Below the pieces are notes generated by a model, which worked only from the letters and a program-made list of their open reading frames with translations, searched no databases and was not told the origin of the DNA. From positions 1 to 54,581 of the IMG/VR virus record IMGVR_UViG_3300023093_000003: a stretch of DNA of 54,581 nt. One strand, written 5' to 3'. Positions 1 to 54,581 of the stretch are shown here, piece after piece (the stretch's first letter is position 1; each line of letters opens with the position of its first letter). The DNA is from a virus (Duplodnaviria; Caudoviricetes). A program made the position numbers and the translations under genes.

Positions 1-126
1 GAGCCTATGAGATCCGCACCGGCGAACGCTATCTGCATGGGCTGGAAGATGGCGAGATCCGTTGCTGGCCGGAATACCATCTCTTTATCATCGACGAGCG
101 CACCGGCTCCGTGATGATCGAAGGCG
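1..126. repeat. Terminal direct repeat (contig overlap), copy 1
   Basis: Bases 1-126 are identical to 54453-54578; the last 3 bases of the window (cct) do not match. Confidence 0.97.
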
Positions 127-638
127 GCTACGGCACGTTTTCCTATGGCTGGCCATCCGTCGCGCGCGGGCCGGAATCGCTGCATTCGTTCCTGTACGAT
201 CTCCACTTCGACTATTTCATGGGCAAGGCAGCGAAGCAGCCTCACCGCATCATCGACCACGATCGCACCGTTACCGAACTGAAGCGCCAACTCATCAAAA
301 CTAGGTGGGAAGATGGCCGCTGGAAGGGCACTATGTGGGACAAGGATCGTGTGCGATCGATGTGGGGCGATCTCACCTCGTGGGAGTGCGACTATCAAGG
401 CGAGAGCCTTGTCCGAAAGCTGTTTGAGGATCACGACTGGTACGCGTACCTCGACTGCTCCGATCCGTCGTACATGCAGGATCACCCCGGCATGCGGCGC
501 TTCTGGGATGAGGTGTGGTCGGTGTTCCGCGACCAGATCCTTCGCCCGCATTACCTCGAGCATATCAAGCAGAAGCCGATCAGACGCGGTCGAGCGCTGG
601 TGTCGATTGACGGGCAAGCCGATCGGATCGCGGCATGA
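1..638 (+). CDS. Hypothetical phage protein, 3' part; ORF starts at 54398 and crosses the circular join (about 230 aa)
   Basis: The frame of ORF 111..638 stays open back through the join to ATG 54398, which overlaps the upstream stop (ATGA). Confidence 0.8.
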   Translation, partial: AYEIRTGERYLHGLEDGEIRCWPEYHLFIIDERTGSVMIEGGYGTFSYGWPSVARGPESLHSFLYDLHFDYFMGKAAKQPHRIIDHDRTVTELKRQLIKTRWEDGRWKGTMWDKDRVRSMWGDLTSWECDYQGESLVRKLFEDHDWYAYLDCSDPSYMQDHPGMRRFWDEVWSVFRDQILRPHYLEHIKQKPIRRGRALVSIDGQADRIAA

Positions 639-1297
639 AGCCGGCCGCTTCCGCCCCGCCCCGAATGGAGCGCTATGAGCATCTCTCAAACCTTGAGGCG
701 CGGCTCTACGCAGCCGTTCCGCCGGTCGATCCCGAGCCGCTTCACTGGCTCTTTGACGACGCCAGCGCCTCGTATTGTTACGAGCATGCGCGTGAGGCCT
801 TGTTGAAGGCGAAGGGGCTATCGGAATGGCCTGTCAAGCCTACAGGCTATTCCTGGGAGCACACGCCCGAGCAAGAGGCGGCTATTGAACTGGCCGAGCA
901 GCTTGAGGACGGCATTGATGGCGGTGGCGATAGTTCGCCGAGCGATCATAGCGAGGCATGCGATACCTGCGGCTGCACGCTGCGGCATACGCTGACCGAT
1001 TACGGCGTCGAGCAAGAACTAGCGCACTTCGCGGAGAACCCCGGATTTGAGGTGCTCGACGCCGAGCAAAGCTATGTGGTCTCGCGCATCTGCATGAATC
1101 TGACTTGGCCCGGCGCGCCGGCCGAGCAGGTCGAAGCCGCGATCAAGATTGTGGAAGACGCGCTTGAGGCCGTGGAGGCCGGGCGTGTCGCATCTTCACC
1201 CCAGATCAGCCCGGCCTCGCAAGCCGAGCTGCGCGCGCCGGGGGCGGTTACTTCGCCGTCCGCGCCCGGCGCGCAACCTTCGGAGGCTGCACGATGA
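635..1297 (+). CDS. Hypothetical protein with CxxC motif
   Basis: ATGA coupling at both ends; acidic; contains CDTCG. Confidence 0.7.
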   Translation: MKPAASAPPRMERYEHLSNLEARLYAAVPPVDPEPLHWLFDDASASYCYEHAREALLKAKGLSEWPVKPTGYSWEHTPEQEAAIELAEQLEDGIDGGGDSSPSDHSEACDTCGCTLRHTLTDYGVEQELAHFAENPGFEVLDAEQSYVVSRICMNLTWPGAPAEQVEAAIKIVEDALEAVEAGRVASSPQISPASQAELRAPGAVTSPSAPGAQPSEAAR

Positions 1298-1977
1298 CCG
1301 CCTATCGATTCAACAGCCGCTTCATCAAGGGGGGGCCGTTCGCGACTGACGTGTCGAACGATGAGATCAAGAACGAGCCGATGTTCTTCAACAGTGACAT
1401 CGATTTCGCATACGAGAATGGCGGCCCGATCACACGATCATTCCTCCTCGCTATTCCTGATAGGTGGACGATCAGCCCTCTCGTGTTCGACAGCCGCGTC
1501 CATATGCTCATGCCCGGCTGGTATCCTGCTATTCCCGGCTATCACCATGACGACGTGCCTCGCCCGGAAATCCCGGTCGGCCAGCACTTCGCGACCGCCG
1601 GCCAACCAGATTACGATAGCCCGCGCTATCGCGCAGAGCATATCCTCGGCCTGGTAAATGCCCAGGTTGCCCCGACCGACTTCGCCGTCGGCGAGTGCGA
1701 GATGCCGCGCGTTCCAGACGGTGAACTGATCTATCGCGCGTGGCATCGCGAAGTTGAGCGGCTGCTTGCCGATGGCTCTATGCAGCGCGTCTCCGTGCCC
1801 GACCGCCAGCTCGTCCATTTCGACTGCGATGCCTTCCATACCGGCGTAAAAGCCGTCGCAGCTGGTTGGCGCTGGTTCGGACGCGTCAGCCGGAACACCG
1901 AGCGCGCCGACAAGGCGACCAACGAGATCCGCCAGCAGGCGCAGGTCTACCTTGAATTCCCGATGGAGGGCTGGTGA
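1294..1977 (+). CDS. Putative 2OG-Fe(II) dioxygenase-fold protein
   Basis: PGYHHDDVPR (HxD), distal FHTG His and WRWFGR Arg strand fit the DSBH HxD...H...R pattern. Confidence 0.6.
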   Translation: MTAYRFNSRFIKGGPFATDVSNDEIKNEPMFFNSDIDFAYENGGPITRSFLLAIPDRWTISPLVFDSRVHMLMPGWYPAIPGYHHDDVPRPEIPVGQHFATAGQPDYDSPRYRAEHILGLVNAQVAPTDFAVGECEMPRVPDGELIYRAWHREVERLLADGSMQRVSVPDRQLVHFDCDAFHTGVKAVAAGWRWFGRVSRNTERADKATNEIRQQAQVYLEFPMEGW

Positions 1978-2261
1978 TGAACCGCTGCGCCAACTGCATG
2001 GAGCCGTATGCGCGGCACGTCATCCGCGCCGGAGCGGTGCCGATCTGCCCGGATTATATGAGCCGGTATCACGAGGCGACCGAAGAGCAGGTCGAGGGTG
2101 CATACTGGCTGAAGTTCCCGGGCGGACATGGGTCGGTCGACGTCGATCAAGCGGCTGCGGGAGATCCGGCAGCCCGCGTCCGCGACGTGCTCGGCGCCGA
2201 GGCGATGGAAGGCGATGGCCTGGCGGAGCTTGAGGCCCAGCTTCGGGATGCGTCGAAGTGA
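1974..2261 (+). CDS. Hypothetical protein
   Basis: Coupled to neighbours; N-terminal CxxC. Confidence 0.55.
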   Translation: MMNRCANCMEPYARHVIRAGAVPICPDYMSRYHEATEEQVEGAYWLKFPGGHGSVDVDQAAAGDPAARVRDVLGAEAMEGDGLAELEAQLRDASK

Positions 2262-2461
2262 AGCGGTACGGCACCCCATCGGTCGGAGAGCCGGGCTATC
2301 TTCCGTATTGCGGCAACTGCTTGGGACTTCATCGCATGTCGCGAAAGACGAGCTTCTTCAAATGCGGCGTCTGCGGGCTCGAAACCCGTCGGGTCAACGG
2401 CGAAGATATGTTCGACCGCACCGCGCCGATTACGGTTCCGGCGAACGGGGCCGCGCGATGA
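2258..2461 (+). CDS. Small zinc-ribbon protein
   Basis: CGNC...CGVCG; GTGA/ATGA overlaps. Confidence 0.6.
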   Translation: MKRYGTPSVGEPGYLPYCGNCLGLHRMSRKTSFFKCGVCGLETRRVNGEDMFDRTAPITVPANGAAR

Positions 2462-2643
2462 AGCGCATCTGCCGCCGCCGCACCTTCGACCAGATCCGCC
2501 GAGAGCAGGACGAGAGCCTCGCCCGCTACCTCGACGCGCATGCGGAGAAGCTGCGGGCAACCGATCAGCCGGACGAGGCGACGGCGCTCCGTAGCGTCGC
2601 AGGGATGATCCGGGCCGGGTTCGTGGAAGGTGAAAAGCGATGA
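2458..2643 (+). CDS. Hypothetical protein (MKRICRRRTF...)
   Basis: ATGA overlaps at both ends; 3' part of track ORF 2128..2643. Confidence 0.6.
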   Translation: MKRICRRRTFDQIRREQDESLARYLDAHAEKLRATDQPDEATALRSVAGMIRAGFVEGEKR

Positions 2644-3173
2644 CCGATATCAACGCCGCGCCAGCCCGCGGAGAGAATTACATATCGGATTGGGATGAGG
2701 GGGCGTTCCCTTACGGGAAGCCCGTCAACTGCCCGTTCTGCAAGGCGGAGATCCGCTACACCGAATTCGAGTACAACGGCCATGGCCCGCCGCCCAGCTA
2801 TATGGTCATGTGCGGTACTTGCGGTGCGACAGGTCCGCATTCTTGCGGGCGCGAGCGCGATGACCACTTCGGTGCGCGCGAGGACGCAGTCCGCCAATGG
2901 AATAGGTGCGAGGAGCGGGCGGCGCCCACTCCTTCCAGCGATGCGGCACCTTTGTGCGTGCACTGCGATCACTTCATCGGCATGAACATGCAGCGCACCT
3001 GCGTCTTCTATGCAGCGTGGTCGCCCACGCTTGGCTGGCAAGCGAAGCCACGAGACGCTGACTTCGAGCGGGCACCGAGGTGGCTCGGGTTTGGCAAGAA
3101 CCGCTGCGGTCCAGAGGGCCGTCACTTCAAGCCAAATCGGGGTCTCGGCACCCCGCCGTGGCCAAGAAAATGA
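2640..3173 (+). CDS. Lar (restriction alleviation)-like zinc-finger protein with extra C-terminal domain
   Basis: CPFC...CGTCGATGP...AVRQWNR matches the Lar-family pattern. Confidence 0.65.
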   Translation: MTDINAAPARGENYISDWDEGAFPYGKPVNCPFCKAEIRYTEFEYNGHGPPPSYMVMCGTCGATGPHSCGRERDDHFGAREDAVRQWNRCEERAAPTPSSDAAPLCVHCDHFIGMNMQRTCVFYAAWSPTLGWQAKPRDADFERAPRWLGFGKNRCGPEGRHFKPNRGLGTPPWPRK

Positions 3174-3403
3174 CCATGCTCGCCAACCTGCCGGACTGGC
3201 CGGCCGCCATGAACCGCGAAGCGGCGCTCGCCTTCACCGGCGTCGCCGAGTCCCAACTCAAGCAGTGGGCGAAGGTCGGCAAGGTGCGCTTCCGCGCGCG
3301 CGGGCCGAACGGCCAACTGCTTGCGCTCAAGTCCGATCTCGAAGCCGCGCTCGTCGAGATGTTTACCGCCGCCGACGAAGAGGATCTCGACTTTGGCCAG
3401 TGA
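3170..3403 (+). CDS. Excisionase-like HTH protein
   Basis: WPAAMNREAALAFTGVAESQLKQW resembles a MerR/Xis-type HTH; overlaps the integrase start. Confidence 0.7.
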   Translation: MTMLANLPDWPAAMNREAALAFTGVAESQLKQWAKVGKVRFRARGPNGQLLALKSDLEAALVEMFTAADEEDLDFGQ

Positions 3404-4613
3404 ACGGCTGCCCTCCTATGTCCAGGTGCGCAAGCTCTCAGGGGGCAAGCGGTATTTCTGGATTCGTCCGCAGTGGGCAAAGCCGCCGGCGATGCGGCAC
3501 GGCAAGACGTGCCCGGTGACATCCTCGCCGCTCGGCGATGACCTGGCGATTGCGATCACCCGGGCCAATGCGCTCAACGCCGCCTTCAAGGAATGGCGCG
3601 AGGGTGTCGACACGCGGATGGCGCCCGGTTCGGTCGAGTGGCTCTTCGCGTGGTTCCGCAAGCTGGAGAAGTTCACCGAGCTCCGGCACAACACCCGGGC
3701 CGGCTACTCGACCTGCATGGAGATGGTCTCCGCGATCGAGATGAAGGTCGGCCGATTCGGCACCCGCCAGGCGAAGGTGATCGACGCGACCGCCGCCGAC
3801 GCGCTCTACAAGAAGGCGAAGGCCAAGCACGGCGATCGCCAAGGCTCCTACATGATGCAGGTGTGCCGGCTGGTATGGAACCAGGCGGCGCGGCACGACA
3901 AGGTCACTGGCGTGAAGTCGAACCCGTTCGCGGGCATGGGCATCTCCAGCAGCAGCGGGAAGGGCAAGGGCAACGTCGCGGCCAGCCGGGCGCAGTATGA
4001 CGCCTACCGGGCCGCGGCGCGCGCTATGGGCCGTCAGAGCATGGCCACCGCGGCCGCGATCTGCTTCGAGGGCTGCCAGCGCGTGTTCGACGCCTTCGGC
4101 TTCACAGATCCCGACGGTCGCGTCACGCGCGGAGTGCGCTGGGGCGGATACAAGCCGGGTGAGAGCATCGGCCTCGTCCAGTCGAAGACCGGCAACGTCG
4201 TCGACATCCCCCTGGTCGACAAGGTCGATGGCGAGCTCGTCGCGTTCTACCCCGATCTCGAGGAAGAGATCGCCCGCCTCACGCGCGGCGCCGACGATGC
4301 CCTGATCGTCCTCGATGAGCGCACCGGCAAGGCCTACACCAAGGACTACATGAACAAGCTGCACCGGCGCATCCGCGACAAGGCGGGGCTGCCGGCTGAG
4401 ATCAAGTTCACCTCGTTCCGGCATGGCGGCATTACCGAGATCGGCGACAGCGGCACCGACGACGTCCGCGCCGTCAGCGGTCACAGCACGCTTGAGGTCA
4501 CCCGGATCTACAACAAGGCGAACCAGGAGAAGGCGAAGCGGATCGCCGCGCGCCGCCGCGAGCATATCGAGATGCTGACCGCCGGCGCAGCCGAAGCCGA
4601 GGAGGAAGCATGA
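3393..4613 (+). CDS. int: Tyrosine recombinase / phage integrase
   Basis: Catalytic-type motifs GCQRVFD (R), QSKTG (K), TSFRH (HxxR position), SGH and IY; probable TTG start at 3393 (track start 3321). Confidence 0.9.
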   Translation: MASERLPSYVQVRKLSGGKRYFWIRPQWAKPPAMRHGKTCPVTSSPLGDDLAIAITRANALNAAFKEWREGVDTRMAPGSVEWLFAWFRKLEKFTELRHNTRAGYSTCMEMVSAIEMKVGRFGTRQAKVIDATAADALYKKAKAKHGDRQGSYMMQVCRLVWNQAARHDKVTGVKSNPFAGMGISSSSGKGKGNVAASRAQYDAYRAAARAMGRQSMATAAAICFEGCQRVFDAFGFTDPDGRVTRGVRWGGYKPGESIGLVQSKTGNVVDIPLVDKVDGELVAFYPDLEEEIARLTRGADDALIVLDERTGKAYTKDYMNKLHRRIRDKAGLPAEIKFTSFRHGGITEIGDSGTDDVRAVSGHSTLEVTRIYNKANQEKAKRIAARRREHIEMLTAGAAEAEEEA

Positions 4614-5718
4614 CATGGCTCTACGTCCCTGGAACGTCCTCGAATTGTGCGCCGGAGCCGGAGGGTCGGCCTCGGTATCGAACTCGCCGTGCCCGGAGCG
4701 CGTGGTATCGCTTACGTGGAGAGGGAAGCAGCGGCCGCCGCGAAGCTGGTCCACCGCATGGAAACGCACGACCTGGCTCCGGCGCCTGTCTGGTCTGACC
4801 TTGCCACCTTCAACGCTCGCCCGTGGCGTGGACGCGTTCATTGCGTCGCTTCCGGAGATCCATGCCAAGGAAACAGCGTCGCCGGAAAGCGGCTTGGCGT
4901 CCTCGACGATCGCTTCCTCATCGACCAGGTTCTCCGCGTCGTCGATGAGTGCCGGCCTCTCCGTCTCTTCCGAGAGAACGTGCCGGGGAACACGGACGGC
5001 CAACTCGCCGCCCTCGTGGGGCCATTGGAGCGAATGGGCTATCGCGTTGAATGCGGAATATTTGGCTCGGGCGAAACCCGGAACAGTCACGGACGAAAGC
5101 GACTGTTCGTCATGGCCGACGCCATCAGCCCAGCAGTTCGAAGCCGACGATTTGGATCGGCTACTCGATCGACAGGCGGCGCAGGCGGAGAAGAACGGCA
5201 ACAACGGTTTCGGCATGACGCTGGCGAACGAGGTGCAGATCTGGTCGCGGCAGTGGCGGACACCGAACGCGATGATGGCGATGCATGGGCCGATGGACCC
5301 GGAATATCGTGCGCGCAAAGGGCAGACGGTATCGCTGGACGACCAGGCGTCGACTTGGGCTACGCCGACCGCGTGGATGACGAAAGGCGGCGGGGACGCG
5401 CTGACCCGGGCGGACGGGAAGAGCCGGCTCGACATGCTCGACTGGCAGGCGGAGGCGTGGTCCCGCTCGTCGTGCCCGGACCCGACGATCCCGCTTGGCG
5501 AGATATCATCGACCGATGGCCGCAACTCACTCCCGCAATCGACAAAGAGCAGGCTCAACGTCTTCTTCACGGAGGCTTTGATGCGTTGGCCGATCGGGTG
5601 GACCGACTTCGGCTGCTCGGAAACGGGGTCGACCCAGTGGCGGCAGGATATGCGTGGCTATCTCTGGATGCTCGTCACCGCGCGCATCGGGAGCGAGCGG
5701 CAGGGCGCTCTATTATGA
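4610..5718 (+). pseudogene. Alternative-frame (beta) chain of the C5 methyltransferase carrying motif IX, frameshifted at the same site
   Basis: ATG 4610 overlaps the int stop; RLNVFFTEALMRWPIGWT is motif IX-like; repeated W-x-T-P segments; the same +1 base restores the frame. Confidence 0.7.
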
Positions 5719-5732
5719 AGGACGCAGCATGA
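4615..5732 (+). pseudogene. C5-cytosine DNA methyltransferase, large (alpha) chain, frameshifted at about 4665
   Basis: Motif I VLELCAGAGG is in the 4615 frame; GDPCQGNSVAG (IV), FRENVPG (VI), RKRLF (VIII) and LRLLGNGV (X) are in the 4647 frame. One inserted base after 4665 joins them. Confidence 0.85.
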
Positions 5733-6004
5733 ACGCGAAGAAACTCGACCGAGCATTGGCCGCAGAAGGCATTTCCATGCCTCAGGTTCTGGAGAAGGTC
5801 GCTGGCGGCAGCCGATCCGACGATCAAATTGCGCGAAATGGGGCGCGGGCAACCCTGAGCCAGATCGACAAGCTGCGTAATCAACTCGCCCAGGCAGAAC
5901 GGTGCTGCCAGCATGTTATATCGACCGGCACAGTCCGGCACGATGACGCCGCAGTCTGGCGTAGGGTTGAGCGCGCAGCCGATAAGCTCCTCGGGACATT
6001 CTGA
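5729..6004 (+). CDS. Hypothetical protein
   Basis: ATGA overlap with the MTase stop; last gene before attP. Confidence 0.6.
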   Translation: MNAKKLDRALAAEGISMPQVLEKVAGGSRSDDQIARNGARATLSQIDKLRNQLAQAERCCQHVISTGTVRHDDAAVWRRVERAADKLLGTF

Positions 6005-6180
6005 CCATGCCGTGCGCAAAAATGCCGCGTCGAGTGCTACTCGCCAAAAAGACGGCTTCCGCCGCTCGACAAACGAATCGGAAAAGCGCGGTTCGCTGCG
6101 CCGTGGAACGGAACGGGAATGTCATAATGCGTGTAATAAAAGGTGTAATAACGGCGCTTGGTTTAGCTGCCTCACGTAAG

Positions 6181-6212
6181 GCGGAAACTCACGCATTTCT
6201 GCGGGTTTCCGC
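6181..6212 (-). terminator. Stem-loop immediately downstream of the tRNA CCA end
   Basis: GCGGAAACTCACGCA-TTTC-TGCGGGTTTCCGC imperfect inverted repeat. Confidence 0.55.
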
Positions 6213-6264
6213 TGGCTCCCTGAGTAGGATTCGAACCTACGGCCGCTCGATTAACAGTCGAGTG
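6213..6264 (-). tRNA. 3' half of tRNA-Asn(GTT), attP core (not a complete tRNA)
   Basis: Minus strand reads CACTCGA-CTGTTAA-TCGAGCGGCCGTAGGTTCGAATCCTACTCAGGGAGCCA: anticodon arm, T arm and CCA are present; D arm and 5' acceptor strand are absent. Confidence 0.9.
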
Positions 6265-6419
6265 GTTCCCGTGTGTTTTCAACGCGGTTTATCACTTTTT
6301 CTGCGTCTGTTCACCCACGGTATCCCGGCGAGTCGCGACGATTGTCATAACTGCGCGGCCGCGTTTTCAGCCGGCGCCGAGATCGCCCGCCTCACCCCCT
6401 CAAACGGGAGCGCATCGGC

Positions 6420-6605
6420 ATGAGCGGGGTGGACGAAGTAGCTCGGCTGCTGACGACGGCAGCGGCACGGGCCAAGCAAGCTGACCACCACGAGGCCGAA
6501 GCGCTGCGCTATTCGAAGTGCGATTGCGCTGGGTGTATCGCGCGCTCGGCCAATCATTTCACGATCGCCGCCGGTCTGCGCGGCCAAGCTAGGTTCCGGC
6601 AGTGA
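6420..6605 (+). CDS. Hypothetical protein
   Basis: GGGAG upstream; coupled to the next gene; CDCAGC motif. Confidence 0.5.
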   Translation: MSGVDEVARLLTTAAARAKQADHHEAEALRYSKCDCAGCIARSANHFTIAAGLRGQARFRQ

Positions 6606-7315
6606 TGGCGCTGGTGTACCACGGCACCCCCATGACGCCCCGAGAGGCCGCGCGCGAAGTGCTGCCGGGCCGGGCGGTCTGCGTCAGCTTCTATCGGCCC
6701 GACACCGTTGATATCGCCGAGGCGGTCGCGCCCTTCATCATGTATGACAACGGCGCATTCTCATTCTGGAAGCAGGCATTGCGCGCCGGCAAGGAATGGG
6801 ACGAGACGCAGCGCGATTGGTCGGCCTATTATGCATGGCTTGAAGGGCGCCTGTTCCAGCCCGGCCGCTGGGCCGTCATCCCCGATCAGCCCGGCGCGCC
6901 ATCCCAGCTCAACGATGCACTGTTGAATGATTGGCCGCATGGGACCGCCCGAGGTGCGCCGCTCTGGCACATGGACGCTTCGGTTGATCGCCTTGGGCGG
7001 CTGTGTGATCGCTACGATCGCGTCTGTCTCGGCTATGTCGGCCCTGAGAAGTCGGTCGATTGCCCTGCCTATCACCGCCGCATGGATGATGTCGCACGGT
7101 TCCTCGGCAACCGCTGGCCCACGCTTCACATGATGCGCGGAACCGCTGTTGCTGGCCGGTATCCGTTCGCCAGCGCTGACAGCACCTCTCTCGCGCAGAA
7201 CGGTCACCGCTACGACTGGCGCGACCACCAGCATGACATGCTGAGCAACGTCGTGCCTGCGCGCTGGAATGGTCGCCGGGCTTATGCCGATAATCTCGAA
7301 AGGATCGCCGCATGA
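6605..7315 (+). CDS. tRNA-guanine transglycosylase (TGT/DpdA)-like protein
   Basis: YHGTP N-terminus, DNGAFS, VIPD, WH and SADSTS resemble the aspartate motifs of TGT-fold phage proteins. Confidence 0.55.
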   Translation: MALVYHGTPMTPREAAREVLPGRAVCVSFYRPDTVDIAEAVAPFIMYDNGAFSFWKQALRAGKEWDETQRDWSAYYAWLEGRLFQPGRWAVIPDQPGAPSQLNDALLNDWPHGTARGAPLWHMDASVDRLGRLCDRYDRVCLGYVGPEKSVDCPAYHRRMDDVARFLGNRWPTLHMMRGTAVAGRYPFASADSTSLAQNGHRYDWRDHQHDMLSNVVPARWNGRRAYADNLERIAA

Positions 7316-7701
7316 CCGCCGAGTTGGAGGCGCTGGCGGTGAAGCCGTTCTACGTCGATGCCGATGGCTTCGGGCGCTACGTCTATTTCGCTCGTTCGCG
7401 CGGGCAAGCTTTTGCAAAGGCGTTCGGCGATTTCGGATCGTTGCGGGACGAGGCGACCTTCAAGGACTTCCTTCGCATCGCTCGGGTGCGGGGCTGTCCA
7501 GATCGCAGCGAGCGCTTCGGCGAGGCGATCACCGTCTGCGGCGAACCAGCGTTCTACGTCGATCACAACAGCCAGTACATCCAATTCGTTCGGCCCCACA
7601 GCGACGTGATTCTGAGCGCGCATCCTCTCGACGTTGAGCCGCCCCAGGCCCGTCGCGGCACACCATACGCTGAACCCACAACACCCCGAGGTGACGCATG
7701 A
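7312..7701 (+). CDS. Hypothetical protein
   Basis: ATGA-coupled on both sides. Confidence 0.65.
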   Translation: MTAELEALAVKPFYVDADGFGRYVYFARSRGQAFAKAFGDFGSLRDEATFKDFLRIARVRGCPDRSERFGEAITVCGEPAFYVDHNSQYIQFVRPHSDVILSAHPLDVEPPQARRGTPYAEPTTPRGDA

Positions 7702-8117
7702 CACATGACTATGAGGCGCTGGCGGTGCGGGTTGATCGAGCGAGCGGACCGGACTTGGTTCTGGAACGCGATATTGCGCTCGCGGTATACCCGGGCGCGC
7801 AACCTCTTCACGGCAACGAGACACGGATTTCGGTCTGGGATGGCAACGGCCGAACGCAGCTAACTGTCAAACCTTACACCGCCTCGATCGACGCCGCGAT
7901 GACGCTGGTGCCGGAAGGGTGGTTCCTTACGCTTGACCGATACATCGTGTCGGATGATCCGGCGCAACGGGGAAGTTGGCGCGTCTGGCTGAAGTTTATT
8001 CATCCGACCGACCATATTGAGAAGCGCTTTGCCCGCGCCGACACACCGGCAACCGCCGTCCTCAGCGCCGCCCTCCGCGCTAGAGCCGCCACTGTGGTGA
8101 TTGGGGGTGGAGAGTGA
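7698..8117 (+). CDS. Conserved-looking phage protein (GPD..L..DIA / YTASIDAAMTLVPEGW / TPA.A..AALRARA type)
   Basis: Motif pattern common in alphaproteobacterial prophage early regions; coupled. Confidence 0.7.
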   Translation: MTHDYEALAVRVDRASGPDLVLERDIALAVYPGAQPLHGNETRISVWDGNGRTQLTVKPYTASIDAAMTLVPEGWFLTLDRYIVSDDPAQRGSWRVWLKFIHPTDHIEKRFARADTPATAVLSAALRARAATVVIGGGE

Positions 8118-8308
8118 CGCTACGGGGCAAAATCCTGTGCGCGCTCGGCTCGCACCCCTGTACCACGAATAGCGACGAAAGCGGCGTCTGGGGCGAGTGC
8201 GTCCGGTGCCATCGTCGCTTCGGATATGTCGATCGAGCAACGCTGCGTCGCTTTGCCGATGCTGAATATGCCGCCCGCTATGGTCAGAAAGGACCGCACA
8301 ATGGCTGA
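8114..8308 (+). CDS. Small Cys/His-rich protein
   Basis: LCALGSH...CVRC; GTGA overlap. Confidence 0.6.
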   Translation: MTLRGKILCALGSHPCTTNSDESGVWGECVRCHRRFGYVDRATLRRFADAEYAARYGQKGPHNG

Positions 8309-8483
8309 TACCGAATGGATCGAGTGGGCGGGCGGCGAATGTCCAGTGCGCCCGTTCGACACAAAGGTCGAATACAAGCTTCGTAACGGAGATGTATGCA
8401 TGCCCCACCGCGCATCGCTTTGCGACTGGTCGCACAATGGAGCGTGGAACGACATCATCGCCTACCGCGTGGTGCCCGCATGA
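8301..8483 (+). CDS. Small WIEW..GGECPV/DIIAYRV protein, copy 1
   Basis: AAGGA RBS; paralog of 50095..50307. Confidence 0.75.
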   Translation: MADTEWIEWAGGECPVRPFDTKVEYKLRNGDVCMPHRASLCDWSHNGAWNDIIAYRVVPA

Positions 8484-8857
8484 CCCCCGCCACAGACCCC
8501 CAGCCGGAAGTGCAGCAGGTGTTGTCAGTGGTGCAGAGCGACATCGAAATAGCGACCGACATCCTGAGCGGCATTCGCGGCTACAGGGTCAAGATCTACG
8601 CGAGCCACGCGATCTGCCAGCTTATCGCCGCATGCCGCATAAACTCGCATGAAGCCGGCCGGGTTGAAGGCGTGCGGGAGGGGGTCGACTATGCGGCCGA
8701 GAAGATGTGCGATGCTATCGCAAGCGGCTACCCGACACCCACCGATAAGCACGATCAGTGCCAACACGGTCAGTTCGGCTGGGAAGACTGCATCGCCTGC
8801 TACGATGAGGCATTGCTTGCCGCCATCCGCGCCCTCTCAAAGGAACCCACCAAGTGA
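8480..8857 (+). CDS. Hypothetical protein
   Basis: ATGA-coupled; CQHG...CIAC; ends EPTK. Confidence 0.65.
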   Translation: MTPATDPQPEVQQVLSVVQSDIEIATDILSGIRGYRVKIYASHAICQLIAACRINSHEAGRVEGVREGVDYAAEKMCDAIASGYPTPTDKHDQCQHGQFGWEDCIACYDEALLAAIRALSKEPTK

Positions 8858-8860
8858 GCG
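8842..8860 (+). repeat. Gene-junction repeat GGAACCCACCAAGTGAGCG
   Basis: Exact 19-bp copy at 9081-9099; CCAAGTGAGCGGGGA is shared by 9089-9103 and 9304-9318. Confidence 0.9.
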
Positions 8861-9096
8861 CCGCGTCTTCCGCTTGCCCGATCTGCGGCAAGGATAGTCC
8901 GCACCAACACAGCGCGTCCGAGGTCAAGCAATGGCGTGATACCGAGTTGTGGGTCGAACGTAGCTGGCAGCAGTTTCAAGAGATGAACGCCGCTGCCCTT
9001 GCTGGCGACTTCAAACCGCCGCTCGACTGCGGCTGCGACAATGATCCGCATTGCCCATTCTGCGGGCACCCTGACTTACGGGAACCCACCAAGTGA
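8854..9096 (+). CDS. Small Cys-rich protein
   Basis: CPICG and CPFCG; GTGA overlaps; ends EPTK. Confidence 0.65.
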   Translation: MSAASSACPICGKDSPHQHSASEVKQWRDTELWVERSWQQFQEMNAAALAGDFKPPLDCGCDNDPHCPFCGHPDLREPTK

Positions 9097-9311
9097 GCGG
9101 GGAGCCAATCGACATCACCACGCCAGCAACATGGGGCAGGCACTGGGCGGGTAGATTGCTTGGTACGCGGGCGATCTTCATTGTCGCCTTCTCACCAACA
9201 GCGCTCCTGCTCGGCATCGAGCTTATTCGAACTGGTGCAACAGGCGTAGGTGTCTGCCTTGGCCCGCTCTGGTTCGGGTTCGCTGTCGCACAGAAAGGCA
9301 CACCCAAGTGA
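9093..9311 (+). CDS. Small membrane protein
   Basis: Two hydrophobic stretches; GTGA overlaps. Confidence 0.55.
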   Translation: MSGEPIDITTPATWGRHWAGRLLGTRAIFIVAFSPTALLLGIELIRTGATGVGVCLGPLWFGFAVAQKGTPK

Positions 9312-9547
9312 GCGGGGATATCGCGGCCATCGCGGCTGGGTTGAGTGAGGCTCAGCAACGGGCTGTGATCGGCATGCGCGGAGAGGCGCGCTCGGTCAGC
9401 AATGCTTTTATCGCTCTGGCTGGGAAGGGATTGGCGCGCTGGTGTCGATCACAAAATCACACTGGCGGCGTGGCAAATTACTACGCCCTCACCCCGCTCG
9501 GCCTCGCCGTCAGAGCCTATCTAGAAGGACACAGCAATCATGAGTGA
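9308..9547 (+). CDS. Winged-helix-like small protein
   Basis: LSEAQQRA...AL..KGL...LTPLGLAVRAYL pattern. Confidence 0.6.
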   Translation: MSGDIAAIAAGLSEAQQRAVIGMRGEARSVSNAFIALAGKGLARWCRSQNHTGGVANYYALTPLGLAVRAYLEGHSNHE

Positions 9548-9680
9548 GAAAGAGCCGCGCGGCGAACTGGCGCGCTATGCCTTCGGATATTCCGACAAGA
9601 AGCCGGGCCTGTCGTGGTGGCTGATCCATGCCGGCATGGTCGCCTACGTCATCTACAATTTTGTGAGGATCGCACCATGA
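9540..9680 (+). CDS. 46-aa membrane peptide (not in ORF track)
   Basis: MSEKEPRG...WWLIHAGMVAYVIYNFVRIAP*; fills the gap and overlaps both neighbours. Confidence 0.55.
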   Translation: MSEKEPRGELARYAFGYSDKKPGLSWWLIHAGMVAYVIYNFVRIAP

Positions 9681-10543
9681 CTGATACCCCCACCCTAGCG
9701 GCGCCGTCCAGCGACCTGTTTGATGCAGCAGCATTTGGTCGAGCGGTAGAGGCAAAGCTCAAGAATGATCGCATGAGCTATCGGGATGCCGCGCCATCTG
9801 TGCCGTGCAGCCCAGCAACGCTCAATCGTGTTGCCCGTGGCTTCCCGCCCGATGCCGAGAATTACTTGCGCATCACGCGCTGGCTGACCGGCGCTCCCAC
9901 CCCCGCACCCGCCCCCACCCTCGCGGCGCAGATTGAGGCGCTGGCACCCTGTCCGAAATGCACTGGCGTAGCGGAATTGCGCGTGTCGACCGATGGTGAA
10001 GCAGAGTGGGCGCGATGCACATCATGCGGCCACGAAGGACCGGTGCGCATGAGTTCCGCGGCTGCCATCGCCGCATGGAACACGCGCCCAGCCATCGTAA
10101 CCGCGCTCAGGCAGGGAGAAGGGCAGGCCCCACGCGACAAAGCCATCGCAGCAATGCGCGATTACGTCACCAGCGCGGGCGTTCCCGTAACCGAGTTCGA
10201 TCCCGAGTTCGTCGTCCGCATGATGGGCGCGATGATGGTCAGCTTCCATAAGTATGGGCGCGTGGCCGATGCCTACCCGCTCAAGATGGATGCAGCCGGC
10301 GACGTGCGCGCTCGCATGGCGAAGTACCGGCAGACCGGCAACAAGCACTACCTCGTGGACGCGGCAAACTTCGCGATGATCGAAGCGATGCATCCCGGTC
10401 GTGAGGCCGAATGGGGCGGCAACAGCGCGGGCGACAGTCCCGGCCGCACCACCGCCAGCGGGCATCGGCTGGTGCAAGAGGACAACGCAGGCAATCGGAT
10501 CATGGGCGAGACGATCCTGCATATTCCGGGGGATGAGGCATGA
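9677..10543 (+). CDS. Multidomain protein: HTH + Lar-like zinc finger + MazG-like helical domain
   Basis: MSYRDAA...SPATLNRVARG (HTH); CPKC...CTSCG...AIAAWNTR (Lar); KYG...LVDAANFAMIE (MazG-like). Confidence 0.6.
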   Translation: MTDTPTLAAPSSDLFDAAAFGRAVEAKLKNDRMSYRDAAPSVPCSPATLNRVARGFPPDAENYLRITRWLTGAPTPAPAPTLAAQIEALAPCPKCTGVAELRVSTDGEAEWARCTSCGHEGPVRMSSAAAIAAWNTRPAIVTALRQGEGQAPRDKAIAAMRDYVTSAGVPVTEFDPEFVVRMMGAMMVSFHKYGRVADAYPLKMDAAGDVRARMAKYRQTGNKHYLVDAANFAMIEAMHPGREAEWGGNSAGDSPGRTTASGHRLVQEDNAGNRIMGETILHIPGDEA

Positions 10544-11055
10544 ACGATTTAGACTATTGCACCTGCCGAAATGCTCCTCGCGAGTTTGACGGGAGCGAAC
10601 CGGGAGCGTGTGAATATTGCGAGCGTCTTGCTCATGAGGAACGATGCGGCGTAACCGCGCTCAGGCAGGCAGAGGGGGCAAGCGAAGTCTCCGACGAGAT
10701 GCAGCGCGATGCGTGGTCGGAGTTCGAGGACGATTATCTTACGGATGGCAACGACGGATGGTTGCCGGCCAAGGTCGTCAGCGCGTGCCGTAAAGCGTTC
10801 TACACAGCATGGCCGAAAGGTCGCAGCGAGGCGTTTGCCGCTGCGCTCGCTTGTATCCCCAATCCGCAGGCAGAGGCCGCGCCGGGGGTGGTGGAGGCGG
10901 CAATCAAAGGACCGTTGCGGTTCGTTGATGAGGGGCATCCTTTGGGGCTGGTTTGCTATGACAGGGACGGGAAAGCTGTATCGCTCCACCCGGCAATCAT
11001 GGGCGCGGTGTTCCAAGCCCTCGCCCGCCAGCATGGGGCGCGGGAACATGAGTAA
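10540..11055 (+). CDS. Modular hypothetical protein
   Basis: Shares the VTALRQxEG linker (19-bp DNA identity) with the upstream gene. Confidence 0.6.
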   Translation: MNDLDYCTCRNAPREFDGSEPGACEYCERLAHEERCGVTALRQAEGASEVSDEMQRDAWSEFEDDYLTDGNDGWLPAKVVSACRKAFYTAWPKGRSEAFAAALACIPNPQAEAAPGVVEAAIKGPLRFVDEGHPLGLVCYDRDGKAVSLHPAIMGAVFQALARQHGAREHE

Positions 11056-11499
11056 GTCCGTCTGGGCCGGCATGATGGACCGATGCTACAACCCTAAGAG
11101 CCAGAGATATCATCGCTATGGCGGTCGCGGCATAACGGTTTGCGAACGATGGAAGGATTGCGAAACTTCCTCGCGGACATGGGCGAAAAGCCTGAAGGGC
11201 TGTCACTCAACCGTATTGATAACGACGGCAACTATACGCCAGAAAATTGTGAATGGGCCGATTACACGGTGCAGGCGCAGAACCGAAACAACAACAATAA
11301 TCTGACCTTGGGAGGCAAAACCTTGTGCCTTGAAAAGTGGGCAAGGGAGATTGGCATAGCGCCCAGCACAATCAGAAAACGATTGAAACTAGGGTGGAGT
11401 GTGAGGCGAGTGCTAAAAGAGGCGCCTTGTAATGGTCGGAACCAGTACATGTGGAAGCTCCCCGCCGCCCCGGCAACCGATGAAGGGGAGGCGAAGTGA
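11048..11499 (+). pseudogene. HNH-type homing endonuclease, frameshifted near 11163
   Basis: W..M..RC.NP...YGGRGITVCERW in one frame; NFLADMG.KP...RIDNDGNY.PENC.WA in the next frame; lower GC than flanks. Confidence 0.8.
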
Positions 11500-11744
11500 G
11501 CATTGATGATGTCCGTGAGCTTTTGCTTGCCGAGGCTCGTAAATGCGAACCGCAACCGTGGAGGTCCACCGGGATTGCCAAATGGTGCACGAAGCATGGT
11601 GTTAATCGCGGGCACGTCAGCGAGTTCATGAACGGCAAACGCGCCCCGACAAGCGATGTTCTTGAAGCGCTTGGTCTTGAATGGCGCATTGAGAGCAAGG
11701 GTAATGGCTTTCCGGCCACCCGCATTGAAAGTGAGCCGCAATGA
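11496..11744 (+). CDS. Cro/XRE-like HTH protein
   Basis: WC.KHGVNRGHVSEFMNGKRAP...LEALGL. Confidence 0.65.
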   Translation: MSIDDVRELLLAEARKCEPQPWRSTGIAKWCTKHGVNRGHVSEFMNGKRAPTSDVLEALGLEWRIESKGNGFPATRIESEPQ

Positions 11745-12082
11745 CCACCACGGAACACGACGCAGCGGTAGAGGCGGTTGCTCGGGCGATCCAGCAGGCG
11801 CACTACCATGTCGGACGCGCTATTGCGCCACCTTGGCCTGACGATCGCTTCGAGCAGGAAAGATGGCGCGGGATGGCACGCGCCGCCCTCTCAGCAACCC
11901 CAGCAGTGCGGGATGACAGCGGGGAAGTGGCGCGGTTGCGTGAGGAACTGGCATGGTACGGCGAACAGGCGCGGCTTGCCCGGCTGATCCACTCGGAAGG
12001 CGATGCCGGGCGTAATGAATTGGCGGCAGACGGGGGTAAGCGCGCCCGAGCCGCCCTAGAACCTCGGAAGGGAGGGGAGTGA
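11741..12082 (+). CDS. Hypothetical protein
   Basis: VEAVARAI...ARAAL modules; coupled. Confidence 0.65.
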   Translation: MTTTEHDAAVEAVARAIQQAHYHVGRAIAPPWPDDRFEQERWRGMARAALSATPAVRDDSGEVARLREELAWYGEQARLARLIHSEGDAGRNELAADGGKRARAALEPRKGGE

Positions 12083-12264
12083 TGCCGATCAATCATGAAT
12101 CGTGGTCGTGCAAGGACTGCCATAAGCGGTATTCATTCTACGACGAGGCGCGGCAATGTGAGATAGACCACATCACCGCAGCATCTGTCGCTCGCGTTTC
12201 TCAGGCGATCCGTGACAGCTTCGAACAGTCACGCACGATGAAGGCCAAGCTACGTCGTGACTAA
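12079..12264 (+). CDS. Small protein with CxxC
   Basis: CKDC...CE..H; GTGA overlap. Confidence 0.55.
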   Translation: MMPINHESWSCKDCHKRYSFYDEARQCEIDHITAASVARVSQAIRDSFEQSRTMKAKLRRD

Positions 12265-12386
12265 CCCCGAAACCCTGCTGGCGTTGGCGGGGGTAGAGCG
12301 ATAGGATTGCTATGGGCGGCACCTGCCCTCTGGAAGCGGGAGCCGGTACGGGTTCACCTCGTGACGTAGCTTGTTAGGATTGAGTT

Positions 12387-12578
12387 ATGTGGGTAAATGT
12401 AACACCGGCAGATTTCTTTCAACTGCAAGAACTCGCAACAGATTTTGTAGACACAGAATATATGGTAAGAGATACCAAACGTATTCTAGAATACTGCGCA
12501 AAGGAATACGGCGGTGAATATAGTTACCATAAACATATTCGCGGGGAAAGTGTTGAAATCAAAGTGGTATATAAATGA
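12387..12578 (+). CDS. AT-rich orphan ORF
   Basis: About 37% GC by hand count (72/192) in a GC-rich genome; 63 aa. Confidence 0.55.
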   Translation: MWVNVTPADFFQLQELATDFVDTEYMVRDTKRILEYCAKEYGGEYSYHKHIRGESVEIKVVYK

Positions 12579-12581
12579 TAA

Positions 12582-12887
12582 TCAGTAAGTAGCCGCACAA
12601 TACCCCGCCGGTACCGCGAGCTTCATATCAACCGCCCACTGGCACACGCGGCGGTTCTGTGCCCAGCCGGTGCGGCCCCAGGTCAGAACCTTGTCGTGCC
12701 ATGCTGCCTCGGCTCGCGCGCCAGCCTCGCCCGGTTCAAGCGCCTCGATCGGATAGGCCGGCTCCGGGATCTGCCGAAGGTCAGCGACAGGCGGCAATGC
12801 GGGACGTATCTCGACCCTGCTGGCTGAGCACGACACAACCGCGAGCGCGCCGAGCATCATCAACGCCTGAGGTGTTTTCCACAGCAT
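12582..12887 (-). CDS. Rz1-like outer-membrane spanin lipoprotein
   Basis: Signal peptide with lipobox-like VVSC; Pro-rich; overlaps the Rz-like gene in another frame (start could be about 12860). Confidence 0.7.
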   Translation of the reverse strand: MLWKTPQALMMLGALAVVSCSASRVEIRPALPPVADLRQIPEPAYPIEALEPGEAGARAEAAWHDKVLTWGRTGWAQNRRVCQWAVDMKLAVPAGYCAATY

Positions 12888-13140
12888 CTTCGATTTCCCT
12901 TTGCTGGTTGGCGATCTTCACGGTGTCACCGACCCGTGCATCCGCCGCGTTGCCATCGGCCGCGATCACCTGCGCCTGCACCTTGATCGTGCCGTCCTGC
13001 GACTTGATCGTCTCGCCAGCACCGCCTGCGCAGTAGGAGAGCGTGCAGAGCGCGATGACAGCGAGGATGATCGCGGCGTAGATCAGGAGCGAGCGGTTGG
13101 CCTCCAAGAAATCAGAGACCGGATTGGGGATGAGGCTCAT
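12781..13140 (-). CDS. Rz-like inner-membrane spanin
   Basis: N-terminal TM helix followed by a helical periplasmic part; lies after endolysin/holin. Confidence 0.65.
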   Translation of the reverse strand: MSLIPNPVSDFLEANRSLLIYAAIILAVIALCTLSYCAGGAGETIKSQDGTIKVQAQVIAADGNAADARVGDTVKIANQQREIEDAVENTSGVDDARRARGCVVLSQQGRDTSRIAACR

Positions 13141-13415
13141 TGCTTCACCACCGCGACCGCATCCGGCACGCGCCTGTCGTTCGCGATCACCGAAAGCTGC
13201 TTGGCCCGCTCGCGCGTCTTGATCTGCCCGGCCACGATCGGCCATAGGATGCCGCCAGCGACGCCCAGAACGACGGCGAGGTCATCCGGCACCCAATGGC
13301 GCCCGAGCGCGAATGCCATCACTGGCGGGGCGATCTGGCGCACTGCCGCCCATAGCTGATCGGGCAGCGGGGAATCGTTGACCTGGATGGGCTGGGTTTC
13401 GGTTTCATCGGTCAT
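13137..13415 (-). CDS. Putative holin
   Basis: Two hydrophobic segments and a charged C-terminus; AAGGA RBS; follows the endolysin. Confidence 0.65.
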   Translation of the reverse strand: MTDETETQPIQVNDSPLPDQLWAAVRQIAPPVMAFALGRHWVPDDLAVVLGVAGGILWPIVAGQIKTRERAKQLSVIANDRRVPDAVAVVKQ

Positions 13416-13426
13416 ATCGTTTCCTT

Positions 13427-14062
13427 TCAAATCAGAATGAGACGCGCCCGCGCCGTCGCGACCTGCCGCTCGGCCAGCCCGTTCGGCATCTTGGTCGAGC
13501 GCGGATTGCCGCGGTTGATCGCGCGGCTCATCGTCAGCACGTCGTCAGCGTCAGCCCATTGCGCGAGCTTGTTGACGCCCCAATAATCGCAGGCGCTCAG
13601 CACCGCGTTGTGCGGCTCCTCGATCAGCTCGGGGTGCGCGACGACATCGACGCCGATCCGGGTGGCGAGGTCTTCGTAATTCCCACGCCCCGTCGTCTGA
13701 AAAATGCCTCGGCCGCGATACCGGAAGCCATCGCCCGGTTGCGTGTTGCCGAGGTCGCGCCGGCCCTCGTAGCCCTTCTGCGCCGGGGTGGGGTCCCAAA
13801 GCTCGCGCAGGGTCTGAAAACCCTGCGTCTCGTGCGCGCCTTGCCCCAACCAGTGCGCCAGACGCAGCGGCGTGGTGATGCCGGCAGGTCCGAGGTACTG
13901 CGCCATGCCCTCGCCGAGCGCGATGCCTTTGTCGCCGAGCTTGCGCTGTCCGACCCATTCGAGCAGCGCCGCATAGGTCTTCGGCCCAATCGAGCCATCG
14001 ACCTTCAGCCCCGCGCCGCGTGCGTTGAGGCGGCTCTGTATCTGGATGCCGTTGAGGGTCAT
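13427..14062 (-). CDS. Endolysin, glycoside hydrolase family 19
   Basis: AHWLGQGAHET, YRGRGIFQTTGRGNY and INRG motifs; N-terminal VDG.IGP.T peptidoglycan-binding-like segment. Confidence 0.9.
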   Translation of the reverse strand: MTLNGIQIQSRLNARGAGLKVDGSIGPKTYAALLEWVGQRKLGDKGIALGEGMAQYLGPAGITTPLRLAHWLGQGAHETQGFQTLRELWDPTPAQKGYEGRRDLGNTQPGDGFRYRGRGIFQTTGRGNYEDLATRIGVDVVAHPELIEEPHNAVLSACDYWGVNKLAQWADADDVLTMSRAINRGNPRSTKMPNGLAERQVATARARLILI

Positions 14063-14472
14063 GGATTCGCTCCTGGTCGAATGGCATCCGCCGGCGTCCT
14101 CACCTCACGCGGCGCCGGATAGGACACGTTGAGAAGCTCCTGCGCCTGCCGCAGAATGATGTTGCTCGGATCGAGTTTCAGAAGCTCGCTAGCGATCAGC
14201 CGGTACGCGGCGAGCGCGGAAATCAGCTTCATTTCGGCTTGATGGGCAGTTTGCGTTGCCGCTTCCACCTTGCCTTCCAAGGCGGTTACGCGTTCACGCA
14301 TATCGTCTACATCATCTCGTTTTTCAGATCGGAGTTGCTCGCGTGCCTTGATCGCCTGCGCAGACATTTGCGGCCACGCCTTGATGACGGCGAGAATGAC
14401 GGTGGCGAGGAGCGCCCACCCCCAAGGGGCGCGCTGTAGGCTCCCTGTCAGGACTGCGGCGATGGTATCCAT
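14059..14472 (-). CDS. Membrane-anchored coiled-coil protein (lysis cassette)
   Basis: One TM helix then coiled coil; coupled to the endolysin. Confidence 0.6.
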   Translation of the reverse strand: MDTIAAVLTGSLQRAPWGWALLATVILAVIKAWPQMSAQAIKAREQLRSEKRDDVDDMRERVTALEGKVEAATQTAHQAEMKLISALAAYRLIASELLKLDPSNIILRQAQELLNVSYPAPREVRTPADAIRPGANP

Positions 14473-14479
14473 GCCGGTC

Positions 14480-14764
14480 TCAGAGCCTGCTGCCACGGCC
14501 ATAGCTCCACGCTGCTTTGATGGTCAGGACGGCCACTGTTGCGCTGAGCAGGTACAGCACGACATAAGCCTGGTTGCTGGAGGCGGCGACCAGCCAGCGC
14601 GCCGAGAAACCGATCGCCATGAGCGCGTAAGCGAAGAACACCAGCCGATAGGGATCACCTGCACGCGCTTGGCCGCGCACGATGCTCCACACAGCCGGCG
14701 CCATCATGATGAGGACGGCCGACCATGCGATGAGGTTGAGGACGCGGAGGGCGGTCAACATCAA
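14480..14764 (-). CDS. Three-TM membrane protein (holin candidate)
   Basis: Three hydrophobic helices in 94 aa, upstream of the lysis genes. Confidence 0.6.
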   Translation of the reverse strand: MMLTALRVLNLIAWSAVLIMMAPAVWSIVRGQARAGDPYRLVFFAYALMAIGFSARWLVAASSNQAYVVLYLLSATVAVLTIKAAWSYGRGSRL

Positions 14765-15552
14765 AGCGACAGGCTGTAATATTCGCCGAGATACCCCGCG
14801 ATGAGCGCTCTCAGGTCAGCATTGGCGGTCGCAAGAATATCGACGTTGCCGATGATTACCTGCGCAACATCGCCTCCCCAATATAGCGCGGGTACTGACG
14901 CCCGCTTCCCGATAAAGGCTGCTGACCCAGCCGCTACCGCACCGCCAGAACCGGCCACCGAGGATACAGCGCCGCTCGAACCGGACGCGCCCTTAACGTT
15001 GACTCCGTCCCAGCTGCCGAAAATCAGTTTCGGCGTCGCATCCGGCGAAGCGTTCCCAGGATTGACGTTTACGCCATTGGTGTTTCGAAAAACCTGAAAG
15101 ACGCTGCCAGATGCGGGTGCCGCGATAAGAACCTGGTTTGTTACGCCAGTCCAAAACAGGGCGTCCCCGTTTGCGGCGTCTACGCTCGCTCGCCGCGCTA
15201 GAACGGCGACGAACCACGCCGAACCGGAAAGGTCGATCGCTGGCAACGAGATGCTTCGATCCGCCCCGGCGGTAAACTGCACGGCCTTACGAGCGCCATA
15301 GGCAGCGAGTGATGCCATAACTGGCCTCGTCGCGTCGGTCGCCAGCGCCGATCCGTTGCCGGCTACCTTGCGGTCGATCATTGTGGCGATTTTGGTCGCG
15401 TCCGTACCCGATACGGTGACATCCCCATCGCGAGCAGCGAACCAACGGGTGATGCGGCTATCGGCGAGCAATTGCGACTTTTTGCTGACGACGGGCGTGA
15501 AGTCGGGGTCGTTCGAAGTCACGCCCACGATCGCGATTTGCGGAATAGCCAT
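14761..15552 (-). CDS. Tail-spike-associated protein, ConA/LamG-like beta-sandwich
   Basis: Beta-rich; WDG, IG and GDVAQVII...YL...Y C-terminus typical of LamG-like virion proteins. Confidence 0.55.
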   Translation of the reverse strand: MAIPQIAIVGVTSNDPDFTPVVSKKSQLLADSRITRWFAARDGDVTVSGTDATKIATMIDRKVAGNGSALATDATRPVMASLAAYGARKAVQFTAGADRSISLPAIDLSGSAWFVAVLARRASVDAANGDALFWTGVTNQVLIAAPASGSVFQVFRNTNGVNVNPGNASPDATPKLIFGSWDGVNVKGASGSSGAVSSVAGSGGAVAAGSAAFIGKRASVPALYWGGDVAQVIIGNVDILATANADLRALIAGYLGEYYSLSL

Positions 15553-17771
15553 CAGAAAGTCTCCTGCAAGCGGGGAAGATAGTTGCGGACGGTGCGCGTG
15601 CCGTATCCTCCCAACACGTAGGCGGACGCCTCGACTCCGCTATCGTTGTAAATCTGGCCTCGCGTCGCAGCCCAGTTCGTGCCGGTCGCCCCGCCAGCGA
15701 GAATAAAGGGGGCCGCGCAATTTTCAGCGGCATAGCCGAGCACTTTCGCTCCGGTTGGCGAACCCGACAACGTGAGCGTCGCGATGTCGTTGGATACGGT
15801 TACGCTAGTTATCGTCGCCCCTGATGCGTCAGCCCACGTAAAGCCGTAGGCTACCCCAACACTTGGGACCCAATCAGTATCGATCTTGACCGGCCTATTG
15901 AACCGCACGGAGACGGTACTGCCGCTGATCGTCACGTCGAGCGTGCCATCTTCGATTTTCGTGACAGTCAAGGTCGTACCGGCGATGTAACCCCAGAAAA
16001 CGGCACCAAATGCCACCATTTTTACCGGCGCGGCCGACGATCCCACTGTCTGTGAATTGTTGACAGTATATGTGCCGAGATCTCCCGTCCCGCTGCCGAG
16101 CGCCGTGATTTGCGTAGCTACTGAAAGCCCGACACCACGCAGTCCTTGGTTCGCAGCGAGCGCCGCCGCCGACTTCCGGGTTATATCGAGAGGCGTGAAG
16201 CTTCCCCGAGCGGCGATCTCACGATGCACGTAGTTCACTAAATCACCGTGCATCAGCCGGCCGGTCGTATCGCTGTGGATATTGGCCGAACTGGCCTCGG
16301 CCGCCATCGCGAATTGATACATTGGGCCAGCCAGAGCCACGCGCGAGCCGCGTCGACGGCGCGTCTCGGCAAGATGGGCCATCGCTCCTTGCTTCTGCGA
16401 ATTGGTCCCGTCAGCAAGTCCGTTGGTTTGCAGGATCACGAAGGACGAAAGCGCGCGCCCAATATCGGTGATGCTATCGGCAGTGTGCGCATCAATGATG
16501 TTGTTCGATAGATAGGTCTGGTATTGATCGGTGGCTACGGTAGGATCTTCGCCCTGCACGAACACAATTCGATATTCGAGATCGAGACCGTACAGCTTCG
16601 TCAGCGCGAGCGCTGCAATGCGGCTCTGCTGCGCGTTGGCGTAGAAGTAATAACCGGCCGCGCCCTTGATGAGCTGTGTGATAGGAATGCCGCCGTTGGA
16701 GTCGGCCCGGCAGAGATATGCAGGTGCCTGTTCGCCGCGCGCCCGCGCCCAATATTGTGCGAGATAGGCCACCATCGTCATCGGATACGCTGGGTTCCCG
16801 GCGTCATCGGCATAGGGCGCCAGATCGTTGAGCGTTGCCGGATCGACAGCAGCATTGATCGGCCCGTTGCGCCCGGCGACAAATTTCATGACGTGGAAGG
16901 GGAAGCGAATCGTACTGAAAATCGTCGGGTTGCTATTCCCCGACGTGATCGAATTGGACTGTCCGATGTAATGCAGCATCACCAGTTTTGATACGGAGCT
17001 CGCTAGCACCGTTGTGTAGCTGGCCGCGCGGGGCAAGGAGATACGCCCGTACCAATTTGGCGTGGTCGTCGCGTCTTCGATCAGCGCGGTCATCACCGTA
17101 TCGCCAACGCGGCGCTCCATTGCGGCCGATGGTCCCCGCCACAGCACCTTCAGGCCCATGCCCAGCGCCGTGGCAATCAGCGCAACCGCCCGGTCCTGTA
17201 GCTTGATAAAGAATTTCCACTCTCCGTCCGCCTGAAGTGGCATCTTGCCGTCCGAAAGCATGACGCCCCATTGCGCCGAGGTGTCGTCGTCCTGAGGCTG
17301 CGCCATGTAGATGAACGCGAATGTCTTGGCGGCGAATCCTCCATCGCGCATCACAAAGGAACGTGCACGCTTCGTGAGTTTTTCGACGAAGGCGTAAAGC
17401 GCAGGAACCGGTAGCGTCGGCGCGATGCTGTCGTCGTCAGGCGCTGTTGCATCGGCGGTGTCGAGGATCATTAGGTCCGTCTTGGAGACAGCACTTGTCG
17501 ATTTCGCCGCGGTAGCGTCGATTTCGCCCTGCGTGGAAAGGCCGGTCCATGTCGTCAGGTCCGAGCCAAGCACATAGACGCGCCCCGTCACGCCGGTTCC
17601 ATCATCTCCCAGGACCGGAACGCGCATGCCGGCCGCGCGGAACGAAGCCGGGATGGCGTCCCGATCCGCCAGCGTGGCCACGCCGCTCTTGAACCCGCCG
17701 ATGACATCCTTTGCATCGATCAGCGGGAACGGCCCCTGCGCCTTGAGCTGCGATGAGATTGGGGTCGTCAT
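15552..17771 (-). CDS. Tail spike/receptor-binding protein with SGNH (SASA-like) esterase domain
   Basis: IGQSNS, FVQGE and IH motifs; located after the tail tip genes. Confidence 0.7.
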   Translation of the reverse strand: MTTPISSQLKAQGPFPLIDAKDVIGGFKSGVATLADRDAIPASFRAAGMRVPVLGDDGTGVTGRVYVLGSDLTTWTGLSTQGEIDATAAKSTSAVSKTDLMILDTADATAPDDDSIAPTLPVPALYAFVEKLTKRARSFVMRDGGFAAKTFAFIYMAQPQDDDTSAQWGVMLSDGKMPLQADGEWKFFIKLQDRAVALIATALGMGLKVLWRGPSAAMERRVGDTVMTALIEDATTTPNWYGRISLPRAASYTTVLASSVSKLVMLHYIGQSNSITSGNSNPTIFSTIRFPFHVMKFVAGRNGPINAAVDPATLNDLAPYADDAGNPAYPMTMVAYLAQYWARARGEQAPAYLCRADSNGGIPITQLIKGAAGYYFYANAQQSRIAALALTKLYGLDLEYRIVFVQGEDPTVATDQYQTYLSNNIIDAHTADSITDIGRALSSFVILQTNGLADGTNSQKQGAMAHLAETRRRRGSRVALAGPMYQFAMAAEASSANIHSDTTGRLMHGDLVNYVHREIAARGSFTPLDITRKSAAALAANQGLRGVGLSVATQITALGSGTGDLGTYTVNNSQTVGSSAAPVKMVAFGAVFWGYIAGTTLTVTKIEDGTLDVTISGSTVSVRFNRPVKIDTDWVPSVGVAYGFTWADASGATITSVTVSNDIATLTLSGSPTGAKVLGYAAENCAAPFILAGGATGTNWAATRGQIYNDSGVEASAYVLGGYGTRTVRNYLPRLQETF

Positions 17772-18553
17772 GCGAACACCTCAAGAACGATGGCTGCGCC
17801 GGGCGACAAAATGTCGCTAAGCAGGAAATCTTTGTAGAAAGCGGTTTGTCCGGTCGCAGTCGTGTGCGCGCGGGTCGTCTTGGTCGCCGTCACCACGAAA
17901 CCGTTGATTTTGAACGTCGTTGGATCTGCTTGGGATGCGGGTTGCGAATACCAGACACGTCCATCGGCAGTCGTGGTGAATGTCAGCGTGCGGCTGATGC
18001 TGTCCGCGAACCACGACTGCGACATTCCGTTGACATCGGCGCTCGTCAGGGTCGCGCCATCCGCCTTGTTGATCGTGCCGGCATGGCCTTTATTGAGGAA
18101 GGCGATGGAAACCGTTTTGGTGTCTGATGTCGCCCCACCCGGCGCCGCAGCATCGGTAGCAACTAGCGTATAGTTGGTGTTTGCAGTCACGTTCGAATAG
18201 GTTTTACTGCGTGCGTTAACTTGGTCTGACAACGCGACGCCGTTGATCGTCTGCCCAGTCGGCGCGTGGTTTAGTGCCCACGTGAGTGTGACAGTAGGGA
18301 CGGTCGATCCGATCTCCGCCTGGGATGGCGTGGCAGCTAGGCCGATGATCGACATCGCAAGCCCGCCGAGGGAATAATTTATAAGGTCAAGCTGCTGTTG
18401 GACCGTCCAGCCGTTGTAGGCGATCCCTGAGGCATTGCTCAAAATGGCCAATTCTTGCGCAACAGTCCCTCCGTCGAAGCCATAGGAGATGTGCTCAGCA
18501 TCGCTCGGGCCGCGCAAGCCTCGCACGTCCGCAGTGAAGGCGGTTTCAGTCAT
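17768..18553 (-). CDS. Minor tail/fibre protein, Ig-like
   Basis: Thr-rich beta-strand pattern (VTLTW, YTLVATD); likely ATG at 18553 overlapping the upstream stop. Confidence 0.65.
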   Translation of the reverse strand: MTETAFTADVRGLRGPSDAEHISYGFDGGTVAQELAILSNASGIAYNGWTVQQQLDLINYSLGGLAMSIIGLAATPSQAEIGSTVPTVTLTWALNHAPTGQTINGVALSDQVNARSKTYSNVTANTNYTLVATDAAAPGGATSDTKTVSIAFLNKGHAGTINKADGATLTSADVNGMSQSWFADSISRTLTFTTTADGRVWYSQPASQADPTTFKINGFVVTATKTTRAHTTATGQTAFYKDFLLSDILSPGAAIVLEVFA

Positions 18554-18950
18554 CTTCGGTAACCCCCGGCTCAAGGTAGAAATATCCGGCCGCCGGGCGA
18601 TCAGCCGCAGCATCGGCATAGGTGATGACGATGTCGTAAGAGAACCGGTCGGCCTCTCCGGGTTCTGGATTGTTCAGCCCGGTCGGGAACGATGCCAGCG
18701 CGACCTTTGCCGCCGTCGGGAAGAGGCGAAGTATGCGGCGCGATGCGTCGCGGTCGCTAGGTGCGGCAACGTCATCGAATTCTATGCCGGACAAATTCAG
18801 TAGCGGCGCACCCGCTGCGCCTGGGTAAAGCCGCACCTGCAGGGTAACCGATGCGCCATCGAGAGGCAGCGCGCCACCGGAATAGGCAAGGTCGATCGTC
18901 GGCGCCCACGGCACGTTGCGCGCCGCGACGAGGTCGAGATTGGCGGGCAT
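18546..18950 (-). CDS. Tail fibre adaptor (BppU-N-like) protein
   Basis: LDGASVTLQVR...YDIVIT...GYF...PGVT pattern; GGAG RBS. Confidence 0.65.
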   Translation of the reverse strand: MPANLDLVAARNVPWAPTIDLAYSGGALPLDGASVTLQVRLYPGAAGAPLLNLSGIEFDDVAAPSDRDASRRILRLFPTAAKVALASFPTGLNNPEPGEADRFSYDIVITYADAAADRPAAGYFYLEPGVTEDD

Positions 18951-18966
18951 AGGCGCTCCGATCGGT

Positions 18967-19155
18967 TTATATGGTAGGTGGTGCGAAAATCGGAATAACC
19001 ACGCCATCAACGACACGGTGCGCCATGTCGAAACCGATGGGCGGTCGTTCGGCAAGCTCGACGAAGGGCAGGGGGTCGGCTTCGAGTGAGGCGCGATCTC
19101 CCGATACGGTGCGAGCAATTTTGCCGGTCGATGGGTCGTAATAGGCGACGTGCAT
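18967..19155 (-). CDS. Small tail-associated protein
   Basis: MHVAYYDPSTGKI...VVDGVV; follows the tail tip gene. Confidence 0.6.
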   Translation of the reverse strand: MHVAYYDPSTGKIARTVSGDRASLEADPLPFVELAERPPIGFDMAHRVVDGVVIPIFAPPTI

Positions 19156-19157
19156 CG

Positions 19158-21467
19158 CTACTCTCCGTAGAACCTGAGGATGGTGACGAAGCGATTGGCG
19201 GCCGACACCGATGAGTCTGTCGCGGACTGGAGTTCGACCAGATACGTCCCTGACGGGAGATCGAGCTCCCCACTCAATGCAACCGAATCTGCGGTCTTCT
19301 GGCCGCCACTCCCGCAAACCTCGACGCCGTCGATGAGAAGCCGGGCCTTCCAATCCTTGTCGCCATCTGGGAAGCTTTGTTGCAAAGTCGCAATTGCGTG
19401 AAGCGACCCGTCCCCGATGAGAATTGCGGATTGAGACCACAGGGTTTTCCATGTGGTCAGGCCGCCGCCGCCGATAGGGGCGGATGCTGTCCCGCTGATC
19501 GGCAGGCTGATCGAGTTCGGCGCGCCAGGCTTGATCGGCGCTTCAAACACGCCCGCCGTCACCGGCCCCAGGATCAGCCGGTTGGTCGGTACGCCGCCGA
19601 TCACATAGCTGACCGCGCCTTCGTACTGCGTCTCGGCCTTGAGGCTCGAGACATCCCGACGGCGCACCGAAGGCGCCGCGGTTCCGGCATCGGCCCAGCC
19701 GGTATCACCCGACCCGGGCAACCGATATTCGAAGCGGACCTGTTCCACGTAATCTGTCGCCACGCTGCCGGTGAAGACGATCGCGGGCTGTGAGCCATTG
19801 GGCCCGGTAAGCGTCTCTCCGTTGAGCGACCATTCGGACGGGCTGGGGGCATACCATGTCGGGTTGTTCTGCTGCTCAGCGACTGAGCCGGGCAGGGCTT
19901 CATCGACCGCCGGGTTCCAGTCGAAGCAGCTTGCGACGATCTCTTCGTTCGCGAGGGTGTTGCGCCAGCTTTCCGCTAGGCTGTAGCTGTTCACCCGGAA
20001 GATGCCGCGCTGCCCTTTGAGGTGGCGCTTCGATGTCCATGCAATCCAGTCGCCGTCTTCCAGATGAGCGAACCGCGGGCCGAGTGTGTAGGTCGAGGAC
20101 TTCTCAAGCCTATCTTGCCGTCGCCTGATTTCGCCGCAGCGCTGCGCCTGAGTGATTGAGGTGACCGCCGTCAGCGTCAGCGTGTCCTCGCGCGGGCCTT
20201 CGTCCTCTATCAGATCGGCAATCACCCGGCGCACAGGCGCGGCATGGTCCGCCCACTTTTGCGATGGCTCGATATAGCGCGGGATCACGGTATTGATCCG
20301 CTGTGTGTCGGGCTTGAAGGCGTTGAACGTCACCGTCTCACCAACGATAAAATCGTCGTCGGTGATCTCGGCCACGATGCTCCGAGCCGAGCCGGGTTCG
20401 ATCTCGACGCTGCCTTCACGCTGGATGATGATGCCCGCGCACGCCGCGGCGAACATCTCCTCGGTTTCGATGTACGTGTCGCTCGTCTTGACGACGAGGT
20501 TGCACCGATAGCGGGGCTCCGTTCCGCCTGATTTTAGAGCGACCGGCTCATCACAGGTGTTGGCATAGGCGAAGGTGCGCTCGGGGGGCGCCTCAACATC
20601 CGTCAGCCCGCGACCGACCAGCAGCATGCCCGGCTGATCGATCCGATCGCAGGCATAGATGCCGCGCACCCAATTGTACCGGCAGTCGATGAGGTTGTTG
20701 GTCCATTCCCAAGTTGAGGGATTGTTCCAGCGATGCGGACCCGAGCCGCCGATGCTCGAATCCTTGCGCGGAATGTAGCAGAGCTTGCCGTTGACAACCC
20801 ATAGAAAATTGGGGCGGCCCGCGGTCCAGACCGGGTTCTTGGAGTCCGGTTTGTCGGCCTTGTAAGCGACCACGACGCATGCGCAGCCGGCAAGATTGCT
20901 GCTGCCATCCCATCCGCCATAGCTCGTGACGATCGCGGGCATCGTCTGGCCGAGGGTGCCCTCAAGCCAGTATACCTCAAGCTGACCGCCATAGCCGGAG
21001 ACCACTCCGCTCCCTGTGAACTCGACATAGACGTCGCCGACATAGAAGCCCGCGAGCGAGTGGCAGCGGTGATCCGCCACGACGATGATCAGCACCTCCC
21101 AGTCCGTGCCGTCGGTGCCGCCGTAGTTGAAACCGTCTGACAGCGAGCCAGCGGTCGCCACGGTGCCGAACAGGGCCTCGCGCGGCGTCTCGCCGATATC
21201 AATCGTCGCGATTGATGCCTGCCGGTCCTGGGCATTATTCTTCGGGCCGAACAGCTTGTTGATCCCGAACGAGATAGCTGTCGTTATTGCAAACGTGAGG
21301 ACCGCCGTGGCGATCGTCGCAGTCAATCCGGTCAGGCCTATGGCAGCGATGATTGAGGCTGAAATCGGGTCAGCTTGCGCCGGCGTGGGCGTCATGAGCA
21401 GGGCGTTCGCGACGGACGCATAAACGCGCAGCCGCAGCGAAATCACGGGCCTCACAGCGCGCGCCAA
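19158..21467 (-). CDS. Tail tip / host-specificity (J-like) protein
   Basis: PRE..FG, AN.CDE.V, RYRCN, TSITQAQR, LE.GD motifs and an FN3-like C-terminal part. Confidence 0.85.
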   Translation of the reverse strand: MARAVRPVISLRLRVYASVANALLMTPTPAQADPISASIIAAIGLTGLTATIATAVLTFAITTAISFGINKLFGPKNNAQDRQASIATIDIGETPREALFGTVATAGSLSDGFNYGGTDGTDWEVLIIVVADHRCHSLAGFYVGDVYVEFTGSGVVSGYGGQLEVYWLEGTLGQTMPAIVTSYGGWDGSSNLAGCACVVVAYKADKPDSKNPVWTAGRPNFLWVVNGKLCYIPRKDSSIGGSGPHRWNNPSTWEWTNNLIDCRYNWVRGIYACDRIDQPGMLLVGRGLTDVEAPPERTFAYANTCDEPVALKSGGTEPRYRCNLVVKTSDTYIETEEMFAAACAGIIIQREGSVEIEPGSARSIVAEITDDDFIVGETVTFNAFKPDTQRINTVIPRYIEPSQKWADHAAPVRRVIADLIEDEGPREDTLTLTAVTSITQAQRCGEIRRRQDRLEKSSTYTLGPRFAHLEDGDWIAWTSKRHLKGQRGIFRVNSYSLAESWRNTLANEEIVASCFDWNPAVDEALPGSVAEQQNNPTWYAPSPSEWSLNGETLTGPNGSQPAIVFTGSVATDYVEQVRFEYRLPGSGDTGWADAGTAAPSVRRRDVSSLKAETQYEGAVSYVIGGVPTNRLILGPVTAGVFEAPIKPGAPNSISLPISGTASAPIGGGGLTTWKTLWSQSAILIGDGSLHAIATLQQSFPDGDKDWKARLLIDGVEVCGSGGQKTADSVALSGELDLPSGTYLVELQSATDSSVSAANRFVTILRFYGE

Positions 21468-21844
21468 GCCCGCACCATGAGTTTTCGAGGCAACCGGCGC
21501 AGACCCCTTTCCCCGGGGCCGGCGAGCGTATCACCCTCCACCACGACAAGGATCATTCGATTGCCCGCCATGATAGCGCCGATGTCGCCACGTTGCGCGA
21601 ACGCTGGCGCGATCGGCTCACCGAGCTTTGCAGTCAGCGCCGTCTCAACCCCGCCAGCCGCTTCAATTGCGGCTTCCGCCTCTTCCTCTGTCGACCATCG
21701 CAGGCCGGCGAGATGGTCTTCGCCACCCTGCGCGATGACCGCCGCGGCCGCCGCGCTGATGCAGTCGTTCGCGTGATCACCCCAGGAGAAAGGCATGGTC
21801 TGCCGTTCCGCCAGATGGCGGTGAAGTCCCTCAAGGTCACGCAT
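21452..21844 (-). CDS. NlpC/P60-like tail assembly protein
   Basis: PFSWG..NDC and AQRGDI motifs; lies just before the tip gene. Confidence 0.75.
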   Translation of the reverse strand: MRDLEGLHRHLAERQTMPFSWGDHANDCISAAAAAVIAQGGEDHLAGLRWSTEEEAEAAIEAAGGVETALTAKLGEPIAPAFAQRGDIGAIMAGNRMILVVVEGDTLAGPGERGLRRLPRKLMVRAWRAL

Positions 21845-21845
21845 G

Positions 21846-22487
21846 TCAGAATTCCGATCGCGCGTTGTTCTTGTAGCCAGGTGACGTGCTGGCGCCGCCA
21901 CCGGTGAGCGCATTCGCGGCAGTCGCCGGCTTTTTGCCGCCCCAGTAGAGGTTCTTTTGGCCAGCATAGGCGATCGCCTTGAAGCCGCCGTCGGTCGCCT
22001 TGATCAGCCGCTGATCGGCATCGGTACGCATCCGGCCGCCGCGCCGCCCCAGTCCCCGCGCCGCAGTCTCCACCGATGCGGTGATCGTCGACGTCCCGCC
22101 CGGCGTTTCCTCAACCGGAATCTGGTCCAGGCGGCCGCGGGTGAATACCTCCGAGTGAAGAAGCTGTGTCCCCGAGCTGTCAAAGATCAGCCGGCGCACC
22201 ACCGTGATTGCCCGGCGCAGAAGTGCTGCGTTGAACGTTTCCAAAACGTCCGGCTCGACGCCCGATAGTGAGAGCGTGATATTCTGCTCTGCGCCGCCGA
22301 TCGCGCTACCGGACACAGAGGCCAACCCGCGATCGCCGATCCCGTCGAAGTCCTCACCGTCAATCGTGATCGTTCCATATCCGCCCCACACGCGGATCGG
22401 AGGATCGCATAGAATCTCGACCGCGCCGGCGGTGATCGCATCGCCCCGCTCGATCGCCGCTTTTGCCTCATCTGAAAACAGCTTCAT
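21846..22487 (-). CDS. Minor tail protein (hub/gpL position)
   Basis: Synteny; LSLSGV, F.RGRLD and RT.ADQR...D.GF motifs. Confidence 0.75.
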   Translation of the reverse strand: MKLFSDEAKAAIERGDAITAGAVEILCDPPIRVWGGYGTITIDGEDFDGIGDRGLASVSGSAIGGAEQNITLSLSGVEPDVLETFNAALLRRAITVVRRLIFDSSGTQLLHSEVFTRGRLDQIPVEETPGGTSTITASVETAARGLGRRGGRMRTDADQRLIKATDGGFKAIAYAGQKNLYWGGKKPATAANALTGGGASTSPGYKNNARSEF

Positions 22488-22586
22488 GCAGAGACCTCAG
22501 CGGCGTGAGTTGCGAGAAAACTTGCGCGGGTTGACCATCGCTGAAGCTGGCCTCAGACCATGCCCCGCAGAAATGGGGGAAACGTC

Positions 22587-22922
22587 ATGAAAATCGGAAT
22601 CGCAGTCGTCTCGGCTTTGGCTCTTGCAGGATGTTCAACCGTGGCGACGCGGAGAGACGATCCTGCCAACTTGGACGTCACGACGAAGAAGAGCTTTGCG
22701 GAGTTTCAGAGCTGTTTCGCAGATGCCACGGCGAGGGGCGACACTCCGACGTTCCTGCCTAAGGCGAACGGCGGCACGTACACGATGACGGTTAGCGGGT
22801 ACGTTCTTTGGGTGGTCGACGTATCAGACGAGGGTGTCGACCGACGGATTGTCGTACACGAGATCAGTTCAATGTGGGGCAAGGGCAAGCACGCAAGCAA
22901 ATTGGTCCAGACCTGCCTCTAG
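22587..22922 (+). CDS. Counter-oriented lipoprotein moron
   Basis: MKIGIAVVSALALAGC lipobox; GGGGA RBS; opposite strand inside the tail operon. Confidence 0.75.
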   Translation: MKIGIAVVSALALAGCSTVATRRDDPANLDVTTKKSFAEFQSCFADATARGDTPTFLPKANGGTYTMTVSGYVLWVVDVSDEGVDRRIVVHEISSMWGKGKHASKLVQTCL

Positions 22923-22926
22923 GTTA

Positions 22927-23601
22927 TTAGGGCAACAGATCCTGCACCGCCTCGATCGCACCGCCTGACACGGTGTACCCGCCCACCACCTGCTCGCCGA
23001 GCTGCGTCGACCCGGTGACGAGGCGCATCAGGCAGGCAGGGGCGTCAAGGTGCGCCTTCGCCCCTACGGGCACGATATTGTGGACAGCCGGTTCGACCGT
23101 CATTGATGCCGTGCCATCCGCGGCGACGATCGCGCGCTCGCATGCCCGCACCAGCGCACGGCGCCCGTAGGTGCCTGCCGCCGCGCCGGCCGCATCCCAT
23201 TTGAACCCGATATAGTCGACGTTTGAAATGACCGATCCCGGCTGGAGGCCGGCGAGGTGCAGGACCGCATCGCCTTCCGAGGTGATCGTTTGCGACCACG
23301 CCGTCGGCTGCGGGCCGAACGGAATGCCGTTCGCGTGGAAGCGCGGGCCTGGGCGAGACAGATCGCGTCCGAGTAGCAGGCGCCGCGGGCCGCGCATCGT
23401 GGCGAGCCATGACCGCCACTCGTCAGCGTCCTCGACCGCCATGTTGTTCAGCGAAATCCGCATGCGCCAAAGCGTCCAGCCCGCTGCGACTGCCCCGATC
23501 CGCGCGCCGGTCTCGGGGCTCATATAATCGATGCCCGACGGCTCGAAGGATACCGACATCCCGCCGACTGCAGGAATTGGGCGCGGATAGACGATCGCCA
23601 T
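22927..23601 (-). CDS. Distal tail protein
   Basis: Immediately after the tape measure gene; 224 aa. Confidence 0.7.
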   Translation of the reverse strand: MAIVYPRPIPAVGGMSVSFEPSGIDYMSPETGARIGAVAAGWTLWRMRISLNNMAVEDADEWRSWLATMRGPRRLLLGRDLSRPGPRFHANGIPFGPQPTAWSQTITSEGDAVLHLAGLQPGSVISNVDYIGFKWDAAGAAAGTYGRRALVRACERAIVAADGTASMTVEPAVHNIVPVGAKAHLDAPACLMRLVTGSTQLGEQVVGGYTVSGGAIEAVQDLLP

Positions 23602-26600
23602 CAGCGAATGATCCGCCGCGCCTTGGCATCCGCCACCGCAGAGACCGAGCGACCCTCGATGCTGCTGTCGAGCCGCTTCAGAGCCGCCTCGATACGTGGC
23701 ACGGCCGCCGCGTCGGCGCCGCGGAAGTCGTTGTGCATGATGACCCCGCTGCCGTTGCCGCCGTTATCGTTCCCGGGCCGGGTGATATCGACCATTTCAC
23801 CGCGCGAGGCACGGAAGGCGACGAGGTTGCGATCGATGCCCGACATGCCGCCAACCTTGAACGAGCCGCCAGTCGCGAAACCCTGAAGGCTCATCATGCC
23901 TTCGGGGTTCATGCTACCGCCCCAACCTTCGGTCCTCATGCTGATGCCCGAAAGATCGACGTTCGGGTTCTTGATCCCGCCGCCGCCGAAGGCGCTGCCA
24001 ATGCCGCCAATTAGCGAACCGAGAAGGCCGCCCAAGCCCCCGCCGCCGCCAGATCCTGACCCGATACCCGAGAAAAGCTTGAAGATCAGGTCAGACAGCG
24101 AGTTAATCGCCTGCTCCATCCCCTTGGCGACACGATCTTTCCACCAGTTCTTGAACCAGTCGCCCAGATTGCCGTCGAGCGCCGCACGGAAGCCGCCGCG
24201 GATCGTGTCTCGCCAAATCCCCTGCTGCGTTGCCTGCTGCATCTGCAGGGCCTCGGTCGCGGCCTTTGCGTCGGCTTCTGCCTTGTCCATCGGCGCTTGG
24301 CCGTTGGCGCCGGCCTGCAACTCCTGCGACCGACGCTCAATATCGAGCTTGCGCTCCATCGCTTGGACTTGAGCGTCTGTGTCGCCGCGAGCTTTGGCAA
24401 GGTCGATCTGTCGTTGCTGTTCAGCCTGCTCGGCCTCACGTTGGCGCGCGGCCGCGATAGCTCCATCCAGCCGCGTTTGCTCGGCCGTAGAGATGGCTGT
24501 CGCCTCGGCCAAATCCTTGCCGTTCTTGCGCCAGAACACAATGCGCTCTTGTAGATATTCCTGCTTTTTCAAGCTCTCTTCGAGCTTGCCGTTGCCCGCA
24601 ATCTCCGCAACCTTGATATCGAAAGAGCGCTGATCATCCGCGATCTGGCGAGCGGTCTGGACCGCCCGAGCGTCAGTGATCAGCTTTATGTCGCGGTTCG
24701 CAGCAGCCGTGGCGTCAACCAACGACATCCCGGTGCGCTGATAGGCCTCGATCTGTTTCTCAAGCGCTAGGCGCGCCTCGATGGATCGCACAAGATCTTC
24801 GTCGCCCCGAAGGCGAGCCGCCTGCAACTGAGCTTGCATTTCGAGCTCGGCTCGGTTTGCAGCGTCATATTTGGTATTCCGGCCCTTCTTCTCTTTCTTT
24901 GGCTTCTCTAGATCGACGGTCCGTTTCGGCGAATCAACTACTACGGGCTTTGGTGCAGATGGCGCTTGCGGCTCCTTGGTAGGCGTAGCCGCTCCAAGGC
25001 CCAGCGTCTCCTTCATGGCCCCGTAGGTGTCGGCGATGAATTTCGCGGCTCCCTTGATCCAGTCAAGTAGCCAGCCGAACTTATCGACCAGCCAGCCCTT
25101 CACCCCCTCATACACCGCCTTCGCAGCCGCGACGACGCCAGGGAACGCAGATGCAATATAGTTGACCATGTTGGCGACGGCCGTGCTGAGCCAGTTGCCG
25201 ATCTCCGTGAATCCATCGGCCAGCCACTGCTTCGCAATCGTGTAGGCTTCCCTCAAAGGCGCACCGAGCCCCGGCCCCAGCGCATCGACGGCGTTAATCA
25301 CTGCATTGCAGGCAGCATCTACAATATCGCCGGCGTCGCCCCAGGCGGCCGAAAAGTCGCCGCGCAACAAGTCGCTGATGAGAGTGACCATGCCGCTCAC
25401 GACGTCCAGGAATCCGTTGATCAGCGCCACCGCTGCGCCAAGGACACTGACGATCACATCCCCAGCGCCCGCTACCGCGCCGGCCAGTAAAGTACCGATC
25501 ACGTCCGCCACGACAGCGACGGCACTCCCTAGCCAGGATAGAGCCGAACCGATCGGGCCGCTGGTGATCTTTGCGAAGATATCCTGCACCTTCTGCATCA
25601 TCGCCTCCAGCGGAGGACCGAGCGTGGTGGTTAGTTTGTTCCAGATCTGCTCCAAAACCGGAATCAAGCTGTCTTTGAACAGCAGGAATGCTGTGATTGC
25701 CCAGCCGATCGGGCCGGCGATCTTCAAGAAGGCTTGACCGATTGAACCCAGCACAAAGCGCAGAGCCGAAGTGCCGGCGAAGTCGATGAATAGCTTCAGC
25801 AGTGTGTCGAGCGGCGCGAACACAAAAGAAATGGCGCGCCCGATAAGGCCGAAACCGGCGGCGAAGCGCACCGCGATGAACGTGCCTACGGTGCCAAGGA
25901 GGAAGACCAAGGGACCAAGAAGAGCGGAGAGGCCCGCAAAGGCGGCGCCGACCTTTAGCACCCAAGGCGGCGCGCCCGCGATTGATTCCAGCAAAGATGC
26001 AAAGGCATTCTTAATTGATGTAATTATCTCGAGCAGGCCGGTCTCACCGATCGCGATTTTCACGCTTTCCCACGCGACCGCGATACGATTGGCTGCCGCA
26101 ACGTCGCCTTCCATGCGCTTGGCGATTTTACCGCCAACGTCGCCCTTCTCGATTGTCGCCTGTAGATTCTCAAAACCTTGACGTCCCTGCTCCATCAGGC
26201 CGATCGCGGTACGCGCGGCGTCAGAGCCGAAGATGGTCTTTAGCGCATCCGTCTTAGAAACGTCGGACAGGTCGCCTAGCTTGTCGCGGAGGATTTGGGC
26301 CTGCACCGCGAGCGGCTTCATGCGACCGCGCGCATCGAAGAACGAAATTCCGAGTTTATTCATCGCGTATTTGGCATCGTCGCTGTTGCCAACTAGCGAC
26401 TGGATATATGTCTTGAATGACGTTCCAGCGTCCGAGCCGCTACTGAACTGCGAGCTGGTAGCAGCGACAGCCGTGGCGAAATCTTTGAAACTAATCCCAG
26501 CAGAAGCGGCAACGCCGCCGCCTTGAGATACTGCGAGCTGGAAATCCTGAAATCCGAACTTGCTCGCGTCGAGGGCGCCGACGACGTTTTTGACAACGTC

Positions 26601-27116
26601 AGGGAGATCGGCGGCAGTCTTATGGAACTGCCCGAACACGTCGGTCACCAGCGATGCTGAGACCGACGTATCGACCATGCCAGCCGCCGCGAGATCGAGC
26701 GTCGCCTTGAGCCCGCCGCCAAGAATGTCGGTCGTGCTGACGCCGGCTAGGCCAAGCGCTTCAATGCCTGACGCAGCCTCGGTCGCACCTTTGCCGACCG
26801 CCGGGCCGAGGCTGCGCGCCTGATCCGACAAATCCTTCAACTGCTTGCCCGTGACGCCATCGAGCGCAGCTTCCACGCGATTCATTTGCGCTTCGAAGGC
26901 GCCGGCGCCTTGATCGACCGCGCGCACCATGCCCGCAAAAGGCAGAGTGATTCCGGCGGTGATACCAGCGCCGATGATGCGGAGACGATTCTCCACATCG
27001 GCGAACTTGTCCATCAGCCGGCCAAGTGCGCCCTCAACGCCCTTTTCCTTGGCATCGAAATCACTGGTGTCTGCGCCGAATACGATCCGGGCTGCGCCAA
27101 CCACTGCACTATTCAT
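23601..27116 (-). CDS. Tail tape measure protein (TP901-type core)
   Basis: 1171 aa, Ala/Gly-rich; GS.AGTS.K, F.DA.G.MK.L, IFGSDA.R and FATGG motifs. Confidence 0.95.
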   Translation of the reverse strand: MNSAVVGAARIVFGADTSDFDAKEKGVEGALGRLMDKFADVENRLRIIGAGITAGITLPFAGMVRAVDQGAGAFEAQMNRVEAALDGVTGKQLKDLSDQARSLGPAVGKGATEAASGIEALGLAGVSTTDILGGGLKATLDLAAAGMVDTSVSASLVTDVFGQFHKTAADLPDVVKNVVGALDASKFGFQDFQLAVSQGGGVAASAGISFKDFATAVAATSSQFSSGSDAGTSFKTYIQSLVGNSDDAKYAMNKLGISFFDARGRMKPLAVQAQILRDKLGDLSDVSKTDALKTIFGSDAARTAIGLMEQGRQGFENLQATIEKGDVGGKIAKRMEGDVAAANRIAVAWESVKIAIGETGLLEIITSIKNAFASLLESIAGAPPWVLKVGAAFAGLSALLGPLVFLLGTVGTFIAVRFAAGFGLIGRAISFVFAPLDTLLKLFIDFAGTSALRFVLGSIGQAFLKIAGPIGWAITAFLLFKDSLIPVLEQIWNKLTTTLGPPLEAMMQKVQDIFAKITSGPIGSALSWLGSAVAVVADVIGTLLAGAVAGAGDVIVSVLGAAVALINGFLDVVSGMVTLISDLLRGDFSAAWGDAGDIVDAACNAVINAVDALGPGLGAPLREAYTIAKQWLADGFTEIGNWLSTAVANMVNYIASAFPGVVAAAKAVYEGVKGWLVDKFGWLLDWIKGAAKFIADTYGAMKETLGLGAATPTKEPQAPSAPKPVVVDSPKRTVDLEKPKKEKKGRNTKYDAANRAELEMQAQLQAARLRGDEDLVRSIEARLALEKQIEAYQRTGMSLVDATAAANRDIKLITDARAVQTARQIADDQRSFDIKVAEIAGNGKLEESLKKQEYLQERIVFWRKNGKDLAEATAISTAEQTRLDGAIAAARQREAEQAEQQRQIDLAKARGDTDAQVQAMERKLDIERRSQELQAGANGQAPMDKAEADAKAATEALQMQQATQQGIWRDTIRGGFRAALDGNLGDWFKNWWKDRVAKGMEQAINSLSDLIFKLFSGIGSGSGGGGGLGGLLGSLIGGIGSAFGGGGIKNPNVDLSGISMRTEGWGGSMNPEGMMSLQGFATGGSFKVGGMSGIDRNLVAFRASRGEMVDITRPGNDNGGNGSGVIMHNDFRGADAAAVPRIEAALKRLDSSIEGRSVSAVADAKARRIIR

Positions 27117-27131
27117 GTGGCGCCTCCATGC

Positions 27132-27154
27132 AAAAAGCCCCGCCGAAGCAGGGT
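27132..27154 (-). terminator. Rho-independent terminator after the moron
   Basis: Minus strand ACCCTGC-TTCG-GCGGGGC-TTTTT; a second hairpin lies at about 27177-27203. Confidence 0.75.
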
Positions 27155-27212
27155 GTATTGTTTTAGATCGGAAAGAGCAGGGCGGCTTGTTCTGCCGCCC
27201 TGCGGCGGTCAG

Positions 27213-27710
27213 CTACCGCAGGCCGAACTGCGCCTTGGTGACCATCCGCCCGTTCTGGAACATGGCATTCATATTGCTGCCATCAGCATTCTTCCAAGCC
27301 ACCATGACCGTTTGGTAGCCGGCGAGGTCGGAGCTGGACATTTCCTCGCCCTCGAAGCCGACGATTTTGGCGGCCTGCTTGTAAGACATTCCCGTGCGAA
27401 GCTGCTCGTATTCAGCAGCGGTCACCGTGTCATCGACTTCTGCGGTCTCTGGCTCGGCGGCATCAGCCGTCGCTGAGACTGACTGCGCCGACGGCGCTTG
27501 GCCGATGCGCGGCGAGGGGCCGTGCCTTCCCGTACCGAAAAAGGCGAGCAGCGTGAAAATCAGCCACGCAAAGCTGACCACTCTTGCTCGTGTCGAGTAC
27601 CCCTCGCGCAGCGTGAACCAAGCGAAGATGACTGGGATCAGAAGTATGCCGATCCCGAGCCCTAGGCCAACGCGGCGTGTCGACTGTTCTGCGTTTGCGG
27701 ACGTAGCCAT
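27213..27710 (-). CDS. Membrane protein moron with BLIP/SmpA-like C-terminal domain
   Basis: Two TM helices; VT.AEYEQL.TGMSY.Q...I.G...F.NG.MV.K.Q.GL pattern. Confidence 0.7.
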   Translation of the reverse strand: MATSANAEQSTRRVGLGLGIGILLIPVIFAWFTLREGYSTRARVVSFAWLIFTLLAFFGTGRHGPSPRIGQAPSAQSVSATADAAEPETAEVDDTVTAAEYEQLRTGMSYKQAAKIVGFEGEEMSSSDLAGYQTVMVAWKNADGSNMNAMFQNGRMVTKAQFGLR

Positions 27711-27741
27711 AGAATCTCCCCTGTTCCCAGGGGAGACTGCC

Positions 27742-28080
27742 TCATGCTGAGCCTGCCGTCGAGCCTGCCCATGCTTCCGCGACCGACAGCATCTTCCTCC
27801 AGTCCGTCGGCTTCGATTTGAGGGGCTTCTTGCGCGAGAGAAGTTCGTCGAGCCTGGGCGGCTTTTTCACCCGGCCAAGCACTGCGGTGAGATAGGCAAC
27901 TTCGATGCGGCGGTCGTGCTCGGCCTTTGCCGCTTCCACTCGCCCGGCGATTGCGAGATCGAGGAGGCGAGGGGTAAGCCGGAAGAAAGCTGCGGGGTCC
28001 GTGCCGAGCCCGAGTTCCAGCCAGCTTTTTAGGGCCTTTTCGATGTCCCAGCCGGCTTCTTCGCCGGCGTCTTGGGAGGG
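27742..28080 (-). CDS. Tail assembly chaperone frameshift extension (gpT-like)
   Basis: The -1 frame is open from 28080: WDIEKALKSWLELGLGTDPAAFFRLTPRLL... Confidence 0.7.
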   Translation of the reverse strand, partial: PSQDAGEEAGWDIEKALKSWLELGLGTDPAAFFRLTPRLLDLAIAGRVEAAKAEHDRRIEVAYLTAVLGRVKKPPRLDELLSRKKPLKSKPTDWRKMLSVAEAWAGSTAGSA

Positions 28081-28394
28081 TTATCGGTGCCCTTGGCCGC
28101 CTCCGGGAATGCAGCGGTCAGCGCCTCAGCGAGCAGCTCAGCAGCGCGCTGCGGGCCAATCTCGCCAATGATGCGCCCTGCTTCGAGGTCGGTCATCGTG
28201 CCATGTTTGGCCTCGAGGCCGATGCGGAAGACGGATCGGATCGTCGGCGCGCTACCCGCGAGTTTCTCCCCGATCTGATCGATGCCGATGCCGAGTTCGG
28301 AATCGATCGAGCATATCGCGTTGAAATCCATCACCAGCGTGAACGGAGTCTCGAAGGCGGTGAAGGCCACCTCGCCCTTCATACGGTTCGCCAT
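28029..28394 (-). CDS. Tail assembly chaperone (gpG-like)
   Basis: MAN..KGEV...L..DFNA.C..E; lies between tail tube and tape measure. Confidence 0.8.
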   Translation of the reverse strand: MANRMKGEVAFTAFETPFTLVMDFNAICSIDSELGIGIDQIGEKLAGSAPTIRSVFRIGLEAKHGTMTDLEAGRIIGEIGPQRAAELLAEALTAAFPEAAKGTDNPPKTPAKKPAGTSKRP

Positions 28395-28396
28395 AA

Positions 28397-28825
28397 TCAG
28401 GCGGCCGGCGTCAGAACGGGCTTGCCGCTGATCTTGAAGGTTGCCGAGCCGGTCATTTTGTCATCCATCGGCGTCGCATGGCCGTGCTTGGTGGCGAAGC
28501 CGGTGAAGTCGAGCTTCGCGCCGTTCGGGAACACGATTCGCCATGTCTCCACGGTGTTCGTGGCAAGGTGGGTCGCGATGACCAGGTCATCCGCCAAGCC
28601 GGGCACGAGATTGTAGGTCACGGAGACCTCGCCAGCATCGGCGAGGCCGGGCTTGAACTCGCGATAGCGATCGGGGCTGCCGAAGTGCGTGAAATCGACC
28701 GAATCGCGCGAAAGCTCGGGCGAGCTCAAATCGGTCACCTCGGCGAGCGCCGTATAGGTGTTGCTGACGACCTTGCCGAAGGTGGTGGCGAAACCGATGT
28801 CGGTCGCCGCTACTGTTGCTGCCAT
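28397..28825 (-). CDS. Major tail tube protein
   Basis: L.EV....P..SRD.VD.TH..SP...REF..GL.D.GE and F.ISGKP motifs; AGGAGG RBS. Confidence 0.9.
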   Translation of the reverse strand: MAATVAATDIGFATTFGKVVSNTYTALAEVTDLSSPELSRDSVDFTHFGSPDRYREFKPGLADAGEVSVTYNLVPGLADDLVIATHLATNTVETWRIVFPNGAKLDFTGFATKHGHATPMDDKMTGSATFKISGKPVLTPAA

Positions 28826-28860
28826 TGTTTCCTCCTATGCGGCCACGCTTCGGCCGGGGT

Positions 28861-29055
28861 TCACTTGTCGGTGTTGTCGGCTTCTGTGCTCGACGACTGA
28901 GCATCGGCCGCAGGCGAGATCTCGACTGCGAGGCCGAGGTCACAGAGTTCTCTGCCGCGGTCAGCGGTGACGGTCAGCTTCGCCCCGGCTTCGACGCGCT
29001 GGTCGTCTTCAGGCTTGGTCAGATCGTCGAAAGTGGTGGTGATCTCGATACGCAT
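28861..29055 (-). CDS. Small virion-associated protein
   Basis: GGAG RBS; G..L.V...RG.EL...GLA pattern. Confidence 0.6.
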   Translation of the reverse strand: MRIEITTTFDDLTKPEDDQRVEAGAKLTVTADRGRELCDLGLAVEISPAADAQSSSTEADNTDK

Positions 29056-29061
29056 TTTGAC

Positions 29062-29493
29062 TCACTCCGTGATGGCGCGCGCGTGCCAGACGAGCGCGTC
29101 GAGACTTGTTCTATGGACCGGGCCACCGGCATCACTTCCGCCCAGCGTACTGGGCAGGGTGTCCGTGTCGCTGCGCCGAGCCATGATGAAGGTTCGCATT
29201 CGGAAGCCGCCAACGGTCTCGCGCCAGCCGGTGAGGACTCCGTTCTCTCCGCCCACGAGGTCAGCGAGGTCTTTGGCTTCCTTGAAAGTTCGGCCCCAGT
29301 GCTCGATTTGCACGCGCGATCGCGACCATCCGTCTGGCCCGGCGTATGTCATTCCGGGCACGCCGCTCGCCAATTCCAGAACGATTGCTGGCAAAGGCTT
29401 GCCTTGTGGCCGAATTCCCCAATCGACCCGAGTGCCGACGATTGCAGCCACGGACGCCGTGCCCAACAGCTTAGCGCGCAGCACCTCTTCCAT
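29062..29493 (-). CDS. Tail terminator / completion protein (DUF3168-like)
   Basis: MEE.LRA.LL...VG.RV.WG.RPQG..LPAI and RVQI motifs; synteny. Confidence 0.85.
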   Translation of the reverse strand: MEEVLRAKLLGTASVAAIVGTRVDWGIRPQGKPLPAIVLELASGVPGMTYAGPDGWSRSRVQIEHWGRTFKEAKDLADLVGGENGVLTGWRETVGGFRMRTFIMARRSDTDTLPSTLGGSDAGGPVHRTSLDALVWHARAITE

Positions 29494-29496
29494 GTT

Positions 29497-29910
29497 TTAG
29501 CCCTTCGTCGCGGCGCTCAAGATCGCATCGACGCCATCCTGTTCGATCCCGGCCATCGCTTGCCGGACATTGGCGTCGAAGCCCGGCCGGATGAACGGGT
29601 GTGGGCTCTCGCGATAGTTGCCGAACTCTTCTTGGATGGCCTCGGGAAGAGGCCCAGGGCCGGCAAAGACCTCGATATCGGCGATCGGCTCGTTCACCGC
29701 CGCCTGGTGCGGCGACAATTGCGTGCTGACGGTGACGCTGTCCGCCATTCGACCGCTGCGGCGACGTGCGTGGCTGCGCATGTCGTCCGCCATCGGCTGC
29801 AGATGCTCTTCCATGATCGGCACCAGCGTTTCGCGGGTCAGGGCGGCGCCCATCGCCCGCACCTTGCGCTGGATCGCGTCGATGCCGGTCACTCGGATTG
29901 TTGGCCGCAT
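29497..29910 (-). CDS. HK97 gp10-like tail component
   Basis: EFG....PHPFIRPGFD motif; ATG at 29910. Confidence 0.85.
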   Translation of the reverse strand: MRPTIRVTGIDAIQRKVRAMGAALTRETLVPIMEEHLQPMADDMRSHARRRSGRMADSVTVSTQLSPHQAAVNEPIADIEVFAGPGPLPEAIQEEFGNYRESPHPFIRPGFDANVRQAMAGIEQDGVDAILSAATKG

Positions 29911-30239
29911 CAGATGCTCCGAATTGCCGTGACGTCCATGCCCGCATTGAACTCTTTGGACGGGACGACTGAGACAATGTTCCAGAACGATCCGTCGAAA
30001 CTGATACGGTCGGTGACGGTCAAGGCAGCAGTCTTGCTGTTGCGGAGCACCTTGAACGTCGCGGCCACGCTGGCCTGCTCTTGGGCCGCCGCGCGCCGCT
30101 CCTGACCGGTGCCGAACGTAACCTCGGCCCATTCGACACAGTAGTCTGCGAAGCTGCCCGGCACCGTCGCCGTGCCATCGTCGACGTCCGCTCCGAGCCG
30201 CTGGAAGACGACCTTCCGGTTCCGCTTCCGGCTATCCAT
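29910..30239 (-). CDS. Head-tail adaptor (head closure)
   Basis: R...V.FQR, WA.V....G.E and DRI.FDG..WNI motifs. Confidence 0.85.
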   Translation of the reverse strand: MDSRKRNRKVVFQRLGADVDDGTATVPGSFADYCVEWAEVTFGTGQERRAAAQEQASVAATFKVLRNSKTAALTVTDRISFDGSFWNIVSVVPSKEFNAGMDVTAIRSI

Positions 30240-30633
30240 CAGCGCGCCTCGTCAAGCAGCGTGAGCGCACGGGCTTTCAGCCCAAGCCAATCCACGTCCC
30301 CAATAATTGGCCGCTCTCCGCCGCGCACCCAGCGCTGGACAGTCTGAACCATCATTTCCTCGCGCGCTGCTGCCGGCAGGTCGATCGGCTCCCCGTGTGC
30401 CAGTTTCCAGATCACGTTGTCGTGACCGAACCCGAACCAGTCGGCGCAGATCAGGTGCATCGCATCGTGCTCGCGACAAAACGCCAAGGTGTCGGAACCA
30501 TAGCCGCACCTCAGAGCCACCTCCCGGTAATCGTCCGTGTCGTGCGGCTGTGCGGCGTAGCTCGTGCCGTCTTGGTAGGCGGTGAACGCCCCTTCCGGGT
30601 AATAGGTGACGGTCGCGGTGCCGATCGGATCAT
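30239..30633 (-). pseudogene. Inserted hypothetical gene with apparent 1-nt frameshift after codon 2-3
   Basis: The coupled ATG at 30633 reads MIR.., while the long open frame (IGTATVTYYPEG...EHD..H) is shifted by one base. Confidence 0.55.
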
Positions 30634-30911
30634 GCGAGCGCCGGATCGCGATAGCGATGCAGGATGCGGATGATCGCGTCGTCGAGCGGATCGGCCGCGG
30701 CATCGTCGAACAAACTTCGCACCATCAACAGCGTCGCTGCTTTGACCAAGGGGGGGGCGTCGCCCTCCGTCCAAGGCGCGTCCGGTCGCTTGATATAGTC
30801 GAGCAGGATCTCGCTCGCGGCGTTCACCTTGAGCTGGATGTCGGCATCTTCATCGTCGCCGAGAACTCGGAGATGCCCCTTGGCCTCCTGCATCGTCACG
30901 AGCGCGGGCAT
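30630..30911 (-). CDS. Head-tail connector (gp6-like)
   Basis: LVT..EAK.HLRV..D.ED..I...AAS....DY and YRDPALA motifs. Confidence 0.9.
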   Translation of the reverse strand: MPALVTMQEAKGHLRVLGDDEDADIQLKVNAASEILLDYIKRPDAPWTEGDAPPLVKAATLLMVRSLFDDAAADPLDDAIIRILHRYRDPALA

Positions 30912-32020
30912 CAGGCCACCTTATCCTTGCCGTCGCGGCCGCGCTTCACGGAAAGGCGCCAGCCGTCGCCAGCGTCCGGCTTCGCTTCGGTCTCCTTTTG
31001 CGCGATCCAGATCGAGCCCGCCCAGGTGACCGCATCGCCCTGCTCGTACTTCTGACCGTCGCGATAGACGCCGCGGTCAATCACAACCGGGAACGGCAGG
31101 TGATAGGCACGCTGCTCGCCGCCAGCGGTCATCGCAAACCGGATGGTGCGCCCATCGTCCAAGACGCTCGCCTCGAAGTCCTCGAGCTGGAAGGCGTCGC
31201 GCCCGTCGTTGCCGTCTTTCGGCACCGGGATCGCAGCGACCTTTTCCGTAATAGCTTTGTCGATAGCGGCCATGTCCGCATCCCTGCCGACCACCTCGCC
31301 GAGCGCGCGCGCCTCGCCGTTAGTGAGCGTGACAACGAGATTTCCGCCGCGATCGATCAGCGCGCCAGCGAGCCCGATGCCATCCTTCGGCGCCGGGATA
31401 GCCGAAACCGCCTTTGAAACGGCGTCGTCGACGAGCGGCCGGACGTCATCGAGCGTGACGCTGACACCATCCTTTGGCGGGGGTAGCGCGGCGACGTACT
31501 CGCGCACGATCGGGGCGAGCAGCGATCGCACCTCATCGGGGTCCGGCGCATAGGGCGCCGCATCCTTGCCGTCCTTGGGAACGGGCAGGGCTGCCACGGC
31601 ATCGGCCACGGCCGCCTTTATTGCCTCTGGGTCGGCGTCATGGCCGTCGCGCGGTGTCGGCAAGGCTGCGACCGCATCGGCAACCATGCTCTTGATCGTC
31701 TCCGGGTCCGCGTCGCGTCCGTCTTTCGGGGCAGGGAGCGCGGCTACTGCCTCGACGATCCACGCTTTGACGGCATCGGGGTCCACATCCTTGCCGTCCT
31801 TCGGCGCAGGCAGCGCCGCGACCGCATCGGCAACCATGCGCTCGATCAGCGCCGGATCAGCGTCCTTGCCTGGCTCACCCTTGTCAGGCGCACGACGTTC
31901 AAGCGCGTCGAGGCGGGCCTTAAGCTCGCCATTCTCGGCAATCAGCGGCGCCACGTGCTTCTGGAAATACTCGCGCACGACCAGCGCTGTCGCTTCGGCC
32001 AGCGCTTTCGTGTCAAGCAT
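30911..32020 (-). CDS. Repeat-rich head-associated protein
   Basis: About 7 copies of V..AVAALP.PKDG.D; C-terminal Y..GD.VTW.GS.WIA...W.L.VKRGRDGKD. Confidence 0.8.
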   Translation of the reverse strand: MLDTKALAEATALVVREYFQKHVAPLIAENGELKARLDALERRAPDKGEPGKDADPALIERMVADAVAALPAPKDGKDVDPDAVKAWIVEAVAALPAPKDGRDADPETIKSMVADAVAALPTPRDGHDADPEAIKAAVADAVAALPVPKDGKDAAPYAPDPDEVRSLLAPIVREYVAALPPPKDGVSVTLDDVRPLVDDAVSKAVSAIPAPKDGIGLAGALIDRGGNLVVTLTNGEARALGEVVGRDADMAAIDKAITEKVAAIPVPKDGNDGRDAFQLEDFEASVLDDGRTIRFAMTAGGEQRAYHLPFPVVIDRGVYRDGQKYEQGDAVTWAGSIWIAQKETEAKPDAGDGWRLSVKRGRDGKDKVA

Positions 32021-33380
32021 TCACAGCCTCCCGAAATTCTTTTTCGAACAGCGCGGCAGCGGCGCGAGCCTGCTGCGCCCGCTCCTCAGCATTGTCGTTC
32101 GCGGCTGGGTCCGTGGTCGGCGCCGGCGCGGACGTCTTGCCGAAGGGGTCCGCCAGCGCATCGCGCTTGGCCAGAGCGGCGATGCTATAGTTCTGCTGCT
32201 GAACGTATACGGCGTCACCACCCTCGGTCGGCTTCTTGTCCAGCTTCGCCCGCATCTCGTTGACCTTGAGGATGCCAGCGCCCTCTTTCAGCACCTGCAT
32301 CTGGGTCACGCTGTCCATGCGGAGCAGATTGTCGACGTCGAATTCCGTGCCCAGCTTCTCTCCGATCCCGAGCCCCTCATCGAGGCACAGTTCGATCGCT
32401 TCGATCAGCACCTGCAGGCACTGGGAATAATACTCGGTATTGAGCGCCTGGACGTTGTTGTAGGACGGCGCCTGCCCGATCCCGATCTTGTAGGGCGGGA
32501 CGTGGTAGGTCGAGCAGACCACATCTGCGGTCCACTTTAACTGCTCGATCAACTGCGCGTCAGTCGCCTTCACCGCCATCGCGTCGTAGTGCAGGCCGTC
32601 TCCGAGGACGGCGACGCGCCCGACATTCTTACCTGAGAAATTCTCCTCCCAATGCGCCTTGAGGCGCGTGGCAGTCGCATCACTGATCACACCGGGCGCT
32701 GTCAGGACGCCGCCTGGCTGGGAATTGTTGCCGAAGAACCGCGTCGAGTTGTTCTGGATCGACAGGCCCTGCGTTGCCGCGAGGCCATTGGCGAACACCG
32801 GAGACAGGCCGACCAGCGGATGGAAGAAGCAGTTGAACCTATCGTGGATGACCTCGCTTGCCGGCACAATTGTACATTCGTCGAGGCCGGCAAGCTGATC
32901 CGTGTTGAGCTCGTAGAACACGCTACCGTCCGGAGCCACGAGCGGCTTAACGCGGCCGGGATCGAGAACGAACAGCTTCGTTACCACCTGACGCGCATCG
33001 CGCTGCTTCAGGATATAAGCGTTGCCGGACTGGAGCTTGCTCAGCACCCAGTTTTCAAAGAACTGAATTCGGTTCTGAAAGTCGTTCGGCTTGCGCAGTA
33101 CCGGCCAGTGCGCGGTGTTCCGGGTCTCCGACCAGATACCGTCAGAATCCAGTGTGACGAGCTTGACGCGAAGCTTGGCGATGTCGGAGGCGATCAACGT
33201 CTGACATGCGAAGACGGCATGGAAGCTGAGAACACTGTCGAGCTTGACCTCGACGTTCTGTTGCCACGCCCCCGTGAACGATTCCTTGATCAGAGGCCAC
33301 CAACCTCCGCGGCCCGAAGGCGGGGACAACTGCCCCTGCGCCGCCTTCTCGCGGGTGATGGTGAGGCCGAAGGCGCGCAT
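32013..33380 (-). CDS. Portal protein, HK97 family
   Basis: VFAC..LIA.DIAKL, L.KPN..Q, GNAY, GLSP and NE.R motifs. Confidence 0.95.
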   Translation of the reverse strand: MRAFGLTITREKAAQGQLSPPSGRGGWWPLIKESFTGAWQQNVEVKLDSVLSFHAVFACQTLIASDIAKLRVKLVTLDSDGIWSETRNTAHWPVLRKPNDFQNRIQFFENWVLSKLQSGNAYILKQRDARQVVTKLFVLDPGRVKPLVAPDGSVFYELNTDQLAGLDECTIVPASEVIHDRFNCFFHPLVGLSPVFANGLAATQGLSIQNNSTRFFGNNSQPGGVLTAPGVISDATATRLKAHWEENFSGKNVGRVAVLGDGLHYDAMAVKATDAQLIEQLKWTADVVCSTYHVPPYKIGIGQAPSYNNVQALNTEYYSQCLQVLIEAIELCLDEGLGIGEKLGTEFDVDNLLRMDSVTQMQVLKEGAGILKVNEMRAKLDKKPTEGGDAVYVQQQNYSIAALAKRDALADPFGKTSAPAPTTDPAANDNAEERAQQARAAAALFEKEFREAVNA

Positions 33381-33643
33381 CAGGCGTGCGGGCGCGCTTC
33401 GGCGATCTTGGTGCGCAGCGTTTCGGCGTCCCAGCCCGGGAACGGCCTCTTGCCGACGGCCGTCTCATAGGCGGCGCGCAGCGCAGGCACATCATCCACA
33501 GGCGCGGGCGCGGGCGCGGGCTCGATCTCGACATCATCGGCCGCGACCAGATCGGTCGTGCGATAGCCGAGCTTGTCGAAGATGCGGGCGAAGCGCGGGT
33601 CTTTCGCCTTCAAAGCCCGCGTGAAATAGGCTTGGTGCTTCAT
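33380..33643 (-). CDS. Hypothetical head-region protein
   Basis: AGGAG RBS; LRA.YE...GKRPF.GWDA..LR.KI motif. Confidence 0.7.
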   Translation of the reverse strand: MKHQAYFTRALKAKDPRFARIFDKLGYRTTDLVAADDVEIEPAPAPAPVDDVPALRAAYETAVGKRPFPGWDAETLRTKIAEARPHA

Positions 33644-33700
33644 GCCAGCACTCCTTTCGAGGAAGAGGGGCGACCCTCGCGGGCCGCCCCAGCCGGCACT

Positions 33701-35086
33701 TTACTTGTACGCGGTGCCGGTGATGTACTGGACGGCGCCGGCGCGGCGCTTGCCCCAGTTGATGTAGCGCTCGGCGCGGATGCCGATCATGTTCATCTGC
33801 CAGAGCGAGACGAACACGGTCGTCGCCGTGGCAGGCGCGTCCGGCGCCGAGTCCATCTGCAGCGACGCCTCGCTGCTGACGTCGAGCATCGTCTGGCCAT
33901 CGTCGGCGAGAAGGATCTCGCTCGCCTTGGCGAGGATGATGCGCGAGCCCGCCGGGATGGCGGGCGGGCCGGTGACCGCAGCCTGCGTCGGAATATTCTC
34001 CGACGTGATGACCGGCAGGCCGAGCAGCGTACCGCCACCAGTCGAGTTCATGCCGGGGAATTCAGCCTGACCCAGCGGGTTGAGCATCAGCGCCAGACCA
34101 AGCGCCTGCGTCTCGGTCATGATCCACACCGCGCCGGCAAGCGACATATTCGCGGCGATGAACGACGCCATCAGTGCGGACGCGTCGGCGCGGAAGGCGT
34201 CGGCATCGGTGCCCGAGGCGGTGGTTGCGGTCACCCCGTTGGTGATTGACGCCGGCGAGACGCCAGCCGAGGCCGCGACGGTCGGGTCGACGAACTGCCG
34301 ATCAAGGAACTGCGCGGTCTGGTCGATCAGATCCTGACGAACGACTTCCTCGGCCGCCGGGCTGGACGAACGCGCCAGCTCGTCGGTGATGACGACGATG
34401 CCAGCCGTCTTCGCCGTGCCGAGAGAGATTTGGTCGAACGCGAGCGCGCTGACCGGCTTCGGCTTGCCTTCGCCGACCCAGCCGACGGTCGAACCGCCCG
34501 TCTGACGCGGGATCTTGATGTTGAACGGCACGCGACGCAGACCGGGGATGCGGCCGATGATCGTGGCCGGGCGCAGCAGCTCGGCGAACTCGGAGGCCAT
34601 GTTCTGGTATTCGACCAGCGGCTTCGCCCAGTTGGTATCGGTCGTGGTGCCGGCCGCGACCGCCGCCTTGAGGATCGTCTCGACCTCGGGCGTGCTGTCG
34701 TGCCAGCCTTTGGCGATCTCGGCCGCCTGCATCAGGTTGCCCTTGGAGCGACCGAGCGCCATCGCATAGCGGGTGAACGCGGTACCCTTGGGGAGGTTGG
34801 TGCCCTTGACCTCGATGCGGTGACCGCCGCGCGATTCGCTGCCGGCCTTGGTGCCGGTGCCGTCAATCGGTGCAGCGGAGCCGGCGAGCGACTTCTCGAG
34901 GCTATTGAGCCGCTTGATGTGGCCGTCGATCTGCTCGATGTCCTGATCGAGGCCATCATATTCCTGCTGCTCGGCCTGGTCGAGGGTGGTGCCTTCGCCC
35001 GCCGCCTTGGTCATGATTTCGGTCATACGGGCCTGCGAGGACGAGCGCTTCGCCTCGAAAGCCGCGATCTGTGCGCGGATGTCCAT
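33701..35086 (-). CDS. Major capsid protein, HK97 fold with N-terminal delta domain
   Basis: Coiled-coil N-terminus; WVGEG..KP, I..ITDEL and SLWQ.N...IRAER.INW motifs. Confidence 0.95.
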   Translation of the reverse strand: MDIRAQIAAFEAKRSSSQARMTEIMTKAAGEGTTLDQAEQQEYDGLDQDIEQIDGHIKRLNSLEKSLAGSAAPIDGTGTKAGSESRGGHRIEVKGTNLPKGTAFTRYAMALGRSKGNLMQAAEIAKGWHDSTPEVETILKAAVAAGTTTDTNWAKPLVEYQNMASEFAELLRPATIIGRIPGLRRVPFNIKIPRQTGGSTVGWVGEGKPKPVSALAFDQISLGTAKTAGIVVITDELARSSSPAAEEVVRQDLIDQTAQFLDRQFVDPTVAASAGVSPASITNGVTATTASGTDADAFRADASALMASFIAANMSLAGAVWIMTETQALGLALMLNPLGQAEFPGMNSTGGGTLLGLPVITSENIPTQAAVTGPPAIPAGSRIILAKASEILLADDGQTMLDVSSEASLQMDSAPDAPATATTVFVSLWQMNMIGIRAERYINWGKRRAGAVQYITGTAYK

Positions 35087-35135
35087 GTCGATTTTCCTGT
35101 GATCGGGCGGGCGCAGCGCGCCGCAGCCGTGGAGA

Positions 35136-35768
35136 TTACTTCGCCGACGCGATCCGCTTGATCGAGTTGATGACGAAGGGTGCAGCCCGATCGCGGGCGG
35201 GGTCGCCGAGCCTCACCACGCGGACGCTCTTGCCTGACGCGGCGTTGTCCGTGGGTTTGGCTGGGGTATCGGTGCCGGCCGCCGAGACGGTCGTGAATTC
35301 TTGGTCGAGAGCGTAACTCTTGGTGCCTGTGATACGGGCGTTTGCCTGCGCTGGCACCCCCACAGCGCTGAGCTCAAACCATTCCCAGCTAGTGAACTTC
35401 AACCCGCCGCTAGGCAGGCCTTCCATCTCCAATGGACGAAAGCCAATTGAGACTGCACGGCGGAGGCCATTTTTGACCAGCGCCCATGCCTTGTCGCACA
35501 GGTCTTTGACTTCGCCAGGTTCGGCGATCTTTTTGATGTGCGCCCAGAACTTGATGCCGCTGTCGGACACCTCCACCTTATCCACCTCCCCAACGACCAA
35601 CTCATGGTCGTGATCAAGCAGGAAGGGGAGCGGCAACTCGAACTTAGCGCCGCGGGGCATCACAATGTCGCCCATCCGATCTTCATCAGGCGTGGACGCC
35701 CAGCCCTCAATGGTACGAGCGTCATCGTCCAGCGCCTTGATGTGCAAGGCGACAAAAGCTCTGTTCAT
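35136..35768 (-). CDS. Prohead protease, HK97 family
   Basis: I.GWASTP..DR.GD, L..H.H, SIGFRP and ELSAV.VPA motifs. Confidence 0.93.
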   Translation of the reverse strand: MNRAFVALHIKALDDDARTIEGWASTPDEDRMGDIVMPRGAKFELPLPFLLDHDHELVVGEVDKVEVSDSGIKFWAHIKKIAEPGEVKDLCDKAWALVKNGLRRAVSIGFRPLEMEGLPSGGLKFTSWEWFELSAVGVPAQANARITGTKSYALDQEFTTVSAAGTDTPAKPTDNAASGKSVRVVRLGDPARDRAAPFVINSIKRIASAK

Positions 35769-35779
35769 TTTGATATCTC

Positions 35780-36682
35780 CTAGGCGGAGGTGGCGGCCCG
35801 CTTGTAAGGGCCACGCTTTTTGCCCCGCTGAGCAGCGCTTTGGTTCGCGCGGTGCTCTGGCGACGCCTTGCGACCGCGGAGCGTTTCCGCAATTTTCGCT
35901 CTATACTCGGGAGGGCGCTCGCGGCTGCGAGTGCCGTTCTCGTATGCCTTCCGAAGCGCTTCAGACTTAGCTGCGCGCTGCTCGGGAGTGTCTTTGTGCG
36001 CTAGGCGGCCTGCTTGAAGCGCGGCCATGTGCTCCGGCGGTACAATTCTGCCTTTGTTGGCCGCAGATAGGTTTGCCCTGTGCTCATCAGATCGAGGCGG
36101 CCGTTTTCGGCCCGTCATCTTCGCCGATAATTTGGCCCTAGTCTCATCAGACCGCTTCATACCGCGATGCGCTGCAGCCGTTTTTTCGACCGCATCAGCC
36201 GATCTCGCTTTTCCCTTCATCGGGGAAGTTCTCCCCTTCGCTGCAGCCGACCTTTTGGCTCTGACTTCGGGGTCTGCGGAAATTCGTCTCTGCTGCTCCC
36301 TCAGTTTTTCGAGGTGGTCGGGATTGTCCAACATCCGCTGTTTTGCCCGCTCGCTCGCACGCTGGCGCTGCTCAGGCGTAGCGCGAACGCCTAGGCAGGA
36401 GCCGGCAACAGGTGCAATATTGTACTCTGGCCGGAGCGTGTCGAAGTAATGCTGCTCTCTCTCAATCAGAGCGCTTTTAACCACAACGGTCTCTAGTACT
36501 CGGAACTCGAAAAATTCCGGGCCGTGCTTGGTCCATGAACTTTGCAAATGTCGAGAGTGGTGCGAGCCATGCTTAAGATGATGCCGATGGAGCTTCCACC
36601 TGGCCTCCAAATTGACTGCGCTGCCAATGTAGCGCTTGCCGTTCACAAGATTGACGATCTCGTATATGCCCGAGTCAGCCAT
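35780..36682 (-). CDS. GIY-YIG homing endonuclease with NUMOD3 repeats
   Basis: SGIYEI.N..NGKRYIGS...R...H...E..YN; repeated S.E.RAK(L/I)S motifs. Confidence 0.92.
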   Translation of the reverse strand: MADSGIYEIVNLVNGKRYIGSAVNLEARWKLHRHHLKHGSHHSRHLQSSWTKHGPEFFEFRVLETVVVKSALIEREQHYFDTLRPEYNIAPVAGSCLGVRATPEQRQRASERAKQRMLDNPDHLEKLREQQRRISADPEVRAKRSAAAKGRTSPMKGKARSADAVEKTAAAHRGMKRSDETRAKLSAKMTGRKRPPRSDEHRANLSAANKGRIVPPEHMAALQAGRLAHKDTPEQRAAKSEALRKAYENGTRSRERPPEYRAKIAETLRGRKASPEHRANQSAAQRGKKRGPYKRAATSA

Positions 36683-36746
36683 GCGGTGCACCTCAACTGC
36701 ATTCGTGGTTAGGGTCGGGATCGGTGCTCCAACACCATCTCGACCC
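36676..36746 (-). promoter_or_regulatory. Structured leader of the GIY-YIG gene
   Basis: Hairpin GGGTCG..GAT.GGTG/CACC.ATC..CGACCC, then a second stem enclosing the GAGGT RBS and ATG. Confidence 0.5.
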
Positions 36747-36764
36747 GATTTGCTTATCACATCC

Positions 36765-38615
36765 TCAAAGGATCAGCATCTGAAATTGGCCGCCGGTATT
36801 AGGCGGCACAGAGAGCAGCACGCCCACGGCCATGATGGCCGCAATCGCAGCATCGATTTTGTTCACCGCCCGCTCCTTTGCGAGCCAATAATTGCCCCAG
36901 CGGTCCTCGTCGGTGACGGCCGACATGATGGCCGAGATGAGAACCGGGTTCATCAGGAGGCGGAGGCGGTCTTCCATCAGCATCGTCTCGAACAGCTTCA
37001 CCGAGGCCGGCATCCAGAGCCCCTCCGGCTCCTTGCCCGCGGCCTTGGCTTCTCGGATCATCGCCTCGGTCGGCTTACCCTTCTTGGTCCCGCCCTGGGG
37101 GTGCTCCACCTGGTCGATGCTTAAACCGATCGCATTCAGTTCCGGCTCGAGGCTCGACCGGTAGGCGTACCGGTCATATCCGAGCGCCAGCACGTCGAAG
37201 TTGTGATCGTATTCGGCAACTGCCTGGGCGACGTGGCGGTAGGCGATAATCTCGCCCTTGGGGGCGTGTAGGAATTTTTGGCGGACCCATGTTTGATACG
37301 GCGCCTTGTCCCGCATCGCTCGCGCGTCGATCGTGTCGCCGGGCGTCCAAGCCTCGACCCAGACATCGACGATCGGTTTCCCAGCATGCGGACCTTGCTC
37401 GACCACTCCGGACTGCACCGCGCACCCGAGGGCGGTGATATCCTTCGTCTGCGAGAGATCGACGCCGAGCCCGGCGCGCTTGCCGTAATGGTCCTTTGGG
37501 TCGAACGTGACGAGGGCGCGCTCAAGGACTTCGCGCGACATCCAAGCGGATGCGGCGTCGGTCCAAACGCAAAAGTGAAGGCGGAGAATGCCGTTCATCG
37601 CGCCAGGCATCTGCTTTGCCTGCTTCACGACTTCGGCGAGGTACTCTTCCGTGATTGTAATGCCGAGAAGCGGGTTTGCCTTCGACCAGCAGGAAGGATC
37701 GTTAAGGGGGTCGTCGCCGACGTCCAGCGAACAAACGAAACTGAAGGTCGTGTCGTCGATCGGCTCGCCGAGGTATTGCGGATCTTCGTCCTTCGCCTCG
37801 ATGTTTCCCGCCGCGACCCTGACCGCGTGCTCGTGCTGCTCCCAGCAGAAACTATTCCGGTTCGATCCGCTGTTCGTGATCATCACCAGCAGCGGCTGTC
37901 GGCGAAATTTGAAACCGCGCTCGAGCATCTCCGCGATGCTGCGATCGGCCATCTCGTGGACTTCGTCGCAGAGCGCGAAGTGGGGACGGGGGCCTGACCC
38001 TGTCTTGCCCGCCTCACGACTGATCGGCCGGAAAAACGATCCCTTGGCGAGGAATGCGAGGTTGTGCTCTTTGCCGTCGCCGCCGCTCGGCGTGATTCTC
38101 TTTTTGAGATCCGGCGACTGCTTCATCATCTTCACGGCGTCGCGGAAGAGGACTTGCGCCTGATCCTTCTTTGATGCGGCGGCGTAGATCTCTGCCCCAG
38201 GCTCACCGTCTGCGGTGAGGCCCATCAGCCCTAGGCCGGCAACCCACGGACTTTTCCCGTTCCCCTTGCCTTCCTCGATGTAGGCGCGTCGGAACCGCCT
38301 AGTTCCGTCTGCGCGCTTCCATCCGGCGATCGATCCAGTTTTGAAGGCTTGGCTGGGGTGCAGCTTGAAGGGGCGGCCCTCGAATTGACCGTCGCTGAGC
38401 TTCAGCCTCTCCTCATAGAAACGGATGGCCTTGGCAGCGGCCTCCGGGTCGTAGTGGAGACCCCTGGCTTTCCCCTTCTTCAGGTCGTCGAGATGCCGCC
38501 GGCAGGCGTTCCTGATATGCGGACCAGCTACCGTCTTCCCCGATACCACGCTCTTGGCATATGCGGTCGCGCGGTCAGTCGTCGAAGAACTCGTCCCGCT
38601 CTTCCTTGTCTGCAT
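36765..38615 (-). CDS. terL: Terminase large subunit
   Basis: Walker A GKGNGKS, Walker B LCDEVHE, W.KANP.LG, G.DLS...D and KIDAA motifs. Confidence 0.96.
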   Translation of the reverse strand: MQTRKSGTSSSTTDRATAYAKSVVSGKTVAGPHIRNACRRHLDDLKKGKARGLHYDPEAAAKAIRFYEERLKLSDGQFEGRPFKLHPSQAFKTGSIAGWKRADGTRRFRRAYIEEGKGNGKSPWVAGLGLMGLTADGEPGAEIYAAASKKDQAQVLFRDAVKMMKQSPDLKKRITPSGGDGKEHNLAFLAKGSFFRPISREAGKTGSGPRPHFALCDEVHEMADRSIAEMLERGFKFRRQPLLVMITNSGSNRNSFCWEQHEHAVRVAAGNIEAKDEDPQYLGEPIDDTTFSFVCSLDVGDDPLNDPSCWSKANPLLGITITEEYLAEVVKQAKQMPGAMNGILRLHFCVWTDAASAWMSREVLERALVTFDPKDHYGKRAGLGVDLSQTKDITALGCAVQSGVVEQGPHAGKPIVDVWVEAWTPGDTIDARAMRDKAPYQTWVRQKFLHAPKGEIIAYRHVAQAVAEYDHNFDVLALGYDRYAYRSSLEPELNAIGLSIDQVEHPQGGTKKGKPTEAMIREAKAAGKEPEGLWMPASVKLFETMLMEDRLRLLMNPVLISAIMSAVTDEDRWGNYWLAKERAVNKIDAAIAAIMAVGVLLSVPPNTGGQFQMLIL

Positions 38616-38973
38616 CGCCAGCCCGGTTCCGTTCGTCGGTCAGGCCGAGCTCGCTCATGTAGGCGCGCATCTGGCCGTGCTTCGCTGAGGGAAAACGAAC
38701 CGGCGATTCTCGGAACTCTTTCCAGAGCTCGCAGAATGCGATCGCCGCCGGCTCACGCGATGCGTCGAGCCAGGCGGCCGGTTCGATGTACTGCTTCCAC
38801 GCCACTGCGGCGATACCGCGAACCCATGAAGGCTTGACCAGCTTGCCGAAGGACGCCGCGGCTTCTTCGACCTGCTGCTTGACCTTCCCCGCGTCGCCGT
38901 GGCGGGTCGCATTGTGGGTGCCGTCGACAAGCCGAAGGCGCGCCGGCTTCGGCTTCGCTCCTCGCGTTGCCAT
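38575..38973 (-). CDS. terS: Terminase small subunit (P27-like)
   Basis: RG.KPKP..L..V.G N-terminus and ELGLT..R C-terminus; overlaps terL. Confidence 0.85.
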   Translation of the reverse strand: MATRGAKPKPARLRLVDGTHNATRHGDAGKVKQQVEEAAASFGKLVKPSWVRGIAAVAWKQYIEPAAWLDASREPAAIAFCELWKEFRESPVRFPSAKHGQMRAYMSELGLTDERNRAGDADKEERDEFFDD

Positions 38974-39029
38974 GCTGGAATCTCCGCCAAACGCCTTGCA
39001 GATTGGCCATTTTGAAACATCAATGTGCA

Positions 39030-39098
39030 AATGCGCAAATTTCAGAATGCCGTCGGTCTAGAGGCAAACCGGTTTTGAGTCTGGACCTCCCCGCCCCC
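39030..39098. other. Candidate cos region
   Basis: Intergenic gap between HNH and terS with a GGGGGCGGGG run on the minus strand, the usual cos position in HK97-like phages. Confidence 0.4.
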
Positions 39099-39410
39099 TC
39101 ATGGTTGCGGCCAGCCATCGTCTCCGATCGCTGCGATGATCCTACCACTCTTTTCGGCCCGCTGTTTGTCGCTATCGTGACATGGCTTGCACAGCGACTG
39201 GAATGGGCCAGACCAGAACTTTACCTCGTCGCCCTTATGGCGCTCGATGTGGTCGCACACCGTTGCGACGACCACCATGCCGCGGGCTTCATGCATCACG
39301 CAGAGTGGATGTTCAGCGAGCTGGCGCGCGCGAAGGGCTTGCCATCGCGCCGTCTTGTACCAGCGCTTGTAGGCCGGCTCGTCGGCTCGGTTCGGGTAGC
39401 GCTCAGCCAC
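39099..39410 (-). CDS. HNH endonuclease (packaging-associated, HK97 gp74-like)
   Basis: W..LR...L...PLC, DHI..H.GD...FW and QSLCKPCH..KQ motifs; directly upstream of terS. Confidence 0.9.
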   Translation of the reverse strand: MAERYPNRADEPAYKRWYKTARWQALRARQLAEHPLCVMHEARGMVVVATVCDHIERHKGDEVKFWSGPFQSLCKPCHDSDKQRAEKSGRIIAAIGDDGWPQP

Positions 39411-39582
39411 GACCACGGAACACAGCACGCACCCGGCTGGCTATGCGCTCACCCTCGGCGATACGCTTCTCGACCTGGGCGATGCACTTGCAAGGCTCAG
39501 CCACATCGAACGCAAGCGCGTGGAGATCCCCGGCCAACTGCTCAAGCTCACGTGCGCTGGCGAGGTGGGCAGGCTGGGCCAT
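39403..39582 (-). CDS. 59-aa hypothetical protein (not in ORF track)
   Basis: GGGGAG RBS; MAQPAHLASARELEQLAG...RGRG*; 8-nt overlap with HNH. Confidence 0.6.
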   Translation of the reverse strand: MAQPAHLASARELEQLAGDLHALAFDVAEPCKCIAQVEKRIAEGERIASRVRAVFRGRG

Positions 39583-39597
39583 TGCGCTCCCCCAAAC

Positions 39598-39673
39598 AGA
39601 TAGAGCCGCAGTCCCTTTCGGGCGCGGCTCTATCTCTTACAGGGATACATACACTTAGGTGCGCACAGGTCAA
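39598..39673 (-). promoter_or_regulatory. Candidate late promoter followed by a strong hairpin (pR'/tR'-like)
   Basis: TTGACC at 39673-39668 on the minus strand; 12-bp perfect inverted repeat AGATAGAGCCGC/GCGGCTCTATCT spanning 39598-39635. Confidence 0.5.
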
Positions 39674-39930
39674 CCGCTATTTACGTCATCCTGCCGTGTG
39701 GGCTTCACATAAATTGCAAGGGTGTGGACCGGGTCTCCGGTGTGGGTGTTGGGCGTCCATTTGGTTGAGACCCAATGCGCCACCTCGTTCACGATGAAGC
39801 TCGACGAGCCATGCCGATCAATCACATCTTGGTCGGCCACCCAGATGTATTCTCCAACCCTCGGCGAGCACCTCAGATATACCGAGCAGACCTCGGTATC
39901 ATCCTCGAGCATGATCCTTGCGCCGATCAT
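39670..39930 (-). CDS. Hypothetical protein
   Basis: PRVGEYI motif; ATGA-coupled. Confidence 0.6.
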   Translation of the reverse strand: MIGARIMLEDDTEVCSVYLRCSPRVGEYIWVADQDVIDRHGSSSFIVNEVAHWVSTKWTPNTHTGDPVHTLAIYVKPTRQDDVNSG

Positions 39931-40205
39931 GTGGGAGGGCTATCCGCTGCAAGCTCCGCGTCGATCGCCCCACGATAAGCATCCCGCAGCGATCCTTTTC
40001 CGCCACCCTGATATTCGTCGTACATGGCGTCTATCATCGCAGCGGTCGGCTCACGCATGGCCGCGATGACGCTCCGGGATATCTCCCGCCACATCTCTCT
40101 ATCATGCTCGCCCGTATTGGGCTTCTCCTTCTCGGGAAGGGTGGCCCAGTCATGGCCATAAGCAGATGCAGCAGCGATGGCGCCGCGTTCAATCATCGTC
40201 GTCAT
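39927..40205 (-). CDS. Hypothetical protein (MIER.A.A / AMREPT..M type)
   Basis: Recurrent prophage motif pattern. Confidence 0.65.
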   Translation of the reverse strand: MTTMIERGAIAAASAYGHDWATLPEKEKPNTGEHDREMWREISRSVIAAMREPTAAMIDAMYDEYQGGGKGSLRDAYRGAIDAELAADSPPT

Positions 40206-40210
40206 GAAAT

Positions 40211-40432
40211 TTACTCGTGCAAACCGTTGCTCTCGAAGTCGACGATGAAGGCGTTGATGGCACCCTCCGCCTCGCGCCACCTTACTCTGCGATGCTCGTC
40301 TTCGGGGGCGTGTGGGGAGCACTGCCCTTCGACCGCAACCATAGCGCGCAGCTTCCCCTTTGCCTGTTCCCAGAGGGATGCCTTCGCAACTCCAATGGCT
40401 TCGGATTTCGTCATGGTCACAGCCGCCTCCAC
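40211..40432 (-). CDS. Hypothetical protein
   Basis: Fills the gap in the operon; start uncertain. Confidence 0.55.
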   Translation of the reverse strand: MEAAVTMTKSEAIGVAKASLWEQAKGKLRAMVAVEGQCSPHAPEDEHRRVRWREAEGAINAFIVDFESNGLHE

Positions 40433-40989
40433 ATCGCTATCAAGCTCGCAGTGAATGCGACCGTTGTTTTCGCGGCGTCAACCGCAGACCGGCTGTTGCT
40501 CGCGATGCGCGACCCGGCAATGCCAGCCTCCTCATCGAAGCGGCAGACGTTTTCGTAAACGTCCCAGTATGGCCGAGGTGTGCGGCCCTTGAGCCATTGC
40601 AGTTCATCGAGCGCCTCTTGCTGAGACATGCCCTCGACCTGGTTGTCGACGACATCACGCGCGCAGTCCACAGCCCGCAGGTTGCCGTCCGCTCGAATCC
40701 ACAGGCTTTGCGTATAGCGGATCGCCCGCTGCTGCCCTTCTTCGAACATGCCGCGCTTGTCGTTCGCGATCCAGCGATCGACCGCTGTGCCGCCTCGGTT
40801 GATGAGCACCGTCAAGATTTTGCCCTTCTCACCCAACTCGCCGACCAGGTCGACGACCTTGCCGATCGCGAGGTGGGATATCTGCGCCTCGGGCACGCCG
40901 ATGTCGCGCGCCAGCGTCGCAACCTTGTCCCGCTCGGTCGGGAGCGGGCGCCGGATTCTCGTCGTCTTCTTTGTCTTCGCCCGCGCCAT
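40417..40989 (-). CDS. Putative late transcription regulator (Q position)
   Basis: Position between replication and packaging genes; helical C-terminal HTH-like region. Confidence 0.45.
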   Translation of the reverse strand: MARAKTKKTTRIRRPLPTERDKVATLARDIGVPEAQISHLAIGKVVDLVGELGEKGKILTVLINRGGTAVDRWIANDKRGMFEEGQQRAIRYTQSLWIRADGNLRAVDCARDVVDNQVEGMSQQEALDELQWLKGRTPRPYWDVYENVCRFDEEAGIAGSRIASNSRSAVDAAKTTVAFTASLIAMWRRL

Positions 40990-41057
40990 GATGGAGCCAC
41001 TCCCTTATCTGTAGAACATAATCAGAACGATGATGGTTGTCACCGACACATCATGAA

Positions 41058-41681
41058 TTACGCGACATCGGTTTCGCGCTGGGGTTCGTACCGGATCTCA
41101 TAGCCGCCATCCTTGGCGTACCTGAGATACCCCTTCTCGACTGCAATGCGACGCCATTGGTCGGGCGCGGCGTCGATCTCGACCATCGACACTTCCCTTG
41201 CGCGCAGCCGATCCATGAACGTTTCGAACTGTTGCTGGGCATATTGATGGAGCAGTGCCCGAGCATGGCCTCGCTCGGTGCCGGGCTGCCGGTACTCCCG
41301 TAGGATGTCCAAGCACTGCCGAGGCGTCGGGAACCAGTCGAGCGTGGCGCAAGCTCGGCGAGACATGAAAGACAGCGCGTCGTTGGTGAACTCGCCGAGG
41401 AGGCGCGAGTAAACGGCGACCCGCATCTTCCCGCTTTCCGCGTCCTGCGACCGGCTCGGCAACGTCGCTGCAATGAACTCGAGGTGCCGCGAAATCTCTT
41501 GCACTGTCGCGGGCTGTCGTTGCGGTTCCGGCGTATCCGCCCATGCAGCGAGCGAGCGCGCCTCTTCCGCTGTGGTCGGAAGCCGAATTTCGGGCTTAGC
41601 GACTAGCGACGTCTCGAAGGGCTGCGGTGAATCCGTCCACTCGTTGACCACTCTGAGCACCGTTTTTCCGATCGTTTCCAC
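41058..41681 (-). CDS. Replication accessory protein (lambda P position, helicase-loader-like)
   Basis: Overlaps the initiator; Y..LL......L......A....WFPTP motif. Confidence 0.55.
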   Translation of the reverse strand: METIGKTVLRVVNEWTDSPQPFETSLVAKPEIRLPTTAEEARSLAAWADTPEPQRQPATVQEISRHLEFIAATLPSRSQDAESGKMRVAVYSRLLGEFTNDALSFMSRRACATLDWFPTPRQCLDILREYRQPGTERGHARALLHQYAQQQFETFMDRLRAREVSMVEIDAAPDQWRRIAVEKGYLRYAKDGGYEIRYEPQRETDVA

Positions 41682-42354
41682 GTGGTGTCCAATCCCTGTC
41701 CGCTCGATTGATCCAATTGGCCCAAGCCAAATTCCAGTTGAGCTTTCGGCCCTTGCCGTCTTCGTCCTTCGCGTTCGCGGCCCAGCCTCGGAAGTCGCTC
41801 AGCTCATCCGCAAGCTTGCCGGGTGGCCACTTCGCTACCTTCGCTTGGGTGATGTCGGAGAGCGGTTCAGGCTCCCAATTGTCGGGCAAACGATGGAATC
41901 CCAACTTGGACGCTTTCGCGCGGCCCCTCGGAGAAGGCGAAGCCTTCGGAGAGGTATTGGTAGTTACTGGTAGTTTGGGTGCCTGTGTGGCGGGTGTTAA
42001 CGACTGGCTGTCGGGCGTCTCAATGTCGGGCGTCTCACAGTCACCCGTCTCACTGACGCCCGTCTGTGTGGCGGGTGTTAAATCAGTATCCACGGGATGT
42101 ACGGTATAGACGACACCGTGCCGTAGCTGCCGCCTGCTCAGGTGGCCAAGATGCACTAAGCGCTGCACTGCGCGCTGCACTGCGCGTTCCGACAAGACGC
42201 ATTTCGTCGTGAGTCCAGTTTCGCCCAGCACGGGCGGCCACGCCTGCGCGTCCTCGTTCGCCATGACCGAAAGCACGAGCAACACAGTTCGCTCAGGACT
42301 GGTAACACCAGGCACGGACATAGCCGCACGCACAAGATCGAACCCAGTGAGCAT
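41596..42354 (-). CDS. Replication initiator (lambda O-like, N-terminal HTH)
   Basis: VLL.L...AN....AWP...LSERAVQRA...L...G.L; internal repeats; C-terminal F..W...K.NW...W.NWI. Confidence 0.8.
   Translation of the reverse strand: MLTGFDLVRAAMSVPGVTSPERTVLLVLSVMANEDAQAWPPVLGETGLTTKCVLSERAVQRAVQRLVHLGHLSRRQLRHGVVYTVHPVDTDLTPATQTGVSETGDCETPDIETPDSQSLTPATQAPKLPVTTNTSPKASPSPRGRAKASKLGFHRLPDNWEPEPLSDITQAKVAKWPPGKLADELSDFRGWAANAKDEDGKGRKLNWNLAWANWINRADRDWTPRGNDRKNGAQSGQRVDGFTAALRDVASR
41983..42081. repeat. Iteron-like repeats, probable replication origin
   Basis: CTGTGTGGCGGGTGTTAA at 41983 and 42064; CGTCT cores at 42016, 42031, 42046 and 42061 (15-bp period). Confidence 0.75.
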
Positions 42355-42671
42355 CAATTGGGTGCCCCGATCTCGTATCGATCGCGATGAATTGCGGTGC
42401 GCTCTTTTCCGCGCGGCCCAATGCACGATTGCCGCGGAAACGCACCGCAGACCGGACAGTGTACTGCCATAGCTTCGATCCGCAGCCGTCGGCGCGGCGG
42501 TGCTTTATCAACCCATCTATCACGCGATCGCTTTCGGGCTTGTCGAGCTCTGTCAGCAGCGCGACGCGCCTCTAGCGCGCTTTCATCCAACGCAAACTTG
42601 ACCGTCGAAGCGATCGCCTCATCACTGGCTCCAGCGGCTATCATAGCCCGTATGATGGCCACGAGACTCAC
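42354..42671 (-). CDS. Zinc-finger protein
   Basis: CPVCGA.P...C........H..R motif. Confidence 0.65.
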   Translation of the reverse strand: MSLVAIIRAMIAAGASDEAIASTVKFALDESALEARRAADRARQARKRSRDRWVDKAPPRRRLRIEAMAVHCPVCGAFPRQSCIGPRGKERTAIHRDRYEIGAPN

Positions 42672-42961
42672 GCGCCGCCGCTCTCCGGCGCCATCTCAGC
42701 GCGGAGCTTGCGCGCATGGTCAGCCAGCCGCTCCGCGCGCGCCTCCAGTGCCCAAACCGCGAGCTTCAGGTCGACATCGGACACGCCGCGGTCGGCCGTC
42801 ACCTTGTACCGCAGCGTGCGTTGGTCGATGTTCATGGCCTCGGCGAGCTTCTTTTGCCCGAGCAACTCGCCGGCCGTCTGCAGGGCGATCATCCGCCACG
42901 CAGCACGTGGGAATCTTCTCCGTTCCTGCATCGAGGAACACTGTGCAGCATCGGCCATCAC
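42668..42961 (-). CDS. HTH protein
   Basis: [20 protein letters not shown]. Confidence 0.65.
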
Positions 42962-43197
42962 GCGAGCCCAAGCGCCTGCTTGTAGGTCTCGAGTAGCATC
43001 TCCGCCTCGTCGCGGTGGTGCTTCTCCATCTTGCGCAGGCGGACGACGGTTTTGATCGTCTTCACGTCAAATCCGGTGCCCTTCGCCTCCCCGTAGACGT
43101 CCTTGATGTCGTCGGCGATGCCCTGCTTCTCGGCTTCGAGACGCTCTATGCGCTCAATCAACAATCTTAATTGATCGGCGGCGATGGTCTCGCTCAT
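42958..43197 (-). CDS. gapR: GapR/DUF2312-family nucleoid-associated protein
   Basis: [35 protein letters not shown] is the family signature. Confidence 0.92.
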
Positions 43198-43388
43198 GCT
43201 GCGGCACGCTTGGCTGCGTAAAGCGCCTGCCCTATCCACTCGGTAACATCGCTGTCGCGCTTGAAGAGCAGCCTCAGTTCAACCAAGGCATCGTCGGAGC
43301 GGCCGCCGACGATCGCCTGAACGATCGGGATAATGTCAGTGCGGGCGACCGTGCTGCGCTCGCGATCTTCGGTCACGATGTCGATCAT
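43194..43388 (-). CDS. Hypothetical protein
   Basis: MIDIVTEDR...; ATGA-coupled on both sides. Confidence 0.55.
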
Positions 43389-44512
43389 GCGGCAATCCTC
43401 TCTTCGTGGAATTTCGGGATGAAGGGCGCGACCAGCGCGCGAACGTCGCCGCGGCCGGGCGAGGTGATCGCGGTCGGCTCCAGGGGGGCGCCCATTGACC
43501 ACGCGATCGTCTCGGAGCCGAACAGCGCCAGGGCATCGCGAACCGGACGCAGCGCGAAGGTGATGTCCATCGGCGTGCCGTTCCATTGCGCCACCAACTC
43601 GCATTGACCGTGGTCGCTGTTCTGCGCGCGGGCGCTGGCGAAGCATGTGCTGCCGAGCGAAAGGCGGAAGTCGCGATCGCGGCTGTCGGCGACCGCCGCA
43701 ACGAGCTCGATATCCGCGAGCAGGAAGTCTGCGCGGGCGGTGAGGGTGTTGGGCATCGCTGCATCGAACTCTTGCGACGTCGGCGGGTACGCGGCGTCGA
43801 TGAGCGGAGAGGCAATCCGCGTGCCGGCGAAATCGAACGCGATGCTGCGGTCGTCGATCGTGATGCCGACCGGCTCCGTGCCATTGGGGAGCACGGCGAG
43901 CAGTAGACGTGCCGTGCCATTGGGGAGCACGGCTTGGACGTCGTCTTGCGCGGCCGAAGTCATTTCGTGGATGCGGCTGGAATCGGTCGCGATGAAACCG
44001 AGCTGGTCGGCGCTGCCATGCAGCAGCACCGCGCCGAGATACGGCTTCACGAGATCGTCCTTCGGGACCGCTGCGACAGCCTCAAGGCCAGCGCGCAACA
44101 GGTCCGCCCGCGCCGTCAGCACCGCGCCTTGCGGGTCACGGGCTGGATACAGCGGCTTGTCGAAGTTCGGCAGCGATGCGCGCGACCGGCCGGCCGCGAG
44201 CGATACGGTCATCCCGTTGTCGGTCATTTCGACGCGCGCGCCCTTGGACGCCTTCTCCACCCAGCGCGACAGTGCAACGAACGGAACCGTTACGGCGAGA
44301 CTGATACCCTCGACGGCAACGCGGGTGCTGATCGAGCGATCAGTGTTGGCGCTGGTGATCGTGGCCAAGCCGTCGGCGGCCACGATGCGGATTAGCCCGA
44401 GGGGTGCCGACGATGGCGTCGACACGGACCAGGGTGGCGCCCAAGGCGGAACGCTGCCCGCGATGGCGAGAGCAGCGACGAACGCCTCTCGCTCGACGGT
44501 GATCGTCGTCAT
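43385..44512 (-). CDS. dnaN: DNA polymerase III beta sliding clamp homolog (divergent)
   Basis: About 375 aa; YL.AV.L, ATDSSR and S.LIDA.YP motifs; C-terminal LV.P. Confidence 0.75.
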   Translation of the reverse strand: MTTITVEREAFVAALAIAGSVPPWAPPWSVSTPSSAPLGLIRIVAADGLATITSANTDRSISTRVAVEGISLAVTVPFVALSRWVEKASKGARVEMTDNGMTVSLAAGRSRASLPNFDKPLYPARDPQGAVLTARADLLRAGLEAVAAVPKDDLVKPYLGAVLLHGSADQLGFIATDSSRIHEMTSAAQDDVQAVLPNGTARLLLAVLPNGTEPVGITIDDRSIAFDFAGTRIASPLIDAAYPPTSQEFDAAMPNTLTARADFLLADIELVAAVADSRDRDFRLSLGSTCFASARAQNSDHGQCELVAQWNGTPMDITFALRPVRDALALFGSETIAWSMGAPLEPTAITSPGRGDVRALVAPFIPKFHEERIAA

Positions 44513-45072
44513 GCTCGTGCTCCTTCGGTGTGTGTGGTGGGAATCCGCTTCCACGCGTCGGCGTCGAAGCCCTTGAACTCGGCGCGCTCGATGATGTCGG
44601 CGTCGGTGAGAGGGTAGGCGTTTCCGCGCCGCCAGAACTTGCCTTTGGGGTTCTGTCGCCCTGTTCCTTCGCAGCGGAACACCGGCCCGAATCGCTGGAG
44701 GAACTCGGCCGCCTGCCCGGCGCGGGTCATGTCGCGCTGGGTATCGGTGACCTTGCTGCGGCGCTGGCCCGACAGGATCGTGGCCGTCTTGCGGAACTTG
44801 ACGCCGTGCTCAGCCGCCCAGCGCTGGACGACCTTTTCGCCGCGACCAAAGAAGGCCTGGGCCTCGTGCCGTGTCATTGTCGGCGCCAGAGCGGCGAAGT
44901 TGGCGGGCGCAGGGGCGGCGGTGTTCGTTATCCTAGCCGGAATCCCGCATATCCGACGCCAGCGCGCTATGCAGCCCGGCCATGAGCCGTAGTGGACAGC
45001 GAGATCCTTGCTGGACATGATCGCAGCGTGCTGCGGGAAATCCGCCGGCATGGGATATTGAGCGCGGGGCAT
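44509..45072 (-). CDS. Hypothetical protein with tandem HTH-like repeats
   Basis: Two P.P..F...A..M....L...YG......RW repeats. Confidence 0.6.
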   Translation of the reverse strand: MPRAQYPMPADFPQHAAIMSSKDLAVHYGSWPGCIARWRRICGIPARITNTAAPAPANFAALAPTMTRHEAQAFFGRGEKVVQRWAAEHGVKFRKTATILSGQRRSKVTDTQRDMTRAGQAAEFLQRFGPVFRCEGTGRQNPKGKFWRRGNAYPLTDADIIERAEFKGFDADAWKRIPTTHTEGARA

Positions 45073-45602
45073 CAGTATGCCTGCGCTTTCTCGCGAGCGA
45101 CGCGCAGGCGCTGGGCGAGTTTGACGTTGGCGATCGAGCGGCGGGCATGCTCGAGCGTGCCGGCGATGTCCGCCTCGATGATCTTGCGCGCCTCGGCAGC
45201 CGGGATGCCCTTGCGGATCACGAGCGCTCGGTATTGGTCGCGAAGCTCCGGCGGGCACCAGCCAAGTACCGTCTCTGTCCGCGCGCGACCGGCCTTGGCC
45301 TTCACCTCCGGCGAATTGGTGAGCTCGCGCACTTCGGGGCGCGACAGCACCTCTGCTGCCAGTCGGCGGCCGTTGGCGCGTCGGCGCTCGCGCTCCTCGT
45401 CGGGCATCGTCTCAATCCAGCGGCGCAGCGCGTCCGTGCGCATCTGCTTCGCGCCGGGGGTGGCGAAGTGCGCGCTCACCGAAGCGCGCCGGCGGGCGTT
45501 GATCTCGGGATCGGTGTTCATGCGGATGGCCGAGCAGCTCCGGCAGCGACCCTTTGAATTTCGGCTGATCGGCTTTGGACAGTCGATGCAGGTGCGTGTC
45601 AT
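45072..45602 (-). CDS. Hypothetical protein with N-terminal zinc ribbon
   Basis: CIDC...CRSC; basic. Confidence 0.6.
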   Translation of the reverse strand: MTRTCIDCPKPISRNSKGRCRSCSAIRMNTDPEINARRRASVSAHFATPGAKQMRTDALRRWIETMPDEERERRRANGRRLAAEVLSRPEVRELTNSPEVKAKAGRARTETVLGWCPPELRDQYRALVIRKGIPAAEARKIIEADIAGTLEHARRSIANVKLAQRLRVAREKAQAY

Positions 45603-46873
45603 GCTGCTGCTCCGAATAGGTCGCTCTGCGCCGCTGCTTCGACAGCCGCTTTCGCCTCTTCCGCCACGCGCGATTCCGCTGCGGCGATGCGAGCGCGGGC
45701 GATCGGCACATATTCTGCCGTCATCTCGGCGCCGATGAAGTCGTAACCTTCCAGGACCGCCGCCTTGCCGGTCGAGCCGCTACCCGTGAACGGATCAAGG
45801 ATCAGGCCGCCGGGCGGGGTGATGAGGCGGCACAGCCAGCGCATCAGCGCCTCTGGCTTCACCGTCGGGTGGGTGTTCCGGTACTGAGTCTCTCGGCCTT
45901 CGCTGAGGCTCGACGCCTTGCCGCTTTCGCCGTTGCCGGTCTGGAACTGGACGAAGGATTGCGGGTCGAACTGGTCGAGTCCCTCGTCGCGATCAGCCTT
46001 CGTTGCCTTGGCACAATAATAAAAACGCGCCGCGCTGCCGCTATCGCCTCGCGCTGGGTGATCCAACGCCGGGCGCATCCCTCCAAAAATGCCGTTTGGA
46101 GATTGGCGGCATTTCGCGTGGTTCCGCAGGTCGCCTTGCTGGCCGGGAGCGTCAGGAAACGCTGCGAGCACCTCATCGCTGCCGTCATGCGCGATGTTGG
46201 CAGGCCAGCGGCCACCGGTGTTCGGGTTTCTCTCTCCCGACCCGTCCTTGAGCGAATAGCTGCTGGAACCTGCATCGGACGCGTTGCCGTTGGCATAGCC
46301 AGCAAGCTTTCGGTGCAGCGGATTCGTTGCCGGGTTCGTATCAGCCATATCGTAGCCGATGCGGCAGGCGTCGATATTAAGCGCCCCGGTGCCGAACCGT
46401 TCCTCATTCGCGGACACCGAGCCGATGAGAGGCTTGCGCGCGAGAACGATCGGCTCATGAGCCGGCTTGAGGCAGGTGCCCTTGCCGTCGCGGTTGCCGC
46501 CCTTGGGGAAGCCCGAGCCGTACAGCCAATCGACCATGTCACGGACTTCGAAGCCAGCGAGGCGGATCGCGATCGTGCCGAGATCGTATGTGCGCGTGCC
46601 GAAGAAGGCGAGCAGCCAGCCGCCCGGCTTGAGGACGCGATACGCCTCCTTCCAAGTGAGCGGGCCGGGGACGAAGCTATCCCAGCTATTGCCCATGAAG
46701 CCGTTGCCGGGATGCGCGTAGTCATCGCCGGCGAGCCAGTGCGTCAGAACCTCCGCGACGTTCGGCTCTTTCGACAGCCCATAGGGCGGATCGGTGCAGA
46801 CGCTGTCGACCGAGTTCTCCGGCATCGCCGCCATGACGACGCGACAATCCCCATGATGCACGACCGCGCTCAT
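45599..46873 (-). CDS. N6-adenine/N4-cytosine DNA methyltransferase (beta-class motif order)
   Basis: TDPPY, RVLKPGG, HPTVKP and LDPFTGSGSTG motifs. Confidence 0.93.
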   Translation of the reverse strand: MSAVVHHGDCRVVMAAMPENSVDSVCTDPPYGLSKEPNVAEVLTHWLAGDDYAHPGNGFMGNSWDSFVPGPLTWKEAYRVLKPGGWLLAFFGTRTYDLGTIAIRLAGFEVRDMVDWLYGSGFPKGGNRDGKGTCLKPAHEPIVLARKPLIGSVSANEERFGTGALNIDACRIGYDMADTNPATNPLHRKLAGYANGNASDAGSSSYSLKDGSGERNPNTGGRWPANIAHDGSDEVLAAFPDAPGQQGDLRNHAKCRQSPNGIFGGMRPALDHPARGDSGSAARFYYCAKATKADRDEGLDQFDPQSFVQFQTGNGESGKASSLSEGRETQYRNTHPTVKPEALMRWLCRLITPPGGLILDPFTGSGSTGKAAVLEGYDFIGAEMTAEYVPIARARIAAAESRVAEEAKAAVEAAAQSDLFGAAA

Positions 46874-47058
46874 CGGATCGCCTTCGCGCGCCGGTCGCGG
46901 CACGGTGCGCACCAGCCATTGACGAGGCGCGGGCTATGGTCGCCGCATTCATCGCACTCACCCGGCTGGCCGACCGGGATCGGCTGGCGCGCAGCGGCGA
47001 GGCTACACGCAAGGTGGTGCTCGGTCAGCACCTGGGCGTCGTCGCAGATGTCAGCCAC
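46870..47058 (-). CDS. TraR/DksA-like C4 zinc-finger protein
   Basis: ADICDDAQ (DxxDxA) N-terminus and CDEC...CAPC. Confidence 0.75.
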   Translation of the reverse strand: MADICDDAQVLTEHHLACSLAAARQPIPVGQPGECDECGDHSPRLVNGWCAPCRDRRAKAIR

Positions 47059-47206
47059 GGGCAGAGGCCCAGTACGCGAGACGCGCGTTCCAGTTCGGGG
47101 TGACCGGCGTGGGAACGGGGCAAAGCAGAAGACGCTTTCCGCCAAGATGCAGTTCGGCGTTCGCGGAACCACTGCGAAGTGGCTCCCCGGGGTTGCTGAC
47201 GTTCAT
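47051..47206 (-). CDS. 51-aa hypothetical protein (not in ORF track)
   Basis: AGGAG RBS; MNVSNPGEP...ARG*; 8-nt overlap with the TraR-like gene. Confidence 0.45.
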   Translation of the reverse strand: MNVSNPGEPLRSGSANAELHLGGKRLLLCPVPTPVTPNWNARLAYWASARG

Positions 47207-47250
47207 GGTTCACTCACTCCTAGGGGCCGGCTGGGCCGGTCGTTAGAACC

Positions 47251-47733
47251 TTATGCGGGGACGGCGCGCGGAGATCGCAGCGCCGTGATGTCGTTGATCC
47301 ATTGCGCGGTGAGCGCGTGGACCCTGCGAATGTCGGGCTCCATCGCGAGCAACTCGGCGTGCGTCTTCGCGACGCCACCATCGCTCTCGGGCGATTCCGC
47401 CTCGGCAACCTTGGCGAGCAGAGACGCGAGCGGCACCGTGCCGGCAGCGTCCAGCGGATCGCTGGCGATCTTGACCAGTTGGAAGCCGTAGAGCGCGGCG
47501 ATGTCGTCCAGCGCCGTTGGGCACGCGCGCGTCGCGTCGAACAGGCGCTTGGGGCCGGGCATCGCGTCGCGGAGAAGGATGTTCTCGAGCCCCTTGCTGC
47601 TCAGATCCATCTCAGCAGCGAGCGCGCGGCGCCCGGCAGAGGCGTGGGCACAGCGCGAAAGGCCGCGAAGCATGGCCGCACGGAACTCTGCTTCCGTCGG
47701 AGGCTCATTTTGTGGAACGACACTATCAAGCAT
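47251..47733 (-). CDS. CII-like regulator
   Basis: ALAAEMDLS..GL.N HTH-like segment and A..YG..LV; located downstream of cro. Confidence 0.55.
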   Translation of the reverse strand: MLDSVVPQNEPPTEAEFRAAMLRGLSRCAHASAGRRALAAEMDLSSKGLENILLRDAMPGPKRLFDATRACPTALDDIAALYGFQLVKIASDPLDAAGTVPLASLLAKVAEAESPESDGGVAKTHAELLAMEPDIRRVHALTAQWINDITALRSPRAVPA

Positions 47734-48385
47734 TATGCTGCACCTGCTTCGTATGAACAGAGACACTCTCCACACGGCGCCAAAAGCTCTCAGGCTCGCG
47801 ATAGGGCGAGAATTGGTGCGGCGCAGCGCCGTCCGGCCCGACACTGGGGAGGCTGTCGGGCCGGGGCTGCAGCGCTGGCGCTTCAAGGACACCAGCGCGA
47901 GGGGAAATATCGTGCTCACCGCAACCGCGACCGACCAGCTCGCCGTTCGCACCAGCGGTGAAGTCGCGCCAGTGGACCCAGCCGGAATCACAATGGAACC
48001 CCCATTCACGGACCTTCGGGCCGGTGAAGAACAGCGAGACGAAGGGCTCTCCGTCGATAAGCTCGAGGCGGTGCGAATCCGTCGCGTCCCGCGTGACGAG
48101 CGAACCGGCCTCGCGGATAAAGACACCGCTTGGCGTGATCTCGCGGTAGCGGCCGCGCAGCAGGAGCGATTGATTGTCCCACGGGTGGTCGTGCAGGGCG
48201 CGGTCGTCATCGTCGCGCAAGCCCTGGTGGAGATAGACGTTCTTCGCGTGGTTCTTGGGGATGACCCACCAGCGCCGCAGATACGGATCGATCTTGCCGC
48301 CTATCTCCAAGTCGGGGGCGCGCTCCATCACCTCTCCGGCCCATTCGGCCATGTCGGTGACCGTGGCGTAGCTGATCGGGCTCAT
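47726..48385 (-). CDS. Cupin-like phage protein
   Basis: YL.RW, N.YLH...DDDRALHDHPW, G.Y.E, HRLEL and LF.TGP..R.WGF motifs. Confidence 0.7.
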   Translation of the reverse strand: MSPISYATVTDMAEWAGEVMERAPDLEIGGKIDPYLRRWWVIPKNHAKNVYLHQGLRDDDDRALHDHPWDNQSLLLRGRYREITPSGVFIREAGSLVTRDATDSHRLELIDGEPFVSLFFTGPKVREWGFHCDSGWVHWRDFTAGANGELVGRGCGEHDISPRAGVLEAPALQPRPDSLPSVGPDGAAPHQFSPYREPESFWRRVESVSVHTKQVQHNA

Positions 48386-48633
48386 CGCAGCACCGCCAAC
48401 GCGGCAGGCGCCAGCATGATGGCGATCGTAAGCACCCATGCTGCAATGTCGCCGACGGAGAACTCGAACTGCGCGAGCGTGGCCGCGAACATTTCGCGAG
48501 ACGCTGGAGTATGCCGAAAAGACGCGCCCGGTCTACGACTACGTAGATTCCCTAGTGCTCTTGTGCTCGCCCTGAAAATCGTAGCAGGGGTGCGGATGGG
48601 GGCGCTAACATTGCGCTGGGGAGAGGAAAAACT

Positions 48634-48855
48634 ATGGCATCGAGTCGCGGCGTCACGCCCGTCGAAAGCGTGGGCGAAATCGAGATCCGGCACGGAATGG
48701 TGTTCTACACCGCCATCTCCGACGGACATGTCGAGGACAGAAGCATGCGCGTTGCCGAATGGCTCGACGCCCAGCTTCGCTTCGAGAATGTCTACCGCAG
48801 CTATCTGCGGGGTTGCGCCAAAGTCGCCCCGCTCTTCATCGCCAAGAGAGTCTGA
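48634..48855 (+). CDS. Counter-oriented small protein
   Basis: GAGAGGA RBS before ATG; 73 aa. Confidence 0.5.
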   Translation: MASSRGVTPVESVGEIEIRHGMVFYTAISDGHVEDRSMRVAEWLDAQLRFENVYRSYLRGCAKVAPLFIAKRV

Positions 48856-48858
48856 GCT

Positions 48859-49077
48859 ATGCGTTTCAACGGACGCTTTTTCACCGAGCAGCCGCCCGAG
48901 TTCTCCATTGACGAACACGATGTCGTTACCATTCGGTTTACCGATGGCGAGATGGCGCTGGAAATCCTGTGTTCGCCCAACACCTTTTTTAAGGGGCAGG
49001 CCAGCGCCAAGCACGTCACGGAGGAATGGCTTGGGCGGAGGCGAGATGCTCGCTTCATTCCCGAAGATCATAGCTGA
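48859..49077 (+). CDS. Counter-oriented small protein
   Basis: Starts 3 nt after the previous ORF; converges on the cro stop. Confidence 0.5.
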   Translation: MRFNGRFFTEQPPEFSIDEHDVVTIRFTDGEMALEILCSPNTFFKGQASAKHVTEEWLGRRRDARFIPEDHS

Positions 49078-49283
49078 CCTCCCGCCGCGTTACCGCGCTT
49101 GCGCGCCGGGTAAGAAGCCATGAACGTCCGCACCCGATCCACAGTCGCGCGGCGCGGTTCGCGCTGCAAACGAAGCTGCCGGACAAAATGGCGATCGCGC
49201 AACGCGGCATCGCCAAACGTGGACTCGCTCATGCCATGCTGAGCGATAAAGTCCTCAATAGCGGGGAGCAGGTCATCCATCAT
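49068..49283 (-). CDS. Cro-like repressor
   Basis: LL..IE.F...HGMS.STFG..A..D..FV..LR..R.PR pattern; divergent from cI. Confidence 0.85.
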   Translation of the reverse strand: MMDDLLPAIEDFIAQHGMSESTFGDAALRDRHFVRQLRLQREPRRATVDRVRTFMASYPARKRGNAAGGQL

Positions 49284-49290
49284 GGGTCGC

Positions 49291-49382
49291 ATGATATGTG
49301 GGATATTTCCCACGGTCAAGCCCAGCGGCGTGGGATATTTCGTCACTCCCTCAGCGCAGCACGGACGTGCGATATTTCCCAC
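49291..49382. promoter_or_regulatory. OR-like region: pR (TTGACC-N17-TATCAT, minus strand) with three operators
   Basis: GTGGGATATTTCCCAC 49298-49313, GTGGGATATTTCGTCAC 49330-49346 and GTGCGATATTTCCCAC 49367-49382. Confidence 0.85.
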
Positions 49383-49976
49383 ATGGCAACCTCACTCAAC
49401 ATCCAGCTCATCCGCGACCGCATCGAAGCCGAAATGGAGCGGAAGGGTTTTAGCCGCCGGAAGCTCTCAATCCAGGCGGGCGTTGGAGTCACCGCGATCC
49501 GCGATCTATTGGAGCGCACCGAGAATCCGGGGATCGGCACTTTGCACAAGGTTGCCGAAGCGCTTGATGTGACATTCGAGCAGATCAGCGGGCCGGACGC
49601 CGTTCCATTGTTGGGCGAGATCGGTGCTGGCGGCAGGATTGCGTTCTTCAAGGACGATCACGAATACGAGACGGTCCCGCGCCCGCCTCTGGCCCCCGGG
49701 CCGCTAATGGCCCTCAAGGTGTCTGGCGACTCGATGCTGCCGAAGTATGAGCCGGGAGACATAATCTACGTGCGCCGGGACCATGACGGGGTTCTCGCCG
49801 AATATCTCGGGCAATATTGCGCCATCAACTGCGGAGATGGCGGAACATATTTGAAGCGCCTCACCGCAGGGACCGAGCCAGATCGGTATACGCTACTATC
49901 GCTCAATGCTGCGGATATGCCGAATATGGAGGTCATATGGGCCGCGCCTGTCTTATTCATTATGCCGCGTCGTTGA
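49383..49976 (+). CDS. cI: CI-like repressor (HTH + S24 autopeptidase)
   Basis: N-terminal XRE HTH; IGAG cleavage-site region; V.GDSM.P Ser and YLKRL Lys motifs. Confidence 0.92.
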   Translation: MATSLNIQLIRDRIEAEMERKGFSRRKLSIQAGVGVTAIRDLLERTENPGIGTLHKVAEALDVTFEQISGPDAVPLLGEIGAGGRIAFFKDDHEYETVPRPPLAPGPLMALKVSGDSMLPKYEPGDIIYVRRDHDGVLAEYLGQYCAINCGDGGTYLKRLTAGTEPDRYTLLSLNAADMPNMEVIWAAPVLFIMPRR

Positions 49977-50007
49977 TCGAGATGCCGACGCCGACCGGAA
50001 AATAAGA

Positions 50008-50059
50008 ATGGGATATTTCACAGGTCCCGCTTGACGCCGTGTGAAATATCCCACATAAC
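50008..50059 (+). promoter_or_regulatory. OL-like region: pL (TTGACG-N17-CATAAC) with two operators
   Basis: ATGGGATATTTCACAG 50008-50023 and GTGTGAAATATCCCAC 50039-50054. Confidence 0.8.
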
Positions 50060-50094
50060 ACCTCCAACGCCACATGGCGACGGAGGCACGGTAC

Positions 50095-50307
50095 ATGGCG
50101 CAGGCCAGCACAGATTGGATCGAGTGGGCCGGCGGTGAATGTCCGGTTCATCCCAATGATTTTTTGCAGGTCCAGTTTCGCTGCGAGAGCCGTGAAAAAG
50201 CCTCGCAGGATGAGCCTGAAATTGCCGATGACGGGCGATTTCGGTTCATTTGGACCCACGATCTCGGCAGTCACGACATCATCGCCTACCGCGTGGTGTC
50301 CGCATGA
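50095..50307 (+). CDS. Small WIEW..GGECPV/DIIAYRV protein, copy 2
   Basis: GGAGG RBS; first gene after pL; paralog of 8301..8483. Confidence 0.75.
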   Translation: MAQASTDWIEWAGGECPVHPNDFLQVQFRCESREKASQDEPEIADDGRFRFIWTHDLGSHDIIAYRVVSA

Positions 50308-50708
50308 GCCGGTTGCCGCGATCAGCGTTCCAGACCCGCAAGCCGCCCCGCGCCGGTCGCCCGGCATGGAAGTGCGCCGAGGAATTCAAGCGCTGGCTGC
50401 GCAAACTGCCGTGTGCGTGCTGCTCGGCGCCGGCTGGCGAGATCGAGAACCCGATCGTGGCGGCGCACGTCGACCACGCAGGCGGCAAGGGCGTCGCCAC
50501 GAAGGTCGCCGATCAGCATTGCATCCCGCTTTGCGATGACTGCCACAAGCAGCAGCACAATGTCGGCTGGCTGACTTTCGAAAAGGCGCTGCCGATGGCG
50601 GACGCCGTCGCGCTGGCCTCGGTCTACTGGGTCGAATGGCCGGGCCGGGCCGCGTGGGAGCGTGATCTGTCCGCCAATGCGGAACATCAGCGCGGGGCGG
50701 TCGCATGA
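50304..50708 (+). CDS. DUF968-like HNH nuclease
   Basis: W.R.LPC.CC, AAHV and K..D....PLC..CH..QH..G motifs. Confidence 0.8.
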   Translation: MSRLPRSAFQTRKPPRAGRPAWKCAEEFKRWLRKLPCACCSAPAGEIENPIVAAHVDHAGGKGVATKVADQHCIPLCDDCHKQQHNVGWLTFEKALPMADAVALASVYWVEWPGRAAWERDLSANAEHQRGAVA

Positions 50709-51136
50709 TCCGCAACGATCCCGATCTTCAGCAGGCGCTTGCCGACCTCGCTCCGGCATTCGAGGCGTACCGCGCCGCCAAGCGCGACAGTGGGCGCCTC
50801 GACAAGGTGCTCAAGTTCGACGCCTATAACGCGGCGCGCGCGCAGATGCTCGACCAGCTTTCGATCATCCACGGCCGCGCCGCGAAGCTCGCGATCGACG
50901 GGAATGGCCTCGTCGTGCTCCTCTCGGCACAATCGACGTTGCGCGCGAAGCTCCGGCGCCGGCCCTCTTCGGTCCAGATGTCCAAGGCGCTCGGCGAAGA
51001 GTGTGCCGCCACGGCATCCAAGGCCGAGGCCGCAGCCAAGGCGCTCGAGAAGGCCCAGCAGATCGCCGCGCGCGCCGTGCGTGACGCCGCAGCCGCCCAG
51101 GCGGCCAGTCTCCTCTACACAGGATATTCGGCATGA
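50705..51136 (+). CDS. Hypothetical protein
   Basis: ATGA-coupled; Ala-rich helical. Confidence 0.6.
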   Translation: MIRNDPDLQQALADLAPAFEAYRAAKRDSGRLDKVLKFDAYNAARAQMLDQLSIIHGRAAKLAIDGNGLVVLLSAQSTLRAKLRRRPSSVQMSKALGEECAATASKAEAAAKALEKAQQIAARAVRDAAAAQAASLLYTGYSA

Positions 51137-51245
51137 ATCCGTATCGTGGAACGACCGTGTACGTTTGGGCTTGGCGCGTGATCGCCGTCTACGCGACCGT
51201 GTTCTGGCTCGGCGTGGCTGCGGTCACCATCAAGGTTCTTGCGCA

Positions 51246-51626
51246 GTGACCTGCGAGCCGCGCCCTCCGGTGCTGCAACCGGCCGCATTTCGCGTCACGC
51301 CGTCGAAGCCAATGAGCCCGTGGATCGGCTCATGGGGCGAGGGCGCGCGCTACTCTGACGCGCAGCTCTACGAGATGGTCGTACGCGGGCTGAGCCCCGA
51401 CACGGCAGAGGCCATCCGGGTGATGCGCCCCGCTTCTCGCGATGAGACGTGGTGGGGCGTCGATTTGCCCGCACCGATCCATGAATACGATTGCCCCGTC
51501 CTCGGGCGACGCGCCGACGGTCGCATCAAGATCCTGGCCCCGGCCGGCATCGCGAAACTCGTCCTCGCCGATGGATGGACGCACCACCCGAAGAAAGCCC
51601 GTGGATGGGGAAGGGTTCAAGCGTGA
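51246..51626 (+). CDS. Hypothetical protein
   Basis: GTGA overlap with a 38-aa membrane peptide ORF at 51133..51249. Confidence 0.5.
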   Translation: MTCEPRPPVLQPAAFRVTPSKPMSPWIGSWGEGARYSDAQLYEMVVRGLSPDTAEAIRVMRPASRDETWWGVDLPAPIHEYDCPVLGRRADGRIKILAPAGIAKLVLADGWTHHPKKARGWGRVQA

Positions 51627-51744
51627 TGGATTACCGTGACAAGATCGCCGAAGCCGTCCGGCATTCGAATGAATCGTGGCTCGTGTCGACGCTCCTGTGG
51701 GCGGGGATCGCGTTGGAGTTTGCCGCTCCTTGGTATTATTTCTC

Positions 51745-51987
51745 GTGAGCTGCGGATGCATCGAGCAGGTCAACACCATGTTGGCCGAGCACAATACACG
51801 CATTACGCTCCCGCTCATGCTCGGCGAAGACCAGCGCGAGCGGGCCATGATCGCTACCGAGCGTGTCAAAACCTTCCGTGACGGCAAGGCCGCGCTCGCG
51901 CTGTTCGCCAGCTTCTGCCCGTTCTGCGGCTCCCCGTATGCGGAGCATCTGGGAGTCGGGCCGAACTGCAGGCCGATCGGGCGCTGA
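51745..51987 (+). CDS. Small zinc-binding protein
   Basis: C.CI..VN..L...N...ASFCPFCG..Y pattern; GTGA overlap. Confidence 0.65.
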   Translation: MSCGCIEQVNTMLAEHNTRITLPLMLGEDQRERAMIATERVKTFRDGKAALALFASFCPFCGSPYAEHLGVGPNCRPIGR

Positions 51988-52044
51988 TCGCGGCCAACCC
52001 TTCATCAACCCCGGCACCAGCCGGTTTCAGCAGGAGAAATACCC

Positions 52045-52473
52045 ATGTCCGACCACCGCACCCATATCCTTGGCCTCACGGCTGGCATCGTTGGCGGGTG
52101 CATCAGCAGCAACCTCGTGACGACCACGGACCTGCCGGGCCTGATCGCGAGCGTTTACGAGGCGCTCGAACGCGCCGGCGCGCAGCCTGCCGCAGGCGGT
52201 GTCGCGCAAGCCTCGCCCGCGGGCGCGCCAGTCCGCGCCTTCACTGGATCGGTGAGATCGTCGATCAAGCCGGCCGGCATCATCAGCGCGATCGATGGCA
52301 AGCCGTACAAGATGCTGCGTCGGCACATCGGCCTGCACGGCTATACCCCGGAGAGCTACCGGGTCGCTTTCGACCTGCCTTCGGACTATCCGATGGTAGC
52401 TCCTGAGTATGCGGCGACGCGGCGCGCTCTTGCGCTCAAGAGCGGCTTGGGCCGCAAGCGCGAGGCGGCGTGA
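52045..52473 (+). CDS. mucR: MucR/Ros-family transcriptional regulator
   Basis: LTA.IV...S.N.V...DLP.LI..VY.AL and DGKPYK.LRRH...G.TP..YR..F.LP.DYPMVAP.Y...R..LA...GLG signatures. Confidence 0.93.
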   Translation: MSDHRTHILGLTAGIVGGCISSNLVTTTDLPGLIASVYEALERAGAQPAAGGVAQASPAGAPVRAFTGSVRSSIKPAGIISAIDGKPYKMLRRHIGLHGYTPESYRVAFDLPSDYPMVAPEYAATRRALALKSGLGRKREAA

Positions 52474-52787
52474 TGCCGGGCGCCGGCGTCATCTTCTTCC
52501 GCGCGGATCATGACCTGATCGGGCGTGTGCTGGCGGAAAAGTTGCGCCGGCGCGCCGATCCAAGCCGTCTCGATGACGGCTTCCGCATCCTTCCCCAATC
52601 CGTGAGGCCATCCATGCCCAGCGAAAAGCGGCGCGTCCTGGTCGCGACCGGCCACTATGTCGAAGCCCGCAGGCTGGCGCGCGTCGCGCCGCGCGATGGC
52701 AAGGTGCTTCTCTCCGTCAACTCGCACCGTCCGCCGATCGAGGTGGATGAGGCGCGCTGGAACGCTGCGGAGGTGCTCCGTGGCTGA
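52470..52787 (+). CDS. Hypothetical protein
   Basis: Coupled on both sides. Confidence 0.5.
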   Translation: MMPGAGVIFFRADHDLIGRVLAEKLRRRADPSRLDDGFRILPQSVRPSMPSEKRRVLVATGHYVEARRLARVAPRDGKVLLSVNSHRPPIEVDEARWNAAEVLRG

Positions 52788-53268
52788 GAAAGCATCGCAC
52801 ATCGCCGCGCGAGCGCTGATGCCCGTGTTCCGGTCAATGCAGCGTCAAGCGCAGGAATCGATCGACGCAGTCATTGCCGAAATGCGCAATGTCCTGCGCG
52901 TGCGGTACGATGCGGGCGCCGCGCGGCTACCGCAAGGGTTGCCGGCACCACGCCTTCAACTCCGCTGGGAGAACGGCGATGAACGGTACGAGTGGGCGTG
53001 CTCGTATGAACTCGTCCTGCCATTGCGCGAGTTCGATATCCGCAACGACGCCAAGACCGGGCATGCCGTCATTGAACTCGGCCGCACGAGGGTGGGTGGA
53101 AGCGGCGCGCCGCCGTGGCGGCACAGCGAGCCGCGCTCGTGCACGCCCTATCGGGATGGAGCACATGCCCTTTGGGACTCCGCCGTTCTAGGCGGCCTTC
53201 CGGTATACGTCGTGGCCCCGGATGGCGGCACGAAATTGGTGCCAGCCGAGGAGAACGACCGTGGCTGA
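52780..53268 (+). CDS. Hypothetical protein
   Basis: GGAGG RBS; GTGGCTGA overlap. Confidence 0.6.
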   Translation: MAEKASHIAARALMPVFRSMQRQAQESIDAVIAEMRNVLRVRYDAGAARLPQGLPAPRLQLRWENGDERYEWACSYELVLPLREFDIRNDAKTGHAVIELGRTRVGGSGAPPWRHSEPRSCTPYRDGAHALWDSAVLGGLPVYVVAPDGGTKLVPAEENDRG

Positions 53269-53494
53269 GACCAGCGCAATGGTTCGGATCGAAGACGCTT
53301 GGCTGCGCGCAGCCGACGTCTCGCACATGAAATGGGATCGGGGTCACAGCTACACGAAGCTGCGGATCACGATGCGCGACGGCACGGTCTACGAGGTGAA
53401 GGACTGGAACGGCAGTGCTTATGCCGCAGAGCGAGCCCTCCTGTCGGCGATCGATCAAACCGAGGCGCGGCGCGCGGAGGTGGCTTGTGGCTGA
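53261..53494 (+). CDS. Hypothetical protein
   Basis: GAGGAG RBS; GTGGCTGA overlap. Confidence 0.6.
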   Translation: MAETSAMVRIEDAWLRAADVSHMKWDRGHSYTKLRITMRDGTVYEVKDWNGSAYAAERALLSAIDQTEARRAEVACG

Positions 53495-54401
53495 GAATAG
53501 CGCGATCGAATGGACCGACAGCACCGTTAATTTTTGGTGGGGCTGCACCAAGGTCGGCCCCGGCTGCGACCATTGCTACGCCGAGGCGTGGGCAAAGCGC
53601 ACCGGGCTGGCTTGGGGCCTTGGCACCGCACGCCGCCAGATCAAGAGCGCGGTCAAGCTGCTCTACAAGCTCCACAACGGGGCATCGTGGTGGGCAGCCG
53701 ACCACTATATCGGCAAGTTCGTAGCGACACCGCGCCGACGGGTCTTCATTCAATCTATGTCTGACCTGTTCGACACCGAAGTTCCGATCGAATGGCTGTC
53801 GGAGGCGTGGCAACATATCTGCGCCTGCGACGCGCTGGCGATACAGATCGTCACGAAGCGCATCTCAGTCGTCGAGAAGCGGTTGGCGTCGATCAACGCG
53901 GCGTGGCCGGCTCACGCGGGCCTGATGGTCTCCATCGTCGATCAATCGGAAGCCGATCGAGATATTCCTCGCCTGATCGCACTCAAGAAGGCCATTGGCA
54001 TTCCGTGGATTGGCCTGTCGATGGAGCCGCTGCTTGGCGCTGTCGTGCTTCGCGACGAATGGCTCGCCGCGCTAGACTGGATCATCGTTGGCGGTGAGAG
54101 CGGCGCACACGCGCGGCCGATGCACCCTGACTGGGCGCGGAGCCTGCGCGATCAGTGCGCCGCTGCCAGCGTGCCGTTCCTGTTCAAGCAATGGGGCGAA
54201 TACGCGCCATACGACGGCGGCGCGCGCGATGGTGCGTGGCTTGACCCAGACGGGCATTTCTATGGTGGCCCGACGAATTGGCCACCTGAAGCCGGCGAGC
54301 GATGTCGCTTCATGTGTCGGGTCGGCAAGAAAGCCGCCGGTCGCCTGCTCGACGGCGTGCAGCACGACGGGATTCCGAAAACGACAGAGGTGGCGCGATG
54401 A
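53487..54401 (+). CDS. Phage Gp37/Gp68 (DUF5131) family protein
   Basis: S.IEWTD.T.N.W.GC.KV.PGC.HCYA, F..SMSDLF, S.EPLLG, WII.GGESG..ARPM and F.FKQWG motifs. Confidence 0.92.
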   Translation: MAENSAIEWTDSTVNFWWGCTKVGPGCDHCYAEAWAKRTGLAWGLGTARRQIKSAVKLLYKLHNGASWWAADHYIGKFVATPRRRVFIQSMSDLFDTEVPIEWLSEAWQHICACDALAIQIVTKRISVVEKRLASINAAWPAHAGLMVSIVDQSEADRDIPRLIALKKAIGIPWIGLSMEPLLGAVVLRDEWLAALDWIIVGGESGAHARPMHPDWARSLRDQCAAASVPFLFKQWGEYAPYDGGARDGAWLDPDGHFYGGPTNWPPEAGERCRFMCRVGKKAAGRLLDGVQHDGIPKTTEVAR

Positions 54402-54581
54402 GTGGCTTAAAGATCGGTCGATACGACCGCGCCGTCGAGGTCCAAGGGCCGCGAGCCTATGAGATCCGCACCGGCGAACGCTATCTGCATGGGCTGGAAG
54501 ATGGCGAGATCCGTTGCTGGCCGGAATACCATCTCTTTATCATCGACGAGCGCACCGGCTCCGTGATGATCGAAGGCGCCT
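54398..54581 (+). CDS. 5' part of the ORF that continues at 1..638
   Basis: MSGLKIGRYDRAVEVQGPRAYEIRTG... is in frame across the terminal repeat. Confidence 0.8.
   Translation, partial: MSGLKIGRYDRAVEVQGPRAYEIRTGERYLHGLEDGEIRCWPEYHLFIIDERTGSVMIEGA
54453..54578. repeat. Terminal direct repeat (contig overlap), copy 2
   Basis: Identical to 1-126. Confidence 0.97.

Follow-up and report, generated by a model that had tools for sequence, protein, structure and literature searches.

A frameshifted member of a phage DNA (cytosine-5) methyltransferase gene family with two overlapping reading frames and a putative two-chain product

The window analysed here is the whole stretch of 54,581 nucleotides from a virus of the Caudoviricetes (Duplodnaviria; IMG/VR record IMGVR_UViG_3300023093_000003, positions 1 to 54,581). 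It harbours a tyrosine integrase gene, followed on the same strand by a region of about 1.1 kb in which two overlapping frames are open, and by a gene of 91 aa for which no significant match was found in Pfam or PHROG (Table 1). Frame A is open from 4615 to 5718 (+ strand, 367 aa) and frame B from 4647 to 5732 (+ strand, 361 aa counted from the first GTG), frame B being open already from the stop at 4611-4613. This is in agreement with the first-pass annotation of the locus, which had described about 1.05 kb open in two + frames. A tRNA scan of the window detected zero tRNA genes, so that no clue to an attachment site was obtained.

The stop codon of the integrase gene (TGA, 4611-4613) overlaps the ATG at 4610 as ATGA. 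This ATG is the ancestral start of the chain called beta in the following, alpha being the catalytic chain. A further ATG, at 4615, lies 5 nt downstream, and the Shine-Dalgarno-like AGGAGG at 4600-4605 is probably the ribosome-binding site shared by both starts. Both ATG codons had been proposed as the starts of the two frames, and their spacing and the overlap of ATG 4610 with the integrase stop were found as described. However, ATG 4610 belongs to the third frame, which is out of register past about 4665, closes at 4798 after 62 codons and contains eight stops within 4610-5732.

Table 1. Genes, chain segments and motifs at the methyltransferase locus (positions in the window)
Feature	Position	Strand	Basis or remark
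Tyrosine integrase gene	3321..4613	+	Pfam PF00589, E 1.7e-5 (under the curated cut-off); phrog_216, integrase, E 4.8e-9
Shine-Dalgarno-like AGGAGG	4600..4605	+	4 nt 5' of ATG 4610, 9 nt 5' of ATG 4615
Beta N-terminal piece, M-T-W-L-Y-V-P...	4610..4665	+	Frame of 4610; matches the conserved beta start of relatives
Alpha N-terminal piece with motif I	4615..4665	+	Frame of 4615; aligns with alpha N-termini of relatives
Motif I, LELCAGAGG	4639..4665	+	Frame A
1-nt deletion relative to relatives, in run GGAGGGTC	4664..4665		Contigs of relatives; both chains shifted by -1
Alpha body	4665..5732	+	Frame of 4647; stop TGA 5730-5732; ORF, Pfam PF00145, alignment with relatives
Beta body	4666..5718	+	Frame of 4615; stop TGA 5716-5718; ORF, 225 homologs, PHROG and profile matches
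V-E-R-E-A segment	4716..4730	+	Frame B
Motif IV, GDPCQ	4854..4868	+	Frame B
Motif VI, FRENV	4968..4982	+	Frame B
Motif VIII, RKRLFVMA	5094..5117	+	Frame B
W-x-T-P unit, WPTP	5113..5124	+	Frame A
Unconserved spacer	about 5118..5474	+	Frame B
W-x-T-P unit, WRTP	5254..5265	+	Frame A
W-x-T-P unit, WATP	5356..5367	+	Frame A
D-G-K-S-R segment	5413..5427	+	Frame A
P-G-P-D-D segment	5475..5489	+	Frame B
Motif IX-like stretch	5551..5604	+	Frame A
Motif X, LGNGV	5616..5630	+	Frame B
Next gene, 91 aa	5729..6004	+	ATG overlaps the alpha stop (ATGA)

Frame B possesses motifs IV, VI, VIII and X of the ten-motif scheme by which C5 methyltransferases are described, and motif IX is absent from it. The catalytic P-C-Q, E-N-V, R-x-R and G-N-x-V are all present in frame B, and they are invariant or nearly invariant in an alignment of 41 alpha chains. 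The match of frame B to Pfam PF00145 (40.6 bits, cut-off 22; E 2.8e-10) covers residues 65-157 only (positions 63-160 of 324 in the profile), and that to TIGR00675 is below the cut-off. Motifs IV-VIII of the solved M.HhaI were matched by an alpha profile (E 2.7e-16). Modelling was carried out on an intact relative, locus L046, and not on the window copy. The L046 alpha model reached a pLDDT of 74.8, and Foldseek returned M.HaeIII (1dct_A) as its best match (3.9e-12 over 171 columns), together with M.HhaI (2.4e-11, large domain). Between motifs VIII and X the 41-chain alignment contains no conserved segment and the pLDDT of the L046 model is below 50; judging from this model, the spacer is probably disordered. 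Frame B of the window gene is most likely the body of the catalytic chain of a DNA (cytosine-5) methyltransferase.

Frame A contains three W-x-T-P units and a motif IX-like stretch, as had been noted before for the second frame. For frame A and beta, neither a Pfam family nor an NCBIfam family was found. Nonetheless, 225 beta homologs were found, the PHROGs matches were phrog_1008, which is filed as DNA methyltransferase, and phrog_27243, and a profile of beta matched 23,148 representative clusters. The W-L-Y-V-P start is conserved among the beta chains of relatives and shows beta-frame selection. The search of PDB sequences with the beta profile gave weak matches to the MS2 coat (E 0.0012, per-stretch E 3.4), which were taken as chance. 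Modelled alone, the L046 beta chain gave a poor fold (pLDDT 58.9, pTM 0.24).

The IX-like stretch owes its designation to its likeness to the motif IX consensus and to its place before motif X, and not to a model match. The W-x-T-P region of beta is the likely target-recognition region. The neutral, unconserved stretch between VIII and X of alpha fits with a recognition region residing in beta, and the two chains complement each other, as the IX-like motif and the variable region missing from the VIII-X slot of alpha are present in beta.

Contigs of relatives from two other studies have one base more than the window, an A behind 4664 in one of them (X2) and a C behind 4665 in the other (X4). 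The window copy therefore carries a 1-nt deletion that shifts both genes. Because of this deletion motif I, the AdoMet loop (F-x-G-x-G), is separated from motifs IV-X, frame A holding the former and frame B the latter, whereas they lie in one frame in intact relatives. Neither ATG is in frame with its own body, and both chains are split between two frames at about 4665. As written, ATG 4615 joins the first 17 residues of alpha, including motif I, to the body of beta; ATG 4610 leads into a dead end of 62 residues, and the body of alpha is left with neither motif I nor a start of its own. An intact pair of chains of about 370 aa is not encoded by the window's own copy. Since both chains are out of register, this copy has most likely lost its activity, provided that the absence of the base is not an error of assembly.

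The two open frames of the window alone prove nothing, because the gene has a G+C content of 64% and an antisense ORF of 710 codons also spans its region. Relatives were therefore compared. Querying the viral scan with a single beta protein yielded three loci only, and an alignment query was needed for more. Seventy-six viral loci picked by beta were screened, 6 of 82 having been removed because they were duplicates or the window itself. A filter for a beta ORF that combines a start resembling W-L-Y-V-P with motif IX is passed by 58 of the 76. In every one of the 58, no stop interrupts the alpha frame (beta frame minus 1) until a point lying tens of nt at most from where beta ends; in two of these loci beta extends about 500 nt further. 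Over 22,576 codons no stop was found in the alpha or the beta frame, against 623 in the third frame and 349-435 in the antisense frames. Synonymous-codon shuffles (200 per locus) predict 7.3 alpha-frame stops per gene when beta is fixed (stop-free share: median 0, maximum 0.025) and 3.8 beta-frame stops per gene when alpha is fixed (median stop-free share 0.005). Eighteen of the 76 loci fail the motif filter. Eleven of these still have both long ORFs, and the others are cut by a contig end or interrupted, L010, L032 and L043 looking frameshifted or partial.

A further set was picked by alpha, blind to beta, and comprises 80 genome loci, 62 of which have motifs IV to X in one ORF. In 54 of the 62 the +1 frame is stop-free from motif IV to 25 codons before motif X (2.55 stops expected), and the G+C content of 15 of these 54 is below 55%. 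For the +2 frame 8.7 stops were counted, with 9.5 expected; overall, about 9-11 stops per gene occur in this third frame. The eight loci with +1 stops are four classical low-GC methylases (24-28 stops, matching expectation), L119, L134, L144 and L155, both stops of the last falling beyond the end of its shorter beta. The first-pass annotation had pointed to stops in the second frame of homologs as evidence that would speak against two chains. Instead, the second frame proved open in all 58 loci selected by beta and in 54 of the 62 selected by alpha, and since both frames are conserved in relatives, their openness exceeds chance.

The nearest alpha-frame and beta-frame start codons are 2-7 nt apart in 57 of 57 related loci. 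The same two-frame layout is present in Synechococcus phage Yong-M2-251, Acidovorax phage Alfacinha3, Burkholderia phage phi1026b, and Salmonella phage S9-5, and is absent from a classical Streptococcus phage methylase. Low-GC relatives possess a nested form like that of M.EcoHK31I, which hhalign identifies as a homolog of the co-extensive beta from residue 72 or so onward (probability 99%, E 5.7e-18).

Selection was estimated as omega for 86 pairs of 75-99.5% identity, the values resting on uncorrected distances and on pairs that are not independent. At the beta start omega was 13 for alpha and 0.47 / 0.04 for beta. Over motifs I-VIII the values were 0.23 for alpha and 0.67 for beta, in the W-x-T-P region 1.0 and 0.60, at P-G-P 0.13 and 1.6, at motif IX 0.22 and 0.10, and at motif X 0.43 and 0.69, respectively. 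Selection thus alternates between the frames, acting on alpha over I-VIII and X and on beta at the start, in the W-x-T-P region and at IX, so that, if there are two chains, each would have its essential segment under the spacer of the other. The variable codon position is the third of alpha over I-VIII, and the third of beta in the W-x-T-P region and motif IX. Because the constraint on beta over I-VIII is weak (omega 0.67), the approximately 150 beta residues there may be little beyond a stop-free tether.

Joint modelling of the two chains, suggested in the first-pass annotation, was carried out for the intact L046 pair with alignments of our own. The median ipSAE of three runs was 0.89, against 0.00 for the best of three controls, with at least 83% of contacts in common between runs and a partner pLDDT of 66-72. 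Of 157 solved complexes, 116 reach the ipSAE mark, as do 2 of 215 mismatched pairs; for models built on alignments of our own these counts apply only roughly. Beta residues 1-10 and 250-294 are part of the modelled interface. The high score may partly reflect the resemblance of the two half-folds to solved single-chain methylases.

M.EcoHK31I (E. coli HK31; YGGCCR) is a natural alpha/beta C5 methyltransferase for which two polypeptides are required, and similar to the phage family, its beta is read from another frame of the alpha-coding DNA (parts of PMC2836561). Its beta carries motif IX and its alpha I-VIII and X, as in the phage pair, in which the IX of beta is assigned by likeness only. 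However, the beta of M.EcoHK31I is small and nested in alpha, and the recognition region of the enzyme lies in alpha (parts of PMC2836561), whereas the phage ORFs, each of about 370 codons, are co-extensive and it is beta that contains the variable W-x-T-P region. The phage pair also differs in its starts, 2-7 nt apart behind one ribosome-binding site. By its layout, M.EcoHK31I is the closest known case. The solved monomers M.HhaI and M.HaeIII have motifs IV-VIII (alpha profile match to HhaI) and the large-domain fold in common with alpha. In contrast to the phage family, each of them is one polypeptide, whose recognition region and motif IX follow VIII and precede X in the same frame; the corresponding slot of alpha is an unconserved spacer modelled as disordered, and the recognition region and IX would come from the +1 frame. 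M.AquI is a natural two-chain C5 methyltransferase encoded by two adjacent genes, split between VIII and IX, with IX and X on the second chain. In the phage family, the genes overlap completely and X remains with alpha.

An actinophage methylase gene that hides an HNH endonuclease encoded out of frame, its host frame being open as a loop, is similar in yielding a second protein from another frame within a phage methylase gene, but this protein is a mobile homing endonuclease and no part of the enzyme, and covers an insertion only, not the whole gene (parts of PMC11855218). The co-extensive two-frame family is described in none of the parts covered of PMC2836561, PMC3091744, PMC11954522, and PMC11855218. 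No description of it was found in the Creative Commons literature of PMC and bioRxiv, REBASE and subscription journals lying outside the scope of this search.

We hold with good confidence that the locus is a frameshifted member of a two-frame family of phage and prophage C5 methyltransferases, in which a catalytic alpha and a recognition beta form one enzyme. What we observed is the two frames and how they are conserved, the way selection acts on them, and the indel; from this we infer translation of both frames, binding of the chains, activity, and loss of function in the window copy. The family would be very large and comprise dual-frame DNA (cytosine-5) methyltransferase genes of phages and prophages. 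Its alpha frame would encode the catalytic large domain with I-VIII, an unconserved spacer and a conserved tail from P-G-P to motif X. The +1 frame would encode beta, with its M-(T)-W-L-Y-V-P start, about 150 residues over I-VIII of alpha that are under only weak selection of their own, the variable W-x-T-P region and the IX-like helix. Both chains would initiate 2-7 nt apart behind a single ribosome-binding site, end at stops tens of nt from each other, and assemble into one enzyme, as demonstrated experimentally only for M.EcoHK31I; by methylating phage DNA, the assembled enzyme would counter restriction by the host. On a broader scale, we consider it fairly probable that the cytosine methylases of phages and prophages include a major clade, numbering tens of thousands of genes with 40% to 70% G+C, in which the enzyme is an obligate pair of chains, made from one mRNA by dual initiation in different frames 2-7 nt apart with the whole gene of about 1.1 kb read twice, and that the recognition subunit, with 0-5 exchangeable W-x-T-P units, is free to vary where the catalytic subunit has a neutral spacer.

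The first-pass annotation is thus partly confirmed. The two + frames and most of the motifs were borne out, including IV, VI, VIII and X without IX in one frame, but motif I was found in the other. Its two-chain interpretation agrees with conservation, selection and the complex model of the gene family, and does not hold for the window copy, which is without intact chains of about 370 aa. That the second chain spans the whole gene and carries motif IX and the recognition region is likewise supported for the family by these three lines of evidence.

The second frame might be read as a 'shadow' ORF that arose by chance in a G+C-rich gene, with alpha as the sole real gene, given the G+C content of 64%, the long antisense ORF over the same region, and the variation at the third position of alpha over I-VIII. 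This reading is already contradicted and deserves almost no credence: the third and antisense frames are full of stops in the 58 relatives, 15 loci picked by alpha keep +1 free of stops at a G+C content below 55%, shuffles predict 2.5-3.8 stops per gene, and 23,148 representative clusters are matched by the beta profile. Moreover, the W-x-T-P region and motif IX vary at the third position of beta (omega 0.60 and 0.10), alpha being neutral in the W-x-T-P region. The ribosome would have to change frame four times or more (from alpha to beta, back to alpha at P-G-P, to beta at IX and to alpha at X) if programmed ribosomal frameshifting produced a single polypeptide with I-VIII from alpha, recognition region and IX from beta, and X from alpha. 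Such a recoded chain would have all motifs in order, because the selected segments alternate frames in the order of an ordinary single-chain enzyme. It leaves unexplained, however, why none of the 58 loci has a stop in the neutral alpha spacer (omega 1.0), with 7.3 stops expected, and why beta is open from its own conserved start under beta-frame selection, and we judge it highly improbable. Slightly better placed, but still improbable, is a beta that is a real overprinted protein with a separate function, such as a regulator or an anti-restriction factor, and not a methylase subunit. Overprinted genes usually encode unrelated proteins (parts of PMC8227390 and PMC6195259), beta is without a Pfam or NCBIfam family and without a solved relative by sequence, and its binding to alpha is modelled only. 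Yet beta provides the parts that alpha is missing, namely the IX-like helix and the variable region of the VIII-X slot, beta-type proteins are filed as DNA methyltransferase in phrog_1008, the complex was modelled with confidence while the controls stayed clean, and M.EcoHK31I offers a precedent (parts of PMC2836561).

For the window copy only, the base missing at 4664/4665 could be an assembly or sequencing error, the phage itself having an intact alpha/beta pair. The site is a short G run (GGAGGG), the depth of 13.6 is modest, and both frames are otherwise intact over about 350 codons, which is unusual for an old pseudogene. No RNA run was among the sequencing runs listed for the stretch. 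Only one sequencing run, probably the source, contains the entire stretch, and a Logan contig (X1) from the likely source sample matches the window base for base over 4400-5900. This second assembly argues against an error, although its agreement is not independent, since it was probably assembled from the same reads. Other frameshifted alleles also occur, in nature or in assemblies: P0049 passes from alpha to beta after V-E-R-E, and L010 is interrupted. We regard an error as unlikely, though appreciably less so than the alternatives above.

If the two-chain reading is true, one of the two halves of an enzyme very common in phages goes unannotated. Only alpha is listed in RefSeq E. coli and in the majority of phage records, and some records have beta alone, under a methylase name. 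Cloning of the annotated ORF alone would then give no activity, a possible reason why phage m5C methylases come out as "inactive" in specificity screens, and a one-base indel, as in the window, would disable both subunits together. The recognition subunit could serve as a ready module for split, targetable methylases, for the engineering of which M.EcoHK31I has already been used (parts of PMC2836561). The family would offer a natural example, deeply conserved, of about 370 codons shared by two functional proteins. In our estimation it is rather likely that, among the conserved same-strand gene overlaps known in prokaryotic viruses, none would be longer or more widespread than this one, of which annotation records one frame only.

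The gene behind the integrase gene was predicted in the first-pass annotation to encode a C5 methyltransferase in two fully overlapping frames, and two plus-strand frames are indeed open within 4610-5732. Here, alpha denotes the catalytic chain (motifs I-VIII, along with X), beta the second chain, in the +1 frame (W-x-T-P, motif IX); in the window, the alpha body lies in frame B and the beta body in frame A. Frame B contains GDPCQ, FRENV, RKRLFVMA and LGNGV, and is the sole frame at the gene with a Pfam match (PF00145, 40.6 bits, E 2.8e-10), limited to residues 65-157. Motifs IV, VI, VIII and X were located in frame B as predicted, but motif I, assigned to the same frame, is in frame A (4639-4665). 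Frame A, for which no family was found in Pfam or NCBIfam, possesses the expected motif IX-like stretch and three W-x-T-P units. ATG 4610, proposed as the start of a long chain, opens the third frame, which is closed at 4798 (product as written, 62 residues) and has eight stops within the gene. The G+C content of the gene is 64%, and a long antisense ORF spanning the integrase gene and most of the methylase gene crosses it; therefore, open frames in the window alone are no evidence.

Features at and around the methylase gene in the window
Feature	Position	Strand	Size
AGGAGG, Shine-Dalgarno-like	4600-4605		
Frame A ORF	4615..5718	+	367 aa
Frame B ORF	4647..5732	+	361 aa, counted from first GTG
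Antisense ORF	3438-5570	-	710 codons
ORF following the gene	5729-6004	+	91 aa
ORF two genes downstream	6602-7315	+	237 aa

The search for beta homologs revealed 225 at E <= 0.001 among 3,558 database candidates, named "hypothetical" where a name was given, and no Pfam domain was found among the 120 matches listed. With a cut-off of E <= 0.001, a beta profile detected 23,148 representative clusters (2,799 at E <= 1e-30), and an alignment-guided scan of viral contigs at least 548 relatives. Fifty-eight out of 76 distinct viral loci screened (six of 82 were left out as duplicates or the window itself) possess a beta ORF with the conserved start and motif IX, and every one of these also keeps the alpha frame, which was no selection criterion, open as far as roughly the same point. 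Across their 22,576 codons, stops are absent from the alpha and beta frames and number 623 in the third frame and 349-435 in the antisense frames; for this reason the antisense ORF is judged a G+C artefact of the window copy and not a conserved gene. Synonymous shuffles predicted 7.3 alpha-frame stops per gene with beta fixed (stop-free share <= 0.025), and 3.8 beta-frame stops with alpha fixed (median stop-free share 0.005). Eleven of the 18 loci failing the filter still have both long ORFs, with a variant start motif, and the others correspond to contig-end cuts or interrupted genes (L010, L032, L043). The beta chains of the 58 loci contain 0-5 W-x-[TS]-P units. In two loci, L017 and L041, the beta frame overshoots the alpha stop by about 500 nt: counted from the W codon, beta has 614 and 586 codons and alpha 432 and 418. 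This points to an added C-terminal part or to fusion with the gene that follows.

Genomes were also scanned with the alpha alignment. Motifs IV to X were present in a single ORF in 62 of 80 loci, and in 54 of these the +1 frame is stop-free from IV to 25 codons before X (2.55 stops expected), the +2 frame having 8.7 stops against 9.5 expected. G+C is below 55% in 15 of the 54, the lowest being 40%. Homologs with stops in the second frame, named in advance as evidence against the two-frame reading, were not what we found, since both frames are open in 58/58 beta-picked and 54/62 alpha-picked loci. Four classical low-GC methylases have 24-28 stops in +1, matching the shuffle prediction, and the +1 frame of a classical Streptococcus phage methylase is full of stops.

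The co-extensive layout is also present in Synechococcus phage Yong-M2-251, Burkholderia phage phi1026b, Acidovorax phage Alfacinha3, whose annotated "methyltransferase" corresponds to the beta frame, and Salmonella phage S9-5, with an alpha of just 244 aa. In RefSeq E. coli carrying the Salmonella-phage type (4/5,426 genomes) alpha alone is annotated. A nested +1 ORF is the arrangement in Bacteroidota and Bacillota of low G+C: it starts about 120-250 nt into alpha and ends 50-110 nt ahead of the alpha stop. By hhalign (probability 99%, E 5.7e-18) it is homologous to the window-type beta from roughly residue 72 through to the C-terminus. Beta-type proteins correspond to phrog_1008, "DNA methyltransferase", in PHROGs. 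The alpha profile also matched PDB 3g7u, the solved structure of a putative DNA modification methyltransferase from the E. coli prophage CP-933R (E 1.1e-10).

A codon alignment guided by beta was built from the 58 loci and has 321 well-occupied columns; moving along the gene, variation peaks at the third codon position of one frame and then of the other. Clear constraint in both frames was found around motif IX only. Essential parts of each chain therefore overlie the other chain's spacer. The alpha spacer is sequence-neutral but never closed by a stop, and the open beta frame begins at a start under selection in its own frame. Neither a chance ORF nor a recoded single chain agrees with these observations, which fit two full-length polypeptides.

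Variable codon position and omega (changes counted by effect in both frames; 86 pairs, 75-99.5% identity, uncorrected, pairs not independent)
Columns	Region	Most variable position	Omega alpha	Omega beta
0-10	W-L-Y-V-P (beta) start	beta's third	13	0.47 / 0.04
10-160	motifs I-VIII	alpha's third	0.23	0.67
160-250	W-x-T-P region	beta's third	1.0	0.60
250-260	P-G-P	alpha's third	0.13	1.6
260-285	motif IX	beta's third	0.22	0.10
285 onward	motif X	alpha's third	0.43	0.69

In intact relatives, beta starts with M-(T)-W-L-Y-V-P and continues into the W-x-T-P frame, and alpha starts with M/V-A-L-R-P and motif I and continues into the IV-X frame. In the window, each N-terminus is one frame off from its own body, the switch for both being at about 4665. 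Among contigs of four sequencing runs aligned to 4400-5900, relatives from two studies have an extra base, an A behind 4664 (X2, covering 4557-5120) and a C behind 4665 (X4, covering 4625-4736). The product of ATG 4615 would therefore be the first 17 residues of alpha fused to the beta body, and the alpha body as written lacks motif I and a proper start. The window copy is probably an inactive, frameshifted allele, broken by one missing base. An assembly error at a short G run is a less likely, though not negligible, source of this difference. Contig X1 (depth 13.6), from the single run spanning the whole stretch, is the same as the window and probably represents the source sample, not an independent one. 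Further relatives look frameshifted, including the homologous protein P0049, with alpha at the start (motif I, V-E-R-E) and then beta, L010, with alpha and beta pieces in frames not matching the usual offset, L032 and L043. Both chains seem to be lost or switched off together repeatedly through single-base indels.

Relative to the beta start, the closest start codon in the alpha frame is at -7, -4, +2 and +5 nt in 2, 16, 20 and 19 loci, respectively (57/57 with enough upstream sequence), and 37 of the 57 possess a Shine-Dalgarno-like tetramer 3-18 nt upstream. We infer dual initiation on a single mRNA. The alpha model is a large domain of the C5-methylase type, with M.HaeIII (3.9e-12) and M.HhaI as best Foldseek matches and pLDDT < 50 at residues 174-231; beta modelled alone is poorly ordered. 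The suggested modelling of the complex, run on the intact pair of locus L046, gave a median ipSAE of 0.89 over three runs, with at least 83% of contacts common to the runs and partner pLDDT of 66-72; the best of three controls scored 0.00. The ipSAE mark was reached by 116/157 solved complexes and 2/215 mismatched pairs, a calibration that applies roughly here, since the L046 model was built on alignments made in this analysis. The modelled interface includes, among others, alpha 37-74, 127-164 and 229-296, and beta 1-10 and 224-294. The complex model supports alpha-beta binding, although two halves of a known fold may pass partly via likeness to solved single-chain enzymes.

In the literature searched, M.EcoHK31I is the one described case of this kind: its beta, with motif IX, is read from a different frame inside alpha, and the enzyme needs both polypeptides (PMC2836561). 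Compared by description, the window family would work like M.EcoHK31I. However, its overlap is complete instead of beta lying inside alpha, the two chains share a start region, and the recognition region probably sits in beta, not alpha. No description of the family was found in the open-access literature searched. From the comparison of relatives, the two-frame gene is real and conserved, and most likely represents a two-chain cytosine methylase, a novel variation on M.EcoHK31I. The two-chain reading of the first-pass annotation is supported for the relatives, but not for intact chains in the window copy.

Neither Pfam nor PHROGs has a family for the 91-aa ORF following the methylase gene; its ATGA overlap with the alpha stop indicates translational coupling at 5729, mirroring the beta start coupled to the integrase stop. 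Because phage methylases generally do so, the probable two-chain methylase may shield phage DNA from host restriction. For the 237-aa ORF, the PHROGs match is phrog_887, 'queuine tRNA-ribosyltransferase', over profile positions 9-215 of 509 (E 4.9e-36); a DpdA-like enzyme acting in 7-deazaguanine DNA modification is one possible reading. In that case, two DNA-modification systems might lie side by side in the phage.
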